45,674 bases of DNA from Oscillospiraceae bacterium. GTDB taxonomy: Bacteria > Bacillota > Clostridia > Oscillospirales > CAG-272. Made by a program: the position numbers and the translations under genes. The stretch lies in the NCBI GenBank assembly GCA_015064065.1, contig SVSY01000003.1:1-45674 (forward strand). Direction: 5' to 3'. Below the pieces are notes generated by a model. The model saw only the letters and a list, made by a program, of their open reading frames with translations. It was not told the origin of the DNA and did no database searches. Within the stretch, counting starts at the first letter, position 1, and the number at the start of each line of letters is the position of its first letter. Below are positions 1 through 45,674 of this stretch, piece by piece.

Positions 1-186
1 GCCTATCTGAGCTTCGGGAGTCGGGCGCGAAAGACGTACCTCAAAGGCAGGGTTGGCGCGGAGAAGATCTGCAAGCAGTATGCCGACTCTGAAAACGATA
101 TCCTGCTCGCGAAGTCCGTTGCCTTCAGCTCCTGCATTGGGATTTTGCGGATTGTGTCCCTGATCTACGTATATTTTTATCGCCAT
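1..186 (-). CDS. N-acetylmuramoyl-L-alanine amidase (Amidase_3 family), 5' part, runs off the window start
   Basis: Not in the ORF track. Manual translation from ATG at 186 gives MAIKIYVDQGHNPQNPNAGAEGNGLREQDIVFRVG..., with the Amidase_3 DxGH and E zinc-ligand motifs. RBS AAGGAAGG upstream. Confidence 0.85.
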   Translation of the reverse strand, partial: MAIKIYVDQGHNPQNPNAGAEGNGLREQDIVFRVGILLADLLRANPAFEVRLSRPTPEAQIG

Positions 187-232
187 GATCAACCTTCCTT
201 ACTGAATTTCTAAAAGGACGTTCCTTTGTAAA

Positions 233-260
233 ATGATATGAGAAAATACATAGGAACGTG
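233..260 (-). promoter_or_regulatory. Possible sigma-K-type (mother cell) promoter of the amidase
   Basis: Minus strand reads CACG-N16-CATATCAT, matching the sigK pattern AC-N16/17-CATAnnnT. Fits a sporulation amidase. Confidence 0.35.
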
Positions 261-278
261 ATAGAAAGAGAGCTTTAA

Positions 279-1154
279 ATGAACTATTCGGATAATACTG
301 AAAAAAATAAGACCGTCGGCGGAATGCTTTACGTTGTGGCAACGCCGATAGGAAATCTTGCCGATATCGGTCAGCGAGCGCTCAATGTGCTCAGCGAGGT
401 CGATTTTATAGCCGCTGAGGATACGCGTAATTCCTTGCGGCTTCTGACACATTTCGGAATATCAAAGCCCCTCGTTTCCTACCACGAGCACAACAAGCGT
501 GAAAAGGGAGAGGAGATAGTAAAAAGATTACTCGGGGGCGAGTCCTGCGCTATCGTTACCGATGCGGGAACGCCTGCGATATCCGACCCGGGAGAAGATC
601 TTGTAAGACTCTGTGCAGAGAGCGGAGTGCCCGTGACCTCTGTTCCGGGTGCGTGCGCGCTCATCACGGCACTTACGCTTTCGGGTCTGCCTACGGCGCG
701 GTTTACCTTTGAGGGCTTTTTGCCCGTAACCAAAAAGGAGAGAAGAGAACGTCTTGAAGCGCTTGCGTGTGAGGAGCGTACGTTCATTTTGCACGAAGCT
801 CCGCACAAGCTTCGCACAACGCTCGACGATCTTCTGAAAGTACTTGGCGGCGAACGAAGGATAGCACTTTGCAGAGAACTAACAAAGCTCAACGAAGAGG
901 TGTGCAGAACAACGCTCGAGGGAGCGGTGAATATCTATTCCGAGCGCGAGCCGAGAGGCGAATACGTGCTCGTTATCGCAGGCGGCTCGGGTAAAAGATC
1001 GGCAGATGAAGACGGAACGTCGGATATGTCGCCCGAGGAAGCAGTTGCATATTATTCAGAAAAGGGAATGAGCAGAAACGACGCAATAAAGGCGGCGGCA
1101 AAGGCACTTGGGCTGACCAGAAATCAGCTTTACGGAATGCTTTTGGATAAATAG
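279..1154 (+). CDS. rsmI: 16S rRNA (cytidine1402-2'-O)-methyltransferase
   Basis: LYVVATPIGNLADI, AEDTR, DAGTPAISDPG and RELTK motifs. Confidence 0.95.
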   Translation: MNYSDNTEKNKTVGGMLYVVATPIGNLADIGQRALNVLSEVDFIAAEDTRNSLRLLTHFGISKPLVSYHEHNKREKGEEIVKRLLGGESCAIVTDAGTPAISDPGEDLVRLCAESGVPVTSVPGACALITALTLSGLPTARFTFEGFLPVTKKERRERLEALACEERTFILHEAPHKLRTTLDDLLKVLGGERRIALCRELTKLNEEVCRTTLEGAVNIYSEREPRGEYVLVIAGGSGKRSADEDGTSDMSPEEAVAYYSEKGMSRNDAIKAAAKALGLTRNQLYGMLLDK

Positions 1155-1300
1155 AGCGAATTTTGTGTAATTTTACCAAACTAAAGCGTTTCAATGTGTA
1201 AACTTTTACTCAACGCACAATAAAAAAATCTTGATTTTTGTTCTCAAATATGATATTATAATTGTATATTTATTATAGTTTATTCTGAAAGGATAATATT

Positions 1301-2377
1301 ATGGAAAAGATGAAGGTCGGCGTTGTCGGCGCTACGGGTATGGTAGGACAGCGCTTCTTGACGTTGCTTGAGAACCACCCTTATTTTGAAGTTACAGCTC
1401 TCGCGGCTTCCGCGCGTTCTGCAGGAAAAACATACGAGGAGGCGGTTGGCACTCGTTGGAAAATGAAGACTCCTATGCCCGAGAAATTCAAGAAGATGGT
1501 AGTTCTTGATGCGGCACAGATAGACGAGGTAGGAAAGCTCGTAAGCTTCGTGTTCTGCGCGGTAGATATGAAGAAGGACGAGATAAAGGCACTTGAGGAG
1601 GCATACGCTAAGCACGAGATCCCCGTTGTATCCAACAACTCTGCTCACCGTTGGACTCCCGACGTTCCTATGGTAATTCCGGAGATAAACAATTCTCACT
1701 ACGAGGTGATCGCCGCACAGAGAAAGAGACTTGGAACTAAGCGCGGATTTATAGCAGTTAAGCCTAACTGCTCGATACAGTCCTACGTTCCTATGCTCAC
1801 TCCTTTGCTCAAGTTCGGCATCAAGGAAGTGGTTGCTACTACCTATCAGGCAATTTCGGGTGCAGGTAAGACCTTCAACGAGTGGCCCGAGATGATAGAC
1901 AACGTTATTCCTTACATTGGCGGCGAGGAAGAGAAGAGCGAGCAGGAGCCGCTTCGCGTTTGGGGTAAGGTGGTTGACGGCGAGATCGTAAAGGCAGAAG
2001 CTCCCATCATCACCACACAGTGCATCAGAGTTCCCGTTACCGACGGACATACTGCGGCTGTATTTGTAAAGTTTGAAAACAAGCCCACCAAGGAAGAGAT
2101 CCTTGAGGCGTGGAAGAACTTCAAGGGCAAGCCTCAGGAGCTTGGACTTCCCAGCGCACCCGAACAGTTCATTACCTATTTTGAAGAGGATAACCGTCCT
2201 CAAGCCGCACTTGATCGCGATATTTACGGCGGAATGGGCGTTACTGCGGGCAGACTTCGCGAGGATAGCCTTTATGACTATAAGTTCGTAGGTCTTTCGC
2301 ATAACACGCTTCGCGGTGCGGCAGGCGGTGCTGTGCTCAACGCAGAGCTTCTCTACAAAGAAGGATATTTCGATTGA
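1301..2377 (+). CDS. asd: Aspartate-semialdehyde dehydrogenase
   Basis: GATGMVG NAD-binding motif, KPNC catalytic Cys, QAISGAG, HNTLRGAAG. Confidence 0.95.
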   Translation: MEKMKVGVVGATGMVGQRFLTLLENHPYFEVTALAASARSAGKTYEEAVGTRWKMKTPMPEKFKKMVVLDAAQIDEVGKLVSFVFCAVDMKKDEIKALEEAYAKHEIPVVSNNSAHRWTPDVPMVIPEINNSHYEVIAAQRKRLGTKRGFIAVKPNCSIQSYVPMLTPLLKFGIKEVVATTYQAISGAGKTFNEWPEMIDNVIPYIGGEEEKSEQEPLRVWGKVVDGEIVKAEAPIITTQCIRVPVTDGHTAAVFVKFENKPTKEEILEAWKNFKGKPQELGLPSAPEQFITYFEEDNRPQAALDRDIYGGMGVTAGRLREDSLYDYKFVGLSHNTLRGAAGGAVLNAELLYKEGYFD

Positions 2378-2387
2378 TCTGATCATT

Positions 2388-2429
2388 AAAAGCAATCATA
2401 TGAGGCACTCTCGTATGGTTGCTTTTTTT
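2388..2429 (+). terminator. Intrinsic terminator after asd
   Basis: AAAGCAATCATATGAG/CTCGTATGGTTGCTTT hairpin followed by a T tract. Confidence 0.7.
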
Positions 2430-2447
2430 AAAAAAGGAGGGCGGAAA

Positions 2448-4184
2448 ATGACCGAAAATTTTGAAATAAACGGCAGGATTTATACGTTTGAGAGCGAGCA
2501 AGAGCTGAAGATAGATTTTTATCTTGAGAAAAAAGAGGGCGATATCTCTTATTTTAAGGTGAGATTTGATTTCTGTGAGGCTCTTCTTCCCAAGACCGTG
2601 TCGCTCTCATACAAAATGCCCGCGGTAGACGTGTACAATTTGTGGGATCCGATGACGCGTGTGCATTACCTCGGATTTGGCAAGCAACCGACACATTCAA
2701 GGCTTTCCGGAGGTATGCCGATAAAGCAGCTCATATCGAAGTCGGGCAAAAACAGATATCTCATCACCGTATCAGACGTAAAAAGCCCCCTGTGTATTTC
2801 GGCAGGTGCGAGCGAGAGAAACGGTATGATGCACGTTCAGATAGACTTTTTTACAGGTATCACCGGTCCGTTTGATAAGTACGAAGCGACCGTCAGAATA
2901 GACGAGCGCGATATTCTGTTTGACGATGCGATCCTTGAGGCGAGAGAATGGTTCTCCGAGCTTGGATACCGTGCTTCTGTCGCGCCCGAAAAGGCAAAAG
3001 AGCCTATGTATTCGACCTGGTATTCGCTCTGGCAGACTATGACCGCCAAGGAGGTCCTCCGAGAATGTAAGCAAGCCGTGAAGCTTGGTATGAAGACCGT
3101 CATTATCGATGACGGTTGGCAGAAGGCGGTCGGCGGCAGAGTTTACGAGTTTGTAGGGGATTGGACACCCGAAAAGCGCCGCTTCGGCGACCTTGAAAAG
3201 CTTACGCCCAAGCTTCACGCTATGGGGCTTAATGTAATGCTTTGGTTCAGTATGGCGTTCATTGGTTTCAAGGCAAAGAATTATAAGCGTTTTGAGGGCA
3301 AATATCTGCGCGAGCATCCCGAAGGAAATTACGCGGTGCTTGACCCCAGATACAAGGAGGTCCGCGATTTTCTGATCGAGACCTACGTTGACGCGGTCAA
3401 GCGTTACGACCTCGACGGACTTAAGCTCGATTTTATAGACCGATTCAGCTCGAACGGCAAGATAGAAGAGGGAATGGATTTTGCCTCTGTTGAGGATGCG
3501 ACCGAACAGCTCTTAAAGGATATTACCGAGGCGCTCAACGCAATAAAGCCGAATATGCTCATAGAGTTCCGTCAGCCCTACTTTGGACCTGTTATCAGCT
3601 CTTACGGTAATATGATACGCGTTTGGGACTGTCCGCTTGACTCGGTCGTAAACAAAAACGCTACGATAAATCTTCGTCTCACATCATCAAGCTGTGCGGT
3701 CCATTCGGATATGATGTATTGGAGCGAGGAGGATACCCCGGAGAATGTAGCGGTTCAGCTTTGGGGCACTATGTTCTCTGTGCCGCAGATATCGAATATT
3801 TATTCCAAGACTACACCTGAGCAGAGAGAAGTGCTCAAGAATTATCTTGATTTCTGGATGGCGCATAAGGATACGCTTATGAACGGCAAGCTCAACGTGA
3901 AGCTCGAGGGCTACGGCTACGGTTATGCGACGGCTAAGAGTGATGAAGAGAAGATAGCGCTTGCGATCTCGACACCGATCTGCGACGCGACCGACGGTTG
4001 TGCGAAAACTTATATGGTGAACCTCACTGACAGCGAGAATGTAATTCTCAAAGCGGAGAAGGGTAGCTATATCGAGGTGCTCGATTGCCGCGGTAAGCGT
4101 GTCGGCGGCAAGAAACGCGTCCGCACAAGCCTTAATGAAATATACGTTCCCCTCGGCGCGCGCCTTTGCGTGACGAAAGAGTAA
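2448..4184 (+). CDS. Alpha-galactosidase-like glycoside hydrolase (GH36/clan D)
   Basis: YSTWY, IIDDGWQ, GDW, LKLDF (nucleophile) and RVWDC motifs. Start moved to ATG 2448 behind AGGAGG. Confidence 0.8.
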   Translation: MTENFEINGRIYTFESEQELKIDFYLEKKEGDISYFKVRFDFCEALLPKTVSLSYKMPAVDVYNLWDPMTRVHYLGFGKQPTHSRLSGGMPIKQLISKSGKNRYLITVSDVKSPLCISAGASERNGMMHVQIDFFTGITGPFDKYEATVRIDERDILFDDAILEAREWFSELGYRASVAPEKAKEPMYSTWYSLWQTMTAKEVLRECKQAVKLGMKTVIIDDGWQKAVGGRVYEFVGDWTPEKRRFGDLEKLTPKLHAMGLNVMLWFSMAFIGFKAKNYKRFEGKYLREHPEGNYAVLDPRYKEVRDFLIETYVDAVKRYDLDGLKLDFIDRFSSNGKIEEGMDFASVEDATEQLLKDITEALNAIKPNMLIEFRQPYFGPVISSYGNMIRVWDCPLDSVVNKNATINLRLTSSSCAVHSDMMYWSEEDTPENVAVQLWGTMFSVPQISNIYSKTTPEQREVLKNYLDFWMAHKDTLMNGKLNVKLEGYGYGYATAKSDEEKIALAISTPICDATDGCAKTYMVNLTDSENVILKAEKGSYIEVLDCRGKRVGGKKRVRTSLNEIYVPLGARLCVTKE

Positions 4185-4292
4185 GTTTGAGTTGGATTTT
4201 TGGCCATTTTCTTTTGTAGAAAATAACCGAAAGAACTTAAATGGATTACGTGTCGGAATTTATTATAAAGGTTGTCCTTATCACAAAAAACA

Positions 4293-4326
4293 GGGGCTGT
4301 CTCAAATGCAAATTTGAGACAGCCCT
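4293..4326 (+). terminator. Inverted repeat / probable terminator
   Basis: 14-bp perfect stem GGGCTGTCTCAAAT-GCAA-ATTTGAGACAGCCC. Confidence 0.6.
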
Positions 4327-4374
4327 ACTTTAAGGGGATAGTCAGATTTATTATATCAAAATATAAAAATGCGG

Positions 4375-4403
4375 TTGACAAACGTCGGATTATGTTGTAT
4401 AAT
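4375..4403 (+). promoter_or_regulatory. Sigma-A promoter
   Basis: Perfect TTGACA-N17-TATAAT. Confidence 0.85.
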
Positions 4404-4415
4404 TACATTGTAAAA

Positions 4416-4526
4416 TGAGGGAGTAGCGGCGTGCATATCGCACGTAGCAAGTTCAACATCATGGCGAAAGCCTGGCTTGCTTTAAATGTCCAGACTCAAT
4501 ATGCGAGAGCATATTGGGCTTTTTTT
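4416..4526 (+). ncRNA. yybP-ykoY (Mn2+-sensing) riboswitch with overlapping intrinsic terminator
   Basis: TGAG-GGAGTAG at the 5' end and AGA-CTCA at the 3' end form P1. Internal stem AGCAAGT..TCAACAT..GGC-GAAA-GCC..GCTTGCT. The terminator GACTCAATATGC-GAGA-GCATATTGGGC-T7 overlaps the 3' P1 strand, as expected for an ON switch. Lies directly after the promoter. Confidence 0.75.
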
Positions 4527-4571
4527 ATGCATAATATCGCCCGTTTCTACTCAAAAATAAAGGAGAAAGAT

Positions 4572-5720
4572 ATGATTGGGTTCAACATCCTACTGTTTGC
4601 CATCGGTCTCGTAATGCTCATCAAGGGTGGAGATTGGTTCGTCGACAGCGCTTCGGGAATAGCAAGGAAATTCCATCTCCCCGAGCTTCTTATCGGCGCG
4701 ACCGTCGTTTCTATAGGTACGACGCTTCCCGAGGTCATGGTGTCTGCTCAGGGTGCTGTGGCAGGCTCGGGCGGAATGGCGTACGGAAACGCAATTGGCT
4801 CTATAATCTGCAATACCTCGCTCATCGCGGCTATTACTATCGCGATAAAGCCTGGCAAGGTCGAGCGCAAGTCAATGATACTCCCCGTGTGCTTCTTCTT
4901 CTGTGCGGCGATATTCTATATGGCGATCGCGTATTTTACGGGAGAATTTACACGCACGGTTGGCGTGATCCTGCTTCTCGCATTTGCCGCGTATATGATC
5001 ACGACCGTGCTTTCTATGAAGAAAAAGTCGATAAGCGAGCCCGAGGTTCACGTCGAAGAAGAACCTGAGGAGCGCAAGCCCATAACTTTTGCCGCGCTCG
5101 CGATCGAGGCACTCGTCGTTATTATCGGCGGCGCGTTTATGATCTACAAGGGCGGCATAATGCTCATCATCGCGATCGCGATGATAGTTATCTTCGCACT
5201 CTACGCGATTATCGCAATAGCAAAGATGGCTAAAAAGCAGGAGTTTTCGCCTATCCTCAGAGATATTCTGTTTATCATCGTCGGTGCGGCAGTTATTGCC
5301 GGCGGAGCAAATCTGCTCGTTGACAGCGGCACTTACATAGCGACCGAGCTCGGAGTTCCCGATACGGTTATTGCGCTTACGTTCGTTGCTCTCGGAACAT
5401 CGCTTCCTGAGCTCGTTACGGCGATCACGTCACTTGCAAAGGGACACGGCGCGCTCTCGCTTGGAAATATTATCGGTGCAAATCTTTTCAATCTCGTGCT
5501 CGTCAGCGGTGTGTCTACGGTAATATCTCCGTTCCCCGTACCGTCCGAGTCAACGATAGCAGGTATGCCTGCGTCCTTCGTGCTTGATCTGCCCGTAATG
5601 CTCGGAGTTATGTTGCTTATGACGCTGCCTGCGCTTATCCGCGGAAAGCTCTCAAGAGTGCAGGGAATACTTTTGCTGTGCGTCTATGCGGCATTTTGCA
5701 CGATTCAGTTCGTAATGTAA
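4572..5720 (+). CDS. Calcium/sodium antiporter (CaCA/YrbG family)
   Basis: Two alpha-repeats, GTTLPE..GNAIGS and GTSLPE..GNIIGAN. True start ATG 4572 behind AAGGAG; the upstream ORF extension is the riboswitch. Confidence 0.9.
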   Translation: MIGFNILLFAIGLVMLIKGGDWFVDSASGIARKFHLPELLIGATVVSIGTTLPEVMVSAQGAVAGSGGMAYGNAIGSIICNTSLIAAITIAIKPGKVERKSMILPVCFFFCAAIFYMAIAYFTGEFTRTVGVILLLAFAAYMITTVLSMKKKSISEPEVHVEEEPEERKPITFAALAIEALVVIIGGAFMIYKGGIMLIIAIAMIVIFALYAIIAIAKMAKKQEFSPILRDILFIIVGAAVIAGGANLLVDSGTYIATELGVPDTVIALTFVALGTSLPELVTAITSLAKGHGALSLGNIIGANLFNLVLVSGVSTVISPFPVPSESTIAGMPASFVLDLPVMLGVMLLMTLPALIRGKLSRVQGILLLCVYAAFCTIQFVM

Positions 5721-5753
5721 AAAAATATATAAAATAAAAGGGAGATAAAACAA

Positions 5754-6881
5754 ATGGAAATTCTTTACGAGAACATACTGCTTCTGTTTGAGAACGGCGG
5801 TTGGCAGAGAATGGTGATGTGGGCTATCGGCGCACTACTCATATTCCTTGCTATCAAGTTCGACATGGAGCCGACACTTCTTCTTCCTATGGGTTTTGGA
5901 GCTATCATCGTCAATATTCCCGCAATATACGATGGCGCACTCAAAACGCTTTTCGATGCAGGTATATCCAATGAGCTCTTCCCACTGATCCTTTTCATAG
6001 GTATCGGCGCGATGATCGACTTCGGTCCGATACTCTCAAACCCCAAGCTTATGATCTTCGGTGCGGCGGCACAGTTCGGTATCTTTTTTACCTTCTGCCT
6101 CGCGTCAATGTTCTTTACACTTCCCGAAGCGGCATCTATAGGTATAATCGGTGCGGCTGACGGTCCTACAGCGATCGTAGTTGCTCAGAAGCTTCTCGGC
6201 AATGCATCTACCATCACAGGTGCTATTATGGTTGCGGCGTACTCTTATATGGCGCTCGTTCCGATCATTCAGCCTCCCATTATCAAGCTTCTCACAACCA
6301 AGAAGGAAAGACTTATCCGTATGCCATACAAGGCAAAGACGGTATCCAAGACCACAAGAATACTCTTCCCGATAATCATAACCATTATCGCAGGTCTCGT
6401 AGCTCCCGAGTCTATCGACCTTCTCGGATTTTTGATGTTCGGTAACCTTATCCGTGAGTGCGGAGTTCTCAACTCGCTCTCCGAGACCGCGCAGAAGGTG
6501 CTTGCAAACCTCATTACCATATTCCTCGGTATCACTGTTGCAACGCAGATGACTGCGGATAAGTTCATTCAGCCTGCAACTCTTCTTATTCTCGGACTCG
6601 GACTCTTCGCGTTTATCTTCGACACCGCAGGCGGTGTTCTTTTCGCGAAGTTCCTCAACCTCTTCCTAAAGGAAAAGATCAATCCTATGATCGGTGCGGC
6701 AGGTATTTCCGCATTCCCGATGTCAGGACGTGTAGTTCATAAGATGGGACTTAAGGAAGATCCCCAGAACTTCCTCCTTATGCACTCTATAGGCGTAAAC
6801 GTATCAGGTCAGATCGCATCTGTTATAGCGGGCGGACTTATCCTCAGCTTCGCTATGGGCTTTGGCGTATTTGGCGGTTGA
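5754..6881 (+). CDS. oadB: Sodium ion-translocating decarboxylase subunit beta
   Basis: EPTLLLPMGFG, GIIGAADGPT, AAYSYMALVPIIQPP and GISAFPMS motifs. Confidence 0.92.
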   Translation: MEILYENILLLFENGGWQRMVMWAIGALLIFLAIKFDMEPTLLLPMGFGAIIVNIPAIYDGALKTLFDAGISNELFPLILFIGIGAMIDFGPILSNPKLMIFGAAAQFGIFFTFCLASMFFTLPEAASIGIIGAADGPTAIVVAQKLLGNASTITGAIMVAAYSYMALVPIIQPPIIKLLTTKKERLIRMPYKAKTVSKTTRILFPIIITIIAGLVAPESIDLLGFLMFGNLIRECGVLNSLSETAQKVLANLITIFLGITVATQMTADKFIQPATLLILGLGLFAFIFDTAGGVLFAKFLNLFLKEKINPMIGAAGISAFPMSGRVVHKMGLKEDPQNFLLMHSIGVNVSGQIASVIAGGLILSFAMGFGVFGG

Positions 6882-6896
6882 TGAAAGGAGATAAAG

Positions 6897-7085
6897 ATGG
6901 ATATTTTCAGCAATTTCAACTTAAATAGATTTTTATTCTCTCTTCAGTATATGTGGAAGGGAATGCTTTGCATATTTATCGTAATAGCAGTTATAATTCT
7001 TTCGGTCGTCATTATGAACTTCTTCTCGGCAAAGGCTCAGCAAAGACGAGAGCTTAGCGAGAGCGAAGAGAGTAGCGAAAACTAA
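6897..7085 (+). CDS. OadG/MmdD-like single-TM decarboxylase subunit
   Basis: 62 aa with one TM helix (GMLCIFIVIAVII) next to oadB. RBS AAAGGAG. Confidence 0.6.
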   Translation: MDIFSNFNLNRFLFSLQYMWKGMLCIFIVIAVIILSVVIMNFFSAKAQQRRELSESEESSEN

Positions 7086-7105
7086 AGACGGTCTCCGTTC
7101 AAACT

Positions 7106-7141
7106 AAAAATAGCTGTCTCGGCTGAGACAGCTATTTTTTT
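7106..7141 (+). terminator. Intrinsic terminator of the antiporter-oadB-oadG operon
   Basis: AAAAATAGCTGTCTC-GGCT-GAGACAGCTATTTTT. Confidence 0.85.
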
Positions 7142-7150
7142 AAGCAAGTA

Positions 7151-7179
7151 TTGACGGCAGAGCGGGGATATGGTAAAAT
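7151..7179 (+). promoter_or_regulatory. Sigma-A promoter of GH3 gene 1
   Basis: TTGACG-N17-TAAAAT with extended TG. Confidence 0.65.
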
Positions 7180-7208
7180 ATATCTACATAATAAAACGAG
7201 GTGATGGC

Positions 7209-10001
7209 ATGAGAAGCGTTTTTATGAAGGTATTGTCGGTTATACTTGTGATTTTTATGCTTATGACTTTTGCCACAAGCTGTGGAAAGCAGGACAAGCA
7301 AGGAGAGGCGACCGAGAAGGCAACAGATCCGGAGGTCGACAAAAACGATAACGGAGATAAAGAAAGTATCAGCAAACCGCTTGGCGACAGAGTGCCGTAT
7401 GATCTCGGAAAGATACCGCTTGCACGTAGAGCGGCAAGCGAGGGGATGGTATTGCTCAAAAACGAGGATTCGGCTCTTCCCTTGATGCCTGAGGATAACG
7501 TTGCGCTTATTGGCGATGGAGTCAATAACCTTTACGGCGGTGGAACGGGATCGGGAAGTATGAAGGTCGATACTGTCAATCTGCTTGATGGAATGAAGAC
7601 AAAGCAAGGTGAAAACAAGCTTACGCTCAATAAGGAGCTCGTTTCTTCATATAGCAGAAGATATGATTATGTCCCGTCCTACAGTGATCTCAAGACGGCG
7701 AGCAAGGTGTCGGATACGGCGGTGTATACGATATGCAGATTGGCAGGAGAGGGTGGAGACCGTTCGTCGACTGCAGGAGACTACAGGCTTTCGGTAAACG
7801 AGAAAACGATGCTTGACAATCTCGTTTCGGTTGGATTTGAGAAGATAATAGTAGTGCTTAACGTGGGCGGAGTTATAGACACGACGAGCCTGCTCGCGTA
7901 TCCTCAGGTCAAGGCTATTCTTTTGTCTTGGCAACCGGGACAGTATGCGGGTGACGCTATTGCAGATGTGCTTGTCGGCGACGTAAATCCGAGTGGAAAA
8001 CTTGTCGATACCTTTGCTAAAAAATACGCGGATTATCCGTCTTCAAAAAACTTTAATGTGAGCACGGATCACGTTGATTATACTGAGGATATTTTCGTTG
8101 GATACCGCTATTTTGAGACATTTGATCCAAACTATGATACGGTCAATTTCGAATTTGGATTTGGACTTTCGTATACGACCTTTGAGTATTCGGACATATC
8201 TTTTGGTGTAGGAGAGGACGAAATAAGCGTTAGCGTGAAGGTGACGAATACGGGTGGCGTAAGTGGCAAAGAAAGCGTCCAGCTTTATTTCTCAGCGCCT
8301 CAGGGTAAGCTTGGTAAGCCTGCCAAGGAGCTTTGCGCTTTTGCAAAGACCGATCTGCTTGAGCCCGGTACGTCTCAGATTCTTACAATGACGGTAGATA
8401 TCGAAGAGCTTTCGAGCTATGACGATGTCGGAAAGGTACAAAGATCTGCATACGTTATCGAAGCGGGTGAATACGAATTTTTGCTCGGTTCATCGGTCAA
8501 AAACGTTACATCCGTTGGAAAATATACGGTGGCGGAGAACGTGATCACCCGTCAGCTCAGCGAACAGCTTCCCGCGCGTTTGCTTAATAAGAGATTGCTT
8601 GCCGACGGAAGCTACGAGGACGTATTCAGCGATCACGCGATCGAGGTCCTCACGTCACGCTCGGACAGGGTATGCATTGAAGCACCGGAGGAGATCATAC
8701 GCTTTGAAGAGCTTTACGAGCATCCGGAACTTATGGACAGCTTTCTGGCTCAGCTGACACCGCATCAGATGATAGATATGTGTTATGGAAATGCGGCATC
8801 ACTCGCGGGTGGAACGGGTGGTATAGGATACGTATTTGAATACGGTATCCCTTCCGTTGAGACTGCCGACGGTCCTGCGGGACTCAGAATTACAAATCCT
8901 TGCACCGCGTGGCCCGTAGCTACCTTGCTTGCGTGCACTTGGGATACGGATCTGCTTTACGAGATAGGCGAGCAGATAGGAGCGGAGGCAAAGAGAGAGG
9001 GCGTTGAGGTTTGGCTTGCACCCGCAGTAAACATTCACAGAGATCCGCTGTGCGGACGAAATTTTGAATATTACTCGGAAGATCCCTTCCTTTCGGGTAT
9101 GATGGCGGCATCTATAACAAATGCCGTGCAGAAAAACGGCGTAGGCGTTTGTATAAAGCATTTTGTCGGAAACGAGAAAGAGGGTAACCGAAATAATTCC
9201 GACAGTCGTATGTCAGAGCGCGCTTTGCGCGAGATATATCTCCGCCCGTTTGAGATAGCGATAAAAGAGGCTGATCCTTGGATGATGATGAGCTCTTACA
9301 ATTACGTTAACGGAGTCGAGACGGCAGAGAGCTATGCGCTTATGACCGAGATACTGCGTAATGAATGGGGCTACGGCGGAGTCGTATGCACCGACTGGGG
9401 CAATAATTCCGAGCTTTACCGAGAGCTTCTCGCAGGCAACGACGTTAAGATGCCAAATGCCGAGATCGCGGCTACTGTAAAGGCATATGACGACGGAATA
9501 CTCACGAGAGCCGTTCTTGAAGAGCACGCAGAGCGCATAGTCAGATTGCTTTTGAAGTTCAATAAGAAATTAGAACCATATGACGAAGCGCCTGCGATAG
9601 ATATTTCAGATATTGTTCCTACCGTGATAAGATCGGTGGATTATATCGGAACGAACGGCGGAAAAACAGAGAGATGTGAGGATATCGGAGGAACGGCGAA
9701 TACTACGAACAACGACAGAGGAAGATATATCTACTACAAGATAAACGTAGCGACTGAGGGCGAATATCAGGTCAAGCTGAGAATAGCAAGTCCCGAGGGC
9801 AAGGGCGGATTTGACGTATTGGTGGACGGTGAGATGCTTGCTTCCTTTAAAAATACCGAGGCTACAGGCGGTTGGCAGAAGTGGATAGAATCGAAAGAGG
9901 TACTTACGCTGACTCTTCCCAAAGGCGAACATCTTCTCAAGCTTTCATTTACAGAGAGCGCTATGAACTTAAACACAATGACGTTTATTCCTGTTAAATA
10001 A
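7209..10001 (+). CDS. GH3 beta-glucosidase-like lipoprotein (C-domain, FnIII, N-barrel order) with C-terminal CBM6-like module
   Basis: Lipobox FATSC. Motifs EGMVLLKN, GEGGDR, YTEDIFVGYRYF, ADGPAG, CGRNFEYYSEDP, KH, TDW and TGGWQKW. Start ATG 7209 behind GAGGTG. Confidence 0.9.
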   Translation: MRSVFMKVLSVILVIFMLMTFATSCGKQDKQGEATEKATDPEVDKNDNGDKESISKPLGDRVPYDLGKIPLARRAASEGMVLLKNEDSALPLMPEDNVALIGDGVNNLYGGGTGSGSMKVDTVNLLDGMKTKQGENKLTLNKELVSSYSRRYDYVPSYSDLKTASKVSDTAVYTICRLAGEGGDRSSTAGDYRLSVNEKTMLDNLVSVGFEKIIVVLNVGGVIDTTSLLAYPQVKAILLSWQPGQYAGDAIADVLVGDVNPSGKLVDTFAKKYADYPSSKNFNVSTDHVDYTEDIFVGYRYFETFDPNYDTVNFEFGFGLSYTTFEYSDISFGVGEDEISVSVKVTNTGGVSGKESVQLYFSAPQGKLGKPAKELCAFAKTDLLEPGTSQILTMTVDIEELSSYDDVGKVQRSAYVIEAGEYEFLLGSSVKNVTSVGKYTVAENVITRQLSEQLPARLLNKRLLADGSYEDVFSDHAIEVLTSRSDRVCIEAPEEIIRFEELYEHPELMDSFLAQLTPHQMIDMCYGNAASLAGGTGGIGYVFEYGIPSVETADGPAGLRITNPCTAWPVATLLACTWDTDLLYEIGEQIGAEAKREGVEVWLAPAVNIHRDPLCGRNFEYYSEDPFLSGMMAASITNAVQKNGVGVCIKHFVGNEKEGNRNNSDSRMSERALREIYLRPFEIAIKEADPWMMMSSYNYVNGVETAESYALMTEILRNEWGYGGVVCTDWGNNSELYRELLAGNDVKMPNAEIAATVKAYDDGILTRAVLEEHAERIVRLLLKFNKKLEPYDEAPAIDISDIVPTVIRSVDYIGTNGGKTERCEDIGGTANTTNNDRGRYIYYKINVATEGEYQVKLRIASPEGKGGFDVLVDGEMLASFKNTEATGGWQKWIESKEVLTLTLPKGEHLLKLSFTESAMNLNTMTFIPVK

Positions 10002-10044
10002 TAGTTATAGAATTGCATAAGATGTTAAATTTTAATAAAAATGA

Positions 10045-10073
10045 TTGACGAAATTGCCGTAATATGATAAAAT
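10045..10073 (+). promoter_or_regulatory. Sigma-A promoter of GH3 gene 2
   Basis: TTGACG-N17-TAAAAT with extended TG; same core as the promoter at 7151. Confidence 0.65.
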
Positions 10074-10108
10074 ATATCTACCTATAATCAGATCGGAGAG
10101 GTGATTTT

Positions 10109-12934
10109 ATGAAGAAAGATCTTGTTTTCAGGATAATTTCCTGCATATTGCTTTTGTCGATGCTTGCCGCGACCTTCGTTGGCTGCTCGAAAAAGAAGGA
10201 TGAGACGCCTAAAGAGACTCAGCCTGAGGCTACCGAAGCGCCTACCGAAGACGTAACGGAGCCTGTTGAAGAGGAAGAGGAGGAAGAGTTGGATCTTCGC
10301 CATCCCGCAAACAGACGTTACGAGTATTCGGACACTATTCCGCTTTCACAAGCCGCAGCGGCAGAAGGAATGGTCCTGCTTAAAAACGAGGACGAGGTGC
10401 TTCCGCTTATTTACGACGAAAACGTCGCTTTGTTCGGAAATGCCGTAATGAACCTCGTGGACGGAGCTGCGGGCTCTGCAAACGTTAACAACTCCCATAC
10501 CGTCAGCCTTCTCGAAGGAATGCTTGAAAAGCAGGCTGAAGAGAAGATAAGCGTGAACGAGCAGATGGCAGTTGCTTATGCCCAGATCGAGAATTACGTA
10601 CCTACCTTGGAAGAGCTCAAGGAGGCTCGCAAGGAGTCTAACGTTGCTGTGTATACCGTTACCCGTAATTCGAAGGACGGATCTGACCGCGACGACGTTC
10701 TCGGCGATTATTATCTGTCTGCCGACGAGATCAAGATGATAGAAAGCATTATCGAGGCAGGTTTTGACGACGTGATCGTAGTAGTCAATTCGGGAGGTAT
10801 CATAGATACCACTAAGATGCTTTCATATCCTGAGGTGAAGGCGATACTTTTTGCTTGGCTCCCCGGTGAGTACGGCGGTGCTGCTATCTCTGACATACTC
10901 GTTGGCGATATAACTCCGAGCGGAAAGCTTACCGATACGCTTGCAAAGCGATATAAGGACTATCCTTCATATACGACTTCCTCGGATAAGAAGTTTACCG
11001 ATTATAAGGAAGATATTTACGTAGGTTACAGATATTTCGAGACCTTTGATGCCGGCTATAAGACGGTAAATTTTGAGTTTGGATTTGGACTTTCGTATAC
11101 CGAATTTGAGTTCTCCGATGCGGAATTTAATTTCGAGGGCGATATTCTAACCGTGACCTGCAAGATAACCAACACGGGCAAATACACGGGTAAAGAAACG
11201 GCACAGCTCTATTTCTCCGCACCTCAGGGCGAGCTTGGAAAGCCTGCAAAGGAGCTTTGTGCCTTCGCAAAAACGAGGACCCTCCGTCCCGGAGAATCTC
11301 AGACGATAGCTATGTCCGTTGATATAAATGATTTCGCAAGCTATGACGATACAGGAAAGGTGCAGAAATCCGCTTATGTACTTGAGGCAGGAGAGTACGA
11401 GCTCTATCTCGGCTCGTCTATACGCCACGCTCAGCAGTCGGGTCTCGGATGTATGTTTACTCAGGACGAGACTGTAGTGGTGGAGCAGCTTTCGGAGCAG
11501 CTTCCCGCAAGACTTCTTAAGCAGAGATTGCTCGCAAACGGAGAGTACGAGAATATTTACAGAGAATATGAAATAGAGGAGCTTACCGCAAAGAGCGAAT
11601 GGAAGAGTGTTGAAGCACCCGCTGATACGGTAACTCTTGCAGACGTCAAGGATGATGCGTCGCTTATGCCCGCGTTCGTTGCACAGTTCACACCTCTTGA
11701 GCTTGTAAGAATGATATATGCTCATTCCGCAAAGGTAACGGGAGGCGAGGGAACGACCGAGCCGATGAGTAAGTACGGAGTTCCTTATATAAACACTGCA
11801 GACGGAACTGCAGGACTTCGTTTGTCACAATCCTGCACCGAATATCCCGTACAAACTGCACTTGGATGTACTTGGAACGTTGAGCTTCTTGAGAAGGTCG
11901 GTAAGGCAATAGCTAAGGAAGCAAAGGAAAAGCAGGTCCATATGTGGCTTGCACCCGCGGCAAATATTCACCGTGACCCGCTTGGAGGAGCAAACTTCGA
12001 GTTCTTCTCTGAGGATCCTTATCTTTCGGGAATCCTCGCTTCTGCGATCGTAAAGGGAGTTCAGAAGGAAGGCGTTGCTGCTTGCGTTAAGCATCTTGTA
12101 GGAAACGAAAAGGAGCTTAACCGTCAGGGCAACGATAGCAGAATGTCTGAAAGAGCTTTGCGCGAGATATATCTCCGCCCATTCCAAATAACCGTTGAAG
12201 AGGCTGACCCGTGGATGATGATGACATCGTATAATCTTATAAACGGTGTTAAAGCATCTGCAAGCTATTCGCTTCTGACCGAAATAGTCCGCAACGAGTG
12301 GGGCTATGAAGGTGTAATTTGTACCGACAGAAAGGTAAACACGCATCTTATTAACGAGCTTCTCGCAGGCTCGGATCTCAAGCTTCCTACAGGTGAGAGA
12401 GATGAAACGGTCAAGGCTTTCGAAGAAGGAAAGCTTACTCGCGCACTTCTTGAGGAGCACGCTGCAAGAGTTCTCGAACTCGTTATCAAGACTGCAGAGG
12501 TCAAGGACGAGACTATAGAGATAAGCGGAACGGCTAACAGCGTATTCAAGTCGGTAGACTTTGCACAGAAGAGCGACGGAATAGCTGTCGAAGATTGCAA
12601 GGATGAAGGCGGCACGCAGAATACAGGCGGTAACAGTAAAGATCAGTATCTCGTTTACAATCTTACCGTAAGACGAGCTATGGAATACGACGTTGCCGTA
12701 AGAGTAGCAAGCCCCGACGGTGCAGGCGCGTTCGACTTCTATATTGACAACAAGAAGGTCGCAAGCTATGATAACTCGACTGCAACGGGCGATTGGCAGA
12801 AGTGGGCAACGGCAGAGAATAAGGTCAGAATTTCGCTCCCCGCAGGCATACATACTCTTAAGATAGTATTTACCGAGGACGGATTGAACTTCAATACGCT
12901 TACTTTTACACCCGTACCTGCAGAGGCAGAATAA
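10109..12934 (+). CDS. Second GH3-CBM6 lipoprotein, tandem paralogue with altered active-site motifs
   Basis: Lipobox FVGC. Collinear with 7209..10001 throughout, but shows KDGSDR, GGANFE and TDR at the catalytic motifs. Confidence 0.88.
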   Translation: MKKDLVFRIISCILLLSMLAATFVGCSKKKDETPKETQPEATEAPTEDVTEPVEEEEEEELDLRHPANRRYEYSDTIPLSQAAAAEGMVLLKNEDEVLPLIYDENVALFGNAVMNLVDGAAGSANVNNSHTVSLLEGMLEKQAEEKISVNEQMAVAYAQIENYVPTLEELKEARKESNVAVYTVTRNSKDGSDRDDVLGDYYLSADEIKMIESIIEAGFDDVIVVVNSGGIIDTTKMLSYPEVKAILFAWLPGEYGGAAISDILVGDITPSGKLTDTLAKRYKDYPSYTTSSDKKFTDYKEDIYVGYRYFETFDAGYKTVNFEFGFGLSYTEFEFSDAEFNFEGDILTVTCKITNTGKYTGKETAQLYFSAPQGELGKPAKELCAFAKTRTLRPGESQTIAMSVDINDFASYDDTGKVQKSAYVLEAGEYELYLGSSIRHAQQSGLGCMFTQDETVVVEQLSEQLPARLLKQRLLANGEYENIYREYEIEELTAKSEWKSVEAPADTVTLADVKDDASLMPAFVAQFTPLELVRMIYAHSAKVTGGEGTTEPMSKYGVPYINTADGTAGLRLSQSCTEYPVQTALGCTWNVELLEKVGKAIAKEAKEKQVHMWLAPAANIHRDPLGGANFEFFSEDPYLSGILASAIVKGVQKEGVAACVKHLVGNEKELNRQGNDSRMSERALREIYLRPFQITVEEADPWMMMTSYNLINGVKASASYSLLTEIVRNEWGYEGVICTDRKVNTHLINELLAGSDLKLPTGERDETVKAFEEGKLTRALLEEHAARVLELVIKTAEVKDETIEISGTANSVFKSVDFAQKSDGIAVEDCKDEGGTQNTGGNSKDQYLVYNLTVRRAMEYDVAVRVASPDGAGAFDFYIDNKKVASYDNSTATGDWQKWATAENKVRISLPAGIHTLKIVFTEDGLNFNTLTFTPVPAEAE

Positions 12935-12941
12935 TAAAACT

Positions 12942-12972
12942 AAGGAGCGACTGAAAAAACAGCCGCTCCTTT
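12942..12972 (+). terminator. Probable terminator
   Basis: AAGGAGCGACTG-A6-CAGCCGCTCCTT hairpin. Confidence 0.55.
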
Positions 12973-13082
12973 AAATTTTTAGCCTGAAAAAGTAAAAATT
13001 TTATAAAAACTATTGCAAAATCAATAAAAATATATTATTATATAAGTGGAAGAATTTTTTGAATAACGGAGGACGTGTATAT

Positions 13083-14135
13083 ATGATTTTTGAGCAGACT
13101 GCAAGCAAGGATTACGGAGTAGATATAAGAGTAGTAGGCGTAGGCGGCGGAGGAAGCAACGCGGTAAACCGAATGATCGCATCGGGACTTCAGGGCGTCG
13201 AATTCATCGCGATCAATACCGATAAGCAGGCACTTCGCAAGTGCACCGCTCCCACACAGCTTGCCATAGGCGAAAAGATAACTAACGGATTTGGCGCAGG
13301 CTCTAACCCCGAGATAGGTAAGAGAGCGGCAGACGAGGCATATAACGAGATAAAGAAGCTCCTTTCGGGTGCAGATATGGTATTTCTCACCGCGGGAATG
13401 GGCGGCGGAACGGGAACGGGTGCTACTCCTATCGTCGCTAAGGCTGCAAGAGAGATGGACATTCTAACCGTCGGTGTTGTTACAACTCCTTTCGGATTTG
13501 AGGGCAAGAAGAGAATGAATCAGGCAAGCGAGGGCATCGAGGAGATATCTCAGTACGTTGACTCGCTCGTAGTCATTCCCAACGACAGACTTAAGCTCGT
13601 ATCCGATGCAAGAATAACTCTTGCAAACGCTTTCTCTGAGGCTGACGACGTGCTCCGCCGCGGAGTTCAAAGTATTTCTGACCTTATCAACGTACCCGGA
13701 TTTATCAATATAGACTTTGCTGACGTTACCTCGGTACTCGCAGACTCGGGCGTTGCATATATGGGTATGGGACGCGCAAACGGAAAGGACAAGGCTCAGG
13801 AGGCTGCTACTATGGCTATAACGAGTCCTCTCCTTGAGACCTCTATCAAGGGTGCAAAGGGAGTTATCATAAGCATTTCGGCTTCTTCTGACGTAGGACT
13901 TGAGGACGTTGATATCGCATCTACTATGATAGCTAACGAGTGCAATCCCGACGCAAGCGTCATTTGGGGCGTTGCGTTTGATCCTGATCTTGAGGACGAG
14001 ATGAGAATAACCATCATCGCGGCAAATTTCGAGCCCGTCGAGACCGAGGCTACGGTAGAAGTAGTTGAGGAGAAGAAGGAAGAGAAGGAAGCTCCCAAGA
14101 AGCAGGAAGACGATTTCTTCGCAGGAATGTTTTAA
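13083..14135 (+). CDS. ftsZ: Cell division protein FtsZ
   Basis: [23 protein letters not shown] tubulin signature, NIDFAD T7 loop. Start ATG 13083 behind GGAGG. Confidence 0.95.
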
Positions 14136-14148
14136 TTGAAAGATAAAA

Positions 14149-14183
14149 GCGAGGCTTGATCAATCAAGCCTCGCAATTTTTTT
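14149..14183 (+). terminator. Intrinsic terminator between convergent ftsZ and melA
   Basis: GCGAGGCTTGAT-CA-ATCAAGCCTCGC followed by a T tract. Confidence 0.8.
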
Positions 14184-14235
14184 TGATAGTGTTTATGCTT
14201 TTTCGCAGTGCTTATTCGTCCAAGGAAGCGCGCCG

Positions 14236-15561
14236 TCAAGCCTTATACCAAGGCAGATAATCCTTGTTCTGCTCAAGCATTTCGGTGACCATTTGCTGAA
14301 TTTCATCAAGCGTCAGGACCGCAGAGGTGAGCGGGTCAAATGCACAAGCCCAAAATACTTTTCTTGCATCGCCCTCAAGCGCTGCCTGAACTGCGAGCTC
14401 TTCGCAACGAGCGGTAGTGTTGATAAGAACTGCAAGCTGATCGGGAAGCGCACCTACCGCTACCGACTCAAGACTGTTTTTGCTTGCTACCACGGGTACT
14501 TCTACACAGCAACCGTAGGGAAGATTGTCGATAAGATTGAAGTTGCGGACGTTGCCGTTGAATTTGAATATGGTGTTATCTCCGAATACCGCATTGAAGA
14601 TATATGCCGCGTACTCACCGCCGCGCGAAAGATCAAGCTCCTCGTCGGGCTTGTTGAGAAAATCGTTGATGTCATTTCTCCAATTATCCTTTCGTGCCGT
14701 ATAGGTATCAAGGATATACGCGTGCTTGCCGGGATTCCAATTAGTGCCGTTTGTGCAATACTTGTCGATGAGGTCAGCACGCTTGCGGTACCAGGAAACG
14801 TATTCACTGTTGTGACCACTACTTTCGGTAACGTAATAGTCGAGGTTGAGGAACATATTGTTACGGACTTGTTCAGCATTAAGTATTTCGGGATCTTTCA
14901 TAGCTTCCTTGAGAAGAGGATACATATCCTTTCCGTTCCACTTGAGGTCAAGATAGAAAGCCTGATGGTTTACACCCGCGCAGGTGTAAGTGACGTCCTT
15001 GGGGTCAGCTCCCACCCATCTTGCAAGCATTCCTGCAGTGCCTTGAACGCTGTGGCAAAGACCCGTTATCTTAAGATTCGGGAATTTTTCCTGCATTGCA
15101 CGGCACAGCATAGCCATGGGATTTGTGTAGTTAAGGAATATTGCATTAGGACAGTATTTTTCGATATCAGCACAAATGTCGAGCATTACGGGAATGGTAC
15201 GCAAAGCACGGAAAATTCCTGCAGGACCGCGGGTGTCACCAACGTTTATGTCAACACCGTACTTTTTGGGAATGAGAATGTCGTGCTGCCATACCTCAAC
15301 ATCACCCGAAAGTATAGTGCAGAGAACACCGTCAGCACCCTTGAGCGCTTCAACTCTGTCGGTAGTTGCGGTTATCTTTGCGGGATAGTTTCCTGCTTTT
15401 ACTATCTTTTCGCAGGCGCGCTTTATGTAATCAAGACGTTCCTCGTCGATATCCATAAGAGCGATCTCAGCGTCGGCAAAAGCGGGAAAGGTTAAAAGGT
15501 CTTTTACAAGAGTGCGGGTAAAGCCGAAGCTTCCACCGCCGATAAATGCAAATTTTTTCAT
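14236..15561 (-). CDS. melA: Alpha-galactosidase, GH4 (NAD+/Mn2+-dependent)
   Basis: [32 protein letters not shown] and ESSGH motifs. Confidence 0.92.
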
Positions 15562-15675
15562 ATCAGAACTCCTTTCGTTCTTTAACTGATTAAAGTTTAA
15601 CGCAAAAATATTATTTTGTCTATTGATTTTTGTCGCAGGTTTATGGTATAATGTCTACAAAGCGAGGTGGATCTT

Positions 15676-16494
15676 ATGAGTAATGCTTGCAATATGACTA
15701 TAGAGCTTCCAAAAAAACAATATCAAGGACTCATTCCCGTGAGCAGCGGGGAAGAAAGATGCGCCCCCAATCATTATTGGGGCGCGGGTGTTAGGGATAC
15801 CTATCTTATACACTACGTGATATCGGGAAAGGGCATTTTTTACTGCGGTACGGGGAAATATACTGTTCGGCGAGGTCAGGCATTCGTTATCTTTCCCGGT
15901 ACGATAGTTAAATACCAAGCCGACTCGAAAGATCCGTGGCATTATGCGTGGGTGTCATTTAACGGAGATGAAACAAAAGAGATATTTGCTCAGGCAAAGA
16001 TAACTTTACAGTCTCCCGTGCTAAATCTTAGCGACGCGGAGAGTGTTATAGGAATTTTAAAGGATATGCCTTCTGAGCGAAGTGCGGATATGGCAAATAA
16101 TCTGAAATTCTGTGCAAGGTTATATGAGTTTTTGTCTCTGCTTTTGAGTTCAAACAAAATAGAAAAGAGTACAGAAAACGCATATCTTACTACTGCACGG
16201 CGTTATATAAAAGCTCACTACAGTGAAGATATTACCGTAGAACAGGTCGCGTCGCATATAGGAATAAGCCGAAAATATCTATTCGCCATTTTTAAAAAGT
16301 CTCTTGGAATATCTCCAAAGGAATATATAATAGAATGTCGCTTAAAGAGAGCAAAAGAATTTCTTTCCGACCGCGAGCTGTCTGTTGCGAACATAGCCTA
16401 TTCCGTAGGCTATAAGGACCCTCTCAATTTTTCAAAAATGTTCAAGCTAAAAACGGGAAGCTCTCCAAGCGAGTACCGAGAAAATATGCTTTAA
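15676..16494 (+). CDS. AraC-family regulator (MsmR/RafR-like), divergent from melA
   Basis: N-terminal cupin (YLIHYVISGKG, PWHYAWV) and C-terminal IAYSVGYKDPLNFSKMFK HTH. Confidence 0.92.
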   Translation: MSNACNMTIELPKKQYQGLIPVSSGEERCAPNHYWGAGVRDTYLIHYVISGKGIFYCGTGKYTVRRGQAFVIFPGTIVKYQADSKDPWHYAWVSFNGDETKEIFAQAKITLQSPVLNLSDAESVIGILKDMPSERSADMANNLKFCARLYEFLSLLLSSNKIEKSTENAYLTTARRYIKAHYSEDITVEQVASHIGISRKYLFAIFKKSLGISPKEYIIECRLKRAKEFLSDRELSVANIAYSVGYKDPLNFSKMFKLKTGSSPSEYRENML

Positions 16495-16516
16495 TAATAC
16501 GATATATCTTATAAAA

Positions 16517-16568
16517 AAGGACTGTTTCATTCAGAGGCAGATGTTCTGCGCCGAATAAAGCAGTCCTT
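16517..16568. terminator. Long interrupted hairpin after the araC gene
   Basis: AAGGACTGTTT..ATTC..GCAGA / TCTGC..GAAT..AAGCAGTCCTT. Confidence 0.5.
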
Positions 16569-16574
16569 AAAATC

Positions 16575-16809
16575 GGGGCTGCTTGATTTAGATGCAGAAG
16601 TCGAGTTCTTGGTTTCGTCGGCGTACAAAGGTACGGCAGAGACCAAGAACGCGGCTAAAAAACACACATAAAAATGAATTTTGAGAGCCTCGGCTTGAAA
16701 AATTCTACAAAAGAACCGCTCTTACTATCGACTTTTTGATAGCAAAAGCGGTTCTCTTTTTTTATTTTATTTTTGTGTGTTTTTGTTCTGCGCTAAAGGA
16801 AGCAGTCCC
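16575..16809 (+). other. Multibranch structured intergenic element (candidate ncRNA or REP/MITE-like element)
   Basis: Nested stems visible by eye; see findings. Confidence 0.55.
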
Positions 16810-18140
16810 TAATTAATTACCGAGATTTTTTCTATTCCGTAGTAGAGCATCAGCTCGGCTGAGCGCTTGTCGATGATCTCACCGCTCATAACGATAGGTA
16901 CTGCGGGTGGGCAGGACACAGTGGGAGACGCGCATATTCTGCCGACAGAGTCGCTCGTCGCTACCGTCTCGCTTGCTGAAAACACAGCCTCGCGGATAGA
17001 TAGCGCGCGCTCGGGAACGCTTGGAAGAGGCGGCTCAGTGCTCGCGGTGCTTTTAGGCTCAAGCGAGAGCAGAGCCTTCTCGAGCCGATCAAAGTCAGTC
17101 GGCGTGAGTGACGGAGTCGCCATAAGCACGAGCGCATCGGCATCGTAAAATTCAGGCTCTATGAACGCTTCCCGCAGTATATCTGCAAGCTCGAAGCCCG
17201 AATAAGAACATTTACTCTTGGTCAGCACAAGCTTGAGCGGCTCGCTTTGTTCAACTGCTACGGAGCGATCTGCAAGTGCTTTTTTTATCGAGTCAAATCG
17301 TTTTATACATTCTTTTAACTCAGTGCAATATTCTCCCGCAAGATACTCGTTGCACAGATCGAGCGATTGGAGTATCAGATATGATGGGCTCGTCGATGCG
17401 AAAAGCGCGAGCGCGGCTCTGATCTCGTCTTTGTCTGCGGGATAGCTTTTAGATACGTGCAGATAAGCGCCGCCCGTGAGAACGGGAAGTGTCTTGTGTG
17501 CCGAATCGGAGCACATATCCGCACCAAGCGCAAGCGGGTGGAGTGACGGTTCAATAAAGGCGAGATACGCTCCGTGCGCGTTATCTACGAGCAGAGGAAT
17601 ACCGTACGCGTGGCATACGTCGGAAAGCCTTGCGATGTCGGCTATATTTCCAAGATAATCGGGAGAGGTGACGTAAACGGCGTCGGGAAGAGAAGTCATA
17701 GCGTTAAGCTTCGTTTCAAGCGTGTTCGGCGTAACTTCGCAGGAGCAAAGATGCGTAAATTGCTCGGGATATATCCATTCTGCGTCGATGTCGAGCAGAG
17801 CGCAGGCATATACGAACGCTTTATGCACGTTGCGCGCGGCAAGCACGGTGGTGCGCTCTCCTTGCGAGCGTTTTTTTATGAGTGCGAGCATAGCCTTTAT
17901 TGCAAGCGTTGAGCCTTCGGTAGAGTAGAAGCTGTGTCCTGATCCAAAGAGCGCAGATGCATAGCTCTCGCTTTCTGCGATTATTCCGTCCGCGCCGTAG
18001 AGCACGTCAGCACCCGAGATCTCGGTAATGTCGAGTGCCTCACAGCCGAGCACCGATCTGCCCTTGTGACCGGGCATATGAAATCTTGAAGTGCCGCTTT
18101 CTGCATATTTTTTTACGAAGTCCGCGATCGGCGTCTTCAT
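16809..18140 (-). CDS. Orn/Lys/Arg decarboxylase family PLP enzyme (YaaO-like)
   Basis: FHMPGHKG, RNVHKA, VDNAHGAY, SAHKT (PLP Lys), STSPSY and PPAVP motifs. Confidence 0.88.
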   Translation of the reverse strand: MKTPIADFVKKYAESGTSRFHMPGHKGRSVLGCEALDITEISGADVLYGADGIIAESESYASALFGSGHSFYSTEGSTLAIKAMLALIKKRSQGERTTVLAARNVHKAFVYACALLDIDAEWIYPEQFTHLCSCEVTPNTLETKLNAMTSLPDAVYVTSPDYLGNIADIARLSDVCHAYGIPLLVDNAHGAYLAFIEPSLHPLALGADMCSDSAHKTLPVLTGGAYLHVSKSYPADKDEIRAALALFASTSPSYLILQSLDLCNEYLAGEYCTELKECIKRFDSIKKALADRSVAVEQSEPLKLVLTKSKCSYSGFELADILREAFIEPEFYDADALVLMATPSLTPTDFDRLEKALLSLEPKSTASTEPPLPSVPERALSIREAVFSASETVATSDSVGRICASPTVSCPPAVPIVMSGEIIDKRSAELMLYYGIEKISVIN

Positions 18141-18141
18141 A

Positions 18142-19515
18142 TTATTCCTCCGATTCTGCTACCTGCATCATTACTGCGCATTCTATACGCTTTTTGAAAA
18201 GCTCACAGCCGTATTTATATACGCCGCCGATGCTTCCCGTTGCGTGATAGGAGTTCGCGGCACAGCCGCCCGAGCAGTAAAGTCTTGCCCAGCAATCCTT
18301 ACATTCGGGTCTTGCGTATGCGTTGCAGGAGCGGAACTCGTCCTGAATTTCGGTGTTGGTCACACCGTCGAATATATTTCCGAGGCTGTATTTGGGGTCT
18401 CCGACGAACTGATGACAGGGGAAGAGCTCGCCCCAAGGGGTGACAGCCATATATTCCGTACCCGAGCCGCAGCCGGTTATTCTCTTATAGATGCAAGGAC
18501 CGTTCTTGAGGTCGAGCATATAGTGGTAGAATGTGAAGGGTCTGCCTTCCTTTTTTCTCTTGAGCATTTCCTTTGCGAGTATCTCATACTGCTCGAATAT
18601 CTTAGGCATATCCTCTTCGGTGAGAGCATAAGGGTCGTCGGGCGGGCAGACTACGGGCTCCATACTAAGCTCTGTAAATCCGAGATCTGCCATATGGAAG
18701 AGATCGTTGGTAAAGTCAACGTTGTTGTGCGTGAACGTGCCTCTGACGTAATAATTTTTGCCCTCGCGTGCTTCTACGAGCTTTTGAAATTTGGGAACTA
18801 TTTTGTCATAGCTTCCGTTACCCGCGTAATCGCGGCGGAAGTGGTCGTTTACTTCCTTTCGTCCGTCAAGGCTGAGAACTACGTTGCTCATTTCCTTGTT
18901 GAGAAAATCGATGACCTCGTCGTCTATGAGTATGCCGTTCGTGGTAAGCGTAAATCTGAAGTTCTTATTGTGCTGTTTTTCAATGCTTCTCGCATAAGCT
19001 ACAAGCTGTTTTACGACGTCCCAGTTCATAAGGGGCTCGCCGCCGAAAAAGTCTACCTCAAGGTTTTTGCGAGTGCCTGAATGCTCGATAAGAAAATCAA
19101 ACGCGCGCTTTCCGACCTCAAAGCTCATAAGAGCTCTGTCGCCCTGATATTTACCCTGACTTGCAAAGCAGTAGGAGCAATTGAGATTGCAGGTGTGCGC
19201 AACGTGCAGACAGAGAGCCTTGATGACCTTGCTGTTGTTTTTGTAGTTGCAGGCAAGCTGCTCGTACTCGTCGACGGAGAAGAGCTTTCCCGCGTCTTCA
19301 AGTGCCTTTACGTCATCGATGCAGTCAAGTATCTCATCTTCTGTTACGTCGGGCAGATCGCCGTAGCGCTCGAGTATAGTTTTTACTATCTGCTCGGGCG
19401 AGTGTGTTTTGTACATTTCTATAATGTCGTATGCGACCTCGTCAACGGTATGTACCGAGCCGCTTGCGGTGTCGAGGACGATGTTATATCCGTTAAGCTT
19501 ATACTGGTGTACCAT
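18142..19515 (-). CDS. scfB: SCIFF/ranthipeptide radical SAM maturase
   Basis: CNLNCSYC radical SAM motif, FFGGEPL, and SPASM cysteines (CGSG..PCHQF..CKDC..CSGGC). Directly downstream of scfA. Confidence 0.95.
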   Translation of the reverse strand: MVHQYKLNGYNIVLDTASGSVHTVDEVAYDIIEMYKTHSPEQIVKTILERYGDLPDVTEDEILDCIDDVKALEDAGKLFSVDEYEQLACNYKNNSKVIKALCLHVAHTCNLNCSYCFASQGKYQGDRALMSFEVGKRAFDFLIEHSGTRKNLEVDFFGGEPLMNWDVVKQLVAYARSIEKQHNKNFRFTLTTNGILIDDEVIDFLNKEMSNVVLSLDGRKEVNDHFRRDYAGNGSYDKIVPKFQKLVEAREGKNYYVRGTFTHNNVDFTNDLFHMADLGFTELSMEPVVCPPDDPYALTEEDMPKIFEQYEILAKEMLKRKKEGRPFTFYHYMLDLKNGPCIYKRITGCGSGTEYMAVTPWGELFPCHQFVGDPKYSLGNIFDGVTNTEIQDEFRSCNAYARPECKDCWARLYCSGGCAANSYHATGSIGGVYKYGCELFKKRIECAVMMQVAESEE

Positions 19516-19538
19516 AAATAACTCCTGAGTTTTAAAAT

Positions 19539-19572
19539 TAAAACGCTGTCTCGGTAAAAAGACAGCGTTTTA
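19539..19572 (-). terminator. Hairpin between scfA and scfB (attenuating or stabilising)
   Basis: TAAAACGCTGTCT..AGACAGCGTTTTA, 13-bp stem. Confidence 0.6.
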
Positions 19573-19587
19573 TCGGTTTCAAGGAAA

Positions 19588-19737
19588 TTAGTTGTTTTCC
19601 TTGTTCTCGCACTGCTGGTTTGCAACGCCGCAAGAGGTCTTGCAAGCGGACTGGCAAGAGGTCTGGCACTCGCCACAGCCACCGTTCTTAACGGTCTTAG
19701 CAATATCCTTAGTTTCAACAGTTTTGATTCTGCTCAT
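19588..19737 (-). CDS. scfA: Six-cysteine ranthipeptide precursor SCIFF (49 aa)
   Basis: Not in the ORF track. Manual translation MSRIKTVETKDIAKTVKNGGCGECQTSCQSACKTSCGVANQQCENKENN. RBS GGAGG. Confidence 0.97.
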   Translation of the reverse strand: MSRIKTVETKDIAKTVKNGGCGECQTSCQSACKTSCGVANQQCENKENN

Positions 19738-19775
19738 TTTTCAAGTCCTCCAAATCGGATTATTTTTACTGAATT

Positions 19776-19804
19776 ATTATAACACAAAGAGAGTGTGTTG
19801 TCAA
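19776..19804 (-). promoter_or_regulatory. Sigma-A promoter of scfA
   Basis: TTGACA-N17-TATAAT on the minus strand. Confidence 0.8.
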
Positions 19805-19831
19805 TAGGAATATAAAAAATGCTACGATATT

Positions 19832-20608
19832 TTATTCTTCATCGGGTAAAATGTCGTTTTCGTAACTCTTCATACCCTGCATTTTGCCTATTTCGCGAAA
19901 GCCGTCGATCCCGCCGCGCTGTATCGCACCGAAAATGCGATAGCGCAGACCCTTGTTGTCGCGTTCAAGCGTTGCAAGAAGCTTTTTCATTTCCTCACGC
20001 TCGGTGTTGCCGTCGGCGGGGCAGGGGGATTTTACGACGGGAAGCTCTGTTTTCGAGGCAAAATAACGCACGTCTTTTTCGGGCATATATATCATAGGAC
20101 GGATAAGAGTTATTTCGGTATTCGAAAGATATGTCACGGGCTGAAAGCAACCGAGCCTTCCCTCGTAGAAGAGGTTGAGCATAAAGGTCTCGACAACGTC
20201 GTCGAAGTGGTGGCCGAGAGCGACCTTGTTGCAGCCTATCTCCTTTGCGTAGCCGTAAAGAGCGCCACGGCGCATCTTGGCACAGAGAGAGCAGGGATTT
20301 TTTTCCTTGCGAACATCGAATATTATTTTTGATATTTGCGTGGGAACGGTGTGATACTCAACGCCAAGCTCCTCACAGAAATTTTTTACGGGGGTGAGAT
20401 CCATTCCCTCAAAGCCCATATCAACGGTTATGGCGCAGAGCTCAAATTTCTTGGGATAAAAGCGGCGCAGATCGCTCATTGCGCAGAGCAGAGTGAGCGA
20501 GTCCTTTCCCGCAGATACTCCAACGGCTATCTTGTCGCCGTCCTCTATCATATCGTAGTCGTCCACGGCACGTCTGACGTAGCTGAGGACTCTTTTTATA
20601 TTTTCCAT
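19832..20608 (-). CDS. ttcA: tRNA 2-thiocytidine biosynthesis TtcA-family protein
   Basis: SAGKDS PP-loop, PCSLCAKMRRG, GHHFDD, IRPM and CP. Start uncertain (20608 or 20626). Confidence 0.85.
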   Translation of the reverse strand: MENIKRVLSYVRRAVDDYDMIEDGDKIAVGVSAGKDSLTLLCAMSDLRRFYPKKFELCAITVDMGFEGMDLTPVKNFCEELGVEYHTVPTQISKIIFDVRKEKNPCSLCAKMRRGALYGYAKEIGCNKVALGHHFDDVVETFMLNLFYEGRLGCFQPVTYLSNTEITLIRPMIYMPEKDVRYFASKTELPVVKSPCPADGNTEREEMKKLLATLERDNKGLRYRIFGAIQRGGIDGFREIGKMQGMKSYENDILPDEE

Positions 20609-20618
20609 AAGGTATATC

Positions 20619-21368
20619 CTATTCAAAAGAAAGTGTGTCGTAAATTTTTTGCGCCTCGTCTGAGAGCTCTGTAGTGCCGTCGCGGTAGAGCACGAGCGGA
20701 GCGGTCATCGTCATTCCCGAAGCTCCGCCCTTCGTTGCGCTTACGAGCACCATCGAAGGCGGTGTTTTAGGTGTTGCACACACGGGGGTAATTATTTTCG
20801 GCTCAAGGCGGTTTTGTCGCATAGCAAAGAAAAGATCGCAGAGTCGGTCGGGTCTCCAGACCGCGTAAAATCTACCGCCGTGCTTCAGGAGTCTGAATGC
20901 CGCCGCGCAGAAGTCCGAGATATCTCCGCATACCTCGTGGCGCGCGATGTATTTTCTGTCGGAGTCATTGCGCTTTCCGCTGTCGGTCTTCATATAAGGC
21001 GGATTTGTAAAAACGGCGTCAAATTCGCCGTATTCGCTGACCTTGAGGTCTCTTACGTCGCTTTGTATCACGCAAACGCGCTCCGCGAGCTCGTTGTATT
21101 CGGCGTTGCGCTTTGCAAGAGATGCGAAATCCTCCTGTATCTCGAAAGCGTGCACGCTTGAGAACTTATTTTTTGAAGCGAGCAAAAAGGAGATTATTCC
21201 CGTGCCCGCGCCAAGCTCTGCGGCGCGGCCGTTTGCGCGCGGCTTTATGAAGGAGGCGAGAAGGAATGCATCTGTTCCAAACGTCAAACCGTCCTTTTTT
21301 TGTATGAGCGTTATCTTTTCGTTTACAACGTCAAGACGCTCGTCGTCAAAAAGCGTGAGCTCCTTCAT
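20619..21368 (-). CDS. tRNA1(Val) (adenine37-N6)-methyltransferase (YabB/TrmN6 family)
   Basis: FGTDAFLL, ELGAGTG, NPPY and IARHE motifs. Confidence 0.88.
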   Translation of the reverse strand: MKELTLFDDERLDVVNEKITLIQKKDGLTFGTDAFLLASFIKPRANGRAAELGAGTGIISFLLASKNKFSSVHAFEIQEDFASLAKRNAEYNELAERVCVIQSDVRDLKVSEYGEFDAVFTNPPYMKTDSGKRNDSDRKYIARHEVCGDISDFCAAAFRLLKHGGRFYAVWRPDRLCDLFFAMRQNRLEPKIITPVCATPKTPPSMVLVSATKGGASGMTMTAPLVLYRDGTTELSDEAQKIYDTLSFE

Positions 21369-21398
21369 AATACCTCCAAGGTCAACCGTGATTTTACA

Positions 21399-21431
21399 AA
21401 ACGAGGTTGTTGCACAGCAACAACCTCGTTT
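21399..21431 (-). terminator. Terminator after ferredoxin
   Basis: AAACGAGGTTGTTGC-ACA-GCAACAACCTCGTTT perfect stem. Confidence 0.75.
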
Positions 21432-21450
21432 ATGTACAGAATTGCAACGA

Positions 21451-21621
21451 TTATTCAGCAGCGGGAGCCTCTACGGGGCAAGCCTCTGCACATGCACCGC
21501 ACTCGATGCACTCGTCAGCGTTGATCTCGTACTTACCGTCGCCCTCAGTGATAGCACTTACGGGGCAAGCGTCTGCACATGCACCGCAAGCGATGCAAGC
21601 GTCGGAAATTTTGTATGCCAT
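21451..21621 (-). CDS. Clostridial 2[4Fe-4S] ferredoxin (56 aa)
   Basis: MAYKISDACIACGACADACP...CIECGACAEACP. RBS GGAGG; start moved to 21621. Confidence 0.96.
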   Translation of the reverse strand: MAYKISDACIACGACADACPVSAITEGDGKYEINADECIECGACAEACPVEAPAAE

Positions 21622-21881
21622 GATAAAACACCTCCATAGTTTTTGTGTATACATACATTGTATCACAATAATAAAAAATTTCAAGAGCAAAGCGAAAAAT
21701 TTTTTTAATATTTTTGATTTTTTTCTTGAAAAAATGTAAAAATCAAGTTTTTTCAGCTTTTTGAGCCTTTAAATATCATACTGCAAAGAGGAAAGATAAA
21801 AATTTTTGTAGGACTATATGTGACAAATTACGCGCAAAAGCTGTGCTAAAATATAGAAAAAAGAAATTAAAGGAGGTCAAA

Positions 21882-22235
21882 ATGCAAAAAAGTAACTGTG
21901 TATTAAGCCTTTCGTCAGATGAAAACGGCACGCTTCTCAGAGTCGAGCTTATAGGAGATATCGATCATCACGGCGCTGTTGGAGTGCGTAGCGAGATAGA
22001 CGGAGCAATATCCGAGCACAGACCGACACGGACGGTATTGGTGCTGTCGGGCGTGGAATTTATGGACAGTTCGGGAATTGGGCTGATAATGGGAAGGTAC
22101 GCCAGAATGAATGCCATAGGCGGAGAACTCGTTCTGCGCGGCGTAAGCGATCGCCTGATGAGGATATTCAGAATGGCGGGGCTTGAAAGAATAGTAAAAA
22201 TAGAGGAGGAAGAAGATGAAGACGAGCGAGACTAA
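21882..22235 (+). CDS. spoIIAA: Anti-sigma F factor antagonist
   Basis: GDIDHH and FMDSSGIG STAS motif. First gene of the spoIIA operon; start behind AAGGAGG. Confidence 0.93.
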   Translation: MQKSNCVLSLSSDENGTLLRVELIGDIDHHGAVGVRSEIDGAISEHRPTRTVLVLSGVEFMDSSGIGLIMGRYARMNAIGGELVLRGVSDRLMRIFRMAGLERIVKIEEEEDEDERD

Positions 22236-22683
22236 AAATCATTCTTTAGCAAAATGCCGTAATGAGATGAAACTGAAATTGCCGTCACTGTCGGTAAACG
22301 AGGCTATAGCGAGGGCGGCAGTAGCCGTTTTCTGCTCTCAGGCAGACCCCACACCGAGCGAGCTGGCAGACATAAAATGTGCCGTTTCCGAGGCAGTCAC
22401 CAACTGTATAGTTCACGCCTACCGAGAGACTGTCGGCACGATATACATAACCGTTAAGCTTTTCGAGGACGGGCTTGTCCGCATAGAGATAAAAGACAAG
22501 GGGTGCGGAATAGAGGACGTCGATACGGCGCGTCAGCCTCTGTATACTACCGATGCCGCGAACGAGCGCAGTGGAATGGGCTTTACGGTGATGGAAAGCT
22601 TTTGTGACAAGGTGAGGGTCTTTTCAGGATGCAAAAAGGGAACTACAGTAACACTGTTCAAATATCTCAAGGGGAGAGAATAG
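22216..22683 (+). CDS. spoIIAB: Anti-sigma F factor
   Basis: SEAVTNCIVHAY, DKGCGI and ERSGMGFTVMESF motifs. Confidence 0.95.
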   Translation: MKTSETKNHSLAKCRNEMKLKLPSLSVNEAIARAAVAVFCSQADPTPSELADIKCAVSEAVTNCIVHAYRETVGTIYITVKLFEDGLVRIEIKDKGCGIEDVDTARQPLYTTDAANERSGMGFTVMESFCDKVRVFSGCKKGTTVTLFKYLKGRE

Positions 22684-23438
22684 AGGATACTCAAAGGAGG
22701 GACTTTGAATCAAACCGTGAGCTTATCGCGCTTGCACAGAGTGCCGATGAAAAAGAGTCTATGGAGGCGACAGAGGAGCTTATAACACTCAATCACGGTT
22801 TGGTACGCACGATAGCTATGCGATTTCGTGAGCGTGGAGTGGACTTTGAGGATCTTATGCAGATAGGAACGATAGGGCTTCTCAAGGCTATACGAAGCTT
22901 CGATCTTGAACGCGGCACCTGTTTTTCTACCTATGCCGTTCCGATGATATTCGGTGAGATACGGCGATCCTTGCGCGACGAAGGTCCTATAAAAGTGGGA
23001 CGCTACTACAAAAAACTCGGTATAGAGCTTATGCGCGCGAAAAACGAGATAATTCAGAGTGAAGGACGCGAGCCGCACGTAAAGGAGCTTGCAAAGGCTG
23101 TAGGCGTGTCGGTAGAGGAGGCGGCTATAGCGATAGACGCTATGAGCCCGATAGCTTCATTCTCGGATCTCGTTTACGGCGAGGATGACGGAATAATGTT
23201 GGAGGATACCTTGGCTGACACCGAAAGTCTTGAGGATACCGAGAGGCTGATAGACAATATGACGCTCGCACGGGCGATATCGAGAATGCCGATCGAATGG
23301 CAGAGGATAGTCGTTTTGCGTTACTACAGAAACAAAACTCAACAGCAGGTCGCAGATGCGTTGGGACTTTCACAGGTAAAGGTATCGCGAGAGGAGAAAA
23401 AGATAGTTGCGTTCTTGCAGAATGAGATGAAAGTGTAG
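22629..23438 (+). CDS. sigF: RNA polymerase sporulation sigma factor F
   Basis: DLMQIGTIGLLKA, FSTYAVPMIFGEIRR and SQVKVSR. Third gene of spoIIA; start codon uncertain. Confidence 0.9.
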   Translation: MQKGNYSNTVQISQGERIEDTQRRDFESNRELIALAQSADEKESMEATEELITLNHGLVRTIAMRFRERGVDFEDLMQIGTIGLLKAIRSFDLERGTCFSTYAVPMIFGEIRRSLRDEGPIKVGRYYKKLGIELMRAKNEIIQSEGREPHVKELAKAVGVSVEEAAIAIDAMSPIASFSDLVYGEDDGIMLEDTLADTESLEDTERLIDNMTLARAISRMPIEWQRIVVLRYYRNKTQQQVADALGLSQVKVSREEKKIVAFLQNEMKV

Positions 23439-23592
23439 TCATTTTAAACAATTTTTTTGAAAATAAGACGTCATATTTACCAAAAATAAAAATTTTTTCA
23501 GAAAATAAAATTTTTTGCAAAATTGACTTGAAATTATCAAACTTCTGTGGTATATTATAGGGTGGAAAAATAATTGAAAGGTGGACATAAAA

Positions 23593-24891
23593 ATGACCTA
23601 CAACAAAAAATCAGTTGAAGACATTGACGTAGCCGGCAAGAGAGTTCTTGTACGTTGCGATTTCAATGTACCCCTCAAGGACGGTGTTATCACCTCCGAC
23701 AAGAGAATCGTAGAAGCACTTCCCACTATCAAATATCTTCTTGAAAAGGGTTGCAAGGTAGTTCTTTGCTCTCACATGGGCAAGCCTCACGCAATCTTCA
23801 CCGAGGGCTTCGGTCTTACCAAGAAGGAAAAGGCAAAGGTTGAGGCTCTTCCCGCAGAGGAGCAGGCAGCAGCAAAGGCTGAGCTTTTGGCAAAGGCAGC
23901 TGTTGAAGACAAGAAGAAGTTCACACTCAAGCCCGTTGCAGCACGTCTTAACGAGCTTCTCGGCGACAAGGTCACCTTCGCAGAGGACATCGTAGGCGAG
24001 GACGCAAAGGCTAAGGTAGCAGCTCTCGAGGCAGGAAAGGCAGTTCTTATCGAGAACGTTCGTTTTGATGCAAGAGAGACCAAGAACGGTGCAGACTTCG
24101 CTAAGGAGCTTGCAGATTTTGCTGATATTTACGTAAACGACGCATTCGGCTCTGCTCACAGAGCACACGCTTCTACCGCAGGCGTAGCTGCATATCTTCC
24201 TGCAGTTTGCGGTTACCTCATTCAGAAGGAGATCGGCGTTATGGGTAAGGCTCTTGCTGATCCCGCACGTCCCTTCGTTGCTATCCTTGGCGGTGCTAAG
24301 GTCTCCGATAAGATCGGCGTTATCAATAACCTTCTCGAGAAGGTTGACACTCTTATCATCGGCGGCGGTATGGCTTACACCTTCTTCAAGGCTGCAGGTC
24401 ACGACGTTGGAACCTCTCTTTGCGAAGAAGACAAGCTCGACCTCGCTAACGAGATGGTCGCAAAGGCAAAGGCAAAGGGCGTTAACTTTATGATCCCCGT
24501 TGACAACGTAGTTGCTACCGAGTACGACGAGAACGCAGAGTACAAGCTCGTTAACTCCGACGATATTCCTGATGGCTGGATGGGTCTTGACATCGGTCCT
24601 GCAACCCGCGAGCTCTTCGCAAACGCTATCAAGGGCGCAGGCACTGTTGTTTGGAACGGTCCTATGGGCGTTTCTGAGTGGAAGAATTTTGCAGCAGGTA
24701 CTGAGGCAGTTGCAGCAGCAGTTGCTGATTCCGGCGCTATCTCCATCATCGGCGGCGGCGACTCCGCAGCAGCAGTTGAGAAGCTCGGCTTTGCTTCCAG
24801 AATGACTCACATCTCCACCGGCGGCGGCGCTTCTCTCGAGTTCCTCGAGGGTAAGGATCTTCCCGGTATCTCCTGCCTCCTCAATAAGTAA
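23593..24891 (+). CDS. pgk: Phosphoglycerate kinase
   Basis: [34 protein letters not shown] and STGGGASLE motifs. Confidence 0.97.
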
Positions 24892-24911
24892 TTTAAAGAG
24901 AGGTAGAAAAG

Positions 24912-25679
24912 ATGAATCCCGCAAAGAGAAGAACAGTTATCGCAGGTAACTGGAAGATGAATATGACCCCCAAGAGTGCGGCTGCACTTATTGAGGAGAT
25001 GAAGCCTCTCGTTGCAGGCAAGGATGCTTGTGACGTAGTACTTTGCGTTCCCGCGATCGATATCCCCGCTGCAGTTGAGGCTGCTAAGGGCTCTAACATC
25101 AAGATCGGTGCAGAGAACGTGCATTTCAAGGCTTCGGGTGCATACACCGGTGAAATATCCGCAGATATGCTCGTTGAGGCAGGCGTAGAGTACGTTGTTA
25201 TCGGACACAGCGAGAGACGTCAGTACTTTGCTGAGACCGACCAGACCGTAAATCTTCGCACGCTTGCGGCTCTTAACGCAGGACTTAAGGCTATCGTTTG
25301 TGTCGGTGAGACCCTTGAGCAGAGAGAGCTCGGCTATACCGAGACCCTTCTCAAGTTCCAGACCAAGATGGCTCTTACCAACGTAAGCGCAGAGCAGCTC
25401 AAGAACGTTATCGTAGCTTACGAGCCTGTTTGGGCTATCGGAACAGGCGTAACTGCAACCGCAGATCAGGCTGACGAGGGCAACGGATTTGTTCGTGCCG
25501 CTATCGCTGAAGCTTACGGTGCAGATGTCGCAGAGACTGTTACGGTCCAGTACGGAGGTTCTATGAACGACGCTAACGCAGCAGAGCTCCTCGCAAAGAC
25601 CAACGTTGACGGCGGACTTATCGGCGGAGCATCGCTCGTTGCTAAAAAGTTCGGTGCTATCGTTGACGCCGCTCAGTAA
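24912..25679 (+). CDS. tpiA: Triosephosphate isomerase
   Basis: AGNWKMN, GHSERR, AYEPVWAIGTG and YGGS motifs. Confidence 0.97.
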   Translation: MNPAKRRTVIAGNWKMNMTPKSAAALIEEMKPLVAGKDACDVVLCVPAIDIPAAVEAAKGSNIKIGAENVHFKASGAYTGEISADMLVEAGVEYVVIGHSERRQYFAETDQTVNLRTLAALNAGLKAIVCVGETLEQRELGYTETLLKFQTKMALTNVSAEQLKNVIVAYEPVWAIGTGVTATADQADEGNGFVRAAIAEAYGADVAETVTVQYGGSMNDANAAELLAKTNVDGGLIGGASLVAKKFGAIVDAAQ

Positions 25680-25695
25680 TTTGTAAATAAATATG

Positions 25696-25734
25696 AAAAA
25701 ACGAAGTTCGGGATCTTTCGAGCTTCGTTTTTTT
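25696..25734 (+). terminator. Intrinsic terminator after tpiA
   Basis: AAAAAACGAAGTTCG..CGAGCTTCGTTTTTTT. Confidence 0.8.
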
Positions 25735-25746
25735 ACTTTATTGCTA

Positions 25747-25775
25747 TTGCAAAAGCGATAAAAATGTGTTATACT
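25747..25775 (+). promoter_or_regulatory. Sigma-A promoter of rbfA-nrnA
   Basis: TTGCAA-N17-TATACT with TG. Confidence 0.65.
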
Positions 25776-25812
25776 ATACGTGCATAAAAATAAGTAAAAC
25801 GTAAGGATAGAT

Positions 25813-26184
25813 ATGGCAAACTACAGAAAAGGAAGAATAAACGACGAAGTAAAAAAGGAGCTCTCGCAGATATTGCGTGAGGTCAAGGACCCAAGACTTA
25901 CCGATGCTTTCATAAGCATAACGGCAGTGGAGGTAACGGGAGATCTTAAATTCGCAAAGGTATATTACTCTGCGATGATGGGAGATAAGAAAGAGGTCGC
26001 AAAAGGGCTTAAGTCCTCCGCGGGATATATCCGCCGTGAGATAGCAAGACGTCTCAATCTGCGTATGACTCCCGAATTCAGCTTCTACGAGGATCATTCG
26101 ATAGAGCACGGCGCGCACATCTCGAAGCTTCTCAACGGTATCGAGATAACGCCCGAAGAGACGGAAGGGGAAGATAATGATTGA
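25813..26184 (+). CDS. rbfA: 30S ribosome-binding factor A
   Basis: KDPRL, DLKFAKVY and LRMTPEFSFYEDHS motifs. Confidence 0.95.
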   Translation: MANYRKGRINDEVKKELSQILREVKDPRLTDAFISITAVEVTGDLKFAKVYYSAMMGDKKEVAKGLKSSAGYIRREIARRLNLRMTPEFSFYEDHSIEHGAHISKLLNGIEITPEETEGEDND

Positions 26185-27175
26185 TCATTTCCGTAAGCTC
26201 TCGCTCGAACAGATCGCAGACGAGCTCTTAAAACCGAAAAAAACGCTCGTGCTCTTTCACGTGCGCTCTGATGCCGATGCAGTAGGCTCTGCATTTGCTT
26301 TGCGCGAGCTTTTACGCGTTATGGGAGTGCCTGTGTATTGTGCGTGCTCCGAGGAGATTCCCGAAAGACTCGTGTTCCTTATGGACGGAGCGCAGGGAAG
26401 CGTCCTTTTGGATGATGATATGATAATAGACTACGAGCGCATCGTGACGGTCGACTCCGCGTCACCTTCACAGCTGGGCTCGCTCTTTTCGCGCTTGCAT
26501 AAGGACGTCGACATTATGATAGATCACCACGCGGCAGGCAGTGCCTATGCCGACAATTACATAGATCCTTCGGCGGCGGCTACGGGAGAGATAATATACG
26601 AGCTTGCAGAGATATTTCTCAAGAGAGGAGATATCGAGCAGATACCTATGCGCGTGATGAGCTGCGTCTACGCCGCGATAAATTCGGATACGGGTAGCTT
26701 CAGGTTTTCCAATACCACGCCTAAAACTATGTGTATAGCGGCTGAGCTTATGGAAAACGGAGTTGATTTTTCGACGATAAATTCATTACTCTACGATTCG
26801 AAGTCGCTTGTTCAGCTTAAGGCAGAGGGTGAGGCTATGCGCTCATTGCGCCTTTATGCAGACGGACAGGTGGCATCCGCGGTCTTCCCGTTCTCGCTTA
26901 AGGAAGAGCTTGGGGCAGAGGATGAGCATCTTGAAACGCTCATCGACGTTGTGCGCTCGGTCAGCGGGGTAGAGGTAGCCTTTGTAGTCAAGCAGTCGAC
27001 GAATGAGCCGCGCTTCCGCGTGTCTTTGCGTTCGAAAAATGACGTTGACGTCTCGGCAATATGCGCAAGATTCGGCGGCGGAGGTCACAAACGAGCCGCA
27101 GGTTGTACGGTCGAAGCTGACAGCGCAGAAGAAGCAAACGAGATCGTTCTCAACGAGATATTGAAAAGAATTTAA
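26177..27175 (+). CDS. nrnA: DHH-family oligoribonuclease/pAp phosphatase
   Basis: DADAVGS, IDHH, SDTGSF, SLRS and GGGGH motifs. Typical position after rbfA. Confidence 0.9.
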   Translation: MIDHFRKLSLEQIADELLKPKKTLVLFHVRSDADAVGSAFALRELLRVMGVPVYCACSEEIPERLVFLMDGAQGSVLLDDDMIIDYERIVTVDSASPSQLGSLFSRLHKDVDIMIDHHAAGSAYADNYIDPSAAATGEIIYELAEIFLKRGDIEQIPMRVMSCVYAAINSDTGSFRFSNTTPKTMCIAAELMENGVDFSTINSLLYDSKSLVQLKAEGEAMRSLRLYADGQVASAVFPFSLKEELGAEDEHLETLIDVVRSVSGVEVAFVVKQSTNEPRFRVSLRSKNDVDVSAICARFGGGGHKRAAGCTVEADSAEEANEIVLNEILKRI

Positions 27176-27180
27176 AGTAC

Positions 27181-27215
27181 TTGCACCGCGCATTTTGCGC
27201 GGTGCAAAATTTTTT
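27181..27215 (+). terminator. Intrinsic terminator
   Basis: TTGCACCGCGCA-TTT-TGCGCGGTGCAA followed by a T run. Confidence 0.75.
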
Positions 27216-27236
27216 CAAAAAATTTCAAAAAAACCA

Positions 27237-27275
27237 TTGACAAAAAGAAATAATTGTGATATCATTTTAATATCA
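27237..27275 (+). promoter_or_regulatory. Sigma-A promoter overlapped by a putative RHH operator
   Basis: TTGACA-N17-TATCAT, with TGATATCA-N3-TAATATCA over the -10/+1 region. Confidence 0.55.
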
Positions 27276-27304
27276 AATAGATCAAAAGACTTTAGGAGGT
27301 CGCT

Positions 27305-28327
27305 ATGGAAGAAAAAATTTTGAAAAAATCTAAAAACGGAATGCTCGTTCTCGTTCTGGATCTGCTTTTGCTCGTCGCGGCACTTGCGGGTGTGATCTGC
27401 GGCGGAATACTTCTCGACGAAGGTGTTGCTATCGGCGGATTGCTTTTTGGTGTCGCTATCGTGCTGCTTTTCGTTGGCTGGATACCCCTCTGCGGGCTTC
27501 GCGTTCTCAAGCCTCAGGAAGCACTCGTTCTCACGCTTTTCGGTAAGTATATAGGCACTCTCAAGGGAGAGGGCTTTTATGCGGTAAATCCCTTTTGCAG
27601 CTCTGTAAACCCCGCGGCTAACACAAAGCTCAATCAGAGCGGAGACGTTACCACCAAGCGTTTTGGTGCGGCGAAGGAGGGAAGTGCTGAGGCTATCAAC
27701 GTTTCCCTTGAGAGCAAAAAGATATCACTCAAGATAATGACTCTCAACAACAACCGTCAGAAGATAAACGATTGCCTTGGCAATCCCGTAGAGATAGGAA
27801 TTGCTGTTACTTGGAGGATCGTTGATACCGCAAAGGCTGTATTCAACGTAGACAACTATAAGGAATATCTCTCGCTTCAGTGCGACAGTGCACTTCGCAA
27901 CGTAGTAAGGATCTACCCTTACGACGTAGCGCCCAACGTTGACACCACGGGTGACGGTCTGGCAGACGAGGGAAGCCTTCGCGGTTCGAGCGACGTAGTA
28001 GCAGACCGTATCCGCGGCGAGATACAGGAGCGCGTTATTGAGGCAGGCATAGAGATAGTTGAAGCAAGAATAACCTATCTTGCATATGCTCCCGAGATAG
28101 CGGCAGTAATGCTCCAGCGTCAGCAGGCATCTGCTATCATAGACGCAAGAAAGATGATCGTTGACGGCGCTGTCGGAATGGTAGAGATGGCACTTAACAG
28201 ACTTTCTGAGAATAACACTATAGAGCTCGATGAGGAAAGAAAAGCCGCAATGGTATCCAATCTTCTCGTTGTACTCTGCGGCAACCGTGATGCACAGCCC
28301 GTAGTAAATTCGGGTAGCTTGTATTGA
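27305..28327 (+). CDS. SPFH/band 7 domain membrane protein
   Basis: Two N-terminal TMs, [32 protein letters not shown] and VSNLLVVLC. Confidence 0.92.
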
Positions 28328-28338
28328 TCGGTGACGTT

Positions 28339-28542
28339 ATGAACGATTCACAGAAAAAACAAGTGCCGCTCAGACTGTCCCCAAAGCTTTACGAGGCTAT
28401 AGCCTCGTGGGCAGAGGACGATTTCCGCTCGGTGAACGGGCAGATAGAATATCTGCTCTCCGAATGCGTAAGGCAACGCAAAAAAAATGGGAAGTACGTC
28501 TCTGACGAGATAGACGTACCACCCGAAATAGATATCTCGTAA
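28339..28542 (+). CDS. Arc-family ribbon-helix-helix DNA-binding protein
   Basis: [35 protein letters not shown]; the usual partner of this SPFH subfamily. Confidence 0.85.
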
Positions 28543-28563
28543 ATAAAAATGCGTTCTGCTTTA

Positions 28564-28782
28564 GCGTAGTGTCCTTAAGGACACTACGCAACTAAGTTTG
28601 CCCTTGGGGCAAGTGAAGTTTACTTCGTAAGTGAAGTTATCCTGCGGATAGTGAAGTTTTGCCTTCGGCAAAGTGGGCAAACTTAACTTCACTCGTGCGA
28701 TAGCACGAACTTCACTGCAAAGCAACTTCACTTTCGCGTAAGCGAAAACTTCACTACATTTGCATTTGTGACCACAAATGCA
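28564..28782. repeat. Composite palindromic repeat element A (AGTGAAGTT x3 / AACTTCACT x4 with mini-hairpin spacers)
   Basis: Directly visible; see findings. Confidence 0.85.
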
Positions 28783-28794
28783 GTGCTTGCAAAG

Positions 28795-28835
28795 AAAAGA
28801 GGACAGAGAGTGTAAAAACATTCTCTGTCCTTTTC
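28795..28835. terminator. Probable bidirectional terminator
   Basis: AGGACAGAGAGTGT..ACATTCTCTGTCCT flanked by A and T runs, between convergent genes. Confidence 0.7.
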
Positions 28836-28915
28836 CTGTCGGTAGGTACTATATTCTATTGAACTTAAAACCGTCCTTTAGAGTACAGCCCATTTGCAGA
28901 ACGCATTTTTTATAT

Positions 28916-29653
28916 TTATTCGGTAACCGTTTTTTCGGGAACTGTTACAAATCTTATCGACTCGATAACGACGTCGGTCTTGGGCTTGTCGCTTGTGTTG
29001 GTAGCAACTCTTGCAATAGCGTCAACGACTTCAAAGCCGTATACTGTGTAGCCGAAGGTAGCGTATTTTCCGTCAAGGTCGGTCCTCGACTTGTGGCAGA
29101 TATAGAACTGCGAGGAGGCTGAGTCCATATTGCTTCCGCCGCGCGCCATAGCTATAACGCCCTGTCTGTGAGAAAGATTGTTCTCAAATCCGTTTTCGGA
29201 GAATTCTCCTCTTACGGTCTGTGCAGAGCCGCCGTATCCCGTTCCGAGCGGGTCGCCGCCCTGAATTACGAAATTCTTAATAACTCTGTGGAATATAAGA
29301 CCGTCGTAGAATTTTTCGCTGACCAGCTTTTTAAAGTTCTTTACGGTGAGAGGAGCAACGTCGGGGTAGAGTCTTATTACTATCTCACCAAAATCCTTGA
29401 CCGTTATCTTAACGTAGTCGGTCTCGGTAGCTGACTCGTTGATGCCGTAAAGTGTGTCGAGCTTGCTAAAATCAATGTCATCTGCCGCAGGCGCATCGTG
29501 AGGTGCCCAGGTCGGCTTTTCGGTAGGAGCTTCGGTCGCCGCCGTTGAACCGTTTGAGGAAGTAGTTTCGACGGGTACATCTTCGGTATTGCACGCAGTA
29601 AGCGTGAGTATGAGCATAATTGCTACGAGAATAAGCGATATTGTTTTTTTCAT
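28916..29653 (-). CDS. Cyclophilin-type peptidyl-prolyl isomerase lipoprotein
   Basis: Lipobox LTAC, FYDGLIFHRVIKNFVIQGGDP, SASSQFYI and LDGKYATFG. Start moved to 29653. Confidence 0.92.
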   Translation of the reverse strand: MKKTISLILVAIMLILTLTACNTEDVPVETTSSNGSTAATEAPTEKPTWAPHDAPAADDIDFSKLDTLYGINESATETDYVKITVKDFGEIVIRLYPDVAPLTVKNFKKLVSEKFYDGLIFHRVIKNFVIQGGDPLGTGYGGSAQTVRGEFSENGFENNLSHRQGVIAMARGGSNMDSASSQFYICHKSRTDLDGKYATFGYTVYGFEVVDAIARVATNTSDKPKTDVVIESIRFVTVPEKTVTE

Positions 29654-29770
29654 TTTGTAAACTCCGTTTCTTTGTACTTTAAAATATATTATAGCAGAAT
29701 ATACCCGCGTTGTCAATAGAAAGCGCTCAATAACATATGTTATGGCAAAAAAGGATATAATAAAAAGGGG

Positions 29771-30853
29771 GTGATGATTACGGATAATTGGCAAACACGT
29801 GCCGCAAAGCTTTTTTGTACGGTCATAGCGCTTATTGGGACGTATCTTATCGTTAAATACGTGCTTGTTGTGATACTTCCTTTTTTAGTCGCATTTGCTG
29901 CCGCACTGCCTATGAGTGCCCTCGCTAAAAAAGCTTCAGTTCGTTTTGGAGGAAAAGAGAAGGATTGGGCGGTGTTTGCTGTGGCAGGTCTTTGGACGGG
30001 CGTAGCCGTCGCCTTTTTCGCTTTTTTTAAGAAGCTTTGCGTTGAGGCTGTGGAACTTTTTGAATACTTTGGAGATAATATAGACTCCATAAGTGAGAGT
30101 ATACGGGCGATCTTCGAAAAAGTGCTATTTCTGCTTGAAAAATTACCGTTTATAAATCGGTTTATCGAAGGAGAGACGGGAGTTGAGCTTGGCAATATGC
30201 TAAAGACGATATTCGAAAGGGTACTCGAGTCCGTAGGAAGTGCAGCGGCTAAGGCTGTGAGTGCGCTTGCTTTGGGAACACCGAGATTTGCCGTCGGCTG
30301 TGTCGTGGCTGTCATATCGAGCTTCTATTTTTGTAAGGATATGCGGAAAATAAAGAGTTTTTTGTACGACCGTATACCAAGCTCCGTCAAAAAAAGAAGC
30401 AAATGGAGACCTAAGGATATAGCCAATGGGTTTAAGGGCTATGCCAAAGCTTATTTTAAACTTTATTTGGTAATATTTTTTACGGTTTTTGCGGGACTTT
30501 TATTGCTCGGCAGACAATACGCATTTGTTGTGGCTTTACTGCTCGCTTTTCTTGATATGCTACCCCTGATGAGCGCAGGGATATTGCTCGCCGTGTGGGG
30601 CGGCGTGCTCGTTTTGCAGGGAGCGACGGGCGCAGGCATCGGATTGATGGTACTCGCGATAATCGTATTCCTGATAAAGCAGATATGCGAAGCTAAATTT
30701 ATAGGCAAGGAGCTTGGCGTTCACCCGCTCGTCTCGCTCGCAGTAACTTATATAGGGTTACGAGTTTTTGGACTTTGGGGAATAGTGATATCTCCGATAA
30801 TGATATTTGTTACGGGAAAGTGGGGAAGTGAAATGCTGACTTCACAAAAATAG
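29771..30853 (+). CDS. AI-2E family / sporulation integral membrane protein YtvI-like
   Basis: Multi-TM protein with LPFLVAF, DMLP and EAKFIGKELGVHPL..GLWGIVISP. Confidence 0.8.
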   Translation: MMITDNWQTRAAKLFCTVIALIGTYLIVKYVLVVILPFLVAFAAALPMSALAKKASVRFGGKEKDWAVFAVAGLWTGVAVAFFAFFKKLCVEAVELFEYFGDNIDSISESIRAIFEKVLFLLEKLPFINRFIEGETGVELGNMLKTIFERVLESVGSAAAKAVSALALGTPRFAVGCVVAVISSFYFCKDMRKIKSFLYDRIPSSVKKRSKWRPKDIANGFKGYAKAYFKLYLVIFFTVFAGLLLLGRQYAFVVALLLAFLDMLPLMSAGILLAVWGGVLVLQGATGAGIGLMVLAIIVFLIKQICEAKFIGKELGVHPLVSLAVTYIGLRVFGLWGIVISPIMIFVTGKWGSEMLTSQK

Positions 30854-30981
30854 ATCTTCGAAATGATGGGTTGAAAATCATAGTCCGGCAAAAAAAGCTA
30901 AGCTTTTTGCCTGATATATAATATAATTGTGGTTTTTTTGTGATAAAAATTCAAAAAAGGTTCAAAAATATCAAAATTGAC

Positions 30982-31010
30982 TTGACAACGGCGAAAAATA
31001 GTGATATAAT
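30982..31010 (+). promoter_or_regulatory. Sigma-A promoter of the opp operon
   Basis: TTGACA-N17-TATAAT with TG. Leaves a leader of about 175 nt. Confidence 0.85.
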
Positions 31011-31190
31011 TGTTCCGTACGTTAGTATGGCGAACTGTATATTTGATAGAAAAGTAAATGGGGGGACCCCCATTTATGCTATGCACCTGCGGTGCATAGC
31101 ATAATATCACTGTCTGCTTTTCTTTGAAAATACGGTTTACAGCGGCGTATAGTACCATATCAAATTTAAAAATTTAAGGAGGCTTTTAAA

Positions 31191-33359
31191 ATGAGCAAAA
31201 AGGTACTTTCCATGTTGCTCGTTCTCTGCATGGTATTCGCATCTGTTGCAGCTCTCGCTTCTTGTTCTGAGAAGGAAGAAGAAGGCGCTAACAACGATAG
31301 AGTTGTAAATTATGCCGATCCTTACAAGGGAATTGAGGACAAAGAGGAACTCTACGCAAAAATCTATGAAGACACTCTCGGCGATTTCTTGAAGGCTTAC
31401 GAGGCTGCAAAGGCTGAGAAAAACGAGTCCAAGAAGTGGGCTATGATGGCAATTGCAGAGGCTAAGCTTCTCGCAAGTGGCGTTATGATGCCTACCAGCT
31501 CCAACGGCGGTAACTACGCTATCACCAGAGTAGCACCTAACACCGCTACTTCTACTCTTTGGGGCAACGACTCCTACAGATATCACGATGTAATCGTTGC
31601 TACCGAGCTTATTAAGGCTGAAGACAGAGCAGCTCTTAAGGCTAAGTGGGCAGAGCTTAAGGGAACCGGCGAATATGAGGCAGCAGCTAAGGCTTACCTC
31701 ACTGAGAAGGGTTACACTCTTAAGGATTCTTACACCCTCGCTTACACTTCCGACCCCTCTAACTGGGACGTTCTCGCTACCTCTAAGGCAGTTGACTCCG
31801 AGGCACTCGTAAATACCTATGACGGTCTTTATGAGTACGATATGGAGAACAGACTTATGCCTGCTCTTGCTGAGAGCTACACCGTTTCTGAGGACGGTCT
31901 CACCTATACATTCAAGATCCGTCAGGGTCTTAAGTGGGTTGACTCTCAGGGAAGAGAAGTTGCAGACGTTAAGGCTGACGACTTCGTTGCAGGTATGCAG
32001 CACATGATGGACGCTGCAGGCGGACTTGAGTATCTCGTTCAGGGCGTTATCAAGGGCGCTAACGACTACATCGGAAAGAAAGAGACCGACTTCACTAAGG
32101 TTGGTGTTGCCGCTCCCGACGATGCTACCCTCGTTTACACTCTCGAGGCTCCCGTTACTTACTTCATGACCATGCTTGGCTACGGCGTATTCGCTCCTAT
32201 GAGCAGAGAGTACTACGAGTCCAAGGGTGGTAAGTTTGGTGCAGCTTATGACTCTTCTGCAGAGTCCTACACCTACGCTAAGACTCCCGACGATATCGCA
32301 TACTGCGGACCTTACTGCATTACCAACAATACCGCTAAGAATACTATCGTATTCGAAGCTAACGAGAAGTATTGGGATGCAGAGAACATCAACGTTAAGA
32401 CCATCACTTGGAAGTACAACGACGGCGAAGAGGCTCTCAAGGGCTACAACGACGCTATCGCAGGTACTACCGACGGTTCCGGCCTCAACGCTTCTGCTGT
32501 TGTAAAGGCTAAGGAAGACAAGATCTTCGACACCTACTCCTACGTTTCTTCTACTGACGCTACTTCGTTTATGTCTTTCGTAAACGTTAACCGTGCAGCA
32601 TACGCAAACGTACAGGGCGGCGCTGTTAAGACTACTCTCGACGAGTACGAGCAGATCAGATCCAGAGCAGCTCTCAGAAACGTACACTTCCGCCGCGCTA
32701 TCGCATTCGCGATCGACAGAGGTTCTTACAATGCACAGTCTGTTGGCGAAGACCTCAAGTTCGCTTCTCTTATCAACTCCTACACACCCGGTACTTTCGT
32801 AACCCTTAAGGAAGACGTTACCGTTGCTATCAACGGAACCAACAAGACCTATAAGGCAGGTACCTACTACGGAGCTATTATGCAGGATCAGCTCGACGCT
32901 GACGGCGTAAAGATGAAGGTTTGGGATCCTAAGGCTGACGACGGAATCGGCGCAAGCTCCGGTTTCGATGGTTGGTACAATGTTGCTAACGCAGTTGAAG
33001 AGCTCAACATCGCTATCGAAGAGCTCGCAAAGCAGGGAATCGAGATAACCGCTGAGAATCCCATCGTTATCGAGATGCCTTACTTCAAGGGCAGCGAACT
33101 CAGAACCAATATGTCTAACGTTTACAAGCAGTCCATCGAGGCTTCTCTCGGCGGAAAGGTTAAGCTTAACCTCTGCGCAGCTGACACTGCAGACGATTGG
33201 TACTATGCCGGCTACGACACACTTTCCGGTGAAGAGGCTAACTACGACCTCTACGACGTTTCCGGTTGGGGACCTGACTACGGTGATCCTCAGACATACC
33301 TTGATACATTCTTGCCCGAATATGCAGGCTATATGGTCAAGTGCATCGGTATTTATTAA
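31191..33359 (+). CDS. oppA: Oligopeptide ABC substrate-binding lipoprotein (family 5, AmiA/AliA-like), apparently circularly permuted
   Basis: Lipobox LASC, PALAESYTVSEDGLTYTFKIR, DFVAG, YCGPY, FRRAIAFAIDR and GWGPDYGDP. Strong codon bias. Confidence 0.9.
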   Translation: MSKKVLSMLLVLCMVFASVAALASCSEKEEEGANNDRVVNYADPYKGIEDKEELYAKIYEDTLGDFLKAYEAAKAEKNESKKWAMMAIAEAKLLASGVMMPTSSNGGNYAITRVAPNTATSTLWGNDSYRYHDVIVATELIKAEDRAALKAKWAELKGTGEYEAAAKAYLTEKGYTLKDSYTLAYTSDPSNWDVLATSKAVDSEALVNTYDGLYEYDMENRLMPALAESYTVSEDGLTYTFKIRQGLKWVDSQGREVADVKADDFVAGMQHMMDAAGGLEYLVQGVIKGANDYIGKKETDFTKVGVAAPDDATLVYTLEAPVTYFMTMLGYGVFAPMSREYYESKGGKFGAAYDSSAESYTYAKTPDDIAYCGPYCITNNTAKNTIVFEANEKYWDAENINVKTITWKYNDGEEALKGYNDAIAGTTDGSGLNASAVVKAKEDKIFDTYSYVSSTDATSFMSFVNVNRAAYANVQGGAVKTTLDEYEQIRSRAALRNVHFRRAIAFAIDRGSYNAQSVGEDLKFASLINSYTPGTFVTLKEDVTVAINGTNKTYKAGTYYGAIMQDQLDADGVKMKVWDPKADDGIGASSGFDGWYNVANAVEELNIAIEELAKQGIEITAENPIVIEMPYFKGSELRTNMSNVYKQSIEASLGGKVKLNLCAADTADDWYYAGYDTLSGEEANYDLYDVSGWGPDYGDPQTYLDTFLPEYAGYMVKCIGIY

Positions 33360-33393
33360 TAAGTGCCTAACGCTTGAATAAATAAAGCTTACG

Positions 33394-33423
33394 GTAGAGG
33401 ATGGACTTACGTTCATCCTCTAC
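33394..33423 (+). other. Intercistronic hairpin oppA/oppB (mRNA stabiliser or partial terminator)
   Basis: GTAGAGGATGGAC-TTAC-GTTCATCCTCTAC with no U tract. Confidence 0.55.
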
Positions 33424-33445
33424 TCGTAGTTTAATGGAGATTGTT

Positions 33446-35023
33446 ATGACAAAATATTTATTGAGTAGAATCGTAAGAGGATTGATTTCAATAATTATAG
33501 TTGTTCTCATTGTCATGCTTCTTATATATTCCTGCTTAAACAAGGACATGATATTTGCACAGGACCCCACGTATACCAAGATGAAGAGTAACGCGAGAGA
33601 AATATACAAATATCGTCAGTGGGAGAGATATGGATATCTCGACCTCGTAGAGTATTCGGATTATCTTCAGGAATTGCTTGATGCTGGTGAAATAGACCAG
33701 ACTACCTATTCGGAAGCTGTTCTTCTCGGTATAGATGCAGGTGCAGCATACCCTGAGTATGACAAGTACGTGCAGCAGTTTACTGAAAAGTATGAAAGCG
33801 AAGGCTATAACATAGAAAAATTGCAGGCTGACAGAGCGGGCAGCAAGATAAAAGACGGAGGAAATCCGCAGCTCTTTGCTCAGAAGCCTATACCTCTTGC
33901 AAAGCGTGCCTGGACTTATTTCACGGGCATATTTACCTTTGACAATATTCACAAGGTAAAAGAGGACGTTGGAGAAAGAGGACTTTCCTTTACCTTCTTC
34001 GATCCTGCATATGGCGGAGAAAAGTTTTCTCCTGCAATAATGGGAAATGGAACGCAGCATAAATATCTGCTTTATTTCGATTCGCAGTTCCCATACGTTC
34101 ACCAGAATTTTGTAAGAATAAATCTGGGAGCATCCTACACTGTCAATAAAGGTATTGACGTGTTTAATACGATGACGGATTCGCAAGGTGCGTTTAAAAC
34201 TCAAATGATCACTTATCCCGCGGGACTAACAGAGGAAAGTGCGGATAATCTTCATACCGCCGTTTATGCGGAAGGATCCTTTAACGATTCGTCATCTGCT
34301 ATCATCAAAGACAGATTTGTTGATAATTATACCAACGTAGGAACCTATAAGAGCGGTTTCTCTAAGGTTGGATACTCCTTTATTATCGGTATCATCTCGG
34401 TAATAATGGCTTACGTTATAGCACTTCCTCTCGGAATGCTTATGGCGCGTAAGAAGGACAAGCTTATCGACAATCTCGGAACTATCTATATCGTATTTAT
34501 TATAGCAGTTCCGTCACTTGCGTACATCTTCTTGTTCAAGGCGATAGGAGGAAAGTTCGGATTACCGACGACCTTCGATATGACCGCACCGACGTGGACG
34601 ATGTACATTCTCCCGATTATTTCTTTGGCGTTGCCATCGATCGCAAACCTTATGAAATGGTTGCGTAGATATATGATCGACCAGATGAACTCCGACTACG
34701 TTAAGTTCGCACGTTCGGGCGGACTTTCGGAGGGCGAGATATTCAGAAAGCATATTCTGAAGAATGCGGCAATTCCGATAGTTCACGGAATTCCCGGAAG
34801 TGTGCTTGGCTCTCTCGTCGGTGCTATTATTACAGAGCGCGTTTACGTCGTTCCCGGTGCAGGTAACCTGCTTACAAACGCAATAAATGCGTATGATAAC
34901 GGTGTTATCGTCGGTGTAACTCTGTTCTATGCGTTGCTCTCGGTTGTTTCCGTAATGCTCGGAGATATCCTTATGTCTATAGTCGATCCCAGAATCTCGT
35001 TCAGTACTAAGAAAGGAAGGTAA
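33446..35023 (+). CDS. oppB: Oligopeptide ABC permease (AmiC-like, large extracytoplasmic domain)
   Basis: KYLLSRI, SDYVKFARSGGLSE (EAA loop), KHILKNA and DPRI. Confidence 0.9.
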   Translation: MTKYLLSRIVRGLISIIIVVLIVMLLIYSCLNKDMIFAQDPTYTKMKSNAREIYKYRQWERYGYLDLVEYSDYLQELLDAGEIDQTTYSEAVLLGIDAGAAYPEYDKYVQQFTEKYESEGYNIEKLQADRAGSKIKDGGNPQLFAQKPIPLAKRAWTYFTGIFTFDNIHKVKEDVGERGLSFTFFDPAYGGEKFSPAIMGNGTQHKYLLYFDSQFPYVHQNFVRINLGASYTVNKGIDVFNTMTDSQGAFKTQMITYPAGLTEESADNLHTAVYAEGSFNDSSSAIIKDRFVDNYTNVGTYKSGFSKVGYSFIIGIISVIMAYVIALPLGMLMARKKDKLIDNLGTIYIVFIIAVPSLAYIFLFKAIGGKFGLPTTFDMTAPTWTMYILPIISLALPSIANLMKWLRRYMIDQMNSDYVKFARSGGLSEGEIFRKHILKNAAIPIVHGIPGSVLGSLVGAIITERVYVVPGAGNLLTNAINAYDNGVIVGVTLFYALLSVVSVMLGDILMSIVDPRISFSTKKGR

Positions 35024-35028
35024 GACTC

Positions 35029-36018
35029 ATGGAAGAGAAATTGATAGATCTCGGCGAATTTAATATGTCTGATGATGAGCTTTTCTCGGTCGTTGATCAT
35101 GATATGCTTGCCTCTGAAAAAATAACTGCTCCGAGATATTCCTATTGGAAATCGGTTTTCCGTGTCTTCTTCAAGAAGAAGATAAATATAATCATTCTTT
35201 CACTTCTCGTAGTTCTTATTGCCTTTGCGTATATTTATCCGTTGGCAATAGGATACGATGCTGACGTTGATCCCTATATAAACCTTATGAACTCCGAGGC
35301 GAAGCACTTGGGTCCTAAGGCGGCGATGGATAAGTTCGGATATAATCTCCACTGGATACTCGGTTCGGGTGCCAGCGGTAACTCCACCTTCGACGCACTG
35401 TGGTACGGTTCGGGAATTTCTCTCTCGCTTGCACTTATATGCGCGGCTATCAATATGACGGTCGGTATATTAGTCGGCGCGGTTTGGGGATTCTCTAAAA
35501 AGGTCGATATTTTTATGACCGAGGTCTACAACGTCATAGCAAACGTTCCTTACATTCTCTTGATATCGGTGCTCGTGCTTATTATGTCGGCAAGCTTTTG
35601 GACGATGGTATTTGCACTTACCGTTACGGGATGGCTTGGAATTGCGTACTTTATTCGTACACAGGTAATTATTATAAGAGACAGAGAGTATAATCTCGCT
35701 TCGAGATGTCTCGGAACGCCTATTATGCGTATCGCGACTAAGAATATTCTCCCTTTTATGACCTCTGTAATAGTTACACTTCTTGCAACCGAGATACCTT
35801 CTTACATTTCCTATGAAGTATTCCTTTCCTACATTGGAATGGGTCTTTCGGATATGTCTCTCGGTAAGCTTATCGAAGCTGCACAGGTTGCGATGACAAC
35901 TCCCGGTTGGGAACTTGAATTCTGGGCACCCGTTGCAGTTGCTTCTATTATCGCAGTAGTTCTTTACGTCGTAGGACAGAATCTCGGTGACGCTTCCGAC
36001 CCGAGAACTCATATGTAA
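35029..36018 (+). CDS. oppC: Oligopeptide ABC permease
   Basis: YSYWKSVFR, REYNLASRCLG, FLSYIGMG and LGDASDPR. Confidence 0.9.
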   Translation: MEEKLIDLGEFNMSDDELFSVVDHDMLASEKITAPRYSYWKSVFRVFFKKKINIIILSLLVVLIAFAYIYPLAIGYDADVDPYINLMNSEAKHLGPKAAMDKFGYNLHWILGSGASGNSTFDALWYGSGISLSLALICAAINMTVGILVGAVWGFSKKVDIFMTEVYNVIANVPYILLISVLVLIMSASFWTMVFALTVTGWLGIAYFIRTQVIIIRDREYNLASRCLGTPIMRIATKNILPFMTSVIVTLLATEIPSYISYEVFLSYIGMGLSDMSLGKLIEAAQVAMTTPGWELEFWAPVAVASIIAVVLYVVGQNLGDASDPRTHM

Positions 36019-36030
36019 GAGGTGGCGAAA

Positions 36031-37779
36031 ATGGAAGATAAGAAGATATTACTGTCGGTCAGAAACCTTAGCGTTAAGTTCCGTGTAAGAGGAAGAATAC
36101 TTACCGCTATAAGAAACGTTTCTCTTGACCTTTATGAAAATGAATCGATCGCTATCGTTGGTGAGTCGGGTTCGGGTAAATCGGTATTTACCAAGACCTT
36201 TGCGGGTATGCTGGAAACCAACGGCTTTATCAGCGAAGGACAACTTATCTACAACGACGAAGAGCTTGACGATACCGTTGTTGCTATCGGTCCTTCCGAA
36301 AAACGCCGTATAGCGTCGATATGGAAGAAGCTTGACGATTATTCCAAACTTGAGGGCGGAGCAGAGATCTATAAGAAGATCGTCGCTCTCAAAGATGAGA
36401 ATAAGGCAAGATTTATTCTTAGTGAAGAAGAAAGCTTGAGAATTGATGATAAGCTCCACGAGCTTGTATTTAAGAAGACCGAGTTTTCCAACCTCAAGCA
36501 GACTCTCGATCGTTCTCAGGAAAAAGAACGCTTTGAGAGTGTTAAAACACAAATAGAGGAGCTTTCAGCGCAGATCGCGGCTCTTGAAAAAGAGAAAAAG
36601 GAGCTTGTTGCAAAGCATACCGCTGCGGCAAAGCAGGATAAAGCGTATAATGACAATTACAATGCTACGTTCGCACAGCTTTCAGCAGATTACAAGGTCG
36701 CTGTTTCCAAGGAGATAACGAGCGAAGTACACGAGCGCAACGGAATTCTTGCTAAGGAAATATATCTCTCTGTCGGTCGCTATGATCTCAATAAGAGACT
36801 TAAGTTTATTGGCAAGCTTTGTGATGCGCTTAAGGAAGCTATGCGTCAAGGACTTGATCTTAATGACGAGGACGTACGTAATGCTGTGTTTGATACGGTA
36901 GTATTCAGAGTAAAATATCTTGATGAAACTCCCGAACAGCTTCACGGCGTCTGCATACTCGACCTTGCAAAGATCCACTATCCTAAGGACTGGAACAAGA
37001 TCCGCGGCGGAAGAATTGCTACGGTATTCCAGGACCCGATGACCTCGCTTAACCCTATCATCACTATAGGTAAGCAGATCACCTCTATAATTCTTAAGCA
37101 CCAGAATTGCTCTGAGATCGAGGCTCGAAAGAGAGCTCTCGAGCTTATGAAGAAGGTTGGTATTCCTAACGCTGAAAACAGATTTGACGATTATCCTTTT
37201 CAGTACTCGGGCGGTATGAGACAGAGAATAGTTATCGCTATCGCACTCTCTTGCCAGCCGAAGATATTGATCTGCGACGAGCCTACTACTGCGCTTGACG
37301 TTACCATTCAGGCACAGATACTTAAGCTTATCAAGGATCTTCAGAAGGAATTCAATTATACCATCGTCTTTATCACACACGACCTTGGCGTAGTTGCAAA
37401 TATCGCAGACCGTGTTGCAGTTTTGTATGCGGGACAGATAGTTGAGCTCGGAACGGTAGAAGAGGTATTCTACGATCCTCGCCATCCGTACACGTGGGCG
37501 CTTCTTTCGTCGCTCCCTCAGCTTGCACAGCGTAATACTAAGCTTTACTCTATCTCCGGTACTCCGCCTTCTCTCTACAACGCGATCGTAGGAGATGCGT
37601 TTGCACCGAGAAATCCCCATTGCCTCAAGATCGATACGCTCAAGGAACCTCCGATGTTCCGCGTTACCGATACTCACTATGCAAAGACGTGGTTGCTTGA
37701 TCCCAGAGCTCCCAAGATAGAAAAGCCTGAGATCATTGAAGATATCCACGAGAAATTGCTTAAAACATTTAACATTTAA
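36031..37779 (+). CDS. oppD: Oligopeptide ABC ATPase with large helical insertion
   Basis: [34 protein letters not shown] and HPYT. About 230 extra aa after Walker A. Confidence 0.92.
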
Positions 37780-37792
37780 GGAGGGCGTTACT

Positions 37793-39121
37793 TTGGCTAA
37801 GACTGAAAAGAATACTAAGAACGAGCGCCGCTCCAAGCTTTTACCTGAACATGGACCTATCGACGCACAGGGCAGAGAGGTGCTCCTCTCGCTCAAAAAC
37901 GTTGATATCACCTTTGGTAAGGGCGACAATGCAGTAAGAGCTGTAAAAAATGCAAGCTTTGATATCTACAAGGGAGAGACTTTCTCGCTTGTTGGAGAAT
38001 CGGGCTCGGGTAAAACCACAATCGGACGTGCGGTTATCCGCGTTAACCCTTGTGCAGCAGGTGAAATACAGTACAAGGGTAAGAAGATATCAGGTAAGCT
38101 CTCAAGAGCACTCGATAAAGAGGTCATTCGAAATATCCAGATGATATTCCAGGACCCCGCCGCTTCTCTTAACGAGCGTGCAACGGTAGATTATATCGTT
38201 TCCGAGGGACTTTACAACTTCCACCTTTTTGAGAACGAGGCGGACAGAGTTGCAAAGGTAGAAAAGATGATGGAAGAGGTCGGACTTCTTCCCGAGCACC
38301 TTACGCGTTATCCTCACGAATTTTCAGGCGGGCAGAGACAGAGAATAGGTATCGCAAGAGCAATGGTAATGGAGCCTGAGCTTGTAGTTGCGGACGAGCC
38401 TATCTCTGCACTCGACGTTTCAATTCGTGCGCAGGTGCTCAATCTTCTCAAAAAGTTCCAGAAGGAAAGACAGGTAACCTATCTCTTTATTGCACACGAC
38501 CTTTCGATAGTAAGATTTATTTCGGATAGAATAGGCGTTATCTATAAGGGCGATATCGTCGAGGTGGCTGAAGCAGAAGAACTCTTCAACTATCCGCTTC
38601 ATCCCTACACGCGTTCGCTTATTTCGGCTATTCCGATTCCCGATCCTAAGCTTGAAAAGAACAAAGTCCTCTTTACCTACGATCCTACCGTTCACGACTA
38701 CAGCGTGAATAAGCCTCAGCTTGCCGATATCGGAAACGATCACTACGTTTTCGGTAACGAGGAAGAGCTTGCGGAGTATCGCAGAATAAGAGAGAGCGGA
38801 GTTCCGCTTAAGTCTATTACTATTGCAGATCCTTCTGATGTCAAGACCGAGACGGTAGGAACAGAGCCTGATACAGAGTCTGTTGAGACCGAGAGCAATG
38901 AGTTTGCGCTTGTTAATCCGATACACGATACCGGAAGCAAGCTTTACACGTTCCTCTCCTTCCTTCTCCCCGTACTTGGACTTCCTGCGTCCTTTATATT
39001 CAAGCACTATAAGCACTTGAAAAATGCAAAGGCTTGCTTGAAGGGTGCGATAGCAGGATTTTCAACGCTCGGAGCAATATTGGTAATATTCCTGTTGCTT
39101 ATACTTATAGCACTTATATGA
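37793..39121 (+). CDS. oppF: Oligopeptide ABC ATPase with C-terminal membrane hairpin
   Basis: [33 protein letters not shown] and HPYT. TTG start behind AAGGAGG; hydrophobic tail. Confidence 0.92.
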
Positions 39122-39184
39122 CCTTAAAATACCGCATGGCTCGTACTCGGGTCATGCGGTAGAAAAAATTTTGGGGGTATGTAG

Positions 39185-40429
39185 ATGAGTCTTTTCAAAA
39201 AGAAAAAGGACATAGAAGAAATTGAACTTTCCGAGAAGCACGTCGGTTTGCGATGGACTCTTGTTGCCGTATTTTTGGCAGTCGGACTTATTTGCATAGC
39301 CGTATTTTTGTTTTCTCTTCTCGGTGAAGAGGAGGGCTGGCAGACTATCGCGCCGACCGATAAAAGCTTTATGCCCGAAGGCGAGATATCACTTCAATAT
39401 AATCTTGGAACTACGGAAATTTCACCTTCCAAAGAGAAAAAGGAAGTAGAAAAGGTATATACCGAGGCGCTTTCTGCATCTTATAAGCTTTTTGACGTCT
39501 ACCGAGCATACGACGGAATAGTTAACCTACACTATATAAATCAACATCCCAATGAAGAATTGACGGTCGATCGCGAGCTTTATAAAGCGTTTGAGCTTAT
39601 TGAAAGTTTTAATAACCGTTCGATATATCTCGGCACGGTACTGACTGAGTATAGAAAGGTCTTTAGTTCGACGGACGATCTTAGCGCAGAGTTGGGTGAT
39701 CCGAATTTTAATGAAGAAGCTAAGCACTATATTGAAGAGCTGACAAGGTTTACAGGTGACCCGAATTCAATTAATATCGAGCTCTTGGGTGATAATAAGA
39801 TAAAATTGAATGTTTCCGCTGATTATGCCGCGCTTTTTGTTGAGTACGATGAGGTCAATTATATAGATCTTGCGTGGCTTACTAACGCATTCGTCGTTGA
39901 CGGAGTCGCAAATGCGCTCGCGGCGAGAGGATATACGAACGGTTACGTTATTTCCTATGAGGGATACGTCAGATATCTTGACTCGGCAAATAACAGATAT
40001 TCGTTAAATCTTAATAACAGACAGGAAAAAACGGTATATCCCGCGGGAGTTGCGCATTGTGAGAATATCCGCTCGCTCGTACAGTTCAGAAATTACCCGA
40101 TAAACGAGATCAATAGCCAGAACTATTACGCATATTCAAACGGAACTTTTGCAACGCGTCATCTTAATTCTGACGGATATTACGTCAGCGCGCTGAATGA
40201 TATACTCGCTTATTCGAGCTCAAAAAATTGTGCACAGATAGCACTTGAACTCTCTGAAATATTTATTCAGGAGGACCTTGATTTAGACCGTATAATGCAA
40301 AACTCAAATGAGGATATATATACTATATGGTTTGAGGATAGTGTTATTTATTACAACGACAAAAATCTACAAATAAGCGAAATATATGATAATAATGGAA
40401 TAAAATACACTATAAATTGTGTTGAATAA
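39185..40429 (+). CDS. Membrane-anchored ApbE (FAD:protein FMN transferase)-like protein, divergent
   Basis: N-terminal TM. FDVY..NLHYIN..VDRELY, IDLAWLTNAFVVD..L..RG and GYVISYEG follow the ApbE layout. Confidence 0.6.
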   Translation: MSLFKKKKDIEEIELSEKHVGLRWTLVAVFLAVGLICIAVFLFSLLGEEEGWQTIAPTDKSFMPEGEISLQYNLGTTEISPSKEKKEVEKVYTEALSASYKLFDVYRAYDGIVNLHYINQHPNEELTVDRELYKAFELIESFNNRSIYLGTVLTEYRKVFSSTDDLSAELGDPNFNEEAKHYIEELTRFTGDPNSINIELLGDNKIKLNVSADYAALFVEYDEVNYIDLAWLTNAFVVDGVANALAARGYTNGYVISYEGYVRYLDSANNRYSLNLNNRQEKTVYPAGVAHCENIRSLVQFRNYPINEINSQNYYAYSNGTFATRHLNSDGYYVSALNDILAYSSSKNCAQIALELSEIFIQEDLDLDRIMQNSNEDIYTIWFEDSVIYYNDKNLQISEIYDNNGIKYTINCVE

Positions 40430-40432
40430 TAC

Positions 40433-40466
40433 AATAGCCGCTCGCGAATGCGAGCGGCTGTTTTTG
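40433..40466. terminator. Terminator between convergent genes
   Basis: AATAGCCGCTCGC-GAAT-GCGAGCGGCTGTTTTT. Confidence 0.8.
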
Positions 40467-40491
40467 TGACGTTTATTTCTATTTAAAAGGG

Positions 40492-40917
40492 TCATTTTAC
40501 TTTGAGGGAAAGATTATAAATTCCGTATCCGTTTTCGTTCTTCACGATCTCTATCGTAAAGTTTACCTTCTTACCGTCGACGTTTGTGCGCATAGTCAAT
40601 TCATACGTTGAGCCGTCTACGGTGCTGTCATAAAGAGAAGAGGAAAAGTTTGTGTATTTTTCGACCTCAATACCTGCTTGGAAATCTATCTCCTCGTCCT
40701 CTTCTGCATCAAGGAAGAAGGTCTTCAGATCGGCAGGACGCTCAGGATGGAGAAATTCTTCTGCTTTTTCATAGTCCTCGGCAACGACTTGCTCGAAAAA
40801 ATCATTGATAAAAGCTTTTGCTTCGTCTCCTTTTATGCCGTTACCGCATGATGCAAAAGAGAAGAGGCAAAGGCAGGCAAGCGTCGTAAGCAATATTTTT
40901 TTGAAAAGTTTTTTCAT
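40492..40917 (-). CDS. Hypothetical lipoprotein (possibly NTF2-like fold)
   Basis: Lipobox FASC, RBS AAGGAG, own TTGACA-N17-TATAAT promoter (40946..40974). Confidence 0.75.
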   Translation of the reverse strand: MKKLFKKILLTTLACLCLFSFASCGNGIKGDEAKAFINDFFEQVVAEDYEKAEEFLHPERPADLKTFFLDAEEDEEIDFQAGIEVEKYTNFSSSLYDSTVDGSTYELTMRTNVDGKKVNFTIEIVKNENGYGIYNLSLKVK

Positions 40918-41053
40918 AGAGCGGTATCTCCTTTTATTTTTTCTTATTATATAATATTATATTGCTTTTGTCAAGCGTGCGATAATCAAAAGATATGCAA
41001 AGCGCAAAAATGCATCTACAAAATTTCGAAAAACTTCAGAGTCGTAAGCTTTT

Positions 41054-41225
41054 AGTGATATGCTGACTTCGTCAGCGTGATATTTTTGCTTTCGCAAAAG
41101 TGATATTGCTCCACTTCGTTCCGCGGTGATATTATATTCGCCTCCCAAACTCGCGAAGCGAATACCACTCGGCGTAAGCCGAATATCACTGCGCAGCAAT
41201 AGAACTCGCCGCAGGCGAATATAAC
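41054..41225. repeat. Composite palindromic repeat element B (GTGATAT(T) x4 / AATAtcACT-like x4 with mini-hairpin spacers)
   Basis: Directly visible; same architecture as element A. Confidence 0.85.
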
Positions 41226-41256
41226 AGAAAAAAGCACGCTTGCGCGTGCTTTTTTC
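41225..41256 (-). terminator. Terminator of tRNA-Gln
   Basis: Minus strand GAAAAAAGCACGC-GCAA-GCGTGCTTTTTTC directly after the CCA end. Confidence 0.8.
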
Positions 41257-41331
41257 TGGCTGGGATGGCCGGATTTGAACCGACGAGTGCCAGAGTCAAA
41301 GTCTGGTGCCTTACCGCTTGGCGACATCCCA
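41257..41331 (-). tRNA. tRNA-Gln(TTG)
   Basis: TGGGATGTCGCCAAGCGGTAAGGCACCAGACTTTGACTCTGGCACTCGTCGGTTCAAATCCGGCCATCCCAGCCA folds as a cloverleaf with anticodon TTG and encoded CCA. Promoter TTGACA-N17-TATAAT at 41349..41377. Confidence 0.97.
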
Positions 41332-41461
41332 ATATTCAAGACTAAAGTATTATATCACACATATCTGTAAATGTCAAGATTTTTTTGCCGCTATTGAAAA
41401 AAACTTTTATGCAAGTCAATTGCCTCAAATTTGATTTTTTTGCTTCAGGGGCATTTTTTTA

Positions 41462-41490
41462 TTGAAATATTGGAGTTTTAGTGCTATAAT
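41462..41490 (+). promoter_or_regulatory. Sigma-A promoter
   Basis: TTGAAA-N17-TATAAT with TG. Confidence 0.7.
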
Positions 41491-41498
41491 GTAAACAT

Positions 41499-41549
41499 AG
41501 GCGTCTATCTTCCCGATTTTATGCGGTTGGACGTGCCGAAATAGGCAAC
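41499..41549 (+). ncRNA. Candidate small cis-regulatory RNA (possibly DUF1646/Na+ riboswitch-like)
   Basis: Two hairpins fill the whole leader and abut the RBS; see findings. Confidence 0.35.
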
Positions 41550-41561
41550 TAAGGAGGATCT

Positions 41562-43331
41562 ATGAATCGTTTTATAACTAATCTTGCAAAAGTATTATCT
41601 CTCGTTCTGCTTATATGCGTGCTGTTCGCTTTTGCCGCTTGTAATTCGGATAAAAACGAAGAAGCAAGCTCAGCACCTGCAACCGAGCTCAGTAGCGAGA
41701 CCGTTGCAAGCGAATACGTTGACGACGGGCAACTGAGGATATTTTCGGACGGAGAATACCGTTGCAAAATAATCCGCCCTGAGAATGCTACCGAAAGGGA
41801 GATCGAGGTATATACCAAGATCAGAAATATTTTCAAAGAGGTAACGGGCGTGACACCGCCTATCTCTACCGACTTTAAGGCGCATGACGAGGTCTATTCC
41901 GCTGAGGAATTTGCTATACTTATCGGTTCTACGGAGCACGATGAAGCAGCTGAGCTCTATTCAAGGATATCCTACAGCGAGACGCGCGCAGAGCTTATCA
42001 ATAAAAAGTACGTTATCGGTTTCCACGATATCGATACGGCGCTTTCAGCTCTTGAAACCTTTAAGGCGCTGCTACAGAGTAATTTCAAGAACGGCGAGCT
42101 TATCCTCACGGAAAAATGGAATTATTCTCACTCGAATAACGAGATATTGGAGTCTATTCCGCGCTACAACGGCGGAACTTTTATTGACGTGTATCGCGGC
42201 GCGTACGATATGCAGACCGTCGTTATCAAAAATACCGATGCAAACGAGTATAATTCTTATCTTACAGACGTTGCGGCGGCGGGATTTACGCCTTACACCG
42301 ATAATACGATAGGAAAAAATCTCTTTGCTACCTTTAGCACGGAAAAATACTATCTTAACACAATGTTCTTCGACAAGCTCGGAGAGGTACGCATAACAAT
42401 GGAATACGCGGGCAATTATTCGCTTCCCGCGCTAAAAGAGGAAAATATATATACTCCTACCGGCACGGAGTGCACTATAACTCAGATAGGTCTTGAGGAA
42501 AGCGCAAAGATACAGAACGGTATGAGCTACATAATAAAGCTCGCCGATGGCTCGTTTATAGTCGTTGACGGCGGAACGGGAACGAAAGAAGCCATAGCGC
42601 AGTTTATTGACGTTATCAAGTCGCTTGCCGACGATCCCGATAATATCACTATTGCTGCGTGGATAATAACCCACGCGCACGGCGACCACATGGGACTTCT
42701 TATGATGATGCTCTACAACGAGGACTATTACAGCCTGTTTGATATAGAGCAGATAATCTGGAGCAAGGTAGGCGAAGAACAGCTGGCAAATATGGATATG
42801 CAAAATATGGACTATATCGACAAGACTCTTGCCGTTCTCAAGGATACCAAGATCGTAATAGCCCATCCGGGACAGAAATTCTATCTGCGAAACGCGGTCT
42901 ATACTGTATTTGCTACGATAGAAATGGTAGAACCGATCAAGCTGGAAAATCTGAATGATACCTCTGTAGTCGGACGTCTTGAAATTGACGGAAAGTCGAT
43001 ACTTTTCCCAGGTGACAGCCATCCTACAGAGACAGAGGTCGTTACTTCGGTGTATATGCACAATCTCAGATCTGACGTTGTTCAGGTCATTCATCACGGA
43101 TATCAGGGCGGTAATGCAACCTTTTATTCGCTTGTAGATCCGTTGACGGTTCTTTGGCCTCTCGGTATGAAGAATTATTCTACCGCAGAGCCGCCGAATA
43201 CCCCTATGAAGACATGGTCCTACAGCGCATGGCTCTTCTCGGATGAGTCTAAGGTTCAGAATATATACGTTGCAGGAAGCGAAGTGACTACTCTGCCAAT
43301 AAAGGATCTGCCCTCTCACACTGACGGTTGA
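41562..43331 (+). CDS. Lipoprotein with C-terminal metallo-beta-lactamase (ComEC/Rec2-like) hydrolase domain
   Basis: Lipobox FAAC, VVDGG, THAHGDH, NDTS, LFPGD and HHG. Confidence 0.85.
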   Translation: MNRFITNLAKVLSLVLLICVLFAFAACNSDKNEEASSAPATELSSETVASEYVDDGQLRIFSDGEYRCKIIRPENATEREIEVYTKIRNIFKEVTGVTPPISTDFKAHDEVYSAEEFAILIGSTEHDEAAELYSRISYSETRAELINKKYVIGFHDIDTALSALETFKALLQSNFKNGELILTEKWNYSHSNNEILESIPRYNGGTFIDVYRGAYDMQTVVIKNTDANEYNSYLTDVAAAGFTPYTDNTIGKNLFATFSTEKYYLNTMFFDKLGEVRITMEYAGNYSLPALKEENIYTPTGTECTITQIGLEESAKIQNGMSYIIKLADGSFIVVDGGTGTKEAIAQFIDVIKSLADDPDNITIAAWIITHAHGDHMGLLMMMLYNEDYYSLFDIEQIIWSKVGEEQLANMDMQNMDYIDKTLAVLKDTKIVIAHPGQKFYLRNAVYTVFATIEMVEPIKLENLNDTSVVGRLEIDGKSILFPGDSHPTETEVVTSVYMHNLRSDVVQVIHHGYQGGNATFYSLVDPLTVLWPLGMKNYSTAEPPNTPMKTWSYSAWLFSDESKVQNIYVAGSEVTTLPIKDLPSHTDG

Positions 43332-43352
43332 TACCTGCAGAAAGGTAAAATA

Positions 43353-44018
43353 ATGAAGCTTTTATTTAATGCAGTTATAAAATTTATATTGGGACTCATT
43401 TTGGTTGGGACACTGCTTTTCGTTCCTGCGGGAAGCTTTGCATACGTCGGTGCGTGGCTTTTTATCGCTTTGCTGTTTTTGCCGATGCTTATCTTAGGCA
43501 TAATACTCTTTATAAGATCGCCCGAGCTGCTCGCAAAACGCCTTGACGTCAAGGAGAAGCAAAATACTCAAAAGGGTGTAGTAGCCATCGCTGCTTTGCT
43601 GTTTCTCTGCGGATTTGTCGTTGCGGGACTTGATTTTCGCTTTGGATGGTCGCACGTTCCTTCTGTGGTGACAGTCATCGCATCGGCGGTATTGCTCGTC
43701 TCTTATGCTCTTTACGGCGAGGTGATGCGCGAAAATGCCTACCTCTCGAGGACCATAAAGGTGCAGGAGGGGCAAAAGGTAGTCGACACGGGTCTTTACA
43801 AAATAGTGAGACATCCGATGTATGCCGTGACGGTCTGGCTTTTCTTAGCTATACCGATAGTTCTCGGCTCGTGGTGGTCGTTCCTTTGTTTTTTGCCTTA
43901 CGTTGCCGTTATCGTTGTGAGAATAATCAACGAGGAAAAGCTGCTCACACAAGAGCTTGAAGGCTACAAAGACTATAAAAAACGCGTAAAATATAGACTT
44001 ATACCGTTTGTTTGGTGA
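43353..44018 (+). CDS. Isoprenylcysteine carboxylmethyltransferase (ICMT/PEMT) family membrane protein
   Basis: QKVVDTGLYKIVRHPMY, EEKLL..LEGY and RLIPFVW. Confidence 0.9.
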   Translation: MKLLFNAVIKFILGLILVGTLLFVPAGSFAYVGAWLFIALLFLPMLILGIILFIRSPELLAKRLDVKEKQNTQKGVVAIAALLFLCGFVVAGLDFRFGWSHVPSVVTVIASAVLLVSYALYGEVMRENAYLSRTIKVQEGQKVVDTGLYKIVRHPMYAVTVWLFLAIPIVLGSWWSFLCFLPYVAVIVVRIINEEKLLTQELEGYKDYKKRVKYRLIPFVW

Positions 44019-44022
44019 AAAG

Positions 44023-44060
44023 AAAAAGCTTTACTGTCAGTCTGACAGTAAAGCTTTTTT
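44023..44060. terminator. Bidirectional terminator
   Basis: 18-bp perfect inverted repeat AAAAAGCTTTACTGTCAG-T-CTGACAGTAAAGCTTTTT. Confidence 0.85.
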
Positions 44061-44063
44061 ATA

Positions 44064-44909
44064 TTATCTGTTCGTTTTTTCAAGAAAGTCTCCGTAGAGC
44101 TTTTCTTGCATCTTCTTAACGATCTCGGGAGCTCTTCCGCCGACTGCGACACCGTCGACCTCTGCTACGGGTCTGAACTGTGCGCCCGAGGTGACTATAA
44201 CGACCTCTGCGGCGTTCATAAGCTCGTCGAGCGTGTAGGGCTCTTCGATGCAAGTAATACCGAGTTCCTTGCAGGCTCTTACCATATGCGCGCGGGTAAC
44301 TCCGGGTAGAATAAGATTATCTGAGGGGGCTGTCTGTATCGCGCCATCGTCGCGGATTATACAGAGATTTGAGTGCGCGCACTCTGTGACAATGCCGTCT
44401 CTGTGGAATATAGCTTCGTCTGCTTCGGCGTTTTTTGCGGCGATAGATGCCATTACCGTGGGAAGAAGATTGAGCGTTTTCATATTGCAGTGGAAAAATC
44501 TTGTGTCGGGATAGGTTATAAGCTTTGCGGGAGAGTAGGGCGCGAGCATTACTTTGGGGCGGATCGTGACCCATATATTTGCCACGAGCTCACTCTGCGG
44601 TGCGTGCGAGCGCATTTCTGTGCCGCGGCTGACCTGCCAATAAAGCAATTGATCGGGAGAGTCTACCTTTGACGAAAGCTCGTAGAGGAGCGAAGAAAAC
44701 TCACCTTTAGTTATAGGCATATTGTAACCGAGAGCTTTTGCGCCGTCGTAAAGACGGTCCATATGCTCGTCAAGTGCATATATTTTATAATTTCTCACGT
44801 ACGCTACCTCAAAAAGACCGTCGCCGAAAAAGCAGGCGCGATCATTCATCGGTACAGTCATATTCTCTATAAGGTCGTATTTTCCGTTGTAGTAGCCGAG
44901 ATTTTCCAT
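44064..44909 (-). CDS. Class IV aminotransferase, D-amino acid aminotransferase-like
   Basis: DRACFFGDGLFEV, KTLNLL (PLP Lys), TECAHSN and ILPGVTR. Start ATG 44909 behind GAAAGGA. Confidence 0.85.
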   Translation of the reverse strand: MENLGYYNGKYDLIENMTVPMNDRACFFGDGLFEVAYVRNYKIYALDEHMDRLYDGAKALGYNMPITKGEFSSLLYELSSKVDSPDQLLYWQVSRGTEMRSHAPQSELVANIWVTIRPKVMLAPYSPAKLITYPDTRFFHCNMKTLNLLPTVMASIAAKNAEADEAIFHRDGIVTECAHSNLCIIRDDGAIQTAPSDNLILPGVTRAHMVRACKELGITCIEEPYTLDELMNAAEVVIVTSGAQFRPVAEVDGVAVGGRAPEIVKKMQEKLYGDFLEKTNR

Positions 44910-45011
44910 TGAGGGCGTTCCTTTCATATGCTATAAACATATTATAACATATTTAGAGGGGGTATGTCAATATTACAAAAGAGCAAAAAGTATAAAATAT
45001 ATTTTTTGCTC

Positions 45012-45040
45012 TTGCAAAATACGATCAAAAATGGTATAAT
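45012..45040 (+). promoter_or_regulatory. Sigma-A promoter
   Basis: TTGCAA-N17-TATAAT with TG. Confidence 0.7.
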
Positions 45041-45073
45041 TAAATTGTAGAGTTGTAGGAAAGGAGAACTACT

Positions 45074-45674
45074 GTGAAAGTATCGCAAAAAACTATACTT
45101 ACAGAGAAGATAAAAGAAGCGCTTATGTCCGTGCTTCCCGTGTCTGGTATAGTGCTTTTACTGTTGATAACCATAGCACCGATAGACGCACCGATACTTT
45201 TATCGTTTATCATCGGAGCTGTCATGCTCATCTTCGGAATGGCACTCTTCACGCTTGGTGCCGATATTGCGATGATGCCTATGGGCGAATACGTCGGCTC
45301 GAGAATAACCAAGACTAAAAAGCTCTGGATGATAATCCTCGTTTCCTTTTTTGTAGGAGTTATGATAACCGTTTCAGAGCCCGACCTTACCGTGCTTGCA
45401 AATCAGATATCAAGCATACCGAGTCTCGTGCTTATCCTTGCGGTAGCTCTCGGTGTTGGTGCGATGCTTGTCATAGCGATGCTTCGCATAATTTTTAACG
45501 TAAGACTTAAGTATCTTTTGCTCGGCTTTTACGCAATAGTATTTATATTTGCATTTCTCGTTCCCAAAAGCTTTCTTGCTATATCCTTCGACTCGGGCGG
45601 AGTTACCACGGGACCTATGACAGTGCCGTTTATTATGGCGCTCGGCGTCGGTGTCGCATCTATACGTGCCGACG
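45074..45674 (+). CDS. DUF1538-family membrane protein, runs off the window end
   Basis: Not in the ORF track. GTG start behind AAGGAG; translation contains SVLP, ITVSEPDLTVLA and AISFDSGGVTTGPMTVPFIMALGVG. Confidence 0.88.
   Translation, partial: MKVSQKTILTEKIKEALMSVLPVSGIVLLLLITIAPIDAPILLSFIIGAVMLIFGMALFTLGADIAMMPMGEYVGSRITKTKKLWMIILVSFFVGVMITVSEPDLTVLANQISSIPSLVLILAVALGVGAMLVIAMLRIIFNVRLKYLLLGFYAIVFIFAFLVPKSFLAISFDSGGVTTGPMTVPFIMALGVGVASIRAD

Follow-up and report, generated by a model that had tools for sequence, protein, structure and literature searches.

The window that we analyzed, a stretch of DNA of 45,674 nucleotides, contains six co-oriented open reading frames on the + strand that fill positions 31191-40429. 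The first five of these are oppA, oppB, oppC, oppD and oppF, whose products have Opp models as their best NCBIfam matches. The last is a sixth gene, which we call G6. The preliminary description of this DNA had placed these six genes between a strong promoter and a terminator, with internal hairpins that lack U tracts. This layout is borne out, except that the promoter is only a consensus-like site. The site in question (30982..31010, + strand; TTGACA-17-TATAAT with an upstream TG, 12 of 12 matches) lies roughly 180 nt 5' of oppA. Because a promoter scan overall yielded 22 sites against 19.0 expected, which is not above chance, we treat it as merely the best-placed consensus match. The 180-nt leader between this site and oppA (31011-31190, + strand) had no match in an Rfam search.

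Both internal hairpins were found as described. That between oppA and oppB (33397..33420, + strand; 10 bp, z -5.3) has no adjacent U run. The hairpin in the oppF-G6 spacer (39130..39161, + strand; 14 bp, z -6.4) is followed by A6 and then by U4, and is not a canonical terminator. The first clear terminator does begin at 40433 (40433..40467, + strand), and consists of a 13-bp, G+C-rich hairpin (40433-40462) followed by TTTTT (z -4.8). As a separate observation, the strong hairpin in the window's oppF-G6 spacer could reduce read-through into G6. A 759-aa antisense ORF over oppA was considered as a possible gene and rejected; it has no Pfam match, and it stays open because oppA contains no TTA, CTA or TCA codons.

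Subunits of the transporter

The gene oppA (31191..33359, + strand) encodes a lipoprotein of 722 aa (lipobox LASC) that is a family-5 substrate-binding protein (extracellular solute-binding domain PF00496, E 9e-43). Its nearest solved relatives are AliB, AliC, AliD and AmiA (E 7e-71 using the single sequence, 5e-110 using a profile). OppA had been suspected to be permuted, and profile and sequence alignments to the Ali proteins bear this out. A profile of the N-terminal part (residues 26-172) matches only AliB, AliD, AliC and AmiA, at their residues 501-623 (E 1e-8 to 7.5e-6), and residues ~60-160 of OppA are the counterpart of the AmiA/Ali C terminus. Residues 176 to ~722 then align with Ali 4-506, at which point the protein stops. 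The N-terminal part also matches positions 761-887 of the 896-position Mycoplasma OppA model (NF043077), and this was its only match in Pfam and NCBIfam. Because the N terminus maps to the C terminus of the Ali and Mycoplasma proteins and the remainder maps to Ali 4-506, we regard it as confirmed, at the level of sequence alignment, that OppA is circularly permuted relative both to pneumococcal AmiA/Ali and to the Mycoplasma OppA model.

It had also been suggested that the transporter might serve a non-standard cargo, but we found no support for this idea. The residues WGPD (W693, P695 and D696) are invariant across 21 OppA sequences and align with the GWGPD motif of the Ali proteins. According to one paper, the Asp of this Ali motif (D501) binds the N terminus of the peptide (PMC11192437). 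Since this peptide-anchoring motif is invariant and the closest solved relatives bind oligopeptides, the comparison argues for ordinary peptides as the likely cargo of OppA.

The operon contains two BPD_transp_1 permeases, one of which, OppC, also has the Pfam domain OppC_N (oppC, 35029..36018, + strand). At the place where canonical OppC proteins have GTDxxGRD, the motif in this protein reads GSGASGNSTFDALWYG. The gene for the other permease, oppB (33446..35023, + strand), likely starts at the ATG at 33446 behind GGAG, within an ORF that is open from 33401. OppB consists of one N-terminal helix, an external domain of ~270 aa and a BPD_transp_1 core that begins at ORF residue 341. The external domain had no match in Pfam or NCBIfam. 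Its AlphaFold model is poor (mean pLDDT 56; residues 127-273 below 50 and only the first 126 good), and the best Z of 2.8 in a wide fold search with this model has no bearing on whether the fold is novel. The large external domain is present as had been described, but it is not a special trait, as a large domain at this place is canonical for Ami: AmiC has 498 aa, with ECD1 and ECD2, and its external residues are 31-278 (PMC11192437).

Both ATPases, OppD and OppF, have PF00005 and PF08352 (the oligo_HPY C-terminal region). In OppD (oppD, 36022..37779, + strand), the ABC_tran match is broken into two stretches, the second of which starts at residue 320, and an insertion of ~230 aa lies between Walker A and the Q loop (residues ~90-320, window ~36290-36980). 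The insertion is helix-rich and coiled-coil-like, and it matched only sub-threshold coiled-coil families in Pfam and NCBIfam. Although it is present as noted earlier, the insertion is not new, because the Mycoplasma OppD model NF043079, which can be aligned with OppD from one end to the other, contains it as well. The gene oppF (37793..39121, + strand) likely starts at the TTG at 37793 behind AAGGAGG, within an ORF that is open from 37736. The OppF tail at the C terminus (~38912-39118) contains an HDTGS motif and two hydrophobic segments, and had no Pfam or NCBIfam match. The proposal that OppF has a membrane tail holds well, in that the two hydrophobic segments occur in the window and in all 73 of 73 relatives.

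Fold and conserved residues of G6

In the 414-aa product of G6 (39185..40429, + strand), a membrane helix near the N terminus (residues ~22-46) precedes a domain with the ApbE/Ftp fold (residues 48-412). Sequence families are uninformative for this protein: no family in Pfam or NCBIfam matches at E <= 0.01, with the Pfam ApbE model (PF02424) silent, and searches of PDB sequences with the G6 sequence and profile gave chance-level rows only (TM1553 ApbE, E 0.4). By contrast, the AlphaFold model (mean pLDDT 91.5) gave 39 Foldseek matches at E <= 0.001, all 39 of which belong to the ApbE/Ftp/FmnB family. The model aligns with 4ifu (VIA) at Z 25.9 and an rmsd of 3.1 Å over 306 of 330 residues, and its fold matches above Z 11 are exclusively ApbE proteins. 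When the G6 profile was aligned using hhalign with five true ApbE sequences, the probability was 98.7% (E 2.6e-15, 342 columns); at the level of sequence, it takes such a profile-profile comparison to reveal the kinship.

The ApbE motifs AKGY, GGN, TSGxYxR, HHIxDP and ADxxST are replaced in G6 by NAF, SSYDGF, V.LR.Y, a variable stretch and CAE, respectively. The conserved catalytic residues of ApbE are Ser241, His257 and Asp285 in V. cholerae numbering, according to PMC12052999, and we assigned these to ApbE motifs by spacing. G6 has F, R and Q at the corresponding positions, which are variable across the G6 family, in a profile alignment that, at 17% identity, could be locally shifted. The absence of the motifs from the consensus of the whole G6 family is more robust than this residue-level mapping. 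The earlier characterization of this protein as a degenerate ApbE is correct, given its fold and the replacement of its motifs and catalytic residues.

It might be proposed that G6 continues to function as an enzyme in the metabolism of flavins or nucleotides, e.g., as a very divergent flavin transferase or as an FAD pyrophosphatase, and that it resides in the opp operon merely for co-expression at the surface. The full ApbE fold is kept, and columns of the ApbE motifs coincide with conserved columns of G6, which implies continued selection on the G6 cleft. According to PMC12052999, true enzymes differ from one another at many residues of the ApbE pocket. However, all three catalytic residues are replaced, by residues that themselves vary within the family, Pfam ApbE gives no score, and G6 is linked to oppF, not to redox genes. 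In addition, the flavinylation target motif D-x-x-[ST]-G-A-[ST] is absent from the six proteins and from all six frames of the window, and a regular ApbE is encoded elsewhere in the same genome. Because the catalytic residues are lost, the target motif is absent nearby and a separate ApbE is present, the flavin-related role that had been envisaged is unlikely, and we view continued enzymatic function of this kind as quite improbable.

Another possibility is that the former ApbE cleft has acquired a new chemistry. C349 is invariant in 37 G6-family sequences and occupies the place of the ApbE catalytic Asp motif, and invariance extends to R145, R263, D172, D239, S257 and a number of tyrosines. 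G6 might then be a surface hydrolase or processing enzyme that uses, e.g., Cys349 to trim or release peptides or conjugates for OppA. Its predicted outward-facing position beside a peptide importer is consistent with this idea, and its dispensability in one genus (see below) fits a helper that widens the range of substrates. However, no likeness of G6 to a hydrolase family was found, its fold matches above Z 11 being ApbE proteins only, there is no invariant His to form a Cys-His pair, and the idea is derived from the conservation pattern alone. We consider it to be rather improbable.

The G6 gene is subject to purifying selection (dN/dS 0.05-0.20 in 13 pairs), and it changes at two to six times the rate of OppB, OppC, OppD and OppF; its identity to relatives is 30-49%, versus 63-86% for these four proteins. 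The G6 family has 1120 representatives at E <= 0.001, and a search of a plasmid collection with G6 gave no match. Since the family forms ~1000 clusters at 50% identity and has no Pfam or NCBIfam model, it merits at minimum its own family definition and a correct name.

Genomic linkage and possible roles of G6

We examined 80 loci out of 286 genome matches to G6. Of the loci with at least 1400 nt of upstream sequence, all 73 of 73 have oppF directly 5' of G6, and no exception occurs among the 80 loci, so the linkage expected for the ApbE-like gene was indeed found. The linked loci come from Lachnospiraceae, Oscillospiraceae and Roseburia inulinivorans. The oppF-G6 spacer has a median length of 22 nt and is at most 35 nt in 44 of the 73 loci; it is 63 nt in the window. 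In 58 of the 80 loci, the genes run ABCDF-G6, in 3 they run BCDF-G6-A, and the remaining 19 are cut by contig ends. In an order-level sample of 200 genomes, the set of 5 genomes that carry the OppD insertion is identical to the set that carry G6, and all 5 strong G6 matches in this sample are in the same context as in the window. A search for RNA runs with the interval 37800-40440 listed none. We infer that G6 is almost certainly co-transcribed with the transporter genes.

However, two genomes of one genus have a complete, remodelled oppABCDF that is followed by a terminator, with no G6 anywhere. Both still have an OppA with the permutation, an OppD with the insertion and an OppF with the tail, as well as the large domain of OppB. 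It follows from these two genomes that the traits are separable and that G6 is not obligatory; in this genus, the transporter does without G6, which is therefore dispensable. The preliminary description had conceived of a distinct transporter subtype, whose features would not assort independently and would not be shared by canonical Ami systems. This conception survives in part. There is a distinct, recurrent lineage with a tightly linked G6, which coincides with the OppD insertion in the order-level sample. In the genus without G6, the traits are nevertheless separate, and the OppB and OppD traits are known from elsewhere. As to canonical Ami, its first permease also has a large external domain, but the chain order of its OppA counterpart is unlike that in the window.

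The strictness of the gene linkage could indicate that G6 has a role in structure or assembly, i.e., as a sixth subunit or a chaperone that docks on the OppB domain, the permuted OppA or the OppF tail without a small ligand. Also consistent with such a role are the position of G6 between oppF and oppA in 5 loci, its co-occurrence with a membrane-tailed OppF, and a conserved ELSEKH..R motif that precedes the membrane helix on the predicted cytoplasmic side. On the other hand, all three of these candidate docking sites persist unchanged where G6 is absent, and conservation within G6 clusters at the former ligand cleft, with no obvious surface patch. We regard a purely structural role as unlikely. 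A complex prediction for the external domain of OppB with residues 48-414 of G6 gave an ipSAE of 0.00 in both runs (mark 0.32), which counts neither for nor against an interaction.

A more elaborate and equally tentative hypothesis, to which we give a low probability, is that G6 is a true sixth component of the transporter. G6 would then be a catalytically dead surface module derived from ApbE, and its remodelled cleft would capture or gate a particular class of cargo for the permuted OppA or for the OppB domain. One and the same redesign of the seating of subunits at the membrane would include both the permutation of OppA, through which the lipid anchor comes to sit at the opposite end of the protein, and the membrane tail of OppF. 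If this hypothesis is true, G6 would be the first flavin-transferase scaffold recruited into an ABC importer.

Our preferred interpretation, which we hold with slightly better than even confidence, is that 31191-40429 is a single operon, that it encodes an oligopeptide ABC importer of the Ami/Opp type whose lineage is widespread in gut Clostridia, and that G6 serves this importer as an accessory that is useful but can be dispensed with, and is not a flavinylating enzyme. In such an importer, peptides would be captured by the lipid-anchored OppA, OppB and OppC would together form the channel, and ATP would be hydrolysed by OppD and OppF. The probable task of the external domain of OppB is to clamp OppA once this has been loaded, which is the function proposed for AmiC. 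G6 would be an outward-facing, membrane-anchored descendant of ApbE, inherited along with the transporter, that has lost the flavin-transfer chemistry and kept a conserved, chemically different cleft. It would most likely act outside the membrane by binding a ligand or partner, or by conditioning the substrate, rather than by flavinylation.

The import of peptides has a central place in how gut Clostridia feed themselves, and also in signalling by peptides that are taken up. This type of operon is found in cultured and studied commensals, e.g., Roseburia inulinivorans DSM 16841 and Lachnospiraceae bacterium A4. It raises three structural questions: how a permuted, differently anchored binding protein affects docking, why the ATPase of an importer has a membrane tail, and what task an inactive ApbE fold performs beside a transporter. 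All three are open to ordinary genetics and biochemistry.

Relation to known systems

In a literature search that had subscription journals and supplements outside its scope, we found nothing on an ApbE-like gene in opp operons, nor on a permuted OppA or a domain insertion in OppD. The operon can nonetheless be compared with three known systems. Ami (AmiACDEF and AliA-D) shares a family-5 lipoprotein of more than 620 aa as its binding protein, which is the closest solved relative, as well as the WGPD peptide-anchoring motif and two ATPases with an oligo_HPY region. It also shares a large first permease with an external domain of ~250-270 aa, similar in size and position. The Ali-type C-terminal helix segment is common to both systems, but is at the N terminus of OppA in the window. 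Ami binding proteins have domain I at the N terminus and helix alpha19 at the C terminus, and because the chain order is permuted in the window, the lipid anchor of OppA adjoins the segment that equates to the last ~120 residues of Ali. To what is found in Ami, the window's operon adds the 230-aa insertion in OppD, the membrane tail of OppF and the sixth, ApbE-like gene. AmiE (~355 aa) and AmiF (~308 aa) are not known to have an insertion of the OppD type or a membrane tail like that of OppF.

The best NCBIfam matches of all five subunits are specifically the models of the Mollicutes Opp system (NF043077-NF043081, corresponding to MMSYN1_0165-0169). The insertion in OppD is shared with this system, in that OppD residues 10-581 align with positions 1-557 of 561 in the model as a single stretch with 722.5 bits. 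Nevertheless, all five subunits score under NCBI's curated cut-offs for these models (OppD 722.5 against 740, OppC 318.8 against 370, OppF 461.9 against 800, OppB 190.2 against 350 and OppA 104.3 against 650). The Mollicutes OppF model has 649 positions, and the window's OppF matches it up to ORF residue 348, so that the tail lies outside the match. The chain of the Mollicutes OppA model is not permuted, unlike that of the window's OppA, and we know of no counterpart of G6 in Mollicutes Opp.

The third system is the ApbE/Ftp/FmnB family (PF02424), with which G6 shares the two-domain fold over 306 residues. We considered whether the enterococcal cAD1 pheromone precursor might be connected with this locus and dropped the idea, since the available text of the relevant paper does not mention Opp; that text describes Cad as an ApbE substrate that is encoded beside apbE (PMC7074142). 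ApbE and, according to its predicted topology, G6 are alike in being extracytoplasmic and attached to the membrane, and the N-terminal helix-loop segment of G6 detectably resembles that of ApbE (YKLFD...G..N..Y.N). However, G6 has a membrane helix at the place of the ApbE lipobox, and its context is a peptide importer, whereas the context of ApbE is Rnf/Nqr or other flavoproteins.

Identity and layout of the operon

This locus is a peptide importer that belongs to a recurrent clostridial lineage. In Pfam, gene 1 (oppA) matches SBP_bac_5, genes 2 and 3 (oppB and oppC) match BPD_transp_1, with OppC_N also found in gene 3, and genes 4 and 5 (oppD and oppF) each match ABC_tran and oligo_HPY. When these five proteins and that of the sixth gene, G6, were used as tblastn queries against the whole host genome (2.07 Mb in 136 contigs, 82% complete, of which the window is the 45.7-kb contig C36), this operon alone was found, with no second locus. 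A distant second family-5 solute-binding protein is present on contig C54 (9934-11103; open frame of 665 aa), and is too dissimilar to be recovered with the OppA query (tblastn, E 1e-8).

The preliminary description reported six co-oriented genes behind a strong promoter, internal hairpins without U tracts and a first clear terminator near 40433. Most of this layout is confirmed. Six open reading frames lie on the + strand within 31191-40429, separated by short spacers; the standard genetic code fits them, and reading TGA as tryptophan adds only spurious frames. Based on ribosome-binding sites, we placed the start of oppB at ATG 33446 (+) and that of oppF at TTG 37793 (+). Strong hairpins without an adjacent U run are located between oppA and oppB (33397-33420, +, z -5.3) and in the 63-nt spacer between oppF and G6 (39130-39161, +, z -6.4), while the cluster ends in a G+C-rich terminator-type hairpin of 13 bp that is followed by TTTTT (40433-40462, +). 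The promoter is less secure. A site of the form TTGACA-17-TATAAT with an upstream TG does occur roughly 180 nt 5' of oppA (30982-31010, +), but the scan overall gave 22 sites versus 19.0 in the shuffled expectation, which is not above chance; the site should be regarded only as the best-placed consensus match.

The oppA leader (31011-31190, +, about 180 nt) contains two hairpin-forming stretches, at approximately 31055-31076 and just after, and has no match in Rfam; it could be a regulatory leader. An antisense open frame of 759 aa (31137-33416, -) is exactly opposite oppA and has no match in Pfam. We rejected this frame as a gene: the 722 codons of oppA include no TTA, CTA or TCA (0-11 in other window genes), and the antisense frame is therefore a shadow of this codon bias. 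The bias itself may reflect high expression of oppA.

The neighbouring genes are not involved in peptide transport. An AI-2E family transporter is encoded on the 5' side, and the 3' side has a small ORF, then a tRNA gene (41260-41331, -, Rfam 61.6 bits) and a metallo-beta-lactamase-fold protein. A Gut-1 RNA match (28589-28662, +) is located about 2.5 kb 5' of the operon, and scores 53.2 bits in Rfam versus a gathering score of 50.

Genomic linkage of the sixth gene to the transporter genes

We sampled 200 further genomes of the same order; five of them, each from a different family, have a strong G6 match, and in all five G6 is directly 3' of oppF. Searching this sample with the OppD insertion alone recovers exactly the same five genomes. 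None of the 10 genomes sampled from the window's own family has a strong G6 match. A search for related loci, with a single genome for each species, yielded 373 candidate stretches; a G6 relative is encoded in 286, of which we examined the best 80. They derive mostly from Lachnospiraceae and Oscillospiraceae in gut samples, and include Roseburia inulinivorans DSM 16841 and Lachnospiraceae bacterium A4. Gene order is ABCDF-G6 in 58 of the 80 loci and BCDF-G6-A in three; where a contig end cuts the locus, the order is DF-G6 (five loci), F-G6 (four), BCDF-G6 (three), CDF-G6 (three) or G6-A (two). G6 stands alone in two loci, with 148 and 8 nt of upstream sequence. The variant oppBCDF-G6-oppA, in which G6 lies between oppF and oppA, was noted for loci L031, L044, L063, L067 and L076.

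The proposed linkage of the ApbE-like gene to the opp genes is borne out, in that every locus with 1400 nt or more of upstream sequence (73 of 73) has oppF just 5' of G6. The intervening spacer has a median of about 22 nt, is at most 35 nt in 44 of the 73 and exceeds 200 nt in six, although these lengths are approximate, as G6 starts were extrapolated from alignments. Because this placement inside the operon is strict, G6 appears to be tied to the transporter. It is also under purifying selection; dN/dS for G6 is 0.05-0.20 (13 non-overlapping pairs), and for OppB/C/D/F it is 0.01-0.10, leaving out one artefactual OppD value at a contig end.

However, the co-occurrence of these features is not complete. 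At class level, 4 of the 398 other genomes that could be scored have the OppD insertion (two genomes were not scorable and were left out). Three of these four genomes were new, and G6 is present in one of them and absent from two. The latter are different species of one genus, both 100% complete, and encode a permuted OppA, an inserted OppD and a tailed OppF, after which come a terminator and a gene in the opposite orientation; no G6 remnant was seen after oppF in either locus. Absence from this genus shows that G6 is accessory. In the order and class samples together, the operon type carries G6 in six of eight distinct genomes other than the window's own, and the idea of a distinct transporter subtype holds in the form of a recurrent lineage. 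Directly 5' of oppA, the G6-less genus has a 564-aa + strand ORF (L098 862-2556, L099 863-2557).

In a tree of OppC, OppD and OppF (69 rows, quick method, unrooted), the G6-less operons form a long branch (0.41) inside a 19-row side (SH-aLRT 99), and G6-bearing operons occur on both sides of this split. One loss of G6 is the simplest reading, while a single gain is a possible alternative on an unrooted tree. Lachnospiraceae and Oscillospiraceae rows are interleaved, which, together with the operon's absence from the sample of the window's own family, suggests that the whole operon may have spread laterally.

Fold and conserved residues of G6

G6 has no family in Pfam or NCBIfam. A word-indexed search found 41 homologues without names, of which one has a stated source, a 'hypothetical protein' of an Oscillospiraceae genome. 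In a full profile search, 1120 representatives reached E <= 0.001 (997 with E <= 1e-10 and 697 with E <= 1e-30); the best 150 of the 1120 are mostly 385-455 aa long, with four longer, up to 534. The ESM Atlas gave 27 unnamed clusters, with ApbE the nearest named cluster (0.86).

The preliminary description's view of G6 as a degenerate ApbE is well supported. Its AlphaFold model (37 sequences, mean pLDDT 91.5) has an N-terminal helix (17-46) and then a mixed alpha/beta domain, and all 39 Foldseek matches with E <= 0.001 are ApbE/Ftp/FmnB proteins (best E 4e-12, TM 0.74 on target, identity 12-13%). Compared with T. pallidum Ftp (VIA), Z is 25.9 and rmsd 3.1 A over 306 of 330 residues, versus Z of 10.9 or lower for the next unrelated fold (VIA). 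The G6 profile also reaches four true ApbE genes in other genomes (E 2e-6 to 4.5e-4; PF02424 confirmed for two), and aligns with five true ApbE sequences in hhalign (probability 98.7%, E 2.6e-15, 342 columns). In that alignment, the ApbE motifs are replaced by other conserved motifs specific to the family, i.e., AKGY by NAF, GGN by SSYDGF, TSGxYxR by V.LR.Y and ADxxST by CAE, except that HHIxDP corresponds to a variable stretch.

A flavin-related role, by contrast, is unlikely. In the review PMC12052999, the catalytic residues conserved in ApbE are Ser241, His257 and Asp285; G6 has F, R and Q at the aligned positions, which vary within its family. The flavinylation motif D-x-x-[ST]-G-A-[ST] was found neither in the six proteins nor in any frame of the window, and a regular ApbE is encoded elsewhere in the host genome, on contig C65. 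We consider it almost certain that G6 does not act as a flavin transferase. Because a basic N-terminus precedes the helix, the positive-inside rule implies that the domain would face outward. The conserved residues of G6 sit at the old ApbE cleft. This location suggests that the protein binds a new ligand or has new chemistry and is more than a mere scaffold.

In one relative, a 355-aa lipoprotein (L009 208-1275) composed of two internal repeats and without a Pfam match, a possible flavinylation target, is encoded beside RnfC and a true ApbE.

Comparison with Ami and Mycoplasma Opp

The best NCBIfam models for all five Opp proteins are those of Mycoplasma mycoides Opp (MMSYN1_0165-0169), although all five score under the curated cut-offs. 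OppA has the lipobox LASC, whose C25 is nearly invariant among aligned relatives. Its proposed permutation is confirmed. As a single sequence, OppA aligns with the pneumococcal binding protein AliB in two parts (176-715 to AliB 4-496 and 66-159 to AliB 518-612), and its end, residue 722, corresponds to about Ali residue 506. A profile built from OppA residues 26-172 and the corresponding stretch in 20 relatives finds exactly four distinct PDB sequences with E <= 0.01, namely AliB, AliD, AliC and AmiA, all at C-terminal residues 501-623 (E 1e-8 to 7.5e-6). The same segment fits positions 761-887 of 896 in the Mycoplasma OppA model (E 3e-5). OppA is thus circularly permuted, starting where AmiA/Ali and Mycoplasma OppA, whose chain order is unpermuted, end. 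According to the Ami structure paper PMC11192437, the C-terminal region of Ali supplies the hallmark helix alpha19 and completes domain I. The lipid-modified Cys of the permuted protein is therefore tethered beside this segment, away from the first domain I strand.

The WGPD motif of OppA shows no variation in 21 sequences and aligns with Ali GWGPD, in which the Asp (D501 in PMC11192437) anchors the peptide by its N-terminus. This invariant match to a peptide-anchoring motif points to ordinary oligopeptides as the probable cargo, contrary to the non-standard cargo that had been envisaged. Between some otherwise near-identical operons (L039 and L052, L068 and L073), OppA is much more diverged than its neighbours, with dN of 0.235 versus 0.005-0.014 for OppB/C/D/F in the L039-L052 pair; such disparity suggests that the binding-protein gene was exchanged by recombination.

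At the site of the canonical OppC motif, GTDxxGRD, the window's OppC reads GSGASGNSTFDALWYG; 71 relatives show partial conservation of this segment. The OppF membrane tail is real: a conserved HDTGS motif is followed by two hydrophobic segments with a basic loop (FKH..RN.KAC.KGA) between them, and the tail was found in all 73 related OppF proteins. Pfam and NCBIfam gave no match for the tail, and alignment to the Mycoplasma OppF model stops short of it.

Two other traits are present but are not peculiar to this locus. OppD has an insertion of about 230 residues that splits ABC_tran in Pfam, the second stretch starting from residue 320; it is poorly conserved and gives only sub-threshold coiled-coil matches in Pfam/NCBIfam. 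However, OppD aligns with the Mycoplasma OppD model in a single stretch (positions 1-557 of 561, 722.5 bits), and the insertion is therefore a shared, already catalogued feature. Similarly, about 270 residues separate the first hydrophobic helix of OppB from the permease core. Conservation of this external segment is strong, with 61 columns invariant among 22 sequences, and a search limited to that region finds it in 1741 proteins. No Pfam or NCBIfam model matches it; its predicted model is poor in the second half, and a fold search with that model gave no match. Yet a large external part of the first permease is normal in Ami: PMC11192437 describes AmiC as a protein of 498 residues whose ECD1 and ECD2 (31-278) are a proposed clamp on the loaded binding protein.

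Literature searches found no description of the permuted OppA, the OppF tail or the ApbE-derived sixth gene. Cultured gut commensals are among the carriers of these genes. In terms of known systems, the locus joins a binding protein and a permease of the Ami kind to a Mycoplasma-like OppD.
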